Source: Candidatus Bathyarchaeia archaeon (GTDB lineage Archaea > Thermoproteota > Bathyarchaeia > 40CM-2-53-6). Taken from it: a DNA stretch of 64,000 bases. Shown here one piece after another: positions 1-64,000 of this stretch (its first letter is position 1; each line of letters begins with the position of its first letter). Under the pieces are notes generated by a model. The model saw nothing but the letters and a program-made list of their open reading frames with translations. It ran no database searches and was not told where the DNA came from. The position numbers and the translations under genes were made by a program. Location: assembly GCA_049517415.1 (NCBI GenBank), contig JBEKSC010000003.1, forward strand, positions 64,001-128,000. Reading direction: 5' to 3'.

Positions 1-1545
1 TAGTATGGGTGCGGTTTTGAGGGTTACAGCAACTGCGGACGTAGCACCCGTCTCGTCCACACTTCTGGTGAAGACTAAGATGGCTCCGGATAACAAAGAA
101 TACTTTGTGAGGGGTAGTGTTATTTTTCGAAAGACGCGAAGAGGCTGGGCTCCTAATGTTTTTGCGGCGTCCTCAAGTTCCGGTGCTATTCCCTGAATCG
201 AGGCCGCCATCGTACGAACGAAGTAACTGTAGGTTATGGTGGTGTGGGCTAGCACGATTATCCAGAATTCTGGCAAAGCGCCCATGTTGCGCCAAAAGAA
301 GTTCAACGAAACTCCAAGCGCAAGAGAAGGCACGATTATGGGGAGGTCGACGAGAACATCAACGACCCTTGCCATCCTCGTCCCGAACCGGTTCCTCGCA
401 ATCAAGATAGCTACTGGCAAACCAGATCCGATGTTAACGATGGTCGCTAGGACAGCTACCACATAGGAGAGGAGCATACTCGACCAGAAAGCCTTCCAGG
501 GCCCGACTCCGGCAAAGGCATCAGTCGCGGTTCCGCCGGCAACAGCCTCAACTGCTGGTAAGGCAATGAAAAGACATGGGAGAAGGACGAATACTAGAAA
601 CCCGATTAGGCTAATCGCATTCCTTGTTGCTACAACAGGTGACTTGCTTAGTTTTCTTTCAAGATTAGGCCAAACCTTGAGTGGAGCAACCCTGATTCTC
701 GGCGCGATGGTTTTAATCAGTCCGAAAACTACAAGCGACGAAACTATCATGATCAAACTCGCGATAACAACGGCTGACGTTAAGCCTGATCCACGCGCGT
801 TGTTAATGAACACCGTTCCGTTCTCGAATGCTCCGGCCACAACTATAGTTGCCCCTGTTTCTGAGAGTGAACGCGCTAATGCCAACAGGAAGGCGGCCAA
901 TATCCCGGGTCTAAGGATAGGCATTGTGACAGTTCGTACCGCAGTGAAAGCTGAAGCGCCGAGCGTTCGCGCGGCGACCTCGTAGGTCTCACGGTAGTTC
1001 AGAAATTCGCCCACCATTACACGCACAATTACTGGAAATGAGAATGCGAAGTGGAGGAGCATAATCAGTATAACGCCAGGACTCACAATGCTCGTAGATC
1101 CAAATAGTTGTGCGAGACCCACCGGGCTGCTCCAGAACTCCAAGATTGAGAAACCCAAAGCTACAGTAGGAACTATGAATGGAATATCAGCAAGGCTATC
1201 AAGAATTGTTATCCAATGCCCGTGACTTCTAACAATAAGCCAAGCCAACGGGATACCGCCTAAAACATCTAGAGTCGAAACGACCAGTCCAATCACGAAG
1301 GACCATGCTACGGCCCCTTCCATCCTTTTCGCAACGACAGGGCTCAAAGCCAAACTAGGAAGTGAAAAGAGTTGAAAAACTATGCCTGCGATCGCGGGGG
1401 TTATCACGATTAAGATAAAGAAAATGATTGCAATCGAGTATACTCCCTTCGTCACACGAGCTCTAGCCGAGAAGCGTTCCAAGATGAGGAGAAATCGCGC
1501 AGCAACACCCGTTGAGTTGGCAGCCCTGGGGCTTGTGCCCTCCAC
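1..1545 (-). CDS. ABC transporter permease with two TM modules (Fe3+/thiamine/sulfate/molybdate-type importer); 3' end runs off the window start
   Basis: Not in the ORF track; translated by hand on the - strand from GTG 1545. It is hydrophobic with two EAA loops (YEVAARTLGAS, LEDAAKTLGAQ) and two RSLSETGAT/RSVDETGAT motifs. Confidence 0.85.
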   Translation of the reverse strand, partial: MEGTSPRAANSTGVAARFLLILERFSARARVTKGVYSIAIIFFILIVITPAIAGIVFQLFSLPSLALSPVVAKRMEGAVAWSFVIGLVVSTLDVLGGIPLAWLIVRSHGHWITILDSLADIPFIVPTVALGFSILEFWSSPVGLAQLFGSTSIVSPGVILIMLLHFAFSFPVIVRVMVGEFLNYRETYEVAARTLGASAFTAVRTVTMPILRPGILAAFLLALARSLSETGATIVVAGAFENGTVFINNARGSGLTSAVVIASLIMIVSSLVVFGLIKTIAPRIRVAPLKVWPNLERKLSKSPVVATRNAISLIGFLVFVLLPCLFIALPAVEAVAGGTATDAFAGVGPWKAFWSSMLLSYVVAVLATIVNIGSGLPVAILIARNRFGTRMARVVDVLVDLPIIVPSLALGVSLNFFWRNMGALPEFWIIVLAHTTITYSYFVRTMAASIQGIAPELEDAAKTLGAQPLRVFRKITLPLTKYSLLSGAILVFTRSVDETGATSAVAVTLKTAPIL

Positions 1546-1948
1546 CGTTCACTCAACCCAGCAAGCTAGACTTCAGACCACTTATGAACATGGTGCGCTA
1601 AACCTGACATTAAAGATGGAAAACTAGGTTGTTGAATTAGGGCATCATCCTAGTTACTTCTAGAATGGTGGGTAACCAACTACCCTCCTCAGCCAAAGTT
1701 ATTCGGGACGGAGAACCGCTCTCCTCGTTGTTTGCGGGGACGGGCTTTCATGAGTCTTACAGTAACTCTCGCAGCTTTTCGCTGTAGTCTCGTCGGCATA
1801 CCCGAAGCCGCAAATTTCACAGACATACACGATTTTTTGCAGATAACTGATTGTTAGAACCAAGGAACCCACCCTGAAAACGATTTAGATACGTTTCATT
1901 TCAGACGAAGCATGTGCTTTAGGTTTATCTGCCCAGACGTTTCCTCCT

Positions 1949-2863
1949 ATGGTCTGCATGGAGTTGGGTGGCGCAAGGTTGGATCAAGCGGCGTTTGCAG
2001 AGATCGCTTTCGAAAGCGCGAAAGACGAGTATACCGATTTCGCTGTTTACAAGAGGCTATCGGAATTTAAGTTCAAGACCCGTGAATTTAGCAGAACACT
2101 TCGCCGACTTGCCGGTATGGAATACCGTCACTACATTCTCTGGAAGAAGTATTGTCCGGGAAGAAAGCCCACAATTAACAAGCTCACTGTTTACATGATC
2201 GTTCTCCTTAGATTCATCTTGGGTGTAACCTTCGCAGTAAGGTACCTCGAACGGAATGAGAAGAATACTATCAAGAAGTACCGTGATCTAGCGTACATGA
2301 TTCCGTCGAAGGATAAGAAGCAATACAACGAAATGATCGCGGACGAAGAAGAACATGAGATGAAGCTTTCAGATTTCAATGAACCCCAGATCAAATACAT
2401 CTCCTTCATAGTGCTAGGCCTGGCGGACGCGCTAGTTGAAATCGCGGGCATCCACGCTGGCTCACTGGGTATTTACAACTCAACAGAACTGGCGGGGTTG
2501 GCCGGGATAATTGCTGGTGCAGCAGCGTCAGTAGCCATGGCATCGGCCGCGTACGCACAGGCAAAGACTGGTTTCAAGGGATCCGCGGCGCTTTCAGCCG
2601 TCTACACTGGAGTGTCTTACTTCGTTACGGCGGTGATCTTGGCGACACCGTACTTCCTAACGAAGGTTATGTTTGACGCGTTAGGTGCCTCGCTGTTCTT
2701 TGCTGTGCTGCTGATAGCTTTCATAAGCTTCTACGGCGCCGTCATTTCCGGAGCTGCATTCAAGAAGGACTTCATAGAGATTACATGCATAATGTTTGGT
2801 GCGACGATTGCCCTATACTTGCTTGGGACAGCAATCAAGTACTTGACCAAGATAACCATCTAG
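1949..2863 (+). CDS. Rubrerythrin/ferritin-like domain fused to a VIT1/CCC1 metal transporter domain
   Basis: The N-terminal half has E-x6-Y and ExxH motifs (EYRH, EEEH). The C-terminal half has the VIT1 signature IVLGLADALVE and several TM helices. The true start may be TTG 1979. Confidence 0.85.
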   Translation: MVCMELGGARLDQAAFAEIAFESAKDEYTDFAVYKRLSEFKFKTREFSRTLRRLAGMEYRHYILWKKYCPGRKPTINKLTVYMIVLLRFILGVTFAVRYLERNEKNTIKKYRDLAYMIPSKDKKQYNEMIADEEEHEMKLSDFNEPQIKYISFIVLGLADALVEIAGIHAGSLGIYNSTELAGLAGIIAGAAASVAMASAAYAQAKTGFKGSAALSAVYTGVSYFVTAVILATPYFLTKVMFDALGASLFFAVLLIAFISFYGAVISGAAFKKDFIEITCIMFGATIALYLLGTAIKYLTKITI

Positions 2864-2916
2864 AGATTTATCTTCGTCTGGACCACTAAAAGTGACCCAC
2901 CCCCCTAGGGGGCGCC

Positions 2917-2924
2917 TCCAAGCG
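2917..2924 (+). repeat. Target-site duplication, left copy (TCCAAGCG)
   Basis: An identical 8-mer lies directly outside both terminal inverted repeats; the other copy is at 7854-7861. Confidence 0.9.
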
Positions 2925-2939
2925 GGTTCTGGTAACTTT
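2925..2939 (+). repeat. Left terminal inverted repeat GGTTCTGGTAACTTT
   Basis: Perfect reverse complement of 7839-7853. A GG start and GGTTCTG core are typical of IS6-family ends. Confidence 0.9.
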
Positions 2940-3074
2940 GGAGGGTGGTTCTGAGGGCTGGTAACTTCAGGGGGGCACTCAGTTTTTCGGGTAATGTCAC
3001 GTCTACGTTTGGTAGGCCACCTAATTCTTGTTGTAACATTTCGTTTGGTGCTGGTGTTAGTGTGGTTCCTATCG

Positions 3075-3437
3075 TTAGATGTTCCACGTAGAATCACGCT
3101 TTCCTGCGCCACAGGCGGGACACGCATAGTATGTATTGAGTAGACCACGCTCCGTACTAGTTTGAACCTTAACCATCTTTTCATGGCACCTCCAACAACT
3201 CCTACCTAGCGCTGCGAACGGGCCCACTGCTACTATAATCAATAGTCCTCCAACAAGGCCGCCAAAAAATAGGTAAGCTGAAGGGAGACCTACGTACAAA
3301 CCAGTAGAGGAATCGTAGTACTGAAGAGGTACAAAAATTGCTGTTAAAACCCCTAGCAGCAACATCCCGAATCCTATCACGAGAAATGTGACATCATTAA
3401 AACCCCATCTCGACCTCTTCTTGAGTTTTGACTGCAA
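3075..3437 (-). CDS. Cargo: 2-TM membrane protein with C-terminal zinc ribbon
   Basis: Two hydrophobic segments followed by CWRC...CPAC. Confidence 0.7.
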   Translation of the reverse strand: MQSKLKKRSRWGFNDVTFLVIGFGMLLLGVLTAIFVPLQYYDSSTGLYVGLPSAYLFFGGLVGGLLIIVAVGPFAALGRSCWRCHEKMVKVQTSTERGLLNTYYACPACGAGKRDSTWNI

Positions 3438-3536
3438 CGGAGGTGTAGCTCAACACGAGCATTATGGCAGTTGACTATTTACGAGTTAGCAAACAATAAT
3501 ACAAAACGCAAGAATAGAAGATAGAAAGAGTAAGAC

Positions 3537-4103
3537 TTGAAGCCCAAAACGAAATCAAATTGGAAGAAGATTCTGATAACCGCAGTGTTTGTCACACTAG
3601 GTTTGGTAGCAGCCATTGGGTACGAATCATACGCCGAACACCAACAATCACTGTATCCTACGAGTTCAAGCACCGCCGCTCTTCAACCGTCAAATTTTAC
3701 CATGAGCAGCAGCCAAGGTTGCCTAATGAATGAGACAGGGGGAACCTACGACTACTTTGCAATCACCATACGAAATAGCTACAGCGAAAATGTTCGGTAC
3801 CTTAACGCTTCAATCGTCGTCAGTTACATCGACCTGATAAACGATCAAAAGGCTTCCCACTTGTATCCACCACTCAGCAAGCCAATAACGAAGGTCGTTG
3901 AAGGACCTAACGAAACCGTCACTTGGGCATTCCCCATAAACTTCCCAATGTGGGGAACCTATTGGGAACCGCAGTACGCGGGTACGCGGATATTTGGTGC
4001 TAGTTTTACGTTAATTATCTTCTATCAACAAAACGACACGCCGCCCCAAGAGGTCTCCTTTCCTAGAACCTTTTGGGCTATCGACACGCATCCTAATTGT
4101 TGA
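3537..4103 (+). CDS. Cargo: secreted or membrane-anchored hypothetical protein
   Basis: Basic N-terminus plus hydrophobic signal/anchor, an S/T-rich linker and several N-x-S/T sequons. Confidence 0.7.
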   Translation: MKPKTKSNWKKILITAVFVTLGLVAAIGYESYAEHQQSLYPTSSSTAALQPSNFTMSSSQGCLMNETGGTYDYFAITIRNSYSENVRYLNASIVVSYIDLINDQKASHLYPPLSKPITKVVEGPNETVTWAFPINFPMWGTYWEPQYAGTRIFGASFTLIIFYQQNDTPPQEVSFPRTFWAIDTHPNC

Positions 4104-4112
4104 TTCCCGCAC

Positions 4113-4346
4113 TCACTCTAACCATAGTGAAGAGACACCAATCGCACCGAACGCGAGGATAACAACAATTCCCAGTGTACTTACCGCTTCAACTTGAAAA
4201 GATGAAAGTAACGGGCCAAATCCCTCACGCAACAAAGTCGCAACCATTGCATCCAGACTTACACCCAGAAGCGAATAGGGCCATAGTGACCCAAACCAGA
4301 GAGGCAAACTGAAGGTAAGCTCAATGCGAGCATTTTTCCCACCCAC
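4113..4346 (-). CDS. Cargo: possible small membrane protein or gene remnant
   Basis: 77-aa hydrophobic ORF with a weak start context. Confidence 0.3.
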   Translation of the reverse strand: MGGKNARIELTFSLPLWFGSLWPYSLLGVSLDAMVATLLREGFGPLLSSFQVEAVSTLGIVVILAFGAIGVSSLWLE

Positions 4347-4455
4347 GTAGACTCGACGCAGACCCTATGCCCACCAAACGGTTTGTTGCAACACCCAAAA
4401 AATGCGTCACCAAACGCAGACATTACGTTACTGGCTTTCGGGACTTGACGCCAAC

Positions 4456-5058
4456 TCAACTCAACCAAACGCGCACGCACGAACAGAGAAATCGTGCAAG
4501 AACCGAAAACGCCCAAGATAGAAATGGGATGAATCCCTCAAGTGCTATGATTATCAAGGCTACTGCGGAAATGTACATGCTGTACTTAGCATAGATTGTA
4601 TTCCACGTAGTCACTTTGACACTCTGAATCGATTGGCCATCCGGTCCGATTTCATACGAAGTTGCGCCGTCAAAGCTAGTTAGACCCGTGTTCGTGGGGT
4701 CAATCCCTCTGCAAAAGAAAAGACCGAAACCGCTTGAGAGAGCCTCACTTTTCTGCTCTGTAAGGACACGGTCGAACTTGGCGTAGTCTTCTTGCTCCGG
4801 CTTCAGTTGTGGGATATCTACTCGCCAAGTGACAAATTGCCCAGATGTCCAGATGACTCGCATGAATGCACATCCGGAAGGGAAAGGCACTGATTGCAAG
4901 TTCTTGAACTTGAACCGCAAAGCGTAACCTTCCGTATCGACGAAATCTTCACGCTTTCCCCATTTATGCTTGCCCAACCTAAGGAAGGGGGCCTCAGACC
5001 TAATCTCAACTTTTAATCCTAGGCGGTGCTGGACTGTGGCAGAAGTTGTGGTGGCCAA
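4456..5058 (-). CDS. Cargo: hypothetical protein with C-terminal membrane anchor
   Basis: 200-aa ORF with a beta-rich-looking soluble part and a hydrophobic C-terminus. Confidence 0.6.
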   Translation of the reverse strand: MATTTSATVQHRLGLKVEIRSEAPFLRLGKHKWGKREDFVDTEGYALRFKFKNLQSVPFPSGCAFMRVIWTSGQFVTWRVDIPQLKPEQEDYAKFDRVLTEQKSEALSSGFGLFFCRGIDPTNTGLTSFDGATSYEIGPDGQSIQSVKVTTWNTIYAKYSMYISAVALIIIALEGFIPFLSWAFSVLARFLCSCVRVWLS

Positions 5059-5221
5059 GGGAAGAAATCAAGAATTCTTTTGTTGTGCCTCCTTTATTAC
5101 GGCTTCCCAATGTTGTCTTTAGGCTAAGACTTCTTTTTTCTTCTTCTTAGCTTGATTCCGGTTCTGCTAACTTCCGTAGGTGACGATTATGGATTCCCTT
5201 AGTGCTAACTTGCGGGGGAAT

Positions 5222-5506
5222 TCAATGCCAACCAATAGCCAAGAGATACTCAATAATCGCTCCAAGAGAGGCTACCGCGAAACCTATGATTTCCAAGCGG
5301 AAATGCCAATTGACAGTCTGGTAAAGATAACCCACATCAGAACCCCATCCTTTCACGCCATGCCTATTCCGCTCTATGTTTTTGCGCAACAATTCAATAG
5401 CGTCATGATTCGATTTCTCAATGCCCAACTTAGTGATGTATGAGGCAACAGCTAGACATAGAAACAGAATTGCAATAAAGACGAACAGAACTGAAATCAT
5501 GACCAT
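5222..5506 (-). CDS. Cargo: small 2-TM membrane protein
   Basis: ATG start 27 bp downstream of the transposase stop; hydrophobic at both ends. Confidence 0.6.
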   Translation of the reverse strand: MVMISVLFVFIAILFLCLAVASYITKLGIEKSNHDAIELLRKNIERNRHGVKGWGSDVGYLYQTVNWHFRLEIIGFAVASLGAIIEYLLAIGWH

Positions 5507-5532
5507 GGATAAGTTGAAACGAGGAAATAACG

Positions 5533-6672
5533 CTAACCTTTACGAGTTGATTTCTTGATTAGCGACTCCCACATGTTACCAGTAAGACCTAATTCGATTC
5601 CCGCCGCTTGCGCTGGTGTCTTGCCCCCTAGTGCTGTGTGTGGGCGTAGGTAGTCGTAGTAGATACGTTGTCCCTCAATGAATGCGGAATCTGGTTTCTT
5701 GATTGCTCGCATCGTTTTCGATCTCTCCTTGAATGTGCCATGATAGCGTTCCATGCGATTATTGTTCACACGACCCTGAATGCCAATTCCTGAAACATGC
5801 ACCGCATTCGGAAACTCTCTTTGTGCTGCTGGGACATACGACGACAAGCCATCGGTGAGTAGAACCCTTGCATCGGTCTTAGCTACGGCTTTTGCTTCTC
5901 GGAATGCTTCTCTCGCGTCGGCTACGGTTCTGCCTTGCGAAACATGGTTTGCGAGTAGAAATCTTGTGTCGCTATCCATTAGATGCCATAGCCATACCCA
6001 TTGACCCCGAATGTTCACTTTCGTTTCGTCAGCGTGAAAAACCCGTGAAAGTTCAGGATGTAGAGCATCGACATAATCACGCATTAAAGCCACATATTTC
6101 TTAATCCACTTGATGACCGCAACATGGCTTACGTTCACTCCCTCAAACTGTTTCAAGTGGTCAACTATCTTTCGGAGGCTAACGCCTTTGAAATAAAGGT
6201 CTAGCGCGACCGTAATCGCGTGTGGGTTCGTGTGCATCTTCTCGAAACCGTTGTTCTTCGCATCCCACTTGTGCTTGCAGTCGATGCACTTGTACCGCTG
6301 TGTCCGGCTGTTGGCATGATAACGCCAGCCCCACTTTTGGATATGAGTTGAATTGCATCTAGCACATTTCTCTATTGAGCTATCGGATATTTCTGGGGCT
6401 AAGTCTAGGTTCTGAGCTGTTACATGCTCTCGGAAATTCAGAGAGAAGAAAGTCGCGTAAATGTGCTTGCAGGCTACTTGTCTATTCAGGAAGTCTGGGC
6501 ACTCGCAAGCCCAATCTTCTCCCATTCTAGTCACAAGATAATGACCGTTCCCTGATTGTGACTTCACGCGGTAAGCGTTCTCGTTTAGGCGTTTGATTTC
6601 AGTTCCATTAGATAGCATTTCCCACGCACGAATCTGTCGTGCTTCAAGGGTTACTGCCAATTTCTTCACCAA
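5533..6672 (-). CDS. IS6-family DDE transposase with N-terminal SWIM zinc finger and zinc ribbon
   Basis: SWIM motif CECPDF...CKH, CARC...CIDC ribbon, HTH region GVSLRKIVDHL, and DDE motifs HADETKV, LTDGLSSY, NNNRMERYHGTFKER. Confidence 0.92.
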   Translation of the reverse strand: MVKKLAVTLEARQIRAWEMLSNGTEIKRLNENAYRVKSQSGNGHYLVTRMGEDWACECPDFLNRQVACKHIYATFFSLNFREHVTAQNLDLAPEISDSSIEKCARCNSTHIQKWGWRYHANSRTQRYKCIDCKHKWDAKNNGFEKMHTNPHAITVALDLYFKGVSLRKIVDHLKQFEGVNVSHVAVIKWIKKYVALMRDYVDALHPELSRVFHADETKVNIRGQWVWLWHLMDSDTRFLLANHVSQGRTVADAREAFREAKAVAKTDARVLLTDGLSSYVPAAQREFPNAVHVSGIGIQGRVNNNRMERYHGTFKERSKTMRAIKKPDSAFIEGQRIYYDYLRPHTALGGKTPAQAAGIELGLTGNMWESLIKKSTRKG

Positions 6673-6675
6673 TTC

Positions 6676-6734
6676 CTTGTGTGGTGATATTACTGCACAA
6701 GAGTAATATAATGCTTGCGGTGATATAACTGCAC
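6676..6734. promoter_or_regulatory. Two imperfect palindromic operator-like sites flanking an AT-rich TATA-like core in the divergent tnp/orf63 intergenic region
   Basis: TGTGGTGATATTACTGCAC (6680-6698) and TGCGGTGATATAACTGCAC (6716-6734) are 17/19 identical and each has dyad symmetry. TAATATAAT lies between them. Confidence 0.65.
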
Positions 6735-6743
6735 GGTGAAAGC

Positions 6744-6935
6744 TTGGTACGCGCTCGAATTCTAGGCGACTGGGAGAGGAAGATAGTTGAAGCCTATGTT
6801 AAGGGACAACGACTGAAGGGGTACACCGCCTTACTTTCAGACATACGAAAGATGGGATTGAAAACAATCATTGAAGGTTGCGAAAGCGACCTCGCCTTGC
6901 TCAAGAAACTGTTTGCCTTGGAGACTCAACGCTAA
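6744..6935 (+). CDS. Small helical protein divergent from the transposase (candidate regulator)
   Basis: 63-aa ORF with TTG start, just downstream of the second palindrome. Confidence 0.6.
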   Translation: MVRARILGDWERKIVEAYVKGQRLKGYTALLSDIRKMGLKTIIEGCESDLALLKKLFALETQR

Positions 6936-7730
6936 ACAACCATCTTGATAATTTCTTAAAGCCACCTCTCTTAAGGCTTCGCCACAGACGAATCGTTGGG
7001 CGGTCGTAATTTACGTATATTCTGTTCCAGTCTTCTGCCTCAACATAGACACCTTCGTTTGCCGCGTATCTCAATCCTTCGCCCGCTAGAGCGAAATGAA
7101 GCCTATACGTGCTGGCTAATGGGAGTACGACTGGCTTTTCCGTAGCGAGAAAGAGGTTGTTGTAGCCCTTTATAGTATAGAAGCCGGTTGCATAGTGGGC
7201 CCATCCAGCCTTCAGATTTTGCGCATATTTCTTGCACACTACGGAATGAACCGCTCTGGGAATATATTGTTCCAATGCCTCTCCCGTTTGAACTGCAACC
7301 TCTTCGGATTTAGGTTCAAAGAGTACATCCCAAGTGACCGTCTCTGAGACTGGATATCGAATCGAGCGCGGAATATTATGACCACTTACTGCTACAAGTA
7401 GTTCAGCATCTTTGATGTGGCTTTGTTGAACATTGACAGAAAGCATGAATTGCCGAATGATGACTTTAGTCGCACCAAGATTGATTTCAATATCGGTGGT
7501 TAAGGTTTCCTTAGTAAGCTCATCGAGCCAAATGTCAGCACTCGGATGTTCCATAAAAAAACGTATGCTTCTGCCAAGATGAGACCCCCGAACCCTAGTA
7601 CCTCGCTCACAATCAGCCAAAGAGACAGTTTTTCGACTGTTGAGGTTAGAAATTGCTGAACATAGAGTGTCACGCCAATAGCGATTACGAACACTAAAGC
7701 TCCAAGGAATACCAGAAGAGCTGGGCGCAT
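6901..7730 (-). pseudogene. Cargo: 2-TM-anchored protein split by a frameshift at a T7 run
   Basis: The 76-aa TM ORF (7500-7730) and the long ORF (6901-7839) overlap at A7 7555-7561. One extra T joins them as ...AYVFFMEHPSADIW... (about 276 aa). Confidence 0.5.
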
Positions 7731-7838
7731 GAAATGCTGTCCGTCTGTATTGGTATTTAAAACGCCCTAGAAGACTCTCAAGAATTGAGCCATATGAAAA
7801 ACCCCCTAGCCAGTTACCAAACCGAAAAGCCCCCCACA

Positions 7839-7853
7839 AAAGTTACCAGAACC
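7839..7853 (-). repeat. Right terminal inverted repeat AAAGTTACCAGAACC
   Basis: Perfect inverted copy of 2925-2939. Confidence 0.9.
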
Positions 7854-7861
7854 TCCAAGCG
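7854..7861 (+). repeat. Target-site duplication, right copy (TCCAAGCG)
   Basis: Identical to 2917-2924. Confidence 0.9.
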
Positions 7862-7915
7862 TACGCGCGACTTGGAAAGCGCAAAATCAGCCGCGTTTGA
7901 CTCAGAAAACTGAGT

Positions 7916-7950
7916 CACCCCCCCTGGGGGGTCCATCCAAGCGTGCGCGC
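7916..7950. repeat. Second, uninterrupted copy of the palindromic target motif
   Basis: CACCCCCCCTGGGGGGTCCATCCAAGCGTGCGCGC compared with the reconstructed empty site CACCCCCCTAGGGGGCGCCTCCAAGCGTACGCGC. Confidence 0.7.
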
Positions 7951-8081
7951 AAGAAAACTAGGGTGTGGCGCACTCTAACCATGGGTGTTGAAGGAAGCGG
8001 CGCTTAGTTGTTGTCCGCACCACGATATCCGCAGACGGATAAATTAGTTAAGTTTAGGAAATGTTTGTAGGTGCGAAAACT

Positions 8082-8429
8082 ATGCCAAGTATAGAGCCTT
8101 CGATTGAATACGCTGATTTTTCTAGAGTTGACATGAGGGTCGGTCGAATAGTCAGGGTTGAGGATTTTCCCACGGCCAAGAACCCATCGTATCGGATATG
8201 GGTCGACTTCGGAGAACTCGGCGTTAAGCAAACTTCCGCACAGTTAACGAGGTACACAAAGGAACAGCTCTTGAATAGTCTAGTGATAGCCGTGGTCAAC
8301 TTTCATCCTAAGCAAATTGCGAACTTCCTCAGCGAGGTTCTGATCCTGGGAGTTGATGACGAGCCAAAATCCGGCGTTGTCGTACTTCATCCGGAGAGCG
8401 ACGTTCCTCTTGGACGACGGGTCTACTAG
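8082..8429 (+). CDS. csaA: tRNA-binding OB-fold protein / CsaA chaperone
   Basis: DFSRVDMRVGRI, SAQLT, VVNFHPKQIANFLSEVLILG. ATG 8082 is preferred over 8061. Confidence 0.85.
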   Translation: MPSIEPSIEYADFSRVDMRVGRIVRVEDFPTAKNPSYRIWVDFGELGVKQTSAQLTRYTKEQLLNSLVIAVVNFHPKQIANFLSEVLILGVDDEPKSGVVVLHPESDVPLGRRVY

Positions 8430-8858
8430 TCATGCATTTCGTGGCTTGAGCAAGTTGGCTTAGCCGACTGCTTGGATTTGGCGCTGACAAAGATTCATTA
8501 GATTGCATTCGAAAGTTATGGGTGCGGCTTACGCCGTGTGGTTTGAATGCATCAGGAATCACCGCTTAAGGGTATGAACTCGGCCAGCGTCGGCCGATAA
8601 ACTCCCCTATTTTTTAGGGTCCGTCTTATCATCGGCTTGCGACTAAAAAGACGGTTCGCCTAGATTTTCATGGTTGCGAGTTTGGCTCCTGATTACGGGT
8701 ATTGGCATATTGGGCGGTTGTTATGTGCCGAGGATTATGTGCCATATTACCAGTATGACAGAAAGTGTGACGACGCCGAACAGGAAGCCGATCAATAGCA
8801 TTACGAACAGTGCTCTTTGACCGCCGATATTTCACCGTTGCATGTTAACCCACTGTGC

Positions 8859-10397
8859 CTATGGGTGGTCTTGTTCCTTCATAAGGTCCGCCCAAACTTT
8901 TGCGGGTCTCCAGTTGTAGACTACCGTCTTAAGTCGGGTCATTTCTTCTATGCTGTAGCCAATTCCTTCCCTGCCTATGCCTGAATCCTTGTTGCCACCG
9001 AACGGGTAGTAGCCGACACCATGTCGGGGCGCGGCGTTTATCGTAACCTCGCCCTCCTCTAGACGCTTCGCCACTTTTCTTGCGAGGTTGAGGTTATTAG
9101 TGAACACGCATGAATCTAATCCATACCTTGACTTGTTGGCAAGGTCAATAGCTTCATCCACATCCTTCACACGCGCGATCGGGATTACGGGACCGAAGGT
9201 TTCGTCCCACAGAATCCTAGCCTCTAACGGAACGCGATCCAGAACTGTCGGGTGATAGTAGTTTCCTTCATGTTTTCCTCCAGTTAGGATCTTGGCGCCC
9301 TTACCGATGGCGTCTAAGACGAGTCCGTGAACCCTTTCCACAGCACCATGATCAATCAGTGGTCCAATCTTGACGGACGGGTCCCGTGGGTCACCTACTT
9401 TGTATGTTCCAACTTCCTTCAGAACTTTCTCTACGAATACATCCCCGATTTCTTGCTCCACAAGAGCGCGAGACACAGCATCACATCGTTGACCACTATA
9501 ACTTAGCGACCCCTTCACAGTTTCAGTTACAGCGAGATCTATGTCTGCGTCCTTCAGAACGATGGCAGAACCTTTTCCTCCGAGTTCCATGTGTAACCTC
9601 TTCAAGCCGGCGACACGGGCTAGAGTTCTTCCCACTTCCGTGCTACCAGTGAACGTCAACATGCTAATCCTATCGTGACCTGCCAAATACTGGCCGACCT
9701 GTCCTCTGCCCGTAATCACGTTGAGCGTGCCCGCAGGTATACCAGCTAGCTCCAATATTCTTGCGAACATAAGGAAAGAAAGCGGATCCTTACTCGAAGT
9801 TTTCACCACAACTGAATTGCCTGCTAGAAGTGCGGGTATGACTTTAGTGGCGGTGATGTAGAGAGGGTAGTTGAAGGGTGAAATGGCTAAGACAACACCC
9901 AGCGGTTCCCTAAGCACGTCCGCCGACGTGCCCACAGTCTCCTCAGACCAATCCCCTGGTATATGTTCGCCGCGAATTTTTCCGTACTCATCCGGCGTTA
10001 GCTTCAATCGCTCAGCTGTTGCCTTTACCTCCCCTTCCGCATTAGAAATCGGTTTGCCAGCCTCCAGGGTCAGAACTCTGACGAAGTGGTCGATATTTTG
10101 AAGCAGTATTTCGCGTGCCTGTTGGAAGATTTCTATCTTCTTCACAGCCGGAATGGTCCTGATTCGGTTTCTGCTAATATAGGATGATTCGACGGCACGT
10201 TCGGCTTCCCGTTCTGACGCCGATGGAACAGTTGCTATCACACCGTCATCGATTGGGCTTCGAACCTCGATCCTTTGCGGTAGTTCCGCCCACTTGCCAT
10301 CCAAGTACATCCTGAAATCCATCATGCCCGAATTGGACATCGAATAAATGTGGTCGAAGACCGTGCCGAGTTTGACGAGTTTGCTCTTCATTTCCAT
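8859..10397 (-). CDS. gapN: Non-phosphorylating NAD(P)-dependent glyceraldehyde-3-phosphate dehydrogenase (archaeal GAPN-type ALDH)
   Basis: ALDH motifs PFNYP, FTGS, ELGGK, GQRC and ETFGP, plus the IPGDW...REPLGVV segment characteristic of archaeal GAPN. Confidence 0.85.
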   Translation of the reverse strand: MEMKSKLVKLGTVFDHIYSMSNSGMMDFRMYLDGKWAELPQRIEVRSPIDDGVIATVPSASEREAERAVESSYISRNRIRTIPAVKKIEIFQQAREILLQNIDHFVRVLTLEAGKPISNAEGEVKATAERLKLTPDEYGKIRGEHIPGDWSEETVGTSADVLREPLGVVLAISPFNYPLYITATKVIPALLAGNSVVVKTSSKDPLSFLMFARILELAGIPAGTLNVITGRGQVGQYLAGHDRISMLTFTGSTEVGRTLARVAGLKRLHMELGGKGSAIVLKDADIDLAVTETVKGSLSYSGQRCDAVSRALVEQEIGDVFVEKVLKEVGTYKVGDPRDPSVKIGPLIDHGAVERVHGLVLDAIGKGAKILTGGKHEGNYYHPTVLDRVPLEARILWDETFGPVIPIARVKDVDEAIDLANKSRYGLDSCVFTNNLNLARKVAKRLEEGEVTINAAPRHGVGYYPFGGNKDSGIGREGIGYSIEEMTRLKTVVYNWRPAKVWADLMKEQDHP

Positions 10398-10427
10398 AAG
10401 CTAGCTTCACCATTCCGTTGAGCCGCG

Positions 10428-10817
10428 CTAGTCGAGTACAGCTTCTGCTTCTATTTCCACAAGCATTTCCGGATTGATTAGCCCCTTTACTTCGACCAAG
10501 CTTGTGGTTGGTCGAATTTCCTTGAAGAATGTGCCGTGCGCTTTGCCAACCTCTTCCCACCGCTTCATATCGGTAACGTAGATTCTTGTGCGAACCACAT
10601 CTTCGAGTCGAGCACCTACACGTTCCAAAGCCCTTTGAATATTCTTCAAGGTTTGAACAGTTTGTGCTCCCGCGTCTCCGATTCCAACAATGTTACCCTG
10701 CGAGTCGGTTGCAGTGGTCCCTGAAACGTGAACCAGCTTTCCAACCTTCACAACTCTTGAGTAACCAACTATCGGTTCCCACTTTGTGCCAGATGAGATT
10801 TTCATACGTTCGTTCAA
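10428..10817 (-). CDS. RidA/YjgF family protein
   Basis: [30 protein letters not shown]. Confidence 0.9.
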
Positions 10818-10908
10818 GCGGGCTCACTAGAATATCTCAGCGCAGGTTCGTTCTATTAAGGAAGCTCAACGCGGGCACCCTTTGACTTAGAAGACCCAGG
10901 TGTAGTGG

Positions 10909-11772
10909 CTACGTCTTTTTCGCTGTGACAAAGGTTACTTTCCACTCAAACAGGAAGCGTCCGCCTCGGATAAACTGCGCCAACTCGTCCCTGAGCGCAC
11001 GCACTAGTTCCCGCTGCTTCCTAGCCCTCAGTTCCCTAAGCTCCTGTTTTAGGGGCGCCCTCTTGAACCGCATGTCCAAATATCCTTGAATTCCATCCAA
11101 TGTAATTCTGTAATTGCGAGTTTTGACTTCGGCTCTCTTGAAACCCACCATTTTAAGCGCACGAACTTGCTCATCAAAGTTCATTTCGCGGTTGCTGAAC
11201 CGCTCCAATGTTGCGAGCGCTGCCCTCTCGAGACTAAGCTCTTTTGAAGGGTTTCTCGTGCGGTACTGCTGCAAAGTTTCGCCAAAGATTCTATGCGCTT
11301 GAACATCCTTCAAACGCCAATCACTGTAGGCGAATGTCCCTCTATTCCTAAGCACTCGGTAAACTTCTGCAACTGTTTGACGAAACCCTACGGAGGAAAT
11401 TCCGCAGTTAGACACGGCCACGTCGAATATTTGGTTAGGAAACAGGAGCTTTTGTGCATCCATCAAGAAGAAACGTACGTTTCTGAGCCTCCTCGCTTCA
11501 GGCTCCGCTCTCCCAGCAGCTAACATTGACTCCATACGATCTATGCCAAAAACGAAGCCGCTCCATTTGACTCTGCGGGCCGCTTCGAACGCGGCCACAC
11601 CTGTCCCGGTGCCAATGTCCAGGACGAGTTGGCCTTGAGAGAGGCCCGAGTCAAAGATTAGATCCTTCGCAAATCTTCGGAATACTGGAACCCAATACCT
11701 TCGCCAAGCTCCGGCATCTTTCCCCCAGAGACTCATCACAATATGTTCCGCTTGTTCTAGATTCATGCTCAA
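10909..11772 (-). CDS. Class I SAM-dependent methyltransferase
   Basis: VLDIGTGTG motif I, GID, MDA..L.F. Confidence 0.85.
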   Translation of the reverse strand: MSMNLEQAEHIVMSLWGKDAGAWRRYWVPVFRRFAKDLIFDSGLSQGQLVLDIGTGTGVAAFEAARRVKWSGFVFGIDRMESMLAAGRAEPEARRLRNVRFFLMDAQKLLFPNQIFDVAVSNCGISSVGFRQTVAEVYRVLRNRGTFAYSDWRLKDVQAHRIFGETLQQYRTRNPSKELSLERAALATLERFSNREMNFDEQVRALKMVGFKRAEVKTRNYRITLDGIQGYLDMRFKRAPLKQELRELRARKQRELVRALRDELAQFIRGGRFLFEWKVTFVTAKKT

Positions 11773-11909
11773 AGGGCTCGACCTGGTCTGATTTCACTCT
11801 GCAAATGAAGTATTTCTAGCCTTGGTCATACAGAAAGGGTGTATGCGTTGCGATCAGAAAAACCATAAGAAAAAAGGACGGGGCTAGTTTCCTCGTCCAT
11901 TGATTCAGT

Positions 11910-12416
11910 CTAGTTGTAGCGGAAGCCTACTAAGTTAACGTGCCATAGTGCGCCGTATTCTCCCCGAAAGTCGCTGTAAATGGTCATGTAGGTGCCCTGT
12001 TGGGCCTGGGTAGTGTCTTGGCCGAAGAGTACGAAGTATCCATTTTCCCCGTCCGGTGCTGTGGCTGGTCCTTGATAGACTGAGGTTGCGGTGTTGCGGT
12101 TGTAATTTCCCCTCCAGTTGCCGACATCGAGTATGTAGGGCTTGTCCAAGACCTGGAAGCTGCCGGAGATTACTTTGAAGGCTATGTTGTTTGGGCCTGC
12201 AAAGGTCACTTGTACTTGGAGGTCTAGGTCGGCGGGTCCCGTTAGCCATTGTCCGTTAACCCATGCGCTTGCTTCGCCACGGATAGTGGTCACCGTGTAC
12301 TGGTTTCCGACCATCACATAGCCACCAGCTACAAGTGGGTCGGCGTAGACAGAGGTCGCGGCCAGCGTCAACAGGACGGCGCCCAGGATGACTGGGAGCA
12401 GATGGTTGGTTTGCAT
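11910..12416 (-). CDS. Secreted hypothetical protein
   Basis: Signal peptide ending VYA-D followed by a beta-rich body. Confidence 0.7.
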   Translation of the reverse strand: MQTNHLLPVILGAVLLTLAATSVYADPLVAGGYVMVGNQYTVTTIRGEASAWVNGQWLTGPADLDLQVQVTFAGPNNIAFKVISGSFQVLDKPYILDVGNWRGNYNRNTATSVYQGPATAPDGENGYFVLFGQDTTQAQQGTYMTIYSDFRGEYGALWHVNLVGFRYN

Positions 12417-12490
12417 TTTTCATCACTGGCCACCCGTTTAGCCTAGGGGATTTAAGGCGGTTCAGAAGGAATCATCTGGACGAATCATCA

Positions 12491-14134
12491 ATGAACCTCG
12501 AGTCGCGTGCAAGGCCTTGGCTAAACAGTTGGCCTAAGCGTGTGCCCCACTCACTTGACTACCCGAACCTCTCTCTAGGAGAACTTCTTCGAAGGACAGC
12601 CACAAGATCCACTGAAAAGCCTGCCATCTACTATAGCGGCAGCACAATCACCTACCGGGAACTTGATGCCTTGGCAGACAGCTTCGGCGCGGCTCTTCAA
12701 GCCCTTGGGGTCAAGAAGGGGGACCGAGTAGCACTTTACTTACCAAACTTACCCCAATTCGTTTTCGCTTACTACGGAGCGCTGCGGGTCGGCGCAATCA
12801 TCGTCACAGCAAGCCCACTCTACAAGGAGAAGGAACTCGCCCACATCCTAACAGACTCAGGCGCGAAAGTTCTCGTGTGCCTAGACAAGCTGTACTCATA
12901 CGTCCAACCAGTTAGGGAGAGGACACTTGTCAATCATGTCTTCACAACGAGCATCAGCGACTACGTCCCAGGTTCTCCAATGTCGCCTGCCTTCCCGAAC
13001 GCAGTGAATCTTCGCAAACTCCTCGCGGAATACGCAGGACAAACGAGGCCAGTAGAAATCAACCCAAGAAGTGACCTCGCCCTCCTACAGTACACGGGGG
13101 GAACAACAGGAGTACCGAAAGGCGCTATGCTGACTCACTACAACCTTGTGGCCAATGCGGTGCAGTTCGCTTCTTGGCTTGGGATGAGGTCTGGTGCAGA
13201 AGTTCACATGTCGGTTCTACCCTTCTTTCACATTTATGGGATGACCGTGGCAATGAATGTCCCGGTTCACACAGCTTCTCCAATGGTTCTCATCCCTGAC
13301 GGTCGGGACATCGGCGGCATCCTTCAGGCCATCGACACTTACAAACCCACGATCTTGTGTGGCGTACCGGCCACCTACATTGCCCTAATCAATCAACCCG
13401 AAACAAGGCAGCATGACCTCCATTCAATTCGCGTCTGCGTTTCAGGCGCCTCACCCCTCCCCATCCGCGTGCAAGGGGAATTCGAGAAATTAACAGGCGG
13501 GAGGCTTGTTGAAGGTTATGGGTTAACTGAAACAAGCCCCGTCACACACGTCAACCCCCTAGACGACCCCAGCAAGAACCGGCCTGGTTCAATCGGGATA
13601 CCAATCTCAGACACGCAAGCGAGAATTGTTGACTTAGAATTAGGCGCGAACGAGCTCGCCGCGGGGACGGTTGGGGAGTTAGTGGTTCGCGGGCCACAGG
13701 TCATGGCAGGTTACTGGAAGAACGATGAGGAAACCGGGGCGGTCCTCAGGGATGGTTGGTTCCATACTGGAGACATTGCGGTAATGGACCCTGATGGGTA
13801 TTTTCGTATCGTGGATCGGAAGAAGGATATGATCAACGTTTCTGGTTTGAAAGTCTGGCCTAGGGAAGTGGAGGAAGCTCTCTCCGAACATCCCGCCATC
13901 AAAGAAGCAACCGCAGTCCCCATGCCCGACTCTCAAAGCGGAGAAGCCGTGAAGGCGTTTGTGGTTTTGAAGGAGGAATTCAAAGGGAAGGTTGTAGCAT
14001 CGGATATTATCGCTTTCTGCAAGGATAAAATCGCCGACTACAAGGCGCCCAGGGTTGTTGAGTTCAGGGACGCACTCCCGAAGAGTTCTGTTGGCAAAAT
14101 TCTGAGAAGAGACCTTAGGGGACAGCCTTCGTAG
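12491..14134 (+). CDS. fadD: Long-chain fatty acid--CoA ligase
   Basis: YTGGTTGVPKG, EGYGLTE, GWFHTGD, DRKKDMI, LPKSSVGK. Confidence 0.9.
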   Translation: MNLESRARPWLNSWPKRVPHSLDYPNLSLGELLRRTATRSTEKPAIYYSGSTITYRELDALADSFGAALQALGVKKGDRVALYLPNLPQFVFAYYGALRVGAIIVTASPLYKEKELAHILTDSGAKVLVCLDKLYSYVQPVRERTLVNHVFTTSISDYVPGSPMSPAFPNAVNLRKLLAEYAGQTRPVEINPRSDLALLQYTGGTTGVPKGAMLTHYNLVANAVQFASWLGMRSGAEVHMSVLPFFHIYGMTVAMNVPVHTASPMVLIPDGRDIGGILQAIDTYKPTILCGVPATYIALINQPETRQHDLHSIRVCVSGASPLPIRVQGEFEKLTGGRLVEGYGLTETSPVTHVNPLDDPSKNRPGSIGIPISDTQARIVDLELGANELAAGTVGELVVRGPQVMAGYWKNDEETGAVLRDGWFHTGDIAVMDPDGYFRIVDRKKDMINVSGLKVWPREVEEALSEHPAIKEATAVPMPDSQSGEAVKAFVVLKEEFKGKVVASDIIAFCKDKIADYKAPRVVEFRDALPKSSVGKILRRDLRGQPS

Positions 14135-14209
14135 TACCATCAGAGTATGGAATTCGAACTAAACAGTTAAGAATTCGCTAACTTCGCAAGCTTCAACGTA
14201 ACTAAAACG

Positions 14210-16180
14210 GTGTTTGCATTGGCACTACGCGAAATTCTACCAACTACGGTAATGATATTTCCAGAGAACCGGAACAACATAAAAGTTCTCACGGACATTC
14301 ACACGAAAAGCATTCAAGATCCTGACGCGTTCTGGCGAAAGGCCGCCGACGAGCTATTTTGGTATGAGAAGAAGGGGAAGGCTTTTGACGAGATGGATCA
14401 GCCACCCTTTGGAAGATGGTTCCCCGAATGGAAGACCAACCTCTCCTACAACGCCTTGGACCGGCAGGTTGCCGGCGCGAGAAAGAAGAAAGTAGCCTAC
14501 TATTGGGAAGGCGAAAATGGGGAAAAGCGAACCCTAACCTACAATGACCTCTACGAGGAAGTAAACAAGCTCGCTTCAGCGCTGAAGAAACTTGGCGTCA
14601 AGAAAGGCGATAGGGTCACGATCTACCTTCCCATGATTCCCGAGCTTCCCATTAGCATGCTCGCGGTCACAAGGCTTGGGGCCATTCACACAGTAATCTT
14701 CGCCGGCTTCACAGCGCAATCCATCGCCAGCCGAATGATCGACTCCAAATCCAAAATGGTGATTACAGCAGACGGAGCCTTCAGGAAAGGGAAAACCCTC
14801 GACCTGAAACCCATTGTTGATGAAGCCATCAAACAATCGAGCGGAATTGAGAAAGTCATCGTGGTGAAGAGGGCAAAGAATCAGATACCGATGGTGAGCG
14901 GGCGCGACATTTGGTACCACGACCTGATTGCTTCCGCCGCGAAGTACGTTGAGCCCGAACCTGTGGAGGGTACGCATCCAAGTTTCATCTTGTACACTTC
15001 AGGAACCACGGGAAAGCCGAAGGGATGCACCCACAGCACCGGTGGCTACATGACTTGGGCGCACTACACGCAGAAAGCCGTTTTCGACGTCAAGGAGGAT
15101 GACGTGTACTGGTGCACCGCTGACATTGGCTGGATAACAGGGCACACATACATCGTATACGGTCCACTGATAACTGGCGTTACTTCTCTAATGTACGAAG
15201 GCGCGCCTGATTACCCTCAACCCGACCGATGGTGGGACCTGGTCGAAAAATACCATGTCACAATCATCTATACGAGCCCCACAGCTATCAGAATGCACAT
15301 GAAGTTTGGTGAGCAGTGGGCCCAGAAACACAAGCTGACATCGCTCAGGCTGCTCGGAACGGTGGGAGAACCCATCAACCCTGAAGCGTGGAGATGGTAC
15401 TTCAAGAACATAGGCCGCGAGAAATGCCAGATCGTAGATACTTGGTGGCAAACGGAAACGGGCGGAATCCTAATCAGCCCACAACCGGGCATCGTCCCAA
15501 TTCCACTAAAAGCCGGCTCCGCTACCCTCCCCATCGCGGGAGTTGACGCTGACGTCTACGGAGAGAATGGCGAACCCGTGAAGGTTGGCGAGAAAGGATA
15601 CATGGTCATTAAACGGCCCTGGCCGGGCCAGTTCATGACCTTATGGAACGATCCCGAAAAGTTCAAGCAGGTATACTTCACACGGTTCCCTGGAATCTAC
15701 AACGCAGGCGACTATGCCCTAAGGGACGACGACGGTTACTTCTGGCTACTTGGACGGGCGGACGAGGTGTTGAAGGTTGCAGGCCACAGAATTGGAACCA
15801 TCGAACTAGAAGACAGCCTCATCTCGCACCCAGCTGTCGCGGAATCAGCCGTAATTGGGAAGGCTGACCCGATCAAAATGGAAGTACCAGTCGCATTCGT
15901 AGTTCTGAAACCCGGCTTCGACCCCACACCAGAACTCAAGAAAGAACTAGCGAACCACGTGAGAACAACCATCGGCCCAATAGCAGTCCCAGAAGCAATC
16001 TACTTCGTCGCCAAACTCCCGAAGACTCGCAGTGCAAAAATTATGAGACGGGTTGTGCGCGCAGTCGTTGAAGGGAGACCCATCGGCGACGTCACAACGC
16101 TTGAAGACGAAACAAGCGTCGAAGAGATGAAGAACGCGTACAGCGAGCTTCAAGCCGAAATGGCGAGAACGGGTAAGTAG
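14210..16180 (+). CDS. acs: AMP-forming acetyl-CoA synthetase
   Basis: YTSGTTGKPKG, CTADIGWITGH, VGEPINPEAW, DTWWQTETGG, PKTRSAKIMRR. Confidence 0.95.
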   Translation: MFALALREILPTTVMIFPENRNNIKVLTDIHTKSIQDPDAFWRKAADELFWYEKKGKAFDEMDQPPFGRWFPEWKTNLSYNALDRQVAGARKKKVAYYWEGENGEKRTLTYNDLYEEVNKLASALKKLGVKKGDRVTIYLPMIPELPISMLAVTRLGAIHTVIFAGFTAQSIASRMIDSKSKMVITADGAFRKGKTLDLKPIVDEAIKQSSGIEKVIVVKRAKNQIPMVSGRDIWYHDLIASAAKYVEPEPVEGTHPSFILYTSGTTGKPKGCTHSTGGYMTWAHYTQKAVFDVKEDDVYWCTADIGWITGHTYIVYGPLITGVTSLMYEGAPDYPQPDRWWDLVEKYHVTIIYTSPTAIRMHMKFGEQWAQKHKLTSLRLLGTVGEPINPEAWRWYFKNIGREKCQIVDTWWQTETGGILISPQPGIVPIPLKAGSATLPIAGVDADVYGENGEPVKVGEKGYMVIKRPWPGQFMTLWNDPEKFKQVYFTRFPGIYNAGDYALRDDDGYFWLLGRADEVLKVAGHRIGTIELEDSLISHPAVAESAVIGKADPIKMEVPVAFVVLKPGFDPTPELKKELANHVRTTIGPIAVPEAIYFVAKLPKTRSAKIMRRVVRAVVEGRPIGDVTTLEDETSVEEMKNAYSELQAEMARTGK

Positions 16181-16194
16181 GCAGGGGATCTGAG

Positions 16195-16767
16195 ATGAGT
16201 TCAAAAGTATCAGCGTTTGCGAATCCTGCGCCACTTGGTTTAATGGGCTTTGGAATGACGACGGTCCTGCTCAATCTCCACAACATGGGCTTCTTCGGAA
16301 TCAACAACATCGTGGTGGCGATGGGGATCTTTTACGGCGGCCTCGCGCAGATGGTGGCAGGTGCGATGGAATTCCGGAAGGGAAACACCTTTGGAACCTT
16401 AGCCTTCACTTCCTATGGTGCTTTCTGGTTGACGCTCGTCTTCATCATAATCTCCGGCGCTGAACTGCCGCTCTTAGCACCAGACAACGCTGCCTGGGCA
16501 GCGTACTTATTCCTGTGGGGCCTCTTCACATTGGGCATGTTCTTCGGAACCCTCAAAACCAACCGCGCTCTCCAGACAGTATTCCTTTCGCTCGCAATAC
16601 TCTTCTTCCTACTCACTGCAGCACAGGCAATCCCACAGCTTGGCCCAATCGCTGGGATCGAAGGAGTCTTCTGCGGCTTCAGCGCATTCTACCTATCACT
16701 CGCAGAAGTTCTGAACGAATCCCACAACCGTACAGTCCTACCAATTGGACCCATGAAATCCGCCTGA
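16195..16767 (+). CDS. satP: Acetate uptake transporter (GPR1/FUN34/YaaH family)
   Basis: NPAPLGLMGFG signature, GNTFG..AF.SYG.FW. Confidence 0.95.
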   Translation: MSSKVSAFANPAPLGLMGFGMTTVLLNLHNMGFFGINNIVVAMGIFYGGLAQMVAGAMEFRKGNTFGTLAFTSYGAFWLTLVFIIISGAELPLLAPDNAAWAAYLFLWGLFTLGMFFGTLKTNRALQTVFLSLAILFFLLTAAQAIPQLGPIAGIEGVFCGFSAFYLSLAEVLNESHNRTVLPIGPMKSA

Positions 16768-17108
16768 GTTCTGCATAGGCGAAAAAAGACACGAAAAAAG
16801 CGTAAGCCTACTCACTTCCCATAGCCAATTACAGCTCGCTATGAAAACTCAATACATTCGAGCCCGCAAGCGTCTCGTTGAATCCCAAGCCTGAAACTTA
16901 GCCGCTTTGACTAGGCACATCGGTCGCTCACTTGTTAGTTCGAGTTACCTTGCACATTTGTTTGGCAAATAGCGCTACTTACTGCATTCGTTTCGCGCCT
17001 GAGTTTCCCATGAAAGAAGGCGCTATATGTAGAAGTATATGCTACATGTGCATGATAATTAAAAGACGACATTTCTATTTGCGAACCTTACTTAGGAGTT
17101 GAAGAAGT

Positions 17109-18458
17109 CTGCAAACGCTTACGAAAGAACAGCTTCTCGAGAAAGCGAAGAAGCCAGCACAAGACGCGATGAAACTCCACCCATTCTACCGCGGAAAGAT
17201 GGAGATCGTGCCAAAATGTTGCATTCGTGATTTCAATGACTTCGCTATATGGTATACACCAGGCGTCGCTGACCCTTGCAGGGCTATACAAAAGGACGAG
17301 AAGCTCGTTTATGAATATACGAACAAGTGGAATATGATTGCGATAGTTACTGATGGGACTCGTGTTCTGGGCCTAGGCGACATTGGGCCCAAGGCCGGGC
17401 TCCCCGTCATGGAAGGCAAGTCGATTCTCTTCAAATACCTCGGAGGCGTTGACGCCGTTCCAATCTGCCTAGGAACGAAGGACCCCGACGAGATCATAAC
17501 GGCTGTGAAATGGCTCCAGCCCTCCTTCGGCGGCGTCAACCTCGAAGACATCTCCCAACCCAAATGCTTCCGCATCCTCGACACACTCAGAGCCACAGCC
17601 GAGATTCCAGTTTGGCACGATGACCAGCAGGGAACAGCAACAATCGTCCTGGCCGGCTTGATCAATGCTCTCGAATTCGTTGGGAAGAAAGCTAGCGATG
17701 TAGCGGTTACGATGGTGGGGGCAGGCGCCTCGAACGTTGCATGTAGCCGGCTGATGTTTGCCTACGGCATAAAACCAGAGAATACATTGGTCGTTGACAC
17801 GAAAGGCATCCTCAACGAGAGTAGGCAGGATCTTTCAATGCGTAAGGCCGAGTATGTTGACAAGTGGCGGCTTTGCCAAACCACGAACAAGGACCAGCGA
17901 TCAGGCGGGGTACCTGAAGCCATGAAGGGCTCCGATGTTTGCATTGCCCTCTCCAAACCGGGGCCTGATACAATCAAGAAGGAATGGGTTGCATCAATGG
18001 CCAAGGACGCCATTCTCTTTGCGTGCGCTAATCCAATCCCTGAAATTTGGCCGTGGGAAGCGAAAGAGGCTGGGGCTCGCGTAGTCGCAACTGGTAGGTC
18101 CGACTTTCCTAACCAAGTCAACAATTCCCTCGGCTTTCCAGGGATCTTCCGCGGAGCACTTGACGTTCGCGCTAGGACCATCACGGATGAGATGTGCATC
18201 GCCGCAGCTAACGAGCTTGCAAAATGCGCACGTGAGAAGGGCCTCAGCGAAGACTACATCGCCCCAACAATGGACGAATGGGAAGTCTATCCAAGAGAAG
18301 CCGTCGCAGTCGCTCTCAAAGCGCAAGAAGTCGGAGTGGCCGGCCTGAAGTTGACAAGAACGCAACTATTCGAACAAGCAACGAGTATCATCAAAAGGTC
18401 AAGGGACATGACACAGACATCCATGAAACTAGGCTACATCCGGAAGGCGCCGGATTAG
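17109..18458 (+). CDS. NAD(P)-dependent malic enzyme; probable CTG start at 17109 (first ATG is 17169)
   Basis: YTPGVA, DGTRVLGLGDIG, EGK, LEDI, HDDQQGT, GAGA, NPIPEI, GRSDFPNQVNN. Confidence 0.92.
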   Translation: MQTLTKEQLLEKAKKPAQDAMKLHPFYRGKMEIVPKCCIRDFNDFAIWYTPGVADPCRAIQKDEKLVYEYTNKWNMIAIVTDGTRVLGLGDIGPKAGLPVMEGKSILFKYLGGVDAVPICLGTKDPDEIITAVKWLQPSFGGVNLEDISQPKCFRILDTLRATAEIPVWHDDQQGTATIVLAGLINALEFVGKKASDVAVTMVGAGASNVACSRLMFAYGIKPENTLVVDTKGILNESRQDLSMRKAEYVDKWRLCQTTNKDQRSGGVPEAMKGSDVCIALSKPGPDTIKKEWVASMAKDAILFACANPIPEIWPWEAKEAGARVVATGRSDFPNQVNNSLGFPGIFRGALDVRARTITDEMCIAAANELAKCAREKGLSEDYIAPTMDEWEVYPREAVAVALKAQEVGVAGLKLTRTQLFEQATSIIKRSRDMTQTSMKLGYIRKAPD

Positions 18459-18473
18459 CGGAGGGGAATTGAT

Positions 18474-19409
18474 TTGAAGAAAGATGCATCAGAAAAAGAA
18501 TACGACCTGTTGATCATCGGCGGCGGACCAGCGGGCCTAACGGCTGCGGCTTACGCAGTCAGAAAAAGAATCGAAGCGATGCTGATCAGCGAAGACCTTG
18601 GCGGGAAGACTAACTACAAGTTCTCCTTGCCTGACGTTGAAACGAACCTCGTCATAGACGGTGAAGAGCTGGTTGGCAAGTTCAAGAGTCAGATAGAGTA
18701 CCTGGACTTTACACGTTACCTTGACGAAGTCACGAAACTAGAGCGAAAAGAAAACAAGTTCGTTGCAACCACGAGAGGCGGGAAGGCATTCAAAGGGAAA
18801 TCTGTCATAATCGCGATAGGCGTAATGCCAAAGCGGCTCAACGTTCCCGGCGAAAAAGACTTCCTAGGTCGAGGGGTTAGCTACTCTGCCGTCAGCCACG
18901 CACCACTATTCATCGACATGGAAGTTGCCGTCGTTGGCGACGGACTGCCAGCTCTTCAAGCCACAGCTGAACTAGCACAAATAGCCAAGAAGGTCAACGT
19001 GGTCGGCCTCCCAGCAAAGTATTTGGACACAGAACTCGGAAAGATGCTAAAGAATTCAGGAAGAGTGCAATTCTTCACCGACTACGAGGCGAGGGAAATT
19101 CGTGGCAGCTCATCCGTAGAGAGCCTGCTGGTACGTTCCAAAGTTGACAAGACGGAGAAAGTAATCGCTGTTAGGGGTGTGTTCGTCGAGTTGGGATACG
19201 TTCCTAACAAAGAGCTGTTCTCAAAACTGGTGAAGACAACTGCGGAAGGAAGGATCATGATAACCGAGAACAACCAAACTAGCATACCAGGTCTTTTCGC
19301 AGCAGGAGACGTAACTGATGTAAACGCGCAACAAGTTGTCATAGCGATCGGGGAAGGAGCGAACGCCGCGCTTAGCGCCTACAATTACCTTCTCAGCCTA
19401 AAACGATAA
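18474..19409 (+). CDS. Thioredoxin reductase-like flavoprotein lacking the CxxC
   Basis: IIGGGPAGL and TSIPGLFAAGD motifs; GRGVSYSAVSH stands where GVSYCATCD is expected. Confidence 0.85.
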   Translation: MKKDASEKEYDLLIIGGGPAGLTAAAYAVRKRIEAMLISEDLGGKTNYKFSLPDVETNLVIDGEELVGKFKSQIEYLDFTRYLDEVTKLERKENKFVATTRGGKAFKGKSVIIAIGVMPKRLNVPGEKDFLGRGVSYSAVSHAPLFIDMEVAVVGDGLPALQATAELAQIAKKVNVVGLPAKYLDTELGKMLKNSGRVQFFTDYEAREIRGSSSVESLLVRSKVDKTEKVIAVRGVFVELGYVPNKELFSKLVKTTAEGRIMITENNQTSIPGLFAAGDVTDVNAQQVVIAIGEGANAALSAYNYLLSLKR

Positions 19410-19601
19410 GGCCGTATTTTGAGACCTGCTCCGCTTGGTTGAAAAGTGGAGCAATCTCCTTTTCTTATTTTCTCTCCAACCCAAATTTACACTTAGAAAC
19501 TGCTAAGCGTAAGGTGAAGGTGCAAGTTCTAGGCAGCCAACCCGTGATAGACCCTGTCTCAATTGAACAGGTCGCGTAGGTGCTAGACCAGGCTGGAAGC
19601 C

Positions 19602-21011
19602 TTAAGATAGCCAGTCGCTGTGGAAGTGCCCTGACTTATCGATTCTTTCGTAGCCGTGTGCTCCGAAAAGGTCCCGCAGCGCCTGAATGAGGTTGGCGGG
19701 TAATCTCTCGCTCCTGTAACCGTCATAGTAGTCCAACGAGGCATCTAGGGCGGGAGTCGGAATTCCAGAAATCTTCGCGGCCTTAATCGCATCGCGCCAT
19801 TTCTTGTCAAGCTTGATCAAAGTTTCAGCGAGGTCAGCGTTTAGCAGTAGGTTCTGTAGGTTTGGATTCGCCTGAAACGCACTTCTAATCGGATCTAGGA
19901 GTTTGGCGCGGATTATGCATCCTCCCTTCCATATACGTGCGACTTCTTCCAACGGGATCCGATACTCATATGCTTCCGAGGCAGCGCGCATCAAATGAAA
20001 TCCTTGAGCGTAGGCTACAATTATTGAGGCCCGAACGGCACCCTCCAGCCTGTCCGAGAGGTTCTTGGGTGGTAAATTTGGCGCAGTTTTTCTGCTTGTT
20101 GTCAATATTTGCGCGGCCTTAACGCGTTCATCCTTTAGTGCTGAAAGGTTTCTCGCTGTGACTGCGGCGTCAATTGTGGGGGTTGGGATCCCTAGGTCCA
20201 AGGCGTTTTGCGAAGTCCATTTTCCGGTTCCCTTTTGTTGTGCTCGGTCGAGGATTAGTGAGACTAGTGGGCGCTTGCTTTCGGCGTCATTTTTCTTGAG
20301 GGCTTGGGTTGCAATTTCCATTAGGAAGGAGTTGAGTTCGCCTTCGCTCCATTCCTTGAAAACGTTCCGTACTTGTTTGATGCTCAGGCGACCAGCTCTG
20401 GTTAGTAGGTCGTAGGCTTCAGCGATGGTTTGGATTATAGCGTATTCGATGCCATTGTGAATCATTTTTACGTAATGGCCTGCCCCTCTTGGGCCAAGGT
20501 ATTGGCAACATGGGCCATCCGCATGCGCTGCTATTCGACTTAACATCTCGCCAACATGTTCGTAACCTTCCTTTGGGCCCCCGACCATCACGCATGGGCC
20601 TCTGAGCGCGCCTTCTTCACCTCCACTTACACCTACTCCCAAGAAGTGAATTCCGTGCTTTCCTAATTCACCACATCTTCGTTCCGTGTCTTGAAAATGT
20701 GAATTTCCACCATCCATCAACACATCCCCACGGTTAAGCAAACTTGTCAGGCTGCTGATGGTCGCGTCGACCGCCGGACCAGCTGTCAACATCAGGAAAA
20801 CGCGCCGCGGTTGTGAGAGCGAGCCGATGAAATCTGGGAGAGTATAGGTTGAGCCGATTTCGGGGTGCTTGGCGGTGAAACTCCTGGTCTTCTCTTCGGT
20901 GCGGTTGAAGGCGGCGACCGAGTAACCGTGGTTATGAAAGTTCAGTGCTAGGTTTTGTCCCATTACGCCAAGGCCAATCAATCCTACGTCTTTGCCGCCC
21001 AACACTCTCAC
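19602..21011 (-). CDS. gndA: Decarboxylating NADP-dependent 6-phosphogluconate dehydrogenase, long form
   Basis: GLGVMG, FNRT, DGGN, GVSGGEEGA, VKMIHNGIEY, KGTGKWT, QALRDLFGAHGYER. Confidence 0.95.
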   Translation of the reverse strand: MRVLGGKDVGLIGLGVMGQNLALNFHNHGYSVAAFNRTEEKTRSFTAKHPEIGSTYTLPDFIGSLSQPRRVFLMLTAGPAVDATISSLTSLLNRGDVLMDGGNSHFQDTERRCGELGKHGIHFLGVGVSGGEEGALRGPCVMVGGPKEGYEHVGEMLSRIAAHADGPCCQYLGPRGAGHYVKMIHNGIEYAIIQTIAEAYDLLTRAGRLSIKQVRNVFKEWSEGELNSFLMEIATQALKKNDAESKRPLVSLILDRAQQKGTGKWTSQNALDLGIPTPTIDAAVTARNLSALKDERVKAAQILTTSRKTAPNLPPKNLSDRLEGAVRASIIVAYAQGFHLMRAASEAYEYRIPLEEVARIWKGGCIIRAKLLDPIRSAFQANPNLQNLLLNADLAETLIKLDKKWRDAIKAAKISGIPTPALDASLDYYDGYRSERLPANLIQALRDLFGAHGYERIDKSGHFHSDWLS

Positions 21012-21047
21012 CTCAAGCTGCCTTATGCGTTAGGCTTCAAAAAGAGT

Positions 21048-22217
21048 TCATCTTCGCTGCCTAGCTCGCTTACGGCGACGATGGGGCCGGCGCCTTGCCG
21101 GTTTGTTAGGTCTTCTGCGTACCATGAGGTAAGCTAAGGCAAAGATGATTAGGATTCCTGTCAAGATGAGTAATGGTTCAGAATAATCTGCCTGCCAAAC
21201 TGCAGTGAGCGTATGGGGTCTGTTCATGGATATGGTTCCCGTGGTGGAGCTTGTGAGTAGTTGGCCGTTCTCGTCCCAGCCTTGAAACTTCATCTTGCCT
21301 CCCAAGCTTCCGAGTAGGCCGGGTATGGGTTCGGTCTGTGCGACTGAGAACGTTGCTGTTTCTGCTTCGTTGTACCATCCTGCCCCTGTAGAAATTGCCT
21401 GGGGGCCTGCTAATGTGAGTAAGTTCTGCGTCACGTAGGCAATGGTAATGTTCGTGTCGCTAATTATGAAAACGGTTCTATTCGTGTCAGTCGACCCGTC
21501 AGGCCAATGGTCGAACATCAACCTGGTTGTTGGGCCGACTTGGACGAGAGCGGGTACTGAAATGTTGTGCTTGCCCAATGTAACTCCGACCACGGCTGGG
21601 CCAGGGGGTTCTTGCACTCCATCAACGGAAATAGCTACGGAGGCTGGAACCGTTACCTTCAACGCTAGGGGCGTCAGCTGGATACCGAAGAGAACGGTAC
21701 TCGTTGTTTTCGGGATTAGATTGTGAGCGGGATCGAAGAGCGCCGTTGTCATGTTCAAATCCCATGTTCCAGGTCCGTGTTTCCCGCCAAGGATTCCACC
21801 GATCTTGAAGTTCAAGTGTTCTGCACTCGTTGCCGTTTTGATACCGATAACGCAGAGCGCGGCGAGCACAGGTTGGTTTAGGCATGAGTCAGGCGAGGAG
21901 GTTACGATTCCGGGTGTAATTTCATGAGGAGTCGTGTCTTGGTCAATTATCCCGGTATACAGGTAATTCCCTGGGGTTGTATTATTGTAGTAGACAATTG
22001 CCGTGACTTCTATGGGACTTTGGCCGCCGGCAACCACGTGAATTGGTTGCACTAGTTCATAGATTCTTGTGCTTTGCGCGTAAACGTTGGGAAATGCAAG
22101 AACGAGAGAAGTTACGAACAAGCAGACTAGCATCGCATAAGCTTTTTTCAACTTGAGACCTACCGAACGAAGTTTTGTCGCAAGCACCGATTCCGGAAGA
22201 AAACCCTTGTGGTACAC
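21048..22217 (-). CDS. Cell-surface protein with signal peptide, C-terminal TM anchor and Arg-rich tail
   Basis: Hydrophobic leader ending VYAQ, a Thr-rich beta body, and TM + RRRPNKPARRRPHRRRKRARQRR. The start may be about 60 nt downstream. Confidence 0.75.
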   Translation of the reverse strand: MYHKGFLPESVLATKLRSVGLKLKKAYAMLVCLFVTSLVLAFPNVYAQSTRIYELVQPIHVVAGGQSPIEVTAIVYYNNTTPGNYLYTGIIDQDTTPHEITPGIVTSSPDSCLNQPVLAALCVIGIKTATSAEHLNFKIGGILGGKHGPGTWDLNMTTALFDPAHNLIPKTTSTVLFGIQLTPLALKVTVPASVAISVDGVQEPPGPAVVGVTLGKHNISVPALVQVGPTTRLMFDHWPDGSTDTNRTVFIISDTNITIAYVTQNLLTLAGPQAISTGAGWYNEAETATFSVAQTEPIPGLLGSLGGKMKFQGWDENGQLLTSSTTGTISMNRPHTLTAVWQADYSEPLLILTGILIIFALAYLMVRRRPNKPARRRPHRRRKRARQRR

Positions 22218-22284
22218 TTGTTCAGATTCCGGTTATCAGCCTCTTCGTGACCTTAGCTCAGGTCCTACGTGAACTACACAATCT

Positions 22285-22533
22285 TCAGGCAGCATGTTGA
22301 GGTTCTTTCGACTTTCCAGTTGTGGCTCCATAGAGCAATAAGAGAGCTCCTAAGAGGATCATGGGAGCTGCGAACAATAGGTTCGGGAAAATTACAACTC
22401 CTCGGCTCGTGTTCGGCAGGTTCACTATAAGTGGCATAGGTGCCGCAGCAAGAGCCGCCGCCACTACAGCGATCCCTAGTAAGATTCCGAGTCTAGTCAA
22501 ACTGCTCACCCATTGGATTATTAGTCCGCTCAC
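22285..22533 (-). CDS. Small 2-TM membrane protein
   Basis: Two hydrophobic helices; its start overlaps the stop of the upstream ORF. Confidence 0.65.
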   Translation of the reverse strand: MSGLIIQWVSSLTRLGILLGIAVVAAALAAAPMPLIVNLPNTSRGVVIFPNLLFAAPMILLGALLLLYGATTGKSKEPQHAA

Positions 22534-22943
22534 TAAGCGTAAGCGTACAACCCACCTAATTTCGCAACCAAAGTTTCAGAAACAACCACCTTGATAGGTC
22601 TTTGCTCTTTCGTGGAAATGTTCTCCGCCATGACCCTTGACAATTGCGCCCCAGGTGAACCGTACATCGAAGGCTCAAGGGTAGATTGCAAACCCTCCAA
22701 ATGAACCCTCTGAGTGGGGTAGAGCATTTTCATCTCATAATCGTACCCCGTCAGCTCATCTTTGAAAACCGCACGGCTGCCCTCCGCGCCAGCTCCTTCA
22801 ACAATTACATAACGGACCAGAAAGATTCGCTGGGGGTAATTTCCTGGGTCACGGTCGGCGAGGAGAAGTGACTCCACTCCCCGCTCGTCAACGAACAAAC
22901 ACTTGTGGAAGGTCCCGGATATGCGGTAGACCAACGGCTCCAT
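22533..22943 (-). CDS. Hypothetical protein
   Basis: 136-aa ATG ORF coupled to the downstream ORF. Confidence 0.65.
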   Translation of the reverse strand: MEPLVYRISGTFHKCLFVDERGVESLLLADRDPGNYPQRIFLVRYVIVEGAGAEGSRAVFKDELTGYDYEMKMLYPTQRVHLEGLQSTLEPSMYGSPGAQLSRVMAENISTKEQRPIKVVVSETLVAKLGGLYAYA

Positions 22944-23333
22944 GCAAATTAACCCCTTTGCTTCAGCGGAGAGTTTTCATTGGTCAGTTGAGGGCGATAA
23001 AGTGTAAGCATGAGATTGCAACTTTGATCGGCGAGATGCTTACCATTGATGTCAAGGTTTGAAAAAGAAGGCCAACGCCTAATCTGTGACAAATGCGGTT
23101 TTGAAACAAACAATCAAGAGATCTTTTCCTTACACAAAAAGAACTGCCCTCGCATCTAAAACCCCTAGCTTAATCTTCAGGAAGTATTATCGACACAGTC
23201 AGGGGCGTAGTAGTCACCTCTTACGCCTCCAGTTTCTTCTTGAAAAGAGTCCTCTCACTGAATTCTTAGGGTTCCTGAGGGCTTCGGGATGACTTTAATT
23301 CTAAAGACCCCAGGCCTGTGATGGGCTAGTAAC

Positions 23334-23594
23334 ATGGGGATCCAGATGGAGGGTTTCTTATTCAACGATTACTGCTTCCAATGCCAGAGAACAACCGAAC
23401 ACAAAATCCTACTCGGAGGCAAGGAACTTTTCGGCGCCTGTTCTTCTTGCGGGGAAAAGCGCGCATTAACTGAGGTAAAGCAGGTCCATTACCAGAAAAC
23501 GGACTTCTGGGTTACCCGATTCAAGATGGGAAATCTCCCCAGCGTTGTTGCAGGCAAGCTTGTGGACGCCGTCCGCCGTACAAGGCAAACGTAA
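23334..23594 (+). CDS. Small zinc-ribbon protein
   Basis: CFQC...H...CSSCG. Confidence 0.7.
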   Translation: MGIQMEGFLFNDYCFQCQRTTEHKILLGGKELFGACSSCGEKRALTEVKQVHYQKTDFWVTRFKMGNLPSVVAGKLVDAVRRTRQT

Positions 23595-23991
23595 GGGCAC
23601 GAAATCGCCGCTCGTCCCTGTCCGTTCAGATTTTTCGACTACGCCCCAGCGTACGTTCCATGAAAAGCTGTTGAAAAGTTTCGACAATTGCCATCAGCTC
23701 GTCACAGTACGCACAGGAAAAGTTTCATCGTAATTTCTTGCTGCACGAATCTTGTATGGAAAATTGAAAATCCTGAATCACAAGATCAGATGCGCAAGAA
23801 ACTGATTAGGGATTCGTTGTAACATTTTGGGTTTGCGCGGGAATGGAAACCTAAATTCGTGATGCCGCGGAAAATTTTGGTGAAGAATTTTTTCGCGCGG
23901 CCTTCGATTCTGATGGGGCAAGGCTTATATCCAAATTATTTAACTGTAGATCAAAGTCGGGAATTCTTCGGGAGGGTCTTGAGTACAAAAA

Positions 23992-24399
23992 TTGTCCGCT
24001 AGACCTTATGCTTACAGGCAAATTGTAGCAACGCTTTACGGATGCCGCTCAGACCTTCTCGACGACAAGCTTCTCCTGAATACAACTTTGAAAGCGGTCC
24101 GCAATGCGAACATGGAACTCGCGAAAACGAAAACCACGAACCCGCTCGTCTACAGAGTTACCGACGACATCATGGGCGGTGGTGTGAGCGTGAACGCTAT
24201 CATTACAACAAGCCACCTCACAGTTCACACGTCAAGAATGTACGCGACGGTGGAGTTCGATTGCGCAACTTGCGGCTGTGATAGTAATCCATGGGCAGCG
24301 CTCGAGACCTTCAAACGAGCCTTAAGGCCTACGCACGTTACCATGCAATATCAGCATGGTGAACAGCCACTGCTGACAGTCCCAGCCATCAAAGCTTAA
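23992..24399 (+). CDS. Divergent S-adenosylmethionine decarboxylase family (class 1B) proenzyme
   Basis: LYGC, GGVS..AIITTSHLTVHT and D..TCG align with the family pattern GVS....ESH..IHT...D.FTCG. Confidence 0.75.
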   Translation: MSARPYAYRQIVATLYGCRSDLLDDKLLLNTTLKAVRNANMELAKTKTTNPLVYRVTDDIMGGGVSVNAIITTSHLTVHTSRMYATVEFDCATCGCDSNPWAALETFKRALRPTHVTMQYQHGEQPLLTVPAIKA

Positions 24400-24417
24400 G
24401 CGAACAGGCCGTAAGGT

Positions 24418-24813
24418 TTACTGCGATTCTTCATTTGGACTATTATCACTAGCGAGCTCCAGTTTTCTAACGGAGTTGCCAATCTCGTCCAACAGAGGTT
24501 GTTCCACTTCTGGGTCGAGACTCAAAACGACGAGGTGAGCTGCTGTTCGGTAGAAGACCAAGGTCACCTTTTCGTATCGCAAAGTGACACGTCTAATTGG
24601 GCCGCAGAATGGCCGTAGTTTCTCGGCAGCATCCATGATCAAGCTTGTAGCAATCGTCATGAAGTCGCGGTCAGTTTGGGCGGGAGTTAACGAAGAAACT
24701 CCTCCCCGCATTCTCGATTCTAGGAGGTCATACTGGTGGTTTAGGATAGCGATGTATCTGATGCGTTTGTCTAGTTTGAAGATGTTCTCAGTAATTTCTT
24801 TGTTGTCGATCAA
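24418..24813 (-). CDS. Roadblock/profilin-like small protein (DUF6659-like)
   Basis: IRYIAILN, MRGGVSSL, G.I....LRYEKVTLVFY pattern. TTG 24813 follows GGGAG. Confidence 0.65.
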   Translation of the reverse strand: MIDNKEITENIFKLDKRIRYIAILNHQYDLLESRMRGGVSSLTPAQTDRDFMTIATSLIMDAAEKLRPFCGPIRRVTLRYEKVTLVFYRTAAHLVVLSLDPEVEQPLLDEIGNSVRKLELASDNSPNEESQ

Positions 24814-24927
24814 TGTCTCCCAGCGTCTACCCGCTATCGGCAGAGATATATGGGCTTGCAAGTCGGGGATTTTGATGTAAGACTTAATTCAGGCCTACTC
24901 CGGTAAGCGTTCGGCGGTGTTTAACCC

Positions 24928-25446
24928 TTGCTTGACTCGACCAAGATACGACGCGAAATATCGAGATTGTACGATAAAGACCCTCAAGGTTGGAGAGTCT
25001 TGGTCGGTAAGGACAAAACTGGATTCTACGACGTACTGATCTCGCATGGCACGCAGGCTTGGCAGGTAAAAGAGTACCAAGTTAACCCCTACAAGTTCGT
25101 GGGGCTAGGTTCTAGGCTCCCAAACTCGACTCCTGGGCCCTTGATTTCTAACGATAACCCCTTCGGTTTTAGGCCCGTAGGGGTCGAACAAATGAAGGAA
25201 CTCGCAACTGTGATAGATGACCCGAGGGCGGTGAGTGACCTAGCAGCCAAGCTTCTCGCTGAAAAACCAGTTAGTTCCACTGAAGCGTTAGAGAGCCCGG
25301 GGGTTCTGCACGGTCCGATCCTGCATTCTACTAGACCGATTGAGGCCCTCTCCTCTTCTCATACGAAGCTGGACGAGAAACTGAGAAGGGAGTTGCAACG
25401 GATCGTCAATAGAGAATTCAGGCACACAATTGCGCCATACATTTGA
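24928..25446 (+). CDS. Conserved-looking archaeal hypothetical protein
   Basis: 172-aa ORF (DPQGWR, KEYQVNPY..VG.G) with an upstream GGCGGTG. Confidence 0.7.
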   Translation: MLDSTKIRREISRLYDKDPQGWRVLVGKDKTGFYDVLISHGTQAWQVKEYQVNPYKFVGLGSRLPNSTPGPLISNDNPFGFRPVGVEQMKELATVIDDPRAVSDLAAKLLAEKPVSSTEALESPGVLHGPILHSTRPIEALSSSHTKLDEKLRRELQRIVNREFRHTIAPYI

Positions 25447-25643
25447 ATGGAAAGCTCGGAGTCTTCGGGGGGCACGTTCAAAGCCAACGCGCCGGTGGGC
25501 TATATCTCGCGTGGAGACTTGATAAAGGCCCAAAGAGACAAAATCGTTGATGACACGATCGTCGAGAAAGGCGCTTGGGCGCGCTTAATGCGGAAATAAC
25601 CTTGTTGCATCCTGGTGTGTAGAGTATGTCAGGGGTATGAGTT

Positions 25644-26830
25644 GTGAAGATAACCAACGTTGACATTTTCCAACTTGGTGAATCCGCTGCGACCGGCAGC
25701 GCAACATGGGCTGCTAACTCCATTATCATTAAGCTAACGACCTCGAATGGCCTTGTTGGCTACGGCGAGGCTGTGCCTACGTTGAGAGTTCAACCAGTGA
25801 TACAGTCTCTTCGTGAAGTTGCTCGAATCTACATCGGCACTGATCCTTGTGACGTTGAGCGTAGTTGGCGTGAGTGGTACAAGCATGACTTCTACCTGCC
25901 TGTGTCCTTCGAGTCGACAACCGCGGTTAGCGCATTCGACATTGCCTGCTGGGACATAATCGGAAAACAATTCGGCGCACCCCTACACAAACTGATAGGG
26001 GGGGGTCGACGAGAACGAAGGTACGCCTCTACTCAAACGGATGGTACGACAACTGCGTGATGCCAAGCCAATTTGCGGAACGCGCGAAGAAGTTTGCTGG
26101 AATGGGTTACACCGGCCTGAAGTTCGATCCCTTCGGCAATTACTATGACTGGATTGATGCGAAAGGGTTGAGCTTAGCATACGAACGGGTTAAGGCCGTA
26201 CGGGATGCCACTGGTGGGAAAGTGGACTTGCTCATAGAGCATCACGGAAGATTCAACCCCAACTCCGCCATCATGATCGCTAAGAAACTCGGTGAATTTG
26301 ACCCTCTCTTCATGGAGGAACCCGTTCACCCAGAGAACATAGACGGCCTGAGAAAGTACAGAGAGGCAACCGATGTTAGAGTTGCCCTCGGTGAGAGAAT
26401 ATTAACCAAAGAGCAAGCGGCCAATATTCTATCGAACAACCTTACAGATTTACTTCAACCCGACATAACAAACATAGGTGGAGTAACTCAGGCGTTGAAG
26501 GTTGTGGCCATCGCTGAGGCATACGGAGTGGAGATTGCATTCCACAACGCCTTCGGCCCTATTCAAAACGCGGTAACCGTTCAATTAGACGTGGCCATAC
26601 CTAACTTCCTGATTCAAGAATCCTTCTATGATGTTTTTCCATCTTGGAAACGGCAATTGGTTAGGGATCAGTCAAGGGTTGAGAACGGCTACGCCGCTGT
26701 GCCAACAAAACCTGGTCTAGGTGTTGAAGTAGACGAGAAAGTTCTAGAGGATCATAAGGTGGAAGGCCAAGAATACTTCAACCCAGACGAACCCGTCTGG
26801 GTGGTGAAGAACACATGGGAGACTCCGTAA
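25644..26830 (+). pseudogene. gad: Gluconate/galactonate dehydratase (enolase superfamily, archaeal Gad-type), frameshifted at a G8 run
   Basis: [23 protein letters not shown] in ORF1; KFDPF, IEHHGRF, EEP, GER, QPD, HNAFG, EPVWVV in ORF2. The halves join at G8 25998-26005. Confidence 0.85.
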
Positions 26831-26899
26831 GAGAGCAGATACTGCGTCCAAACTGGGAGAAAGAACGGGTTAAGTTATTGGGAATAGGCGGGATATTTC

Positions 26900-27904
26900 G
26901 TGGGGATTCGATTCGGGTATAGGGCAGAAGCTGAAGGTCATCAACCGGACGAACTTTTGAAGTTCGCCGTCCTTGCTCAAAGCTACGGGTTCGACTTCGT
27001 TCCAATAAGCGACCATTTCCATCCGTGGTTTCACACTAACGCCGCTTGCCCATTTGCATGGTCATGGATGTCCGCTGCTGCTGCCACGATCCCTAAGATC
27101 AGACTTGGAACAATAGTCACCGCGCCGATTGGCAGATACCACCCTGCCGTAATTGCTCAAGCCTTCGCAACAATGGACGCCATGTTCCCGAACAGAATGT
27201 TCCTTGCGCTGGGGACTGGGGAAGCCATGAATGACTCTCCGCTCGGCTACCCCTGGCCGAAATTTTCGGAAAGACTGGAGCGGTTCAAGGAATCTCTGGA
27301 GATCATTCGCAGCCTCTGGGCATCTGATTTCGTAAACTATTCGGGCGAGTACTATACGCTTAAGGACGCGAAACTTTACACGAAACCAAAAGGCCGAATA
27401 CCAATCTATGTTGCGGCCAACGGCCCACATGCCGCTAGCCTAGTCGGAAAGTACGCGGATGGATATGCAACGGTCGACCCACTAATGGGCAACATCAAGA
27501 ACCTCTGGCCGATAATTGACGGGGCGGCAAATGAAGTCGGAAGGGACGCAAGCCAGCTTACCAAAAACGTCGAGCTCTTCTTCTCATATTCTCAGAACTA
27601 TGACGAAGCCCTAGCCTCCGCGAGGAAATGGAAATCTGCCTTGATACCAAACATACTGAACCTACCCATCCATGACCCCAGAGAACTTGAAAGGCAGGGG
27701 AACCAAATTTCAGACGACGAACTCGCAAAAGTGTGGACCGTCACAACTGAAGCTGAACCAATAATCAAGAAAGCCGAGGAAGCCATATCGTTGGGATACA
27801 ATGAAATCCAACTCCACAGTGCAAGTCCCTCCGAAGAGAATTTTCTGCAGATGTGCAACAGAGATGTTCTACCTCAACTCAAACAAGACTTCAGTTCAAC
27901 TTAG
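26900..27904 (+). CDS. F420-dependent LLM oxidoreductase, G6PDH-like family (TIGR03557-like)
   Basis: SDHFHPW, RYHPAVIAQAFAT, GTGEAMN, AKLYTKP. Confidence 0.85.
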   Translation: MGIRFGYRAEAEGHQPDELLKFAVLAQSYGFDFVPISDHFHPWFHTNAACPFAWSWMSAAAATIPKIRLGTIVTAPIGRYHPAVIAQAFATMDAMFPNRMFLALGTGEAMNDSPLGYPWPKFSERLERFKESLEIIRSLWASDFVNYSGEYYTLKDAKLYTKPKGRIPIYVAANGPHAASLVGKYADGYATVDPLMGNIKNLWPIIDGAANEVGRDASQLTKNVELFFSYSQNYDEALASARKWKSALIPNILNLPIHDPRELERQGNQISDDELAKVWTVTTEAEPIIKKAEEAISLGYNEIQLHSASPSEENFLQMCNRDVLPQLKQDFSST

Positions 27905-28057
27905 CGCTTCGTTTCACACACTCCCGAATGGTCGATGCTCCAATGAGTTCATCGAAAACAACCATTAAGGCTCAGCACGAGCGTTTACGAGAACTGAATC
28001 AGCGAACCTAATTAGGGCCCCTTCTTGTTGCGTGCTCCAGAAAAATACTGATGCGCC

Positions 28058-29053
28058 ATGAACCCTGTAGAAGTTAATGAATTGTCGAAAACCTTCGACA
28101 CAAAAGAAGGACCACTGTTTCGTAAGGTTCCTAGAACAGTGGTTGCTGTAGACAGCATTAGCTTCAGTGTGCCGAAAGGCGAAATCTTCGGTCTTTTAGG
28201 CCCGAACGGTGCGGGAAAGACGACGACTATCAAAATGCTATGCACTTTGATAACTCCTACATCGGGCGATGCATACGTCGCTGGCTTCAGCGTAGCAAAG
28301 GAACAGCAGAAGGTTCGAGCCAATCTAGGGGTGATGTTAACGGGAGAGCGAACACTCTATTGGAAACTGACGGGGCGCGAGAACCTAGAATATTTTGCCG
28401 CCCTATACCATATGGAGTCGAGCTACACGAGAAACCGCATCGAAGAATTGCTCACGTTGGTAGGTCTGAAGGAACGTGAGGACACATTAGTTGAGAATTA
28501 CTCAACTGGGATGCGAATACGCCTCTCCTTCGCAAAGGCACTTCTAAACGAGGCGCCAGTACTCCTCTTTGATGAACCTACAGCAAGCCTCGACCCCCAA
28601 TCCTCGCACCTAATCCGAGACATTATTCGGGATTTGAAGAAAGACGGCTATGCAATCCTTCTCACAACGCACAACATGGAAGAAGCCGACATTCTAAGCG
28701 ACCGAGTCGCGATAATTGACCACGGGAAGATCGTAAGTCTCGGCCCCCCATCAGAGCTGAAGCAGAAGGTGAAGAGCAATGATGTTATCGAGATTGAGGG
28801 ACGCAACTTTTCCGACCAAACCGCTGATGCACTCGAATCGTTCAGTGAGGTTTCGAAGGCAGCATATACCTTGCCTGAGATAGCTGGCGAGAAGGGGTTA
28901 CTTCGAATCCATACTGAGAAGGGCAAAGAGGTCTTGCCGAAAATTCTCGAATTCCTAGTTAGGAAGCAGGCTACTATAACCAAGGTCAGTTTCATCGAGC
29001 CTACTCTAGAAGATGTTTTCATAGCCGAAACAGGCAGGAGCCTGAGAGACTAG
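28058..29053 (+). CDS. ABC exporter ATP-binding subunit (DrrA-like)
   Basis: GPNGAGKTT, YSTGM, LLFDEPT, TTH, PTLEDVF. Confidence 0.95.
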   Translation: MNPVEVNELSKTFDTKEGPLFRKVPRTVVAVDSISFSVPKGEIFGLLGPNGAGKTTTIKMLCTLITPTSGDAYVAGFSVAKEQQKVRANLGVMLTGERTLYWKLTGRENLEYFAALYHMESSYTRNRIEELLTLVGLKEREDTLVENYSTGMRIRLSFAKALLNEAPVLLFDEPTASLDPQSSHLIRDIIRDLKKDGYAILLTTHNMEEADILSDRVAIIDHGKIVSLGPPSELKQKVKSNDVIEIEGRNFSDQTADALESFSEVSKAAYTLPEIAGEKGLLRIHTEKGKEVLPKILEFLVRKQATITKVSFIEPTLEDVFIAETGRSLRD

Positions 29054-29054
29054 G

Positions 29055-29894
29055 ATGCGAACAACGTCCGGGGTAAGGGCAACTTTTGGGGCTTTGGCCG
29101 CAATCTTCTGGAAGGGGATAAAGCATTACACAAGGTACCCGGGCGGATTTGTGATTTACCTAATCATGCCATTCCTTTTTACTATCTTAATCTTCGGCAT
29201 GGGACAATTTGTGGGCGGCGGGAACGCCGCATCGAATTTCGCAGCTCGAACTGGGACAACTAACATTGTGGTCTACGAAATTCTTGGCAGCGCCGTCTGG
29301 ATGACCAGCTGGGTGGTTGTGGAGGATGTCGGTGTAGCCTTACGCGATGAGCAAATGAAAGGCACATTGGAGCAAAATTTCTTGGCGCCAGTCAGTCGTT
29401 TCACTCTTTTAATCGGCATGAGCCTCACTGACATTGTTATCACAACATTCATTTTCCTGATCGTTGTCGGCGCGACCGTTGCGATCGTTTTGCCCTCCAG
29501 CTTTCTGAACCTCATACAAGCCTTTCTCACCTTACTCATCGGTCTGGTTCCATTATTCGGAATCGGTTTTCTCTTCGCTGGGTTCGTGGTCAAATTCAAG
29601 GAACCATACGTGTTCACTCAGTTGGTCAACCTTATCTTCGCGACGTTGACCGGGACATATTATCCAGTGACCTTTCTACCCTACTGGGTTCAATTCATGT
29701 CAGGGGTACTCCCACAGACCTATGTAATCGATGATATGCGCCGTATTGTCCTAGCTGACCAGACGCTTGTGGGCCTCTACGGCAGCCTCTTCGTACTCCT
29801 TAGCTTAGCACTAGTCTACCCTGTTCTTGGCTACGCAGTCTTTAGGTATCTCGAGAAGAAGGCGAGTGTAACCGGTGAATTCTCAAAATACTAA
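29055..29894 (+). CDS. ABC-2 type permease
   Basis: 6 TM helices, EQMKGTLEQ, GTYYPV..LP.W. Confidence 0.9.
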   Translation: MRTTSGVRATFGALAAIFWKGIKHYTRYPGGFVIYLIMPFLFTILIFGMGQFVGGGNAASNFAARTGTTNIVVYEILGSAVWMTSWVVVEDVGVALRDEQMKGTLEQNFLAPVSRFTLLIGMSLTDIVITTFIFLIVVGATVAIVLPSSFLNLIQAFLTLLIGLVPLFGIGFLFAGFVVKFKEPYVFTQLVNLIFATLTGTYYPVTFLPYWVQFMSGVLPQTYVIDDMRRIVLADQTLVGLYGSLFVLLSLALVYPVLGYAVFRYLEKKASVTGEFSKY

Positions 29895-30705
29895 CTTCAC
29901 CAAACGATTGTTTGAGGAATTCAAAGCCTCATTTCTGAAGGATCTTCGCTCCTACGTGCGCTACCCCGCTTGGGTTTTGGGCGAATTCATCAGCACTCCG
30001 CTTTGGTTCTTCTTCTTCGCTCTAGGCGTAACATTGTTCGCCCCTACTACCATCTCGTCCTCTCGTAGCGGTGGTTTAGGCTTCTTCTTTTTCGGTTTCA
30101 TTTTCATAATTCTATTCAGCACATCAGTCTGGGGTGTGGGTCAAAGCATTCGTAATGAACAAACCGCGGGGACACTGGAACAATTCTTCCTCGCACCTGT
30201 AAACCGAGCAACACTTATCGTTGGTAGATGGGCACGTGTCTTTCTAACTGACACACTCATAATTACGTACACAACGCTTCTGCTCTACTTGTTTGGCGGC
30301 GGACTCGTAACGCTCCTCAATCCGGCGACCTTTCTATTCTCTTTGGGGCTGTATGAAATAGCCCTAATTGGTTTCGGGTTATTCATAGCGGCCCTAACAA
30401 TGCGCATCAAATCCTACAACACAATCTCCAACCTAGTATTCTTCGGCTACATGATCCTCACGGGCGCCCTATTCCCAGTCACCGTTATCCCCATGCCGTT
30501 CCGTTATCTTTCACTGGCCATCCCCTTCACATACTTCAACGATCTCATGCGCCACGCAGCGTTGGGGACTCCAACACTTTTCCCAAACGTCTTAGAATTC
30601 GTCGTCGCGGTCTTCTTGTCGATCTTGATGCTGCTGGTCGGCTTTTTCACGTTCAACGAGATCGAGAAAGGAGCACGCTCTCGAGGCAGCATCGGTACAA
30701 GTTGA
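29875..30705 (+). CDS. ABC-2 type permease
   Basis: 6 TM helices, EQTAGTLEQ, GALFPV..IP. Confidence 0.9.
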   Translation: MNSQNTNFTKRLFEEFKASFLKDLRSYVRYPAWVLGEFISTPLWFFFFALGVTLFAPTTISSSRSGGLGFFFFGFIFIILFSTSVWGVGQSIRNEQTAGTLEQFFLAPVNRATLIVGRWARVFLTDTLIITYTTLLLYLFGGGLVTLLNPATFLFSLGLYEIALIGFGLFIAALTMRIKSYNTISNLVFFGYMILTGALFPVTVIPMPFRYLSLAIPFTYFNDLMRHAALGTPTLFPNVLEFVVAVFLSILMLLVGFFTFNEIEKGARSRGSIGTS

Positions 30706-30825
30706 CTTGCACGTAGGCCGAGACAGCGCTAATGCTCAAATGATAAACGTCTGCGGAGTAATGAGTTCTGGAAGCTTTAATGAATGGGATGCCATACTGA
30801 GGTCTTGATTGAAAGGCGCTTCTGA

Positions 30826-31866
30826 TTGGTGGCCACGCTTCGGCTCGGGTATTGGGCTGCGCAGGAACAGTACGACCCGGAACGCCTGTTGCAGTACGCG
30901 GTCCACGCTGAAGTTGTTGGCTTCGACATGATAGTCACTAGTGACCATTTTCACCCTTGGAGCGACACCGGCGGTCAGTCGGGATTCCCATGGGTGTGGC
31001 TCGCATCCGCTGCAGAGAAAACTAGGAAGGTTGAAGTGGGGACCGCTGTCACGACTCCCCTCTTTCGATACCACCCTGCATTAGTCGCGCAAGCCTTTGC
31101 AACGCTCGACAACCTCTACCCCGGAAGAATTTTCGTAACCTTGGGCACCGGCCACTCCATGAACGAGACGCCGCTGGGTTTCAAGTGGCCTGGGTTTGAG
31201 GAAAAAGTTGGAAGGCTGCAGGAAGCACTTGAGATAATCCAGAAACTCTGGACAGGCGATTTTCTTACTTACGATGGGAAGTATTACCAACTCAACAAGG
31301 CCAAGCTCTACACGAAACCCAAGACCAAGATCCCAGTTTACTTGGCTACTTCGAATGAGCGAGTGGCCCGGCTCGCCGGCCAATTCAGCGATGGAATTCT
31401 CACCAACCCTAGAGGGTTGGATCGCTTCAAGAAGATCGTGAACGCCATGGAGAAAGCTGCCGCGAAAGTAGGCCGCGACCCAGCTAAGCTCAGTAAGAGT
31501 ATGGAATTCAAGGTCGCCTACGACATTGATTATGACCGAGCCCTCAAATCCGCAATGTTCTGGGCAACCACTGCCATACCACGCGAAAAACGGGAGCACG
31601 TTTGGGACCCGAGGGAATTGCAGGCGCTCGTTGGTCCTGAGGAGGAAAGGAAAATCAAAGAGTCCTGGCTCATAACAACTGACTCCGACGACATCATCAC
31701 ACGTCTGGGTGATTTTCTGAAAATGGGCTTCGACCGAGTTTACATCCACAGCGCCAGCCCTATCGAGGAACGATTCTTGAACCTGCTGGGACGTGAGATA
31801 CTGCCGTGGATGAGGGAGTATTATGAGAGCCTATTTCGCCCCGTTCGCACAATAACCGTAGAATAA
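30826..31866 (+). CDS. F420-dependent LLM oxidoreductase, G6PDH-like family (second paralogue)
   Basis: EQY, SDHFHPW, RYHPALVAQAFAT, GTGHSMNE, AKLYTKP. Confidence 0.85.
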   Translation: MVATLRLGYWAAQEQYDPERLLQYAVHAEVVGFDMIVTSDHFHPWSDTGGQSGFPWVWLASAAEKTRKVEVGTAVTTPLFRYHPALVAQAFATLDNLYPGRIFVTLGTGHSMNETPLGFKWPGFEEKVGRLQEALEIIQKLWTGDFLTYDGKYYQLNKAKLYTKPKTKIPVYLATSNERVARLAGQFSDGILTNPRGLDRFKKIVNAMEKAAAKVGRDPAKLSKSMEFKVAYDIDYDRALKSAMFWATTAIPREKREHVWDPRELQALVGPEEERKIKESWLITTDSDDIITRLGDFLKMGFDRVYIHSASPIEERFLNLLGREILPWMREYYESLFRPVRTITVE

Positions 31867-32089
31867 CTGACATTACCTCGCGATAGTGTTCGCAGGGTTT
31901 GTTGTAGGAAGGATCACTGACACCAGAATTCTACTGGTCGCCATGCGCCCTCGGAAAGCACATACCTAATGTAAGCTATTCTTGAAATGAGGGCAACAGT
32001 TTGAAGTAGGGTTGCGGTGAAGACTCAGACGATGTACTCACGCACTCGGCAAATAACTGTGTAAATTTTCGCAGCCGGGAAGGATTTTC

Positions 32090-33259
32090 TCAAGATGTGA
32101 CGGAATGATGCCATCTGAGTATGTATTCGGGTAATCTTAGGCCTCGTTCTGCAACCTTCTCGACCAAGTATATCGGGAGCGGGCTAAGAGCGAAGGCGGC
32201 CTTCACGTAGAAACTGTTAGGCCTGCCCTCGCCACTATTGCCCTTTATTGTGAAGGACAGGTCGGAGGTTGCGGCTATAGTGCTGTCCGGGTTTCCCACT
32301 ACAGAGGCGACGAGGGCCCCCATCCGTTTGAAGTTCTTGCACCAGCCGGCCACTATCTCCGTCTCGCCGCTCTGTGAGATTACAATTAGAACGTCACCCG
32401 CGCGTGGTGCAGGCGTATTGGATTCTCCAGCCACGTAAATCTGGTCGCCCATGGCCCGTTTCACATGGCCAACCCGCACGGCCGTCATACGGGCGACCTC
32501 TCTACCGCTACCCAGCCCAACAAAGAAACATGAGTGTCTCTGTTCGAGGGCGTCTACAAGTGACTTGAAGAAATCTGAGGCAACAAACTCGTCTACAAGC
32601 GACCCTATTTCCATAAACAGTTCTTTGGAACGGACTATTACTCGGTCTGCCGGAGCGTTTTCGTATAGTGCTTCGGCAATGGATTGAAAGAGGACACCCG
32701 TGCCCAAAATAAACAAGTCCTCAAGAATCCCCGTCGTCCGAAATTCCTTGGATTCAGTGGGTTCCTCGTCGGGCTCCCGTCCCTTTAGCAAGAGCACATT
32801 ACCATACTTAGTCGCGAGTTTCCCGATGGGTGACTCACGGTCTGAAGTTATGGCGTCGATGCGGAAATCGCGTGGGTTTCCGTGCTGAGCAATATACATG
32901 GCCAAATGTTGGGCGTCAAGAAGCGGCATCATCGACTTTCCGCTACCAGAGTTGATCAGCAAACAGACTTGCCCAAAACGCTGCCTCAGGATCGGTGCAG
33001 CTTCGATGAGGTTTCGTCCTGGGAATCCAATGTCTCCACGGTCGAGAACGAGTTTTCCGCCACGCATCTTAGCCATTTCACTGCAAGCGATGCTGAGCGC
33101 GCCCTTGGACCGTCCTTCGCCTGATGGGAGAATTACTGCGGCACCCATGATATCGTGGTATAGTGCTTCGATTTCTGCCCGGTTTGCTTGGTCGAGGTTT
33201 TGGAATATCCGGTTTACGAAGGTGACGTTGCTGATTTCGCTTGGCATTTCACTCTTCAC
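32090..33259 (-). CDS. Tandem SIS-domain sugar-phosphate isomerase-like protein (HxlB/PHI-like)
   Basis: Two SIS repeats: GEGRS...INSGSGKS and GLGSG...ISQSGET. Confidence 0.75.
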   Translation of the reverse strand: MKSEMPSEISNVTFVNRIFQNLDQANRAEIEALYHDIMGAAVILPSGEGRSKGALSIACSEMAKMRGGKLVLDRGDIGFPGRNLIEAAPILRQRFGQVCLLINSGSGKSMMPLLDAQHLAMYIAQHGNPRDFRIDAITSDRESPIGKLATKYGNVLLLKGREPDEEPTESKEFRTTGILEDLFILGTGVLFQSIAEALYENAPADRVIVRSKELFMEIGSLVDEFVASDFFKSLVDALEQRHSCFFVGLGSGREVARMTAVRVGHVKRAMGDQIYVAGESNTPAPRAGDVLIVISQSGETEIVAGWCKNFKRMGALVASVVGNPDSTIAATSDLSFTIKGNSGEGRPNSFYVKAAFALSPLPIYLVEKVAERGLRLPEYILRWHHSVTS

Positions 33260-33477
33260 AGCGCATTCTGGCGTCGTTTCAACCTTGATATGAACCTCAA
33301 ATAAGTGGTTTCGCCTTGAAAGTGAGTGATGGAGATTCTAGGATTGTATGCATAATTCGAGGAAATCAGAATCGAATATATTTTCTCTACTTTTACTCGA
33401 AAAAGCTTCTTTTCAGCCACGAGAACTATGCTGACCTCTTAAGTAGGTTCAAACGCAGTGGCCAGTTTGAGGTTCGC

Positions 33478-34041
33478 TTGATCTTGGCTACGCTAGGGCA
33501 GCAACAAGAGCGGACGGCCTCGACTGAAAAATGGCAAATTCAACTGATCGAACTTCTGACCTCTTGTTCGTCGGAATCAAGGCTTGCAATAGTCGGCGTT
33601 GGTCACCCAATGCGCGCGGACGATTATGTTGGCAGCTACACCGTTAAGGCCATCATGGAAGGAACGGACGGAGCGTTGCCTGAGGGAGCCTATCTCTTCG
33701 ACGCAGAAGACTCGGTGGAAGCACTTATTGGAAATCTGGCCAAGCTCGGCCTAAGGCATGTGGTATTCATCGATGCCTGCGAGATGGGGCTGCGCCCTGG
33801 TGAAGCAAGCCTGCTGTCTGTCGCAGAGACAAGTTATCCGTTCTTCACAACACATGGCATTCCGCTGAAGGTTCTGGCAGAGCGATTTCTCTCAGAGAGC
33901 AAAGTCTGGGTTCTAGCAATCCAGCCCAAACAGACAGGGTTTGATGTGAGCCTGTCCCAGGAGATTCAACTCACAGCCACGAACGTTTCAGAGTTAATCA
34001 CGAGAAGTTTGATAGAGGGAGGCGAATCGATTGCTGATTAG
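33478..34041 (+). CDS. hycI: Hydrogenase maturation endopeptidase (HycI type)
   Basis: IVGVGHPMRADDYVG, VFIDA, TTHGIPL. The start is placed at TTG 33478/33484 after a TATA-like CTTAAGTA. Confidence 0.85.
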   Translation: MILATLGQQQERTASTEKWQIQLIELLTSCSSESRLAIVGVGHPMRADDYVGSYTVKAIMEGTDGALPEGAYLFDAEDSVEALIGNLAKLGLRHVVFIDACEMGLRPGEASLLSVAETSYPFFTTHGIPLKVLAERFLSESKVWVLAIQPKQTGFDVSLSQEIQLTATNVSELITRSLIEGGESIAD

Positions 34042-34378
34042 CCTTGACCTTGCTACGGTGATTTTATCGGTCGTAGTCTTCGTGCTCATCTTCTACTTTG
34101 TTGCGGGAAAGCTAGGTAAGGTTAGCACGGGTACCGGACCGAAATATGATGCCTTTGCAGGGGGAGAAGAACTTCCGCCCGAGCGTGGAAAATACCACTC
34201 CGAGCTATTCGTTTACGCGGCTCTCTTCGTGGCATTCGAAGTAATCGGGTTACTTCTCGCAAGTTCGATCGCTGCCCGAGGGTTCCTCTGGCCGCTCCTA
34301 TTCGCTTTGGCGGGAGGTTTCTCACTTTTCGTTATGATGCTTTGGTTCGTGGGAACTGGAGGCGCGGAGCTTGCTTGA
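34031..34378 (+). CDS. NuoA-like membrane subunit
   Basis: 3 TM helices, KY..F.GGE loop, ALFVAFE. Confidence 0.8.
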   Translation: MLISLDLATVILSVVVFVLIFYFVAGKLGKVSTGTGPKYDAFAGGEELPPERGKYHSELFVYAALFVAFEVIGLLLASSIAARGFLWPLLFALAGGFSLFVMMLWFVGTGGAELA

Positions 34379-34793
34379 ACAAATAACAACATGGGCGAGG
34401 AAACGTTCCCCTTGGGTCTACCACATAAATGCCTCCTCATGCAACGGATGCGACATCGAACTTGTCGCTAGTCTCACACCACGCTACGACATTGAAAGGT
34501 TCGGAGCCGTCTTGGTACCTAGCCCAAGGCATGCAGACGTTCTCATGGTTACCGGAACTGTAAACGCGCAGACCAAAGACAGATTGAAGCGAGTCTACGA
34601 ACAAATACCCGAACCGAAACATGTGATTGCCATAGGAGCCTGCGCAGCCGCGGGTGGCGTATTCAAAGGCTGCTACAATGTCGGCCAAGGAGTTCAAGAT
34701 GTCATACCAGTCGATATGTTCATCCCTGGATGCCCACCCCGCCCTGAGGCCATTATGTACGGAGTCCTGAAGCTTTTGGGGGAAGTGAAATGA
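34371..34793 (+). CDS. Group 4 hydrogenase small subunit (NuoB/HycG-like)
   Basis: SCNGCDIE, SPRHAD, GACA..GG, IPGCPPRP. Confidence 0.92.
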   Translation: MLEQITTWARKRSPWVYHINASSCNGCDIELVASLTPRYDIERFGAVLVPSPRHADVLMVTGTVNAQTKDRLKRVYEQIPEPKHVIAIGACAAAGGVFKGCYNVGQGVQDVIPVDMFIPGCPPRPEAIMYGVLKLLGEVK

Positions 34794-35272
34794 GCGAAGT
34801 TTTGCTTCAACAACTCAAGAAACACGCCGAGACCGCTAATGGCAAATTTACGGTTCTGAGGAAAGGCGAGGTCGCTGTTGAAGTCGACCAGGGGAAGATC
34901 AAGGGTTTCATCTCGAACCTAGTTAACGATCTGCGCGTTAGCCATCTCTCAACAATGACAGGCCTCGACCTCGGCCAGAACATTGGAATCATCTACCACT
35001 TCTCCAGGGACAAGGATATGATCGACGTGAAAACATTCGTCCCGAAGACCCAGCCAACCGCGGTCTCAATAGTGGACATCATCCCAGGCGCAATACTCTA
35101 CGAGATGGAAATTCACGATATGTTCGGAGCCAACTTCGAAGGCAATCCATGGATGGACAGGAAACTGCTCCTCCCGGACACTTGGCCAGCGGACCTGCCA
35201 CCGCCGCTTCTGAAAAGCTCGAAACCCGCTGAGATTCGCAAAAGGCTGCATTTGGAGGTTGAAAGCAAATGA
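34790..35272 (+). CDS. NuoC-like subunit
   Basis: YHF, YEMEIHDMFG..FEG.P, LLPD.WP...PPL.K. Confidence 0.88.
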   Translation: MSEVLLQQLKKHAETANGKFTVLRKGEVAVEVDQGKIKGFISNLVNDLRVSHLSTMTGLDLGQNIGIIYHFSRDKDMIDVKTFVPKTQPTAVSIVDIIPGAILYEMEIHDMFGANFEGNPWMDRKLLLPDTWPADLPPPLLKSSKPAEIRKRLHLEVESK

Positions 35273-36513
35273 GCGCTGAGCCCACACAACCCAAGCAACG
35301 GGAAGAATCTGCGGGTCTAATGAAATACTCAACCGAAAACCTTGTTCCATTTGGGCCTATTCATCCTGCGCTAAAAGAGCCTGAATACTTCAAGCTGATT
35401 CTCGAAGGCGAAAGAATTGTACAGGTCATACCGAGAATCGGGTACGTTCACAGGGGGCTTGAGAAAGCAGCTGAAACGCGGCCTTGGGTGCAGAACATGT
35501 ACATGTTCGAGAGGACATGCGGTATCTGCAGCTTCGTTCACAGTCTAGCCTATGGCCAAGCCGTGGAAGGCCTAACAATCTACGAAGTTCCGCGACGAGC
35601 CAAATTCATCCGGCTAATTATAGCGGAGATGGAAAGGATTCACAGCCACCTGCTCTGGGTCGGCCTAATGGGCCACTGGGCGGGGTTCGAAACGTTATTC
35701 ATGTGGGTGTGGCGCGACCGCGAGGTGGTCCTCGACCTAGTGGAAGCTATCTCAGGCAATCGAGTTCACAAATCAATGAACGCCTTCGTAGGCGTCAGGC
35801 GTGACATGCCCGAAGGCATGGAAGATAGAATTGTCGAGCGCATGAAATTCCTCGTAGACCGGGCGCGGTATTACAAGGAAATCATTGACACTGAAGAAAC
35901 GATGCTGGAACGAACAGAGAAAGTTGGAAAGCTAAGCCAGGACACTGCCGAAAAACTGTGCGTTGTCGGACCGATGGCCCGTTATGTGGGGCTACAAAAA
36001 GATGTTCGGTTGAACGACCCCTACGCGGCCTATGATGAAGTACCCTTCGACATCATCATTAGAAATGAGGCCGACGTCCACGCGCTCCTCCAACTACGCC
36101 TGGACGAACTCGTAGCCTCAGCAAACATGATCAGCTACGCCGTTCAGCATCTACCGGATGGTCCAATCAGGGTTAAGATTCCACCCATAATTCCAGCGGG
36201 AGAACATTCAACGCATTGCGAAGCCCCAAGGGGCGAGATTTTCTATTACGTCAAGTCCGGCGGCGGAAGAACCCCCGAACGCGTTAAAGTCAGGACTCCT
36301 ACCCTAGCTAACCTCCCTGCAGCTCTGGAGATTCTGAAAGGACAGACAATCGCAGACGTACCAATAGTCCTCACAGCAATCGACCCTTGTTTCGGCTGCA
36401 TGGATAGGATGTCCTTCTTAGACACTGAGACGAACCGCCAGTGGACATGGTCAGGTGAGGAACTGAGACAATACGGAATCAATCACTACTTCCCAGAGAG
36501 GGCTAAGAAGTGA
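35269..36513 (+). CDS. Group 4 [NiFe]-hydrogenase large subunit (NuoD/HycE/EchE-like)
   Basis: GPIHP, GYVHRGLEK, L1 RTCGIC, EAPRGE, L2 DPCFGCMDR, followed by a C-terminal extension. Confidence 0.93.
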   Translation: MSAEPTQPKQREESAGLMKYSTENLVPFGPIHPALKEPEYFKLILEGERIVQVIPRIGYVHRGLEKAAETRPWVQNMYMFERTCGICSFVHSLAYGQAVEGLTIYEVPRRAKFIRLIIAEMERIHSHLLWVGLMGHWAGFETLFMWVWRDREVVLDLVEAISGNRVHKSMNAFVGVRRDMPEGMEDRIVERMKFLVDRARYYKEIIDTEETMLERTEKVGKLSQDTAEKLCVVGPMARYVGLQKDVRLNDPYAAYDEVPFDIIIRNEADVHALLQLRLDELVASANMISYAVQHLPDGPIRVKIPPIIPAGEHSTHCEAPRGEIFYYVKSGGGRTPERVKVRTPTLANLPAALEILKGQTIADVPIVLTAIDPCFGCMDRMSFLDTETNRQWTWSGEELRQYGINHYFPERAKK

Positions 36514-37499
36514 CTGTTACAGAGATCCTAGAAGCCATAATATTTCCAGGCGTACTTTTCACGATAGCAATGGGTTTTATTTTCGACTGGCTTGACAGAA
36601 AAACCGCAGCCCGTATGCAAGGCCGAATAGGCCCAAAGATCACGGGGCCATCCGGAATACTTCAACCGCTCGCCGACTTTCTGAAGCTTCTCTTCAAGGA
36701 GGAAATAATCCCCTCCCACGCAGATAAGGTGATTTTCCTATTCGCCCCAGCATTGTACTTTCTCGCGCCTTTGCTTTCGATGCTGTTCATTCCGATAATT
36801 GCGTTGACACCGACCGCAGGTTTCGATTTTGACTTGCTCGTCATACTGTTTCTGTTGGCCTTTGCGGCGTTCGTAGTCGCGGTTCTCAGCTATTCTTCCG
36901 CCAGCAGCTTTACCACGATCGCCACGGGAAGGCTGGTTCTACAATACGTGAGCTACGAAATTCCATTAGTCCTAGCCATAGTTACCGCTGCAATCTACTC
37001 ACGAAGCCTATCCGTGGAGGGAATCGTGGCATCTCAAACCGGGCTCTGGAATGTTTTCGTGATGCCATTCGCCTTCGGAGTATACGTCATAGCCCTCATG
37101 GCGGAGCTTGAGAAACCTCCCTTCGATATTCCCAGCGCCAAGACAGAAATCGTGGCCGGCTGGCTCACAGAATTCTCCGGCCGCGCACTTGCGTTCCTTA
37201 AACTCACGAAGGAAGTAGGTTACGTATTCGGTTCCGCACTCGCGGTGTCGCTTTTTCTCGGCGGGCCCCTCGGCCCAGAGATGGGGACCGCTATCCCAGC
37301 ACCGTTCCAATACTTCATCTATTTCATGCTTAAACTTCTGGCAGTCGGATTCTTGATATTCGTCCTGAAGACTGCGTTAGCACGCGTAAAAATCGCGCAA
37401 GCGACCGAACTCTTCTGGAAAGTACTAACACCGGTCAGCCTTGCACAGCTCGCACTAGTCCTGGTTCTAATTCAAGGAGGGATTCCTCTTGCCGCGTAG
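36510..37499 (+). CDS. NuoH/HycD-like membrane subunit
   Basis: DRK..ARMQGRIGP, QPLADFLKL..KE, SYEIP, PFD...A..EIVAG..TEFSG. Confidence 0.92.
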   Translation: MTVTEILEAIIFPGVLFTIAMGFIFDWLDRKTAARMQGRIGPKITGPSGILQPLADFLKLLFKEEIIPSHADKVIFLFAPALYFLAPLLSMLFIPIIALTPTAGFDFDLLVILFLLAFAAFVVAVLSYSSASSFTTIATGRLVLQYVSYEIPLVLAIVTAAIYSRSLSVEGIVASQTGLWNVFVMPFAFGVYVIALMAELEKPPFDIPSAKTEIVAGWLTEFSGRALAFLKLTKEVGYVFGSALAVSLFLGGPLGPEMGTAIPAPFQYFIYFMLKLLAVGFLIFVLKTALARVKIAQATELFWKVLTPVSLAQLALVLVLIQGGIPLAA

Positions 37500-37878
37500 A
37501 AAGACAGGTGCCGCCATACCTGAAATGTTCCGCACACTAATTGAGAAACCAGGTACTCAAGTCTACCCATACGAGAAAGTGAACCTGCCGCAACGGTTCC
37601 GTGGCAAGCTGGACATAGACCCAGCCAAATGCACGGGCTGCCAGGTCTGCGCAATGGTCTGCCCTGCCAGCGTTATCACAATGGTTGACTTTGGGACCCG
37701 CAAGGTTGGCGACCGCGTGCTTCCAGTCAAACGCCCAGAGTTCAACCTGGCCACTTGCATTTTCTGCGGTGAATGCGTCGACAACTGCGCTTTCAACGCA
37801 CTTGAGATGACTAAGCAGTTCGAGTTAGCTACGCCACACAAGGAAGACTTGGTGATGAGGAAGGCTCTCGCAAAATGA
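37489..37878 (+). CDS. NuoI-like 2x[4Fe-4S] subunit
   Basis: YPYE, FRG, CTGCQVCAMVCP, CIFCGECVDNC. Confidence 0.92.
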   Translation: MPRRKTGAAIPEMFRTLIEKPGTQVYPYEKVNLPQRFRGKLDIDPAKCTGCQVCAMVCPASVITMVDFGTRKVGDRVLPVKRPEFNLATCIFCGECVDNCAFNALEMTKQFELATPHKEDLVMRKALAK

Positions 37879-38387
37879 GTTTTGATGTAACCTTCATTCT
37901 GGGCACAATGTTGGTGGGTGTCACCATCGTTGCCTTAATGGTGCGCAAATTGGTTTGGTCTCTAATCCTGCTCTTTTACTCGAGCATAGTCTTCGGCCTA
38001 CTACTCATAAGCTATGGCGCAACCTTCGCAGGCCTATTCCACATCATAACCTTCGCTGGAGCCGTCTCAGTGCTCTTCATGGTCATACTGATGATTGTTG
38101 GAGGGCAAGCACTCAGCGACAAAATTGGAAAAGAAAACCTCACAGGAATGATTCTCGCGGTTCTCGCCGCTATACCCCTCGTTATCATAGTCTCGAACTT
38201 CCAACCATTCCCGGTCAGGTTGGATGAGCGAACTCAACTCCTCGGCCTAGCGATTCAACCTAACGACCCACTCAGTTTTCTGTGGGCTCTACGATCCTGG
38301 GATCTGCTACTAGTCGTGATTCTCGTAGCCGCCGCTATGCTTGGCGTGATGAACATGTTCTCCCGAGAAGGAGGCCCAGAGAAGTGA
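37875..38387 (+). CDS. NuoJ-like membrane subunit
   Basis: 5 TM helices, FAGAVSVLF. Confidence 0.85.
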   Translation: MSFDVTFILGTMLVGVTIVALMVRKLVWSLILLFYSSIVFGLLLISYGATFAGLFHIITFAGAVSVLFMVILMIVGGQALSDKIGKENLTGMILAVLAAIPLVIIVSNFQPFPVRLDERTQLLGLAIQPNDPLSFLWALRSWDLLLVVILVAAAMLGVMNMFSREGGPEK

Positions 38388-38692
38388 ACGAGCAGCAGCT
38401 CCTACAAGTCTTCGCAGCCCTACTCTTCGTTTCAGGGTTCGGAACAATCGCCACCACGAAGAACCTTGTCAAAATGATCATGGGCTTCCAGGTGATGATT
38501 TGGGGAGTCAACCTTGCGCTATTCGCCGGCGGCCTAGTTAACGGCCAAGTTACACTATTCTCGACCTCGCTGGTGATAATTTCAATCTCAATCGGCGCAA
38601 GTGTAGAAGCCCTCGCGCTGTCGCTCGTCATTCTAGTCTTCCGAAGATACGGAACCCTTAACCCATGGGAAATTAGGAGGCTCGCGCACTGA
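38384..38692 (+). CDS. NuoK-like membrane subunit
   Basis: GTGA overlap with the previous stop and SD GGAGG; KNLVKMIMG, GASVEALAL, FRRYGT. Confidence 0.85.
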   Translation: MNEQQLLQVFAALLFVSGFGTIATTKNLVKMIMGFQVMIWGVNLALFAGGLVNGQVTLFSTSLVIISISIGASVEALALSLVILVFRRYGTLNPWEIRRLAH

Positions 38693-40455
38693 CCACTCTA
38701 TACGCAGAATGGCTCGTTTGGGCCCTACCCTTCATAGCGATACCCTTCACCCTAGGCTTATCACGCTGGCCTAAAGTAAGAAACTGGTTCGCCGCAACAA
38801 TAACCGGCCTCACATCTCTATTGGCAGTAGATCTGCTGCTCGAAGTGCAAAATGGTGGGATAATTGATTCATCGTTTTCATGGCTGTCAGCCTACGGTTT
38901 CAAGGTGACAGTGCACGTAGATGGTTTAGCAGCTTTCTTAGCGGTAGTAGTGAATTCACTTGGTTTCTTGATTGTTGTTTATTCACAGGGCTACATGGGG
39001 CATGAGAAAGGCCTACCCAGATACTATTCGCTCGTTCAACTCTTCATTGGCGCCATGACTGGCCTAGTCCTTGCCGGAAACTTTCTCCAGCTCTACATCT
39101 TCTGGGAAATAGTAGGCATATGCTCCGCGTTCCTGATAGCCTTCTGGTATGACCGGCCGGAAGCAGTTCGTGCTGGCCTCAAGGCCTTCATTGTCACAAG
39201 GGTCGGGGACGCGGCATTGCTAATCGGGTTTGTCTGGCTCTACGTCACAACGGGGAGCGTAGACTTCCAGAAACTGAGCACACTAGCCTCACAGGGGTTC
39301 ATCCCCGCGTCAATCCTTACGGCGACAGGAATACTGGTCCTCGTCGGCGCGATGGGTAAGTCCGCGCAGGTGCCGCTCCACGTTTGGCTACCCGACGCAA
39401 TGGAAGGACCAACCACAGTTAGCGCCCTGATTCATGCTGCTACAATGGTAAACGCAGGCGTTTACTTGGTCGCTAGAACATACCCGATCTTCTCCACCAG
39501 TCAAACATGGCTCTCCGCCGTGGGCTGGGTTGGCATAATCTCAGCCCTGCTAGCCGCTAGCATAGCCACTGTTACCACGGACATAAAACGAGTCCTAGCT
39601 TACTCAACAATCAGCCAATTGGGCATAATGTTTGCAGCACTCGGAACGGGGACGGCAGGCGGATGGTTTGCCTCCCAATTCCATTTGATGAGCCAAGGCT
39701 TCTTCAAAGCACTTGGATTCTTGGCAGCGGGGTCGATCATTCACGTTCTCGGGACTCGTAACATGGAGGAAATGGGCGGCCTACGAAAGCGTATGCCCAT
39801 CACTTTCCTAGCATTTCTATTCTCAACACTGGCCCTAGCTGGTGTCCCGCCGTTCGTTGGTTTCTGGAGCAAAGACCTCATCGTAACTGAACTATCTTTG
39901 GCTGGCCAGAACATACAGGCCATGCTCATTCTAGTTGTTACAGTGCTCACATCATTCTACATGTTCCGTGCGCTCTTCAAAGTGTTCTTCGGGCCTGAGA
40001 GCAAAATGGCGCAAGAGAAGAACATTCACGAATCGCCGAAAACCATGACGATACCGCTCCTCATCCTGAGCGCTTGCGTACTCGTGTTGGGCTTTACAGA
40101 AGGCCCAGCTGCGAACTTACTCGGTATAACGGAGAACCTGACATTCGAGTTACCAATCATCGCCGCCTCTATTCTTGCGATTTTGATTGGGCTGACGCCA
40201 TCCTACTTTGCGTTCTACCTGCACAAACCTGACCCATCAACCTTCCTTAAGCAACACCCCAGCCTCGGGACATTGAGGCAAATCATGCTGACTGGCTATG
40301 GTTTTGACGCCCTTTACCAAAGAGTCTTCGTCAATCCGCTATCGAAGATTTCGAGCACGGTTAGGGAAATTCAGACTGGAATCTTGGCTAAGAATCTCTG
40401 GCCCATGCTAGCAATCCTAGTGCTGCTCGCGATCTGGGTGGTGCTGTACCTATGA
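38689..40455 (+). CDS. NuoL/MrpA-like antiporter subunit; probable CTG start
   Basis: FWEIVG, KAFIVTRVGD, GKSAQVPLHVWLPDAMEGPT.VSALIHAATMV, KRVLAYSTISQLG. An in-frame hydrophobic 44-codon extension reaches back to CTG 38689. Confidence 0.92.
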   Translation: MTTLYAEWLVWALPFIAIPFTLGLSRWPKVRNWFAATITGLTSLLAVDLLLEVQNGGIIDSSFSWLSAYGFKVTVHVDGLAAFLAVVVNSLGFLIVVYSQGYMGHEKGLPRYYSLVQLFIGAMTGLVLAGNFLQLYIFWEIVGICSAFLIAFWYDRPEAVRAGLKAFIVTRVGDAALLIGFVWLYVTTGSVDFQKLSTLASQGFIPASILTATGILVLVGAMGKSAQVPLHVWLPDAMEGPTTVSALIHAATMVNAGVYLVARTYPIFSTSQTWLSAVGWVGIISALLAASIATVTTDIKRVLAYSTISQLGIMFAALGTGTAGGWFASQFHLMSQGFFKALGFLAAGSIIHVLGTRNMEEMGGLRKRMPITFLAFLFSTLALAGVPPFVGFWSKDLIVTELSLAGQNIQAMLILVVTVLTSFYMFRALFKVFFGPESKMAQEKNIHESPKTMTIPLLILSACVLVLGFTEGPAANLLGITENLTFELPIIAASILAILIGLTPSYFAFYLHKPDPSTFLKQHPSLGTLRQIMLTGYGFDALYQRVFVNPLSKISSTVREIQTGILAKNLWPMLAILVLLAIWVVLYL

Positions 40456-41957
40456 ACGATTGGATAACACTATTCTCAACTTTCGCCCCGGGCTTCTTTG
40501 GCGCATTCGGCATACTCATCCTAGACTTGATCTTCAAGAACAGAACGAAACATCGCTCCGCTATTGGTGGCGTAATAGCCATCGGTGCCCTCTCCCTAAT
40601 CGCGTTTAGCAACTGGCAACAGGCTGCAACTGTGTTAGCGACGGGTAAGCCTATTGTGATAAGCCTTGAACCGAGCCTGTTAGCTACAACCTTCACGATA
40701 ACTCTGCTAGGCGTTTACATATCCTCAATTGCACTGTTGCTCTGTGTTCTAATCAGCCTGTACTCTATTGCATACCTTTCGAAGGAGGGTAGCTCAGCCC
40801 TCTTTCAATCTCTAATTCTTCTGCTCTACCTCAGCATATACGCGGTCACAGTCTCAGGCGACCTGCTCACTTTCTTCATAGGTTGGGAGGGTATGAGTGT
40901 CGCCGCATATGGCCTGGTAGCCTTCTACAAGCACAGTTGGGAAGCTATCGAGGCTACAGTGAAGTACTTACTGATGAGCGGAATAGGAAGCCTCACAGCC
41001 CTTTACGGAATTGCGCTCATATACGGCCTAACAGGTACCTTGAACATTGAGAGCTTCGTGAAAGGCTTCGCCACACCGACTTCGACTGGAACGTTGGCCC
41101 TCGTTCTCGTTTTCATGGGGTTCGGAGTTGAAGCTGCTATTGCGCCGTTACACATGTGGTTACCTGACGCTCATCCTGCAGCCCCTAGCCCTATGAGCGC
41201 TCTACTGTCTGGGATTATCATTGAAGTTGGAAGTTTCGCCTTCATTCGCCTTCTTGGCCCGATTCTAATTCTGCCAGCTTACGTGATTCTGGCTCAGCCG
41301 ATAATTGCGGCCGCTGCGGTCGCAACAATGTTCGTCGGCAACCTGTCAGCATTACAGCAGGACGATTTGAAACGGTTACTAGCCTATTCGAGTATAGCGC
41401 AAGTCGGCTACATATTACTAGGAATCGCGACCCTAACCCCAGCGGGGTTCTCAGCGAGCATATTCCACATCTGGAACCACGCACTCCTGAAGGGGATGTT
41501 ATTCCTCCTCGCAGGAATCGTTACCTACCAAATTGGCACCAGAAGCTTGACTGAGATGGCCGGGTTGGGAAGGAAAAGCCCGATACTTGCAGCGCTTTTC
41601 GGGCTCAGCGCGCTAGCTATGACTGGCGTCCCACCCTTCGGCTTATTCTGGAGCGAACTGCTGATAGTTCTCTCAAGCCTAGCCGTCGGCTCGATTGTCC
41701 TAGATGCGGCGGTCGTGTTAATGCTGCTCAACTTACTCATCTCGATAGCGTACTACTTCCGAATAATTCGAACCATCGCTTTCGCAGAACCGAGCAGTCA
41801 CCTGAACGGAAACGGGGCGACCAAAATACCGAAGCTACTGCTGATTCCATGCATTGTATTAATCGCCCTCAGTTTGATTACGGGCCTCTACCCGAACCTT
41901 TTCTACCAACCAGCAGCAAATGCTGTTAATGGGCTTCTAACCGGTTTCTCATGGTGA
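40452..41957 (+). CDS. NuoM/N/MrpD-like antiporter subunit
   Basis: GWE, EATVKYL, PLHMWLPDAH..AP, KRLLAYSSIAQVGY, NHALLKG, GVPP. Confidence 0.9.
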   Translation: MNDWITLFSTFAPGFFGAFGILILDLIFKNRTKHRSAIGGVIAIGALSLIAFSNWQQAATVLATGKPIVISLEPSLLATTFTITLLGVYISSIALLLCVLISLYSIAYLSKEGSSALFQSLILLLYLSIYAVTVSGDLLTFFIGWEGMSVAAYGLVAFYKHSWEAIEATVKYLLMSGIGSLTALYGIALIYGLTGTLNIESFVKGFATPTSTGTLALVLVFMGFGVEAAIAPLHMWLPDAHPAAPSPMSALLSGIIIEVGSFAFIRLLGPILILPAYVILAQPIIAAAAVATMFVGNLSALQQDDLKRLLAYSSIAQVGYILLGIATLTPAGFSASIFHIWNHALLKGMLFLLAGIVTYQIGTRSLTEMAGLGRKSPILAALFGLSALAMTGVPPFGLFWSELLIVLSSLAVGSIVLDAAVVLMLLNLLISIAYYFRIIRTIAFAEPSSHLNGNGATKIPKLLLIPCIVLIALSLITGLYPNLFYQPAANAVNGLLTGFSW

Positions 41958-41963
41958 TCTATA

Positions 41964-42302
41964 ATGAGTGAAGTGGGAAGAGAACGGATAATCAAAGATG
42001 TGGAAAGCCTCGACGAAGCAGTCAAAGCCGAGAAGGATGTGGAGTCAGGTTACCACGGCGTCATAGACGAGAACATATCGTACTGGCTAGCCGTCGAAGA
42101 GGACATCGTCGAAAGCTACACGAAGTTAGCCAAGGAAAGCAAGAATAGAAAAGTCAAAACCACTCTCAAGGGAATTATAGACGACTCCAAGAACCACATT
42201 CGAATGCTAACATCGATACGCAAAGCCTTTAACAAAATTATGGCGGACGAACACCGCCACGCAGCGCTGCTACAAGAGTTGGCTGAAACCACGCGCAAAT
42301 GA
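41964..42302 (+). CDS. Small ferritin/rubrerythrin-like helical protein
   Basis: E-x6-Y twice (E23/Y30, E45/Y52), plus DSKNH and DEHRH. Confidence 0.7.
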   Translation: MSEVGRERIIKDVESLDEAVKAEKDVESGYHGVIDENISYWLAVEEDIVESYTKLAKESKNRKVKTTLKGIIDDSKNHIRMLTSIRKAFNKIMADEHRHAALLQELAETTRK

Positions 42303-42503
42303 TTCGGCCACTGAGAAAACCGATCGATTTACCTACGCCTCTCAACCGCAAGATGCTGGAACTGGCTGAGTTTCATAAAGTGATAGTGGAGCGAAGAATT
42401 TCAAGAATGAGGTTAGACCACCCAATCGAAGGGTTCTGACGCGTTGAACTCGATGACATTTCTGAGGTAATGTCTAACAAGTAGATTCGATGCGTCAAAA
42501 TCA

Positions 42504-43103
42504 TTACAGCGTGCTAGTTTCCTTTCTGTCAAGTAAGATGTTTATTATTCTAAAAGTTAATCCCCACACTGTGTTTCCGCCGTAAATGTAGCCGTCAACA
42601 CTCAGTTTTCCCTCCTCGACCTTTACTTCGGTTCTCTCGACTTCGCTCACGTCCAAGATGCTGAGAGGTACCCAGAATTTCTCTGCCACCTCTTCATTCG
42701 ATTTAAGGATCACACTTGTCTTCAATTGGAAGATAAAGGGGGCAACTTGGACTTGGCGCGTGCGGGCGTACACTAGTGGGAGTTGCCCAAGGAGTTCATG
42801 CTCTCGCAGGTCGATTCCGACTTCTTCATGTGCCTCCCGGATCGCTGTTTCTAAGAAGTTTCGGTCGCTTGAGGCTTTGTGGCCGCCGGGAAAAGCTATC
42901 TGGCCTGACCATGGGTCCCCTACCCGTTCAGTTCTCTTGATGAGAAGGATTGAACCTCTTCGATCCTTAGGGTTGATGATGATTGCAACGGCCGCTTCGG
43001 GGTGTCCCTTATCCGATTCAGGAATCGCCCCCTCTCTTCGAAGACGCGCTTTGAGCGACTCAAGGTCAAAGGTATCCGTCGAGCAGCCACCTCCTTGCTG
43101 CAT
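42504..43103 (-). CDS. Nudix hydrolase, CoA pyrophosphatase type
   Basis: WSGQIAFPGG, TAIREAHEEVG, VWGLT. Confidence 0.9.
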   Translation of the reverse strand: MQQGGGCSTDTFDLESLKARLRREGAIPESDKGHPEAAVAIIINPKDRRGSILLIKRTERVGDPWSGQIAFPGGHKASSDRNFLETAIREAHEEVGIDLREHELLGQLPLVYARTRQVQVAPFIFQLKTSVILKSNEEVAEKFWVPLSILDVSEVERTEVKVEEGKLSVDGYIYGGNTVWGLTFRIINILLDRKETSTL

Positions 43104-43449
43104 TAGTGCGCATTCTATTTGAACGGTCTCTTGGGGGACGGGGCGTTTGGGGGCCGCCTACAAGGGGGGTACGCTCGCCCAGCTTGGCTCTATTACTGCG
43201 TCGGTGTTCGAACGCCCGACAGGCGTATTTCGTTAGGAAGCAATCGCGGGTAATCTTCTCCCAAGAACTAATCTGTCAACGGTGAAGAATTCTCTTAGAA
43301 AGATGCCGCAAGCAGCTGATTTTTCAGACAAACCTGAACAGAACAACTCAAGTCGCGTTTTCGCATAGCTTCCTATGAAAGCTTAACGGGAGAAGAATTT
43401 ATCAGTCGAGCACCAACTCACGCCCCCAATTGCTCTGGAGTTCTTTGAT

Positions 43450-44673
43450 TTGCCAAGTGTCGATGACGCTTTAGGTCGGATTGAGAGATCCCGTAATGAC
43501 ATCGAACGTTTCATGGTAGAGATGCTGAAGATTAAAGCCGTAAATCCGGATGGCGGTGGCAAAGGCGAGTATCAACGGGCGCTCTTCGTCAAGAAGTGGC
43601 TGGAAGACCTAGGGTTCAAGGTGACGCGCCATGATTTTCAAGATAAGCGAGTGCCGGAGGGTGTCCGCATAAACCTGACCACAATCCTTGAAGGACAAGA
43701 CAAGAGTAGAACTCTCTGGTTGGCTGCACACTTAGACACCGTTCCCGAGGGCGCCCGGGATCTCTGGGCAACAGACCCCTATGACCCAGTCATAAAGGAC
43801 GGCAAAATATTCGGGAGGGGTTCTGAGGATAACGGTCAAGCCATTGGCTCTATTTTGTTCTCTGTGAAGGTGTTGAAGGAACTGGGCCTTAAACCTAGAA
43901 TCAACCTCGGAGTTGCCTTTGTGTCCGACGAAGAGTCGGGCAGCAAATACGGCGTCATTCCGCTCATAGAGAAGAACGTGTTCAAACCTACAGATGTAGC
44001 CATCGTTCCAGATACGGGAAGCCCGGACGGTTCTCAGATCGAAGTCGCAGAGAAGAGCATTTTGTGGTTGAGGATTACTACGAAAGGCCGGCAAGTTCAC
44101 GGAAGCACCCCTGAGAAAGGGCTTAACGCAAGCAGAATCGGAATGAAACTAGCTCTCCAAATGGACGAAATGCTCCACGCAAAGTATACTGCAACCGACC
44201 CATTGTTCGAACCACCAGTTTCAACTTTCGAACCCACGAAACACGAAGCGAATGTGGATAACGTGAACACTGTCCCAGGCCTCGACGTGCAATACTTTGA
44301 CTGCCGGGTACTTCCCAAATATCCCCTAAAGACGGTGATGGAAGACATCGAATCCTTGAAGTCCAAAGTTCAAAAAGAAACAGGAGCAACGATTGAGATT
44401 TACCAGATACAACACGAAGATAATACTAATCCAACCCCAGCCGACAGCGAAATTGTTCAGAAATTGAAGGCTGCACTCAAGGTGATGCGCGGCATAGATG
44501 CAAAACCTATCGGCATTGGCGGTGGAACCGTGGGATTGTATTTCAGGCGCAAGGGAATCCAAACCGCCGTCTGGTCCACACTAGAAGATATGGCCCACCA
44601 ACCGAATGAATACTGCAAGATCGACAACATAGTCGATGACGCGAAAGTCTTCGTCCATGTCGCAATGAACTGA
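43450..44673 (+). CDS. M20/DapE-ArgE family metallohydrolase
   Basis: AHLDTVP, GRGSEDNG, DEE, HGS, AHQPNEY. Confidence 0.92.
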   Translation: MPSVDDALGRIERSRNDIERFMVEMLKIKAVNPDGGGKGEYQRALFVKKWLEDLGFKVTRHDFQDKRVPEGVRINLTTILEGQDKSRTLWLAAHLDTVPEGARDLWATDPYDPVIKDGKIFGRGSEDNGQAIGSILFSVKVLKELGLKPRINLGVAFVSDEESGSKYGVIPLIEKNVFKPTDVAIVPDTGSPDGSQIEVAEKSILWLRITTKGRQVHGSTPEKGLNASRIGMKLALQMDEMLHAKYTATDPLFEPPVSTFEPTKHEANVDNVNTVPGLDVQYFDCRVLPKYPLKTVMEDIESLKSKVQKETGATIEIYQIQHEDNTNPTPADSEIVQKLKAALKVMRGIDAKPIGIGGGTVGLYFRRKGIQTAVWSTLEDMAHQPNEYCKIDNIVDDAKVFVHVAMN

Positions 44674-44683
44674 CTAAGTAGCT

Positions 44684-45571
44684 ATGGGTGCGCACAGGCG
44701 CGATTGCAAATCGATGAAGCTACCACACTTGCAACTCACAGCCAGAGTCGCTAGGCCATCCGACTTTCAACTAGTCGCAAAGCTCTGCAGGCGTGCGGCC
44801 GGTCCTTCAGACTATGTGCCCTCTATTCTTAGGGAGACAATTGAATGTGGAGGTCTCTTTCTTGCATGGAACAATTCTGAACTTGTTGGCATGACAAATT
44901 TTGAGAAATGCATAGACGGAAGCGGCTGGTTAGGCATGGCACGCACAGACCCAGACTGGCGCCGAAGAGGCGTTGCGGTCTTCCTTCAAGAGCAGATAGC
45001 TGCTCACGCCAAGAAAGGAGGAATAACAACCCTTAGGTTGGTGGCTTCCTCTAGAAATACCCCTTCAATAATGGCAATCAGGAAAGGCGAATTCAAACAA
45101 GTGTGTGAAGCCGCCCATATTTCCTACCATTTCAAAACGGCCGGTAAGAACCCATCCATCCCCCCTTGTGGCCGATTGTCGGAAACTCAACTTGACGCCG
45201 TTCTTCATTCAGAATACCTCTCTCAGATGAATGGATATTTGCCTTACAATCGGCGCTTCGTTAAAGCAAACAAACGTCTCCTCAAGATGATCTTTCGAAG
45301 AGGAGAAGTCTATACGATGGGAGGAACGGCGTTTATTCTAACGCCGCCGAAGAAAATCTTCGGCGAGCGTGCGACGAGTTTGAGTCTACTCACTGGCAAA
45401 GTAACCGATTCATTTAGGCGTTCTAAGAATGCAGCAAAAGCATTTAGAGCCCAAGCAATGCGCGCGTATATTCCGTATAACCGATACCAGATGAGAACCG
45501 CTGAGGAACTCGGATTCAGGAGAGAGCATTGGGGACGTCACTGCCTCGTGTTCGAAAGAAACATACCTTGA
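44684..45571 (+). CDS. GNAT family N-acetyltransferase
   Basis: RTDPDWRRRGVA acetyl-CoA motif, N..SI....K..F. Confidence 0.8.
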   Translation: MGAHRRDCKSMKLPHLQLTARVARPSDFQLVAKLCRRAAGPSDYVPSILRETIECGGLFLAWNNSELVGMTNFEKCIDGSGWLGMARTDPDWRRRGVAVFLQEQIAAHAKKGGITTLRLVASSRNTPSIMAIRKGEFKQVCEAAHISYHFKTAGKNPSIPPCGRLSETQLDAVLHSEYLSQMNGYLPYNRRFVKANKRLLKMIFRRGEVYTMGGTAFILTPPKKIFGERATSLSLLTGKVTDSFRRSKNAAKAFRAQAMRAYIPYNRYQMRTAEELGFRREHWGRHCLVFERNIP

Positions 45572-45600
45572 ACCAATCGACTGAAGGATTGTGAGTCGCA

Positions 45601-46392
45601 GTGCCATTGATCAGTCTGCTCACTGATTATGGGTGGTTAGATCCTTTTGTCGGCGAGATGAAGGCAGTTATTCTTTCAATTTGCCCTGAAACTAGAATAA
45701 TAGACCTCACACATCAAGTTCAGAAGTTCGACGTTCGATTGGGAGCCTTCCTTTTGGCTGGGGCCGCTTCTTATTTTCCATCCGGGACGATTCACGTTGG
45801 AGTGGTTGACCCTGGTGTGGGGAGCAGTCGTCGTGCAATCGTAGTGCAGTCACGGCGCGCTATTTATGTCGGCCCGGACAACGGGTTGCTGGTTCCCGCT
45901 GCGCAGCGGGAACGTATTCTTCACGTTTATGAGTTAACTAATCGTTCCTTCATGCGAGATGAAATTTCCGCAACATTTCACGGAAGGGATATTTTCGCTC
46001 CAACCGCCGCACACTTAGCTTGCGGGAAGATGCCGAAGGAATGTGGGCCTGAGATTTCCGATTACGTGCGACCATCCTATTCCCAACCCACGTTCGATGG
46101 CAAGACAATTACTTGCGAAGTATTTCACATTGATGGCTTCGGAAACATCGTGACCAATGTCTCAAATCACATCGAAAAGTTGGAGCTAAGGTTCGGGGAT
46201 AAGGTTTCGCTCAAATTCAAGAAGAAGCGGATTCCAGCACGCTTTGTCCGAACCTATTCAGACCTTAAGAGGAAAGAGTTTGGAATCCTCTTCGGGAGCC
46301 ATGGGTTCCTCGAAATAGCCAGCCGAGAGGCTAGCGCGGCGAGTAGGGTTCGCGTTAGAATTGGGAGTGTTGTTCACGTCGGTGGTGTTTAG
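45601..46392 (+). CDS. SAM hydrolase (DUF62; chlorinase/fluorinase family)
   Basis: LLTDYG, VVDPGVG, GPDNG, TFHGRDIF, DGFGN. Confidence 0.92.
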   Translation: MPLISLLTDYGWLDPFVGEMKAVILSICPETRIIDLTHQVQKFDVRLGAFLLAGAASYFPSGTIHVGVVDPGVGSSRRAIVVQSRRAIYVGPDNGLLVPAAQRERILHVYELTNRSFMRDEISATFHGRDIFAPTAAHLACGKMPKECGPEISDYVRPSYSQPTFDGKTITCEVFHIDGFGNIVTNVSNHIEKLELRFGDKVSLKFKKKRIPARFVRTYSDLKRKEFGILFGSHGFLEIASREASAASRVRVRIGSVVHVGGV

Positions 46393-46915
46393 GCTCGTCG
46401 CTTAACGCGAGTTCCTTCAATCTTTCATCGCCAAATATGGTCTTGATGTAGGCTGCGACCGAGGCAGGTACGAGTTTCTCCCAACTTTCGCCGTTGACTA
46501 CACGTTCGCGTATTTCAGTTGACGAGTAAGTTTCCCGGTCGTAGAAGGGTATAGGTTCGACGCGGAAGCCGGCTTCTTTGAAGAGGCGTGAGGTGACAGG
46601 TTCGTTAGAGAAAACAACTTCGAAGCGAGGCGTTTGGGAGACGAGGTGTGAAACCCAGAGGTCGTGTATTCGAAGGTCACGGACTGGGATCAGGTAATAC
46701 TTGGATGGCTCAATCTTAACCTCATCTAAGGCGAGGCGAATCATCGTAACCCGTTCCCCAGCAGTGAAGGGGTTATGTAACGTGTGGCTGAACTGGGCGC
46801 TCCCTATCACAATGATAGCTTCGGACATTTTATTCAGTATGTATTGGACGCAGTGTAGGTGGCCTAAGTGGAAGGGTTGAAAGCGCCCTATCAACAACCC
46901 GCGTTGTTTGTCCAA
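46355..46915 (-). CDS. nadM: Nicotinamide-nucleotide adenylyltransferase
   Basis: GRFQPFHLGH, GSAQ, NPFTAGER, SSTEIR. Confidence 0.93.
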   Translation of the reverse strand: MDKQRGLLIGRFQPFHLGHLHCVQYILNKMSEAIIVIGSAQFSHTLHNPFTAGERVTMIRLALDEVKIEPSKYYLIPVRDLRIHDLWVSHLVSQTPRFEVVFSNEPVTSRLFKEAGFRVEPIPFYDRETYSSTEIRERVVNGESWEKLVPASVAAYIKTIFGDERLKELALSDEPKHHRREQHSQF

Positions 46916-47072
46916 GTTTCAGCTATCCTGAGTTTGTTCCGTTCCATGCCTTCAACCGCCTATTAAGAGAACGCTCTCACCCACCGCCGCGTTCGCGAGT
47001 CTGTGATGAGATGTTTAGTCTAGACAGTTCCGGGTCTAATCGTTTAGTGAAACGTGATCTCTACTCTTATCT

Positions 47073-47651
47073 TCACTCAGGTTTCCAAAGTGATTCTGCA
47101 GAAACCTTTTCGCCGCTAAATACTACACCTTCACGTTCGAGTAATCCGCGCTTGACATAGCCGCCTTCAGAAGGTTTTCGTCCAGGCATACCATAATTTC
47201 CAACCTTCAACGAGGCTGGTACGACTCTGTGACATGGAATGATTAGTGATATTGGATTAGTGGCCACAGCAGTCCCAACTGCACGAGCGTAACGCTTCCC
47301 GCCAACCTTCTTCGCCAAGGCACCATATGTTGCCACCTTGCCGCTAGGAATCGCCTGGAGGAGAGAGTAGACCTTTCTCCTGAACTCAGAAACCTTCGAC
47401 AAATCAAAGGACTTGAGCTGCCCGGTACTTTTCCCAGAGTATGCTCTGTAGATCTCTTCGAATATGCTCGGGTCGACCGAACCGGCGGTTTCAATTTGAG
47501 ATCGCGGAATCGTACCCATAACTGATTCCTCAGCATCATTCTTGCTTCTGTCCGAGAATGCGCACGCCACCAATTCATCCCTCTCATTCACAGCCAAACT
47601 GAACCAGACGCCGTCCTTCCGTTGGGACGTGATTCGAATCATCTCGCACAC
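47073..47651 (-). CDS. ogt: Methylated-DNA--protein-cysteine methyltransferase
   Basis: TYG.LA, ARAVG, NP...IIPCHRVV, K..LL..EG. Confidence 0.92.
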   Translation of the reverse strand: MCEMIRITSQRKDGVWFSLAVNERDELVACAFSDRSKNDAEESVMGTIPRSQIETAGSVDPSIFEEIYRAYSGKSTGQLKSFDLSKVSEFRRKVYSLLQAIPSGKVATYGALAKKVGGKRYARAVGTAVATNPISLIIPCHRVVPASLKVGNYGMPGRKPSEGGYVKRGLLEREGVVFSGEKVSAESLWKPE

Positions 47652-47764
47652 ACCACTATCCCACCGTATGTTTCGGTATGTAGATAAATTGTGGGCCGGC
47701 GGTGGACGATTAGTTTCATTAGCCTCTCTGCCTGATTACATAGTCCCATCAGTCTCCCCTGGTA

Positions 47765-49093
47765 TTGATGGGCTTGGGTTCACTGCAAGACCTTGAGTGG
47801 ATTCAGAAGAGAACAGGCCTAGACCCAGCACAGAACCATGAATCCCTTACCTTCGTCACAACAACATCCTCCACGATGTGCTTGCAGTGCCGCGGCAGTC
47901 GCATGCTTTGCGGCAAAGCATCCTGCCCGATTTTATCAAAAGCGGAATTGCTGATTAGGCATCTCCCGAATTTGGGCAAGGCAGAGATTGACGGGTCGAG
48001 CCCCCCTGGTGCTTTTGTTGGCCATGTTGGTTACCCAAGAATTTACGTTGGCCCATTAATTCCACCAACTAAAGGGGACACGCGTCTTCTTGATACCCCT
48101 GAACTTTGGCTCGGCAAAGATATACAAACAATTATTGACTTCAGGTTCAGTTTGATTCGCGGCAAATCGTTGCTAGATGTCCACGATGCCGTTGACCCTA
48201 ACTCGTACTTGCTCGACCTACACGACCTAGCACTTTCATCTGCATCGGTTGATGTTGATGCGAAGTTTCGTAAAAAACCGAGGATGGCTGTGACCCTAAG
48301 TGACGAAACGCAGCCGTTCGGACCTTCGGCGTTAATTGAAAAATTACAGGTCTCACCGAGCACCGGTGAGCGGCGGCTTGAGGCCGTGTATTATGACGGG
48401 GATGAGTTGGCTGTGGATGGCATGTTCGATCTTTACAGGGATGGGATTGAGGTTTCGCGGATACAGCGCACCTTAAGCCTCGGCATGTTGGGCGTACAGA
48501 AGCAAAGGAAGATTGTTCCAACCCGCTGGAGCATCACAGCCGTCGACGACACACTCTCAAAACGGTTGCTTCAAGCGGTCAAAAATTATCCATCCATCGA
48601 CAAGTACCAGGTCTACACCTACCGGTACCTCGATAACGTGTACGAAGTTATAATGTCGCCCAGACATTGGGAGTACGAGTCAATCGAAGCTTGGTTCCCG
48701 GGAACGGCGTGGAACGAGAACGGAACAGTGCCCGCAATCATGGGGGATCATGAAGCTTACGAGGGGAGGACAACCTACGCCTCTATTGGAGGCTGTTACT
48801 ACTCATGCAGGTTGGCCGCGGCTGAGGCACTCGAGAAGGTGCAGCGGCAAGCTGCAGTCCTAGTTCTCCGAGAAGCACGACCGGGCTACATCCTTCCCGT
48901 CGGCGTCTGGAATGTAAGGGAGAGCGTACGCGCCGCCCTCAGAACACAACCCGCAACCTTCGACAGCTTCCAGCAAGCACTAGAATACGCTTGCAGCAAT
49001 TTCATAATCCCGCAGAAAACTTGGATTGGGAATAGTGTGCTCATTCGTAACGAGATGTTTCAGCCCCGCCTCAGCCAATACTTTCCCAATTGA
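47765..49093 (+). CDS. nreA: Nre family archaeal DNA repair protein
   Basis: CxxC..G..LCG..C, GSSPP, VPTRWSITAVD, PVGVW.VRE, and a C-terminal PIP box QPRLSQYF. Confidence 0.9.
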   Translation: MMGLGSLQDLEWIQKRTGLDPAQNHESLTFVTTTSSTMCLQCRGSRMLCGKASCPILSKAELLIRHLPNLGKAEIDGSSPPGAFVGHVGYPRIYVGPLIPPTKGDTRLLDTPELWLGKDIQTIIDFRFSLIRGKSLLDVHDAVDPNSYLLDLHDLALSSASVDVDAKFRKKPRMAVTLSDETQPFGPSALIEKLQVSPSTGERRLEAVYYDGDELAVDGMFDLYRDGIEVSRIQRTLSLGMLGVQKQRKIVPTRWSITAVDDTLSKRLLQAVKNYPSIDKYQVYTYRYLDNVYEVIMSPRHWEYESIEAWFPGTAWNENGTVPAIMGDHEAYEGRTTYASIGGCYYSCRLAAAEALEKVQRQAAVLVLREARPGYILPVGVWNVRESVRAALRTQPATFDSFQQALEYACSNFIIPQKTWIGNSVLIRNEMFQPRLSQYFPN

Positions 49094-49182
49094 TTTTTCA
49101 AGGTTTTTGGAATCAGCAATAGAAAAGAATACTCTTTTTCGTGAAGAAGCGATCCTAGTGAGCGCACGGAGGCCGCGGACTA

Positions 49183-50244
49183 TTGATCGAAATTGCCGGT
49201 GATATGCTTGAAGGTGGAGGCCAGATTGTTCGCACAACCGTTGCCCTGGCCGCTCTCACGAATAAGGAGGTCAGAATCACGAAGATTCGAGATAAACGGC
49301 CTAACCCGGGATTACAGGCTCAACATGTCACGGCGGTTCGAGCAGTTGCAGCTGTCGCAGGTGCTGAAACCGAGGGCCTTTTTCCAGGTTCTAAGGAGTT
49401 GATGTTCAGGCCTCGCGGTCATGTAGCGGGCCGGTTTAGTTTCAACGTGGGAACAGCTGGTAGCGTTCCGTTAATCCTGCAGGCTGTGATGCCCTCAGCC
49501 GCCTACGCTCCGGGCCAAGTTGAATTCGAGCTGATCGGAGGAACCGACGTGCCTTGGAGCCCAACGGTCGACTATGTTCGACTCGTCGAGCTTCCGGTAC
49601 TACAGTTGATGGGTTACGGAGCAACTTTGACGGTTCACCGAAGGGGACATTATCCGAAGGGGGGCGGCCGCGTAACGATGTTGGTTGACCCGCCCAGAAC
49701 CTTGAATGCAGTTAACCTTCTTGAACGCGGTGTTGGGACAGATGTGAAAGGCATTAGTCACTGCGTGAAACTTCCCAGCCATGTCGCGCAGAGACAGGCA
49801 GACGCTGCGAAGGAGAAGTTGAGCGTCAGGGGTATTCACGAGGTAAACATCGCCATTGAAACCTATCCATCAACCCAAGACCCGCACCTCGCTCCGGGAA
49901 GCGGCATAGCGCTAGCCATGAGATTCACAAACGGTTCTATTCTCGGCGCCGATAGCATTGGTGAAAGAGGAAAGCCTGCAGAACGAGTAGGCGACGAAGC
50001 CGCAAGTAAATTGCTCAAAGAATTCGATTCCAAAGCCGCCCTAGACCGGCATATGGGTGACATGATCATTCCATACCTGGCTGTGGCCGAAGGACGATCT
50101 GAAATTGAAGTCTCGGCAATTACGACGCACACACTGACCAACATCAAGGTGTCCGAGATTCTAGCGGGCGTTAAGTTCCAAATTGAAGGATCGTTGAATG
50201 AACCAGGAAGAATCAGCGTTGAAGGAATCGGATTGAAGGCCTGA
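49183..50244 (+). CDS. rtcA: RNA 3'-terminal phosphate cyclase
   Basis: EGGGQIVR, RPNPGL..QH, GGTDV, RGHYPKGGG, D.H..D, HT.TN. Confidence 0.95.
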   Translation: MIEIAGDMLEGGGQIVRTTVALAALTNKEVRITKIRDKRPNPGLQAQHVTAVRAVAAVAGAETEGLFPGSKELMFRPRGHVAGRFSFNVGTAGSVPLILQAVMPSAAYAPGQVEFELIGGTDVPWSPTVDYVRLVELPVLQLMGYGATLTVHRRGHYPKGGGRVTMLVDPPRTLNAVNLLERGVGTDVKGISHCVKLPSHVAQRQADAAKEKLSVRGIHEVNIAIETYPSTQDPHLAPGSGIALAMRFTNGSILGADSIGERGKPAERVGDEAASKLLKEFDSKAALDRHMGDMIIPYLAVAEGRSEIEVSAITTHTLTNIKVSEILAGVKFQIEGSLNEPGRISVEGIGLKA

Positions 50245-50316
50245 CGTTGACGAGCGATTTCAAGGCAGCAATAAAATAGCAGCCGATGGTAGCGAAGGCT
50301 GCAAGGAGAAAGCTAG

Positions 50317-50745
50317 ATGCTAGAAGCCTTTCTTAGAGTCGTGATCGTGATCTTACTAGGATTCCTGTTCGCGTATCTGTATGGCTTCATCGAGCACGGC
50401 TACATTCCCCCCGCAGAGCATCTCAAGCTGCGATTTTTCAACCACTTCGCGAATTACCATATCATCATGTTCGGCTTGTTTTCAGCGATACCCTTGGTGG
50501 TTTTGGTGTTCAGTACGAACGTCTCAGGGGTTCTGTCAAGTCTTGGATTGTGGACGTACCTCCCGGTTGGAGAAGACATTGCCTGGTACCATTTCGCTGG
50601 TACGTGGCCTAAGCCTGAAGATTGGACCTCTTGGGGTGGGGGATACTACCTTCGAGGAAGATGGTTGCCACGATGGTATATCATCAATCTTGGGTTAACG
50701 GTCGTGTTTTTCGGCTTGGCCTTAGCTCTCAGCCTATACAGCTGA
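50317..50745 (+). CDS. Membrane hypothetical protein
   Basis: 3-4 TM helices, YH and ED..W motifs. Confidence 0.7.
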   Translation: MLEAFLRVVIVILLGFLFAYLYGFIEHGYIPPAEHLKLRFFNHFANYHIIMFGLFSAIPLVVLVFSTNVSGVLSSLGLWTYLPVGEDIAWYHFAGTWPKPEDWTSWGGGYYLRGRWLPRWYIINLGLTVVFFGLALALSLYS

Positions 50746-50885
50746 GCCTTTAGACCAGAATTTAACATGGTTTAGAGGAGAAATCAAAAAGGACGAATAT
50801 TCCGCATTTCTACCAAGTAGACGCTTTTGTCTTGTGTTGGGTTACTCCCACCTGCTAGGTTGCACAATCAAGGGTGGGGCCAGGT

Positions 50886-51086
50886 CTACAGCTTTCTTAT
50901 GATTTCGGCGTGTGCGTGGCGTGCTGCGCAGCTTGTTATTCGGGCCTTGATCTTGTCCCCTGGTTTTGCGTTCTTTACGAAGACTATGCAGCCATTTACG
51001 CGCCCTACTCCTTCACCTAAGCGGGAGGTTTCTTTGATTTCCAGCTCTACTTCATCGCCTGGCTTCAACTCATGCCAAGTAGCCAA
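50886..51086 (-). CDS. Stand-alone TRAM domain protein
   Basis: G.GVGRV.G.IVFV..A.PGD. Confidence 0.88.
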   Translation of the reverse strand: MATWHELKPGDEVELEIKETSRLGEGVGRVNGCIVFVKNAKPGDKIKARITSCAARHAHAEIIRKL

Positions 51087-51197
51087 TCAGCTACGCTCCT
51101 GCGCATTATGCCACAGACTTGCATTTGTATCAACCTATCCCTAGATTGTGATGCAGGCGGACGACTTTAAGGAAGAATCTAGCAGATACTGGAAGTA

Positions 51198-52109
51198 GTG
51201 AAAGAGTTGACTAGTTTCGGAGTACACCTGCCAGGGTTTTCGGAGAGCCCTCAAAAATTCGGCGAACTTTGCCGGAAGGTCGAGGAGTGGGGCTTTGACT
51301 CGGTTTGGTTAGCGGATGGACTCACGCGGAATACGGTCGAGCCGTTACCTGCCCTAGCGTATGCGTCAGCGTTTACGCACCGCGTCAAGTTAGGCACGTG
51401 TATCTACGTCGTTCCAGTTCGCCACCCACTAATTACTGCCAAACTAACATCGACTCTGGATAGAACATCAGAGGGCCGCTTTGTTCTTGGGGTCGGCGTG
51501 GGATGGAGGGAAGACGAGTTCAAAGCTACGGGGATCCCGTTCGAGAATAGGGGCAAAGTCACAGACGAATGCTTACAAATAATCCGCCAAGCCTGGGAAA
51601 CTGGCAAAGTTGACTTCAAAGGAGATTTCTATGACATACCAGGAGTGAAAATGGAGTACCAACCTGTACAGAAGTCTCGCCCACAACTTTGGATAGGGGG
51701 TAATGGGTTCCAAGCAATAACTAGGGCGGCCCGATTCGGAGATTGTTGGATCCCCACAGACTACACCGTCGAGGAGTACAAACAGGGCGTTCCACGTTTG
51801 GCAAAAGCATGCAAGCAGTTCGCAAGAGCATCTGAACAAGTTAAGGTTGCGTCCCATTTGATGGTGATAGTTGACAAGAGCAAGAACGAAGCCGAGTCTA
51901 TGGCAAAGAATATCGCGGAATCGCTACATAGTGAGACTGATGAACTGAAAGAATGGGCGCTGGTCGGTGACCTTCAAGAAGTAACCAATCGAATCGAAGC
52001 GTACAATCATGCGGGCGTAAGCTACCATGTGCTAAACTTTGGAACCAAGGTTCGAGACGAATCAAAAATGGAACTTTTCGCGCGAGAAGTGCTCCCAAGC
52101 TTCACTTGA
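51198..52109 (+). CDS. LLM class flavin/F420-dependent oxidoreductase
   Basis: GFDSVWLAD, RHP...AK...LD..S.GRF.LGVG.GW, P.LWIGG. Confidence 0.88.
   Translation: MKELTSFGVHLPGFSESPQKFGELCRKVEEWGFDSVWLADGLTRNTVEPLPALAYASAFTHRVKLGTCIYVVPVRHPLITAKLTSTLDRTSEGRFVLGVGVGWREDEFKATGIPFENRGKVTDECLQIIRQAWETGKVDFKGDFYDIPGVKMEYQPVQKSRPQLWIGGNGFQAITRAARFGDCWIPTDYTVEEYKQGVPRLAKACKQFARASEQVKVASHLMVIVDKSKNEAESMAKNIAESLHSETDELKEWALVGDLQEVTNRIEAYNHAGVSYHVLNFGTKVRDESKMELFAREVLPSFT
52071..52104 (+). repeat. Direct repeat copy 1 (3' end of the LLM gene)
   Basis: GAACTTTTCGCGCGAGAAGTGCTCCCAAGCTTCA; 33/34 identical to 55289-55322. Confidence 0.85.
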
Positions 52110-52191
52110 AGGATCTACGACATACCAGGATGCGATGGTTTGAATAGTTGTTCCAGTAGTTGATACTAGCGAAGTATTCGTAAACGGCAGG

Positions 52192-54933
52192 TTGGAATCT
52201 ATGGAACGATCTGGGCCGCCTCCGCGTCTTTTCGGGTTGGTCGGCTGGATTATTGTAGCATTAGTTTCCATTGGTGTGACCGTTTATGGGCTGTCAGTTT
52301 ACTTAGACTGGGTCGTTTTCCAGTCCATGTATGCTTCCAAGGCAGGCCTCGACTGGTTCGCGATAAACTTCTATCACAATAACACATTCATCGTCGCCGG
52401 TGTTCTCGCACTTCTCTTCATCAACCCGGTTCCCAGAAGGAGCCATCTCTTTGAGGGGCTTTCTGCGTTGGGAGGAGCATTCGCGCGTGTTAGAGGGGAG
52501 GAAGATGCAGTCTCGCTCGGCCCTGGCAGGGTTGCATGGTTGTTTTGGCAGATAGCAAAGTGGGCTGTCGCCTTCTGGATTATCGCGACGGCGAACGGGA
52601 TACCGGGCCTTGGCAACCTGACGATGGTAGTCACGATGCTCCAGAGCGGGCTGGGTAACTGGGGCGAAGTCCTGAGGGTCTTTCAGCTCCCGTTGGCTTC
52701 TGCTTCCGGAACTGAACTTGTTGCGTTGATGCCTACTATGGAGGTGCAGTACGCCCTCATCTTCAACGTCGTCTCTGCGGTCGTACTCGTGGCAGTCCTC
52801 AGACTCATTTTGATGCTCGTCCGCGATTTCGCTCAACTCAAGACGAATGCGTGGGGGAGAGATCTATTCCTCATTCTCACTCTAGCTGTGCTGGTGGCGA
52901 TCTTCGATGCACCCTATTGGTCTATGAACATTGCGACGCCCAACGACTACCTGATCGCTGTCACCGTTTTCTTTAGCTTCTTGGCCATCGCGGCTTCTTT
53001 TCAGTTCGGAGTTATTCGACGAACAATAGGCATGGCGCGTCGAAAACGATGGCTTGTCTACCTCATGGGGCTATTCTTGTTAGCCATACTCATTGTAAAC
53101 TTGGGTTTTGTGGTCGGCTACTCGCTAAACTGGAACAACAACTGGGTTGACTATGAATGGCAGCCTATGACTATGAAGGAGATTCAGGTCACACGATGGG
53201 CCGCGGGTTTAGAAAACGTAACGACGGAACCTCTCTCAAGTCTCCCCGCCGGAAACACCAGCACGATCGTATCGCTGGTTCGACAATGGGATCACGACGC
53301 GTCCTACACGAAAATGAAGAATCAGATAGGCGTCAACTGGATGCAGTTGAGCGATTCGCAAATAATCTACCTCAACGGCCACGAATACTGGGTTGCCCCC
53401 ACAACAATCAACTATCCAGCCGACGACTGGATCAGCCATCACCTCATCTACACTCACGCCGCCAGAATAGTCGTGATCGACAGCCACACGGGCGACTACG
53501 TTTCGGTCCAGCAGGCATTCGGAGTTAAGTCGGAACCCCCAATCTACTACGGTGAGAGTCTCACCGACGACGTTTACGTGCATGTTAGAGGAGTCGAGGA
53601 AATAGGAAACGCGTCTTACACCGGAGAGCCTGACTATGTTCTCTCAGGCTGGCAGAGGGCTCTATGGTTCCTTGTGAAAGAAGGTCAAGTCGGCTTCGCC
53701 TTCACTCCTCCCCAAGACCAAATCATGATGCTTCATAACCGAGATGTTCATCAGAGAATCCAGGATTTCCTCATCGATGGGCTGACGACCGACAGCGCAA
53801 GCTACCTTGTCACAGACGGAAACCGAATCTACTACCTCGTCCAAGTCTACACGGACTATCCAATTCACTCTGGATTCTCCGGCAGCAACTACCTCCGATT
53901 CTTCGGAGTGGTCTTGGTCGATATAGAAGACGGCCGCATGTACCCATACGTCATAGCTAAACCGGATGGCTTTCTAGTCGACTTCTATAGACAATACTAC
54001 TCGTCATGGAAAGCGCCGCCGGACTGGCTCGTCAACCAACTACGCTATCCTGAGGACTTGCTCGGAACCCAAAACCTGCCGGGACAGCTTGATGTCTCTT
54101 TCACATATCATGTGAACGACCCATTCGTTTGGAGATCAGGTTCTGACTTCTACGAGCGGCCAGAAGCCACAGAGGTACTTTACGTGCTATTGAGTTCAGG
54201 GAATCGAGTTGACTTCGTAGGAATGCAGCTTGTAGAGTATCAGGCATCCCCAGGCCGCAACCTCGCTGGCATGTACATAGCCTATGGCACCGATCAGCTT
54301 GGAAGGTTGAACCTTTACAGAATATCCAATTCGACAACCCAACTAATTGGGCCTTCCGCTGCGCTGCAGGCCGTTGAAACCGACGACTATGTACGCCAGC
54401 AGTTAACGCTGCTGCCGAACTACCGACTTGGAAACATCCTATTGTACCTCATCGGAGACCACCTCTACTACTTCATTCCAGTCTATATCAACACGCAAGT
54501 CGAAAATGCCGTCATTACAAAGATGGCCTTCGTCACGGTCGTCGACGCGACAACAGGAGCCAGGGTCGCGGTTGGAGCAGACTCATCCCAAGCATACTAC
54601 GCCATATCCGGAGGAATTCCCACCATATTGGGATCGGCGGAACGTGAGAAGAAGCTCAACTCGCTATTCACGAACAAAGGATACTCACTAGTCAACCCAA
54701 CCAGCATCAACGCGAACGTGGAGATTCGAATCGCAAACATCACCTACACTGACGAAACCCAATGGACCTCTGTTAATGCCACAGTGAATAATTTCATCAC
54801 CAGCTATGGCCAGAAGTACGGCGTGACGGAAGTCTACTATTGGACCGAGCCGAACGGTGACCTCAGCTTCGGCGTGCTCGTCTCTAATGCCGGGGTTGTG
54901 AAACTCTACTACATAACCATCCAGATCAGCTAG
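52192..54933 (+). CDS. UPF0182 family membrane protein
   Basis: N-terminal multi-TM region, HLIYTH, P.IYYGE, V.VD..DG, QLRYP, YHV.DP. Confidence 0.85.
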   Translation: MESMERSGPPPRLFGLVGWIIVALVSIGVTVYGLSVYLDWVVFQSMYASKAGLDWFAINFYHNNTFIVAGVLALLFINPVPRRSHLFEGLSALGGAFARVRGEEDAVSLGPGRVAWLFWQIAKWAVAFWIIATANGIPGLGNLTMVVTMLQSGLGNWGEVLRVFQLPLASASGTELVALMPTMEVQYALIFNVVSAVVLVAVLRLILMLVRDFAQLKTNAWGRDLFLILTLAVLVAIFDAPYWSMNIATPNDYLIAVTVFFSFLAIAASFQFGVIRRTIGMARRKRWLVYLMGLFLLAILIVNLGFVVGYSLNWNNNWVDYEWQPMTMKEIQVTRWAAGLENVTTEPLSSLPAGNTSTIVSLVRQWDHDASYTKMKNQIGVNWMQLSDSQIIYLNGHEYWVAPTTINYPADDWISHHLIYTHAARIVVIDSHTGDYVSVQQAFGVKSEPPIYYGESLTDDVYVHVRGVEEIGNASYTGEPDYVLSGWQRALWFLVKEGQVGFAFTPPQDQIMMLHNRDVHQRIQDFLIDGLTTDSASYLVTDGNRIYYLVQVYTDYPIHSGFSGSNYLRFFGVVLVDIEDGRMYPYVIAKPDGFLVDFYRQYYSSWKAPPDWLVNQLRYPEDLLGTQNLPGQLDVSFTYHVNDPFVWRSGSDFYERPEATEVLYVLLSSGNRVDFVGMQLVEYQASPGRNLAGMYIAYGTDQLGRLNLYRISNSTTQLIGPSAALQAVETDDYVRQQLTLLPNYRLGNILLYLIGDHLYYFIPVYINTQVENAVITKMAFVTVVDATTGARVAVGADSSQAYYAISGGIPTILGSAEREKKLNSLFTNKGYSLVNPTSINANVEIRIANITYTDETQWTSVNATVNNFITSYGQKYGVTEVYYWTEPNGDLSFGVLVSNAGVVKLYYITIQIS

Positions 54934-54941
54934 GTGGAAGC

Positions 54942-55235
54942 ATGTCAATGCTGCAAGAGGAATTCGATTTGTGGCTGAGCAGCAAATACTCGAATCCCTT
55001 CTGGGTCGGGCACCATAGATTCGAGAAGAGCGTGACCGGTGAGATTCGAGTGGACAATGGAGTATTTAGGAGAGAAGAGGCCGCCATACTCTTTCGGATG
55101 CTCAGGTCACGCGGCCCCTTCACGCGACTTAACGCGAATTTCGTCATATGGGAGAGAAACCGAAGCCTACTAGTTATACTAGTAATTGTCACGGTCATAA
55201 TGCTCGCATTAGTAATCATAAGAATCCGGGAATGA
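54942..55235 (+). CDS. Small hypothetical protein with C-terminal TM helix
   Basis: 97-aa ATG ORF with SD GGTGG, 8 bp after the UPF0182 stop. Confidence 0.7.
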   Translation: MSMLQEEFDLWLSSKYSNPFWVGHHRFEKSVTGEIRVDNGVFRREEAAILFRMLRSRGPFTRLNANFVIWERNRSLLVILVIVTVIMLALVIIRIRE

Positions 55236-55288
55236 CCCGTCAGGAAAGCTGAGCGAACCGAGTCGGTTTGCAGTTGGCCCCGGAAATC

Positions 55289-55322
55289 GAACTTTTCGCG
55301 CGAGAAGTACTCCCAAGCTTCA
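55289..55322 (+). repeat. Direct repeat copy 2 (intergenic)
   Basis: GAACTTTTCGCGCGAGAAGTACTCCCAAGCTTCA. Confidence 0.85.
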
Positions 55323-55611
55323 AGAATGCCTAGACGGGCCGCTGAATGGCCCTGCAGTGCAATGAAGGCTGACACCAGGATATTTCACCGTCCCCCAGTA
55401 GTGTATAGAATATTCTCGACACCTTTTTGCGGGAAGCCTTCGCTTTAGCTTCAGAAGCAGCCTTCTGCAGTTGATTGCCGAAGATGGATTTTGGCTGTTG
55501 TTCCCTAACGAGTAGATATTCACGTATTGCGCAAGGCCGAGTGTGAGGAGGTCCCGCGTTACGGCGCTTGCGGTGCCGACCCAACTGAGGAAAGGCTCTG
55601 TCTTAACGCGT

Positions 55612-56442
55612 TTACTTCTTGGGGCCCTTGTAGGTTAGCACTCTGCCCCACAGGTCTTTTGTTCCCCAGATTCCTCTGCGCAGCGTTTCTAGGTGGACGA
55701 TCTGGCTGTGGTCGACGAACAGGTTCACTTCAGGTCCGTAGTTCTTGATGTACCAGCCAAACACTTCGGGGTCGGCGGCTTCGAACATAACCTTATCCAA
55801 CCCTAATGCATCAATTATTTTCGGCGGCACGTCGGTGCGCCAAGTCTTTACATTCTCTGTGATTCCTTCTGATTCAATCATGATCATGTAGGCGCCTGCA
55901 TCAAGGAAACGTTTCGCTTCCGAGATTGCCCAAGCTGGGTCCTTCGTTCCCTCAGCCTCGAGTTCTGCGATTGATGTGGCCCCGCCGGAACCGAACTGAA
56001 TTCCCACCTCAGGCTTCGGCTTCAACCCCGCCCTCTTCACTAACTCCACAAGCTGAACCCAATCGTCGACGGGTATTGTGATGAAGCCGCTGGAGATTTC
56101 GATAATGTCGAAGCCCACATCCTTGCATTCCTTAACGTAGCGTTCCACCGCTTCAGGGCCCTGCGTCAGAACGTACTCAATCCACCCGCCTGTCGAGACC
56201 AGTACGTTGTACCGGTGCGCTGTGTCGATAATCTCCTTGAGCACGTCCCGTTTCATGAGGCTGAATGATCCGGCTGCGAACTTCAGGGCGTCAACGTACT
56301 CGCCCATTGTTTCCAGAATGTCTTCGAGGTAGCGCTTCCCCATCACGGTGTAGTAGGGGCCGCGAATCTCAGTGACGCCTTTTGTTCGTGGCTTTCCAGG
56401 TCGTTCGTTCATTCTGATAAAGGAAAATGCTTTGCTACTCAA
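55612..56442 (-). CDS. comA: Phosphosulfolactate synthase (ComA) family protein
   Basis: KPR..G.T, VD.LKF..G, EISSG, PE.G, MIESEG, FEA, NLFVD, LE.LR.G. The start is placed at TTG 56442, overlapping the upstream stop. Confidence 0.85.
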   Translation of the reverse strand: MSSKAFSFIRMNERPGKPRTKGVTEIRGPYYTVMGKRYLEDILETMGEYVDALKFAAGSFSLMKRDVLKEIIDTAHRYNVLVSTGGWIEYVLTQGPEAVERYVKECKDVGFDIIEISSGFITIPVDDWVQLVELVKRAGLKPKPEVGIQFGSGGATSIAELEAEGTKDPAWAISEAKRFLDAGAYMIMIESEGITENVKTWRTDVPPKIIDALGLDKVMFEAADPEVFGWYIKNYGPEVNLFVDHSQIVHLETLRRGIWGTKDLWGRVLTYKGPKK

Positions 56443-57850
56443 CTGTTTTTCCTCGTTTGGGGTCAGGAATATTTGCGAGCAGCTTCGTGAGGTCTGTGAC
56501 ATATAGGTCTTCCATTTGATGCACACAATCCACGATTTGCTTTCGCAAATTCTTGTCAACATAGCGCGCGCTTAGGCTGTCAAATTTCTCCACTGCCCTC
56601 TCCCAGCGCATGGGGCGCGTAAAGAAGCCCTCGTAGTCTCGTTTCTCTTTCTCAACGATCCGCCCGCCTTTGAGATGAACTACCAAGTGGGACGGCATTT
56701 CATTCGGAAATCTTTGACTGTAATCCTCTCTAGGCTTGACGCTGATTTTTTGCAGAAGGTTCTGAACATCGCTCCTCGTGATTCTGTCAGGGTAATATTG
56801 TTCAGGCATTACAGTTCCATCTAGGATCGCTACGGCGACAATGTAAGGGAGGCTATGGTCGGCCTCTTCCTTCCTTCGCACATGTTTCTTCTCCCCCTCC
56901 TCACCCCCGCCGATTATATTGTAGGCTACGTCGAAGACCTCTATCTCGAGCTTTTCAATCTCTTCCGGCTTGAAGCCCTGTTCTCCCTTAAGCTCTAAGA
57001 TGCCTTCAATCGAAGATTGTGAATGAACCTCGGCATTGTACTTCTTCAGTATGCTCCGTGTAACTCGTTCTAGGTTCTCCTTCGACCAGTCAATGTCGAA
57101 TTTTCCCGCAATCGATTCCATGAAGCCTTTGTTTCCCTCAAAAACCTCCGGCGGCCCAGTGATGCCACGCATGGCCAAGAATCCAGCGTGGGTGGCGCCG
57201 AAGCCGGTGAAGGGGTAGGCTAACCCTTTCCAGTGTGAAAGTTTCCCTGTACGCGTTACTCTAAGCGCATTAAGCGCCGTGCCGCTGATAGCGATCGCAT
57301 TCGCCGTCTTCTCAACATCTAAGCCCAAAGCTTTGGAGACTCCTGCGGCTGCAGCGTAGGATCCCTGTGTTGTGTGGTCGAAGCCTTTGCTTCGTACTGG
57401 GGCTACGTCGCTGAGGCGGCATTGCACTTGGTAGGCTACAGCTAGTGCGAGCAGGAAATCGCTTCCCTTCGCTTTCGCGTACTCTGAGGCGGCTAGCACG
57501 GCGCCAACGTTATCGTTCGGATGGCAAGTCTCCCCCTTGGCTAGGTAGCTGTCGTTGAAGTCCAAATACCGGATCAATGCTCCATTGTATAGTGCGACGA
57601 GGTCCGGGGCTGTCTTTCCTCCGCCAATGAGCGTGCAGTGCGGTTTTCCACCAAAGTCATCTAGCTGCGCTTGGAGCATTCGTATTGGTTCGCCTTCAAG
57701 GGCGCCGATTGCACAACCAAGCGCGTCCAGCACTCGAATCTTTAGCTCCTGCTTGGCCGCTGAGGACAATATTTGGAACGAGGTTCCAACTACGAACTGG
57801 GCAAGTTCGTTGACGAGGGTTCTCTGTTCTGGCAAGTTTCGGGTCGCCAA
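56435..57850 (-). CDS. MmgE/PrpD family dehydratase
   Basis: NG..IRYLDFNDSY, HPNDN, GFDH, R.G.LSHWKG, ADHSLPY. Confidence 0.9.
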   Translation of the reverse strand: MATRNLPEQRTLVNELAQFVVGTSFQILSSAAKQELKIRVLDALGCAIGALEGEPIRMLQAQLDDFGGKPHCTLIGGGKTAPDLVALYNGALIRYLDFNDSYLAKGETCHPNDNVGAVLAASEYAKAKGSDFLLALAVAYQVQCRLSDVAPVRSKGFDHTTQGSYAAAAGVSKALGLDVEKTANAIAISGTALNALRVTRTGKLSHWKGLAYPFTGFGATHAGFLAMRGITGPPEVFEGNKGFMESIAGKFDIDWSKENLERVTRSILKKYNAEVHSQSSIEGILELKGEQGFKPEEIEKLEIEVFDVAYNIIGGGEEGEKKHVRRKEEADHSLPYIVAVAILDGTVMPEQYYPDRITRSDVQNLLQKISVKPREDYSQRFPNEMPSHLVVHLKGGRIVEKEKRDYEGFFTRPMRWERAVEKFDSLSARYVDKNLRKQIVDCVHQMEDLYVTDLTKLLANIPDPKRGKTVE

Positions 57851-57973
57851 CAGTTATTGGCTCTCATCTATGTTTGTTACTTTTCGGTTGGCCCGTGTAT
57901 AACATATGCTAGACATCAATTCTGCGTGTTCGTTTTGACTTCAATGGTGTTCTGAACGGGTCTTACTGGTTTA

Positions 57974-58105
57974 CTATGTCTTGCCGCATGTCTTCTCATG
58001 TTCCGTCAGGCAGGCTTCGCACATGGTGTTTCCACAGTTCTTGCACATTTTGAGCGGGCCTTCTAGTGGTTGACCGCAGAAGCCGCAATAACTACCCGAG
58101 AACAA
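57974..58105 (-). CDS. 43-aa Cys/His zinc-finger microprotein (not in the ORF track)
   Basis: TTG start with upstream AAAGGAG; MFSGSYCGFCGQPLEGPLKMCKNCGNTMCEACLTEHEKTCGKT. Confidence 0.75.
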   Translation of the reverse strand: MFSGSYCGFCGQPLEGPLKMCKNCGNTMCEACLTEHEKTCGKT

Positions 58106-58353
58106 ATCGTGACTCCTTTGAAAGTCAACGGGTGTGATTTAGGCCTAATAACCTGCCTTTTAATCGCGGCAAAAACAGCCGAGATCGATTTTCGTGTTCT
58201 AAACGCCTTGTCTGTTAGGAAATAGGCCGTTTGTTGCCTTCGCTTGGCACCGTTTGGCACCACCCCTTGATGGGTGGATCCACCCTAGCCTATGCCACTA
58301 GAACACGTCAGAATCATCTCCAAGAGCCTTGGGGAATTGATGGGTTGAGATGA

Positions 58354-58626
58354 TTAGGGTCTGGTTTTTCGGCTTACCCAAAGAATCGAGTCGTCCCGCG
58401 TATTGCGTATCTCTAAGATTCTGTGGAACGGGATCAATGATTCTTCACCCGCAGGGTCTTCCTGTATTGTAAAATAGGATTTGCCAAGCGTTCGAATCCT
58501 GGATGCGTTGATCTGCTTCGCGTCGCCTGGCACGCCCCGGTGGCGGTACGTGATCACGTAATCCTCAGGGTTCTCCTTTTCGTCCCAGCGAAGCCTGTTG
58601 AGAATATTCCTGAGAGGATGAACCAT
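58354..58626 (-). CDS. DUF504 / MJ1316 family protein
   Basis: ILNRLRWD, Y.HRG, IPFHRI. Confidence 0.88.
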   Translation of the reverse strand: MVHPLRNILNRLRWDEKENPEDYVITYRHRGVPGDAKQINASRIRTLGKSYFTIQEDPAGEESLIPFHRILEIRNTRDDSILWVSRKTRP

Positions 58627-58748
58627 CTTCAGCCTGACCTATGTGGCTAGTTTAGGTGTTGGTGATGTGGATATTGGTCTCGAAATTGGTTGTTGTCAAG
58701 TCAGCTTAAAACCCTGACTAGCGCAGGGGGTGTTGAGTTTAGAGAGCG

Positions 58749-59165
58749 TTGGCTAGCCAGAAACTTCTTGACATGTTGAACAAAGCAATTGCTGGAGAGC
58801 TTCAAGCCATAATTCAGTACATGTGGCAACATATCCAGTGGAAAGGAATTGAGCACTACGCGGTCAGCAAAGGATTCGAGGAAACCGCGATCGAAGAAAT
58901 GAAGCATGCCGAGAAGATTGCGGAGAGGCTCTGGTACTTGGGAGCTAAGCCAACAATACAGCCCGCCCCCATCTTCGTTGGAAACACCCTCGAAGAAATG
59001 ATCCAATCCGATGTCAAAGCAGAGCTAGAAACAATTGCCCTGTACAAGGAAATCATGGAACAGGCACAAAAGGAAGGCGACGCGGCCACAAAAGAGATCT
59101 TTGAAGAGATAGAAGAGGACGAAGAAGAACACCACGACTTCTTCTCAAGCCTACTCGAAAAATAA
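58749..59165 (+). CDS. Bacterioferritin/ferritin-like diiron protein
   Basis: EL.AI.QY, EEMKHAE..AER, E...I..Y, DEEEH. Confidence 0.9.
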   Translation: MASQKLLDMLNKAIAGELQAIIQYMWQHIQWKGIEHYAVSKGFEETAIEEMKHAEKIAERLWYLGAKPTIQPAPIFVGNTLEEMIQSDVKAELETIALYKEIMEQAQKEGDAATKEIFEEIEEDEEEHHDFFSSLLEK

Positions 59166-59464
59166 ATGAACAAATACGTACCGCAAGCTTTTCTTCAAGA
59201 AGCCCCCTAGAAAGGCGATAGCTTTGTACCCTGAATCTTCCCGTCGCAATTGCCCCAAATGCGCCCGATGCGGCGGATGCACGCAATGGTCAAACGGTAG
59301 ATGGTTCTGCCTCTTCTGTAGAATCTATTACTGAGCGTCGATTTGGTGCTTGTTTTCTGTTAGGGTGGGATGTGGTTTACGTTAACTTTGAGTGTGACTA
59401 GGTTTGAGAGTTGCAATACCTTATTAGTCCGCTCGCGTGGGGTTTTCCGAACTGGTGTTTCTGA

Positions 59465-60070
59465 TTGAGTGAATACTACCTTCCAGGCGCGACAACCGTC
59501 GGTATCGTCTGTAAAGACGGCGTGATATTAGCGGCCGAACGACGTGTCACATACGGATATTTCGTTATGAGCAAAAGCGGTAAGAAAGTCTTCAAGATCG
59601 CTGACAAGATTGGCGCAGCATGCGCCGGCATCGTTGCCGACATGCAAATTCTAACACGCGAGGTAGGCGCCTACCTAAACCTCTACACCTACGAACGCGA
59701 GCAAAGCGTCACGGTCCATACGGCTGCTAAGCTGATGGGCAGCATGCTCTTCGAGCGACGCTACTTCCCATACATAACGCAAACAATCGTTGGCGGAATC
59801 GACGAGGGCGGAGCCAGGTTGTTCGTTCTCGACCCGTTGGGCTCAGTAATCGAGGACAAGTTTACAGCAGTAGGCTCAGGGTCGGAAATTGCCATGGGCC
59901 TTCTTGAAACCGAATTCAAGGAGGGCATGTCCATTGAAGAAGGGAAGAGCCTCGCACGGAAGGCGGTGAAGGCTGCGTCTGCGCGCGACATAGGTAGCGG
60001 TGAAGGCCTCGACATGCTCGTGATAACCAACACCGGTATCCGTGAAGAACAAGAACTACCCGCCAAGTAA
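59465..60070 (+). CDS. psmB: 20S proteasome beta subunit (probably the non-catalytic beta1 type)
   Basis: GATTVG, AAERR, KKVF, AG..AD, GSGS, RDIGSG. Confidence 0.95.
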   Translation: MSEYYLPGATTVGIVCKDGVILAAERRVTYGYFVMSKSGKKVFKIADKIGAACAGIVADMQILTREVGAYLNLYTYEREQSVTVHTAAKLMGSMLFERRYFPYITQTIVGGIDEGGARLFVLDPLGSVIEDKFTAVGSGSEIAMGLLETEFKEGMSIEEGKSLARKAVKAASARDIGSGEGLDMLVITNTGIREEQELPAK

Positions 60071-60123
60071 CCACCACGCATACCAAGTTCACGAAGCTTC
60101 TTTGCGGACGGCCAGCAAGCTTT

Positions 60124-60774
60124 ATGCTCTCGAAGAGCGACAGCGAAAAAATTCAGGCCGAGTTGCTTTCCTACGATAAGGCGAGAGAAAAACTTCAAAC
60201 ATTAACCCGAAACGCGACGAGGCTATGCAGTTGGGCGATAGTTCAAGTCCATCGCGGAAAGCTTGGTGAAGCCACCAAAACCCTCAACGAAGCAAAACGT
60301 TCACTCGACGAACTCCAAAACCTCCTCACAGCCCACACTGAGCTGCCGCAGTTCGGGCAAGTTCTCGTGGCCTTCCAAGAGTATGCGGAAGCGAAGCTTC
60401 TCTTTCATCTGAAAAAGAACGGCACAATAGCCTCCATGCGCGAAGTTGGGACTAGTAGCACAGCCTACCTTCTTGGCATGTTGGATTTCCTCGGCGAAAT
60501 GCGGCGAATGATTCTCGACGCGCTCAGGCACGGGAACGTGGACGTAGCGCAGAACCTGCTCACTAAGATGGAGGGCTTGTACGAGGAGCTCATGTCCCTC
60601 GACCGAACATCTATCCTCCCGAACTTTCGAAGAAAACTCGACGCGGACCGGAGGATATTGGAGGCTACACGTGGCGATGTCGCGACTGATCTGCGGCGGG
60701 TCTCCTTGGAAAAAGCACTGCGCAGCGTAGAGCGCAAACTTGCTTCTGGTGGCAAGGCCGCCAAACGCGGTTGA
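60124..60774 (+). CDS. Translin/TRAX family protein
   Basis: D..RE, QEYAEA, YLLG.LD..GE.RR, RRK.D. Confidence 0.88.
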   Translation: MLSKSDSEKIQAELLSYDKAREKLQTLTRNATRLCSWAIVQVHRGKLGEATKTLNEAKRSLDELQNLLTAHTELPQFGQVLVAFQEYAEAKLLFHLKKNGTIASMREVGTSSTAYLLGMLDFLGEMRRMILDALRHGNVDVAQNLLTKMEGLYEELMSLDRTSILPNFRRKLDADRRILEATRGDVATDLRRVSLEKALRSVERKLASGGKAAKRG

Positions 60775-60775
60775 A

Positions 60776-61435
60776 ATGCCAGTTCGCATTCCCAGCAGAA
60801 TCTCTCCCCGCGCAGCCATCGCCCTTCAGAAGAAACTCGCGCCACTCGTCAGTCAAACCAGCGACCTCCCGAAGGAGGTTACTCGCTTGGTGGGTTGCGA
60901 TGCCTACTTCAATAAAACGACCGTGTCGGCGGCTACCCTAGTTGACTACGATAGCCTAGAGCTTCTCGCAACCAAATTCCTCAAAGAACGGACTAGGTTC
61001 CCCTACATTCCAGGATTGCTTGCATTTAGGGAAGGGCCGGCTGTCCTGCGGACAATTCGCGCGTTGAGAGTTAAGTCGTACGTTTGTTTGGTTGACGCAC
61101 ATGGGCTAGCTCATCCCCGAAAGTTCGGTCTAGCCTGCCTGGTGGGCGTGGCTTTGAACCGGCCTACAATTGGTGTGGCGAAGAGCCTGCTTTATGGTTG
61201 GGTGCAGGGTAAGGAAGTGATAGATAGCGATGGTTATCCTATTGCTCAGCTTGTGCAATTACCCCATAGTGGGAAAACCATCTATGTTAGTGTTGGACAC
61301 AAAGTATCCTTAAGGGATGCCGTGGAAATTGTTAAACACTGTCTCACACCTCGCGGCCCCGCACCCATCAACTTCGCCCACGATGAAGTGAGTAAGCAAA
61401 GATGGCTCCTCAAGAAATCAAACCCAGCCTCCTGA
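60776..61435 (+). CDS. nfi: Endonuclease V
   Basis: VGCDAYF, FPYIPGLLAFRE, VDAHG.AHPR.FGLA, IGVAKS, YVSVGH. Confidence 0.92.
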   Translation: MPVRIPSRISPRAAIALQKKLAPLVSQTSDLPKEVTRLVGCDAYFNKTTVSAATLVDYDSLELLATKFLKERTRFPYIPGLLAFREGPAVLRTIRALRVKSYVCLVDAHGLAHPRKFGLACLVGVALNRPTIGVAKSLLYGWVQGKEVIDSDGYPIAQLVQLPHSGKTIYVSVGHKVSLRDAVEIVKHCLTPRGPAPINFAHDEVSKQRWLLKKSNPAS

Positions 61436-62106
61436 TCACGCTCTACAAACTAATTGAGGTGGGCGCTTACCCGGACGAAGTCATATTCACGACAACCGAG
61501 CTTGCAAAACTTCTTGGCGCATCCCAACAAACGGCCTCCCGGCATTTGATTGAACTTGAAAAGATGGGTTTGATTCACCGCGTCCGACTCGGCAGGCGGG
61601 AATCAATCAAGATTACGGCTGGCGGCGTGAAACATCTAGATAATATGTTCCTCACCCTAAAGCGGGCTTTCGAGATGAAGAAAACCGAAATCGTATTCGA
61701 AGGCGCCGTCTTTTCCGGTTTGGGCGAAGGGGCTTATTACATGAACCAGGAGGGTTATGTGAAACAGTTCATAGAGAAACTGGGCTTTGAACCCTACCCT
61801 GGAACACTGAATCTTCGAGTGCGGAAAGAGGACCAAGAGGAAGTACGTATGCTTGAGGCTTCACCATTCGTACTCATCGAAGGTTTCACCGACGGGAAGA
61901 GAAGCTTCGGCCCAGCAAAGTGTTTCCACGGAAAAGTTGCCGACAAAATAGATTGCGCGCTAATCTCCCCCGTTAGAACCCATTATTCAGGCGATGTGGT
62001 TGAACTCATCGCACCCGAATACTTGCGAAAGGCATTGCACGCAAAAGACGGCGACCCAATCAAAGTCAGGGCGTTTACCTCAGTTCCGCAAACAGCTTCT
62101 ACCTGA
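61402..62106 (+). CDS. ribK: CTP-dependent riboflavin kinase with N-terminal wHTH (RibK/RbkR)
   Basis: SQQTASR HTH, SGLGEG.YY, PYPGTLN, P.RTHY, ELIAP..LR. Confidence 0.93.
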   Translation: MAPQEIKPSLLITLYKLIEVGAYPDEVIFTTTELAKLLGASQQTASRHLIELEKMGLIHRVRLGRRESIKITAGGVKHLDNMFLTLKRAFEMKKTEIVFEGAVFSGLGEGAYYMNQEGYVKQFIEKLGFEPYPGTLNLRVRKEDQEEVRMLEASPFVLIEGFTDGKRSFGPAKCFHGKVADKIDCALISPVRTHYSGDVVELIAPEYLRKALHAKDGDPIKVRAFTSVPQTAST

Positions 62107-62256
62107 CTTCAACGTACTCTCATTGGAAACGATGGAGCTCTTCGAGTCCGAATGTGCTGGCCAGCATACACATTCGATGAGTAAATGTCATCACCCGTAC
62201 ACCATGGGCGCTAAGATTGAACGTCAGCCCAGGTTCAATCGCAGCCGACTGGGCGG

Positions 62257-62886
62257 CTAACGGAGTTCTTCAGAGAGCTTCCGCCTTACCGATGAGGAAC
62301 TCGCAAATTTCTCGTGGTCGAACTTTGAAAGTTTCACTATCTGAACTTTCAAGTTGCGCTTTTCAATGATCTCGCGCACCGTCTTCTCTAGGTTCTCTTG
62401 GTCATAGCCGAAGGCAACTATGTCTGGCATGACCTCCGTCAAGACTTGCTCAAAACCGAACCCCACGTCCTCGTACCCTAAGATCGCCTTATCAACGGGC
62501 TTCAGGCCTTCGACCAGCGCCTGTCTATCCTTTTCCGGAAACAGGGGTTTTCGCCCCTTCAACATCTCAACCGTAATATCCGTCGCAACAACGGCAACCA
62601 ACAGATCACCAAGAGACTTAGCTTCGTAAAGTGCCGCCAAATGGCCTAGGTGAAGCACATCGTAAACACCACCAGCCAGAACTACTTTGATTTGGCTGCG
62701 GCCCTTCTCTGTCAACGAGTAGCGGACTTCGCCACTGTCATGTTTCGCCAAATACCCTAGGTTGAGGAGATGTTGAAGCTCAGTTACCTCAGCCGATATT
62801 TCGAATTCTTCCTGGGTGAAGGGGCCATGCCTGAGCTGCAAGAGGTAGGCCGTTTTGATGTACTGCTTCAGGTTCTCTGAGTTCAT
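62257..62886 (-). CDS. ribL: Archaeal FAD synthase (cytidylyltransferase-like) with N-terminal extension
   Basis: GGVYDVLHLGH, VVA.D, KGRKP, PDIV..GYDQ, SSS; adjacent to ribK. Confidence 0.85.
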   Translation of the reverse strand: MNSENLKQYIKTAYLLQLRHGPFTQEEFEISAEVTELQHLLNLGYLAKHDSGEVRYSLTEKGRSQIKVVLAGGVYDVLHLGHLAALYEAKSLGDLLVAVVATDITVEMLKGRKPLFPEKDRQALVEGLKPVDKAILGYEDVGFGFEQVLTEVMPDIVAFGYDQENLEKTVREIIEKRNLKVQIVKLSKFDHEKFASSSSVRRKLSEELR

Positions 62887-62943
62887 TGTGTCCCAGCCGT
62901 CACGAGTATCTTCACGGTGGAAACAAACCCTTGACTAATGGGC

Positions 62944-63228
62944 TTATTGGGTTTCTGACTCAATGGTCTTGGTGAGGTTTAGGAATTTCAATGCGTCAAG
63001 TAGGCCTTCAGCGTATGCGATTGATGCTAGAGATGTTGTGGGTTTACCGTTGTCGATATAGAATCGTGCGTCCTGCAAGTAGCGGTGTATGGCGTCTGAG
63101 ACCTTCATAATGCCAGCTTCTCCGACCATCGTGCCTTCTTTCAGTGGGCTATGTTGCAGGAGAGCTTTCTCTAGGATTGTGATGTACCTGCTGGCGCGTT
63201 CCGCTGGGTCTTCGCTCATGTTGCTCAT
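62944..63228 (-). CDS. DUF357 family protein
   Basis: Y..DA.FY, YAEGLLDA. Confidence 0.88.
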   Translation of the reverse strand: MSNMSEDPAERASRYITILEKALLQHSPLKEGTMVGEAGIMKVSDAIHRYLQDARFYIDNGKPTTSLASIAYAEGLLDALKFLNLTKTIESETQ

Positions 63229-64000
63229 GCTTTTCCAGCCACCAGTTCTTTGCGTGCACCGCAGAATAGTTCGAGGGCTTCTGCTTCCACAAAATGGAGT
63301 TCACCTGGGAATATGACGGCGTACGGTGGATCCCCGAAGTCAATCTGGATTAGTTCTTCGACGGTGCCAGCTTTTACCTGCATGTCGGGCGCTTCGAGAC
63401 GGGATACTCCCACAACCAACGTTTCGGGTACTATTGCGGTTTCTGATTTTCCCTTTGAGACGGCCAAGAGTTGTTTCAGGCCTTCGGGGATGCTTATGTG
63501 GCGCTCGTTTTCAGCATCCACTTCCAAGAGCACAAGCGAATGAAGCCCTGAAGATAAGTTGCGTTTGATGGCTAGGTAGACGCTTTCAGGAAATTCCCCC
63601 TGCCAAGAAGCAGGGATTGTTGCAGTTCTCCCAAACTTGTAAGATTGCAGCCCTGTCACACCTGCCGCCGCGGACCCAACCGACGCCGCGTGGATTATGC
63701 TGGTTCGAATCCCTGCCTTGTGTGCGCGTAACCGGAGGTCAACATGTGTGGTCGCAATCATAGGATCCCCTGGAACCAGGAACCCAACCTTTTCCGCCTT
63801 AGCCTTGGACAGTATCACCTGCTCAGCCCTTTCTTCAACCTCAAGGCGCGAGAGTACCCGCACAGATTTGCCAACAATCTTCTTCAGGTTCTCTAGGTTT
63901 AGGCCGGGCATTACACTGGTGTAGAATTCCGCAAAGAGACGGGCGCACGATTTTGCTTCCGTTTGGCCTCGAAGTGACATGCCATGTTCGTCGTGCAGCC
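63225..64000 (-). CDS. dph5: Diphthine synthase; 5' end lies beyond the window
   Basis: EFYTS, PGDPMIATTH, GLQSYKFG, GLHSL.LL, DFG.PP, LHFVE. The frame stays open to the window edge (LHDEHGMSLRG). Confidence 0.95.
   Translation of the reverse strand, partial: LHDEHGMSLRGQTEAKSCARLFAEFYTSVMPGLNLENLKKIVGKSVRVLSRLEVEERAEQVILSKAKAEKVGFLVPGDPMIATTHVDLRLRAHKAGIRTSIIHAASVGSAAAGVTGLQSYKFGRTATIPASWQGEFPESVYLAIKRNLSSGLHSLVLLEVDAENERHISIPEGLKQLLAVSKGKSETAIVPETLVVGVSRLEAPDMQVKAGTVEELIQIDFGDPPYAVIFPGELHFVEAEALELFCGARKELVAGKA

Follow-up and report, generated by a model that had tools for sequence, protein, structure and literature searches.

IS6-family elements are known as short and transposase-only, carrying genes only between two copies of themselves. 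What, then, is a 4,929-bp segment that holds one transposase gene and several further open reading frames (ORFs) within a single pair of ends? Here we address this question for one such segment in the window (the whole 64,000-nucleotide stretch that was analysed), with a focus on its boundaries, its insertion site, and its internal anatomy. Its ends, target duplication, and intact transposase make it a cargo-carrying IS6-like transposon in an uncultured archaeon. Our favoured reading, held with fair confidence from sequence comparison, is that it would be a nested composite of three family members, moved whole by one transposase that likely picks G-run sites.

Boundaries, transposase, and sister elements

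The features that delimit the element and classify it are as follows.

2917..2924, plus strand: left copy of the target duplication, 8 bp
2925..2975, plus strand: outer end, downstream of the transposase gene (IRR); bipartite, with two TAAC...G-run sites
5533..6672, minus strand: transposase with a SWIM finger, a zinc ribbon, a predicted helical (HTH-like) region, and a DDE domain
7803..7853, minus strand: end upstream of the transposase gene (IRL); bipartite
7854..7861, plus strand: right copy of the target duplication, 8 bp

The first-pass annotation described a cargo-bearing IS6-like unit bounded by perfect terminal inverted repeats (TIRs) and an exact target-site duplication (TSD), with one intact transposase inside, and this description was borne out. 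Positions 2925-2939 and 7839-7853 are identical at 15/15 positions (the extended match is 31/40), the 8 bp at 2917-2924 recur without change at 7854-7861, and the single intact transposase ORF (5533-6672, minus strand) encodes 379 aa. No other perfect 15-bp inverted repeat paired with an 8-bp direct repeat within 10 kb occurs in the 2.65-Mb genome—the chance expectation for such a pair is about 4e-4. Read depth over the element is flat and single-copy, and no second copy was found in the genome. A search of Rfam over positions 1500-9500 gave 0 matches at E<=1.

The transposase passes the NCBIfam IS6 model NF033587 (134.7 bits against a cut-off of 125); 6/10 sister transposases also pass it, and IS6 is the best model in 10/10. 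Its catalytic residues D215, D274, and E308 are followed by K315, and H311 lies near the catalytic Glu, which matches the IS6 signature of a DDE triad then K/R with a His near the catalytic Glu (PMC6807381, consulted in part). The TIRs have G at positions 1, 2, and 7, the IS6 pattern for repeats of about 14 bp, which IS1 ends share (same source, in part), and the 8-bp duplication is that of the IS6 family. Three helices are predicted before the DDE domain (150-203, pLDDT 61-81), with no significant fold match; the structure model has low confidence over the DDE region (pLDDT 62). No solved-structure relative was found by sequence, and the best Foldseek row, ISCth4 (E 7e-3, from a weak model), was not used. 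Replicative cointegrate joints were not found in contigs, where resolved cointegrates resemble simple insertions.

Two other placements were rejected. Membership of the IS1 family is contradicted by a score of 57.3 against the 100 bits required by NF033558 (41-62 bits in 10 sisters). Passenger-carrying IS1 relatives make up the ISMhu11 group. The narrow IS6/IS26 family (about 790-880 bp, no extra N-terminal domains) does not accommodate a 4929-bp element with a 379-aa transposase that includes both SWIM finger and zinc ribbon; long and archaeal members are left out of that family by Harmer and Hall (PMC6807381, in part).

Other TIR-bounded units of the same design, which the annotation had suggested looking for, are common in relatives: sister units span 2-5.3 kb and 31 have a full transposase, in a survey that demanded an 8/8 duplication and hence is no independent test of that trait. 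Additionally, 9 family units without a transposase were found (187-3338 bp), besides unit C described below. One 2748-bp sister occurs twice with 100% identity, and the perfect TSDs of its two sites differ. The closest homologue in named genomes (L021, 79%) has ends that match at 15/15 and mismatched flanks.

The proposal of a recent insertion is loosely supported. The element is absent at the matching site in 7/7 relatives, where the locus is also without the host repeat discussed below; however, a precise empty site was found neither at these seven loci nor in contigs of 4 runs, which drop rare variants and may all be the source of this DNA. The same contigs gave no circle or cointegrate joint; the one joint seen in them (5670 to 7824, 30-bp side) probably reflects a truncated related element.

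The insertion site and its G-runs

Three features describe the site into which the element inserted.

2877..2924, plus strand: host repeat of ~70 bp, intergenic; partial copy, cut by the insertion (nhmmer profile)
2908..2912, plus strand: G5 run that stops 13 bp short of the element end, in one of the two modal target registers of the clade
7880..7950, plus strand: second, complete host-repeat copy (nhmmer profile)

The end type of the window element marks one transposase clade (support 100/99; 6/29 rows of the tree). Across the free ends of all loci, flanks of this clade have GGGG at -16..-13 in 21/127 cases and at -9..-6 in 26/127, against 0/34 for the GGTAAC type and 1/60 for others in each register, or 1/94 per register for the other clades combined. 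GGGG occurs within -22..-7 in 32/89 flanks and at -60..-45 in 3/89 (Fisher p=2e-8); this comparison drew on 95/146 loci, with flanks that are non-redundant by sequence and with related hosts and repeated sites that are not independent. When complete units are considered, a G-run lies within -19..-6 at 8/10 of the element's type, with none at the other 2/10, and at 0/33 others. Most clade flanks have no run in either register; about half would be expected to, as one site has two ends.

The window insertion site fits the clade register exactly. These counts suggest that the clade's transposase likely recognises G-runs as landing sites, and the site it reads may be roughly symmetric, with one G-run that stops 13 bp short of the new end and another that stops 6 bp short of it. 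The same G-runs belong to the ends of the clade itself and to GC-hairpin repeats of the host, and insertions therefore accumulate at both. The host repeat (profile built from 12 copies) has 15 copies in the genome, all told 0.04% of it, and three other ends (L103, L153, L222) fall in the repeat family; it has a weak consensus fold at most. The repeat was also considered as a casposon end and rejected, since no copy adjoins any of the 4 cas1 hits. The G-run as an end mimic in tip-to-tip geometry was likewise rejected, since it predicts C-runs near -27 to -32 and these show no enrichment.

The link between G-runs and insertion could instead be indirect—through a host protein on G-tract repeats, extruded GC hairpins, or survival bias—which we judge unlikely. 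C4..G4 hairpins do lie within 40 bp of 15/127 ends versus 2/124 farther out, the host repeat is intergenic, and IS1202-family elements are fixed 5 bp from XerC sites, possibly via a bound protein (PMC10132070, consulted in part). Yet other clades in the same hosts lack the association (1/94 per register), the register is sharp (-13 and -6) whereas survival alone sets none, and G-runs are the clade's own sub-terminal motif, all of which speak against an indirect link.

Nested units, cargo, and a likely regulator

The interior of the element contains the following features.

2990..4432, no strand: unit C, a nested sister without a transposase; its GGTAAC-type ends are 40/60 identical to each other
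3075..3437, minus strand: unit C cargo, 120 aa, two hydrophobic segments, C-terminal CxxC
3537..4103, plus strand: unit C cargo, 188 aa, N-terminal membrane anchor
4113..4346, minus strand: doubtful hydrophobic ORF, 77 aa
4456..5058, minus strand: element A cargo, 200 aa, C-terminal anchor, weak Ig-like structural neighbours
5068..5119, minus strand: relic of a second transposase gene, that of element A; its final ~15 codons, DNA match
5160..5218, plus strand: inner end, oriented like 2925
5222..5506, minus strand: ORF, 94 aa, two hydrophobic segments
6681..6732, no strand: two 16-bp palindromes (6681-6696, 6717-6732), 36 bp apart, around a TATA-like box
6744..6935, plus strand: 63-aa three-helix protein, divergent from the transposase gene
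6901..7554, minus strand: soluble cargo ORF, 217 aa
7500..7730, minus strand: cargo ORF, 76 aa, two hydrophobic segments

The annotation treated the element as a single simple unit; one TIR/TSD-bounded carrier is indeed present, but its interior reads as a composite of three family members. Unit C starts 65 bp inside the left end at 2925, is flanked by a decayed 8-bp duplication (6/8; 2982-2989 and 4433-4440), and has ends that match the GGTAAC-type ends of sisters. It is absent from the corresponding arm of the L178 element, which aligns to the window arm 2925-5159 when unit C is left out. The relic matches the 3' end of the L178 transposase gene with a score of 61, against 40 for the best of 2000 shuffles (0/2000 as good), and scores poorly with the family HMM (E 0.24); the ~40 bp that separate the relic from the 5160 end find no alignment in L178. 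The outer end (2925..2975) likely derives from element A, and the inner end (5160..5218) is likely the IRR of a core unit B (5160-7853). No partner duplication survives for the 5160 end, so insertion of B into A is not directly shown. The end pair 2990/4432, the end at 5160, the relic at 5068-5119, and the host-repeat target had been missed in the first reading. A pseudo-compound transposon, built from two direct full IS copies, was rejected: one transposase is intact and the second survives as ~15 codons.

Nesting of this kind recurs in the family. Among 295 unique ends we found 13 same-orientation nested offsets, 10 at 57-72 bp and 5 at 64-65; the 64-65 bp offsets of other clades ignore the G-run rule, so the footprint of a bound protein may matter. 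At one sister locus (L103) an inner end likewise accompanies an outer one, and it is the outer pair that carries the duplication. The composite was likely built up as family members inserted into one another, and was then mobilised as a single unit. Element A would have consisted of the outer end, ORF 4456, and transposase A, an order still kept in L178; core B would then have integrated at the 3' terminus of that transposase gene. The B transposase may next have synapsed B's IRL with the outer end of A (the two share their motif), moving the composite here with a fresh 8-bp duplication and loss of the remainder of A. At some unspecified time, the non-autonomous unit C would have inserted 65 bp inside A's end.

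Formation in place by adjacent deletion or recombination, or a 5160 end left by a fourth, decayed unit, seems quite improbable. It would account for the missing partner duplication of the 5160 end; family members do stack and rearrange (26 distinct 8-bp tip-to-tip junctions between them, and the mismatched flanks of L021), and IS6 members delete adjacent DNA (PMC6807381, in part). However, the perfect 8-bp duplication around 2925-7853 indicates that the whole composite arrived in one event, and at L103, too, the duplication flanks the outer pair of ends. A single, simple transporter IS that acquired membrane-protein genes of the host one by one is very unlikely: it suits the single intact transposase, the perfect ends, the flat single-copy depth, and a cargo homologue (L070) without detected element ends nearby, but is contradicted by the nested ends, relic transposase, and third end, by the other cargo homologues lying in family elements (L178, L190, contig C6), and by the 6901-7554 family not being found in 300 other genomes of the class.

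The description of the cargo as membrane proteins holds for most of it—hydrophobic segments occur in 6/7 candidate ORFs (Kyte-Doolittle at least 1.7) but not in 6901-7554. This ORF and 7500..7730 overlap at a T7 run (7555-7561), and a -1 shift likely joins the two. The 4456..5058 protein has a 62.7% identical homologue at the same place in L178, and the 3537..4103 protein a 28% homologue inside a sister unit on contig C6; none was found in the loci compared for 3075..3437, 4113..4346, or 5222..5506. Pfam and NCBIfam gave nothing over cut-off for the cargo proteins, word-index searches returned only the query protein itself, and viral contigs held no relatives. Cargo homologues sit mostly inside other family elements, with L070 alone outside any detected element, so the cargo looks recirculated among family members; the proposed gene capture, taken as capture from the host chromosome, is less well supported.

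The suggested regulatory module fared better. The gene for the 63-aa protein is present in 14/31 transposase-bearing units, and helix-2 sequence classes of the protein each pair with their own operator arms (23 hits). This covariation points to the two palindromes as likely operators and to the protein as a likely repressor, which would act on the shared promoter through both; Pfam, Atlas, and fold searches with the protein gave no match (best Z 4.0).

Relation to known systems

Non-autonomous cassettes are termed MITE/MIC-like units. Unit C and the 9 transposase-less units resemble them in consisting of ends and cargo only; what sets them apart is their membership of an archaeal IS6-like family and their nesting within sister elements. 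Among the closest known systems are the long zinc-finger IS6 members (clades h and i, PMC7986276; VII and VIII, PMC6807381, in part), which share an N-terminal zinc-binding extension on a DDE transposase, GG-initial ends, G at position 7, and an 8-bp duplication. Those members are 1.2-1.76 kb and mostly Clostridial, whereas the archaeal units are 2.0-5.3 kb with varied cargo; their ends are bipartite and 50-60 bp long, their target motifs are specific to each clade, and they have in addition the SWIM finger and a divergent regulator. PMC7986276 names a single IS6 member with a passenger, ISDsp3, which likewise has one transposase and a passenger within one end pair and an 8-bp duplication, but is 1456 bp with one passenger; the archaeal family comprises dozens of multi-gene units, non-autonomous units, nesting, and arrays.

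A resident end also serves as target in IS26 targeted conservative integration and in IS3/IS30-family insertion beside inverted repeats (PMC7986276). The IS26 reaction requires identical ends and adds no copy; the archaeal sisters, however, are divergent, insert 8 bp outside or ~57-72 bp inside ends with a new duplication, and also insert at host G-tracts. IS1202-family elements similarly have one DDE transposase, an extra end-proximal site, and a fixed distance to a host motif, but differ in TGT ends, a 5-bp duplication, and dif targets, with no cargo described in the part of PMC10132070 consulted. Our literature search, with subscription journals and ISfinder outside its scope, found no description of the archaeal transposon family.

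A large archaeal IS6-like branch thus routinely carries 1-4 kb of cargo within one end pair, and this locus would record how such cargo builds up—through insertion of one sister into another, with reuse of the outermost ends. We tentatively suggest, at somewhat less than even confidence, an undescribed archaeal family in which each clade's end motif is its target signal, with members that stack on or nest in one another and host look-alikes, exchange cargo and ends, and assemble cassette arrays with no integrase involved. With own-motif targeting, the signal would be G-runs in this element's clade and GTAAC/GTTAC in a sister clade. If true, the clades would form a natural set of single-protein, re-targetable transposases for large cargo, and the accompanying repressor would have a helix-to-operator code readable from sequences. 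If a clade's binding motif sets the target, target selection in IS6-like elements would be testable by inter-clade domain swaps; own-motif targeting would also account for the locations of variable islands in these uncultured archaea.

Nested anatomy of the element

The 4,929-bp cargo transposon is real and composite. Its inverted ends (2925-2939 and 7839-7853) are identical at 15/15 positions, or 31/40 when extended, and the exact 8-bp target duplication around them reproduces what the first-pass annotation described—this is the sole perfect 15-bp inverted repeat with an 8-bp direct repeat at most 10 kb apart in the 2.65-Mb genome (chance expectation ~4e-4). The proposed DDE transposase (5533-6672, minus strand) indeed contains D215, D274, E308, and K315, along with a SWIM finger and a zinc ribbon; it passes the IS6 model and fails that of IS1. 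The IS6 assignment holds in the broad sense, on the criteria with a clear result, but not under the narrow IS26 definition. Judged from sequence, the element appears to act as a passenger-carrying IS6 element whose insertion is directed by ends and motifs.

Features of the insertion locus (window positions; the window is contig C3:64001-128000)
1949-2863, left flanking gene, rubrerythrin/VIT1-like membrane protein (weak matches)
2877-2924, host repeat copy
2925-5159, proposed arm of element A
2990-4432, nested unit C
5160-7853, proposed core B
7880-7950, second host repeat copy, after the element (13 more on other contigs)
8061-8429, right flanking gene, CsaA chaperone

The first reading as a single simple element is contradicted by unit C, a transposase relic, and a third end at 5160 that faces the transposase. 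Unit C starts 65 bp inward of the outer end (10/13 nested offsets in the data set are 57-72 bp), contains no transposase, and is bounded by a separate pair of ends that agree at 40/60 positions, with a 6/8 duplication; these ends match the GGTAAC-type ends of sister units. At the compared locus L178, a same-type end stands immediately before a 62.7% homologue of ORF 4456-5058, and the spacing equals that in the window once unit C is removed; a transposase 3' end lies upstream of this homologue. The relic at 5068-5119 matches the last ~15 codons of an L178-type transposase, with a DNA score of 61 against 40 for the best of 2000 shuffles; its family HMM score is weak (E 0.24), and ~40 bp beside it do not align to L178. 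Together, the L178-like arm, the relic, and the third end argue that 2925-5159 is a remnant of A and 5160-7853 is core B, which would have inserted into A; with nested C, the transposon would be three elements in one. The fresh 8-bp duplication at the outer ends indicates that the composite arrived at the site in one piece. Locus L103 likewise has inner and outer ends, and there too it is the outer ends that the duplication flanks.

A family of cargo units

Transposase matches occur in 27 of the 41 genomes searched (own genome counted), and 1082/3393 candidate proteins pass E<=0.001. Other units bounded by terminal repeats, as anticipated in the first-pass annotation, were found: family-type ends with an 8/8 duplication define 43 units across the own genome and the compared loci. 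A full single transposase is present in 31 (2031-5317 bp, median 3280), while 9 have no transposase match (187-3338 bp). The window element has one copy. A 2748-bp sister unit has the same sequence at two sites whose duplications differ; cargo units therefore move as a whole. The closest genome homologue (L021:7143-9414, 79%) has 15/15 ends and unmatched flanks, which suggests adjacent deletion or recombination between copies. Back-to-back gaps are 8 bp in 46/56 counts (295 unique ends; 26 distinct junctions). One array, L037:4785-15101, comprises four or more units, with a single copy of one palindromic 8-mer between neighbours; among them is a pair of 2644-bp copies, identical but oppositely oriented.

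Most of the 72 sister-unit ORFs scanned (70 cargo, 2 transposase pieces) have no Pfam match; those that do include DNA methylases, AAA ATPase, and peptidases. In three sister units (L154, L135, L167) the cargo comprises DNA methylases, of which one has a weak Mrr match, and an AAA_15/21 ATPase—possibly defence genes. Archaeal records with ends like the window element's are mostly Bathyarchaeia; similar ends are also seen in Methanoregulaceae and Nitrososphaerales/Nitrosopumilus records (L107, L111, L115, L102, L109), with a transposase fragment in L107 only.

Additional family sequences in the own genome
C4:109415-109767, C17:49935-51190, and C11:57748-58306, transposase-less units with 8-bp duplications
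50529 (+) and 48732 (-), partnerless end-like matches elsewhere in the window

Our literature comparison covers PMC7986276, PMC6807381, PMC6563490, PMC10132070, PMC7780238, and PMC2909936, each in part. Thaumarchaeota IS families are catalogued in PMC6563490, where such cargo units are absent from the text examined; our search found no description of this family, and the supplements of PMC7986276 and PMC6807381 may hold related entries. New from this locus are a history of nesting that can be read from the sequence, a G-run target rule specific to one clade, and an operator code.

Insertion site and age

The element lies in one of 15 copies of a ~70-bp intergenic repeat, which together make up 0.04% of the genome; the repeat has A-tracts, a C6-G5 hairpin, and a GCGTGCGC tail. 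It has a mean pairwise identity of 0.76 (12 copies), is present in several same-genus genomes, and has no Rfam match; three ends elsewhere (L103, L153, L222) lie in the same repeat family. The ~60 bp past the repeat (7951-8012) are common to the C1:78365-78427 copy and one relative, so the shared stretch exceeds the repeat.

Scans for this end type gave 19 stretches in one and at least 131 in another; 95 of these loci yielded 93 unique ends, and 89 usable flanks after removal of the window element, short flanks, and duplicates. Counting outward from the element end, GGGG lies within -22..-7 in 32/89 flanks, against 3/89 at -60..-45, with runs ending mostly at -13 and -6 (-13 in the window). 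A second count took all loci, using only ends not touching another end; related hosts and repeated sites make p-values for these flank counts optimistic.

GGGG in flanks by end type
-16..-13: this type 21/127; GGTAAC-type 0/34; other ends 1/60
-9..-6: this type 26/127; GGTAAC-type 0/34; other ends 1/60
Complete units, G-run within -19..-6: this type 8/10; others 0/33

At -3..-1, C is over-represented, in keeping with an approximately symmetric site. This end type corresponds to one transposase clade (support 100/99; 6/29 tree rows, 2/31 units being excluded for internal stops), and the G-run occurs twice in each of its ends. GGTAAC-type ends have GTAAC at -27 in 12/36 free flanks, a weakly supported pattern since many are seemingly one shared host site.

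Both element and repeat are absent after the left flanking gene in 7/7 relatives, one of them 94% identical there, and the insertion postdates divergence from these relatives. The claim of recent insertion draws loose support from this absence but none from the contigs of 4 runs, in which the element is identical throughout, depth is flat, and no empty allele occurs.

Regulator and cargo

The suggested regulatory module is borne out by a divergent 63-aa ORF (6744-6935), 60-73% identical to 16 aligned homologues and found in 14/31 transposase-bearing units across all end types. Its product has a confident predicted three-helix fold, with no family or fold match. Between this ORF and the transposase gene, two palindromes with a spacing of 36 bp flank a TATA-like box, an arrangement seen at 14/15 loci inspected. 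Helix-2 classes (e.g., YNTLLWRI, YTTL(L/F)TRI, YTVLLHRI, Y(S/T)(A/G)LL(S/F)(D/H)I) pair with their own palindrome arms across 23 matches, compared by eye; the palindrome is absent in two and single in one. From this covariation we infer that the protein represses via palindromic operators.

The membrane-protein cargo described earlier stands for 6/7 ORFs, which have hydrophobic segments, and not for the seventh. Differences are greatest at third codon positions in the regulator and the four cargo ORFs with homologues, so these are likely genes. Cargo homologues lie inside family elements at L178, L190, and contig C6; another, at L070, has no element ends detected nearby. The overlap of minus-strand ORFs 7500-7730 and 6901-7554 falls at a T7 run (7555-7561) with a slippery T-TTT-TTA site. 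Programmed -1 frameshifting or slippage likely joins the two into a membrane-anchored form; the alternative to such a shift is a coupled restart at the neighbouring ATG. The T7 site is identical in a 43-52% homologue (L190:1521-2371), and the homologous protein P0128 has both parts fused in one frame.
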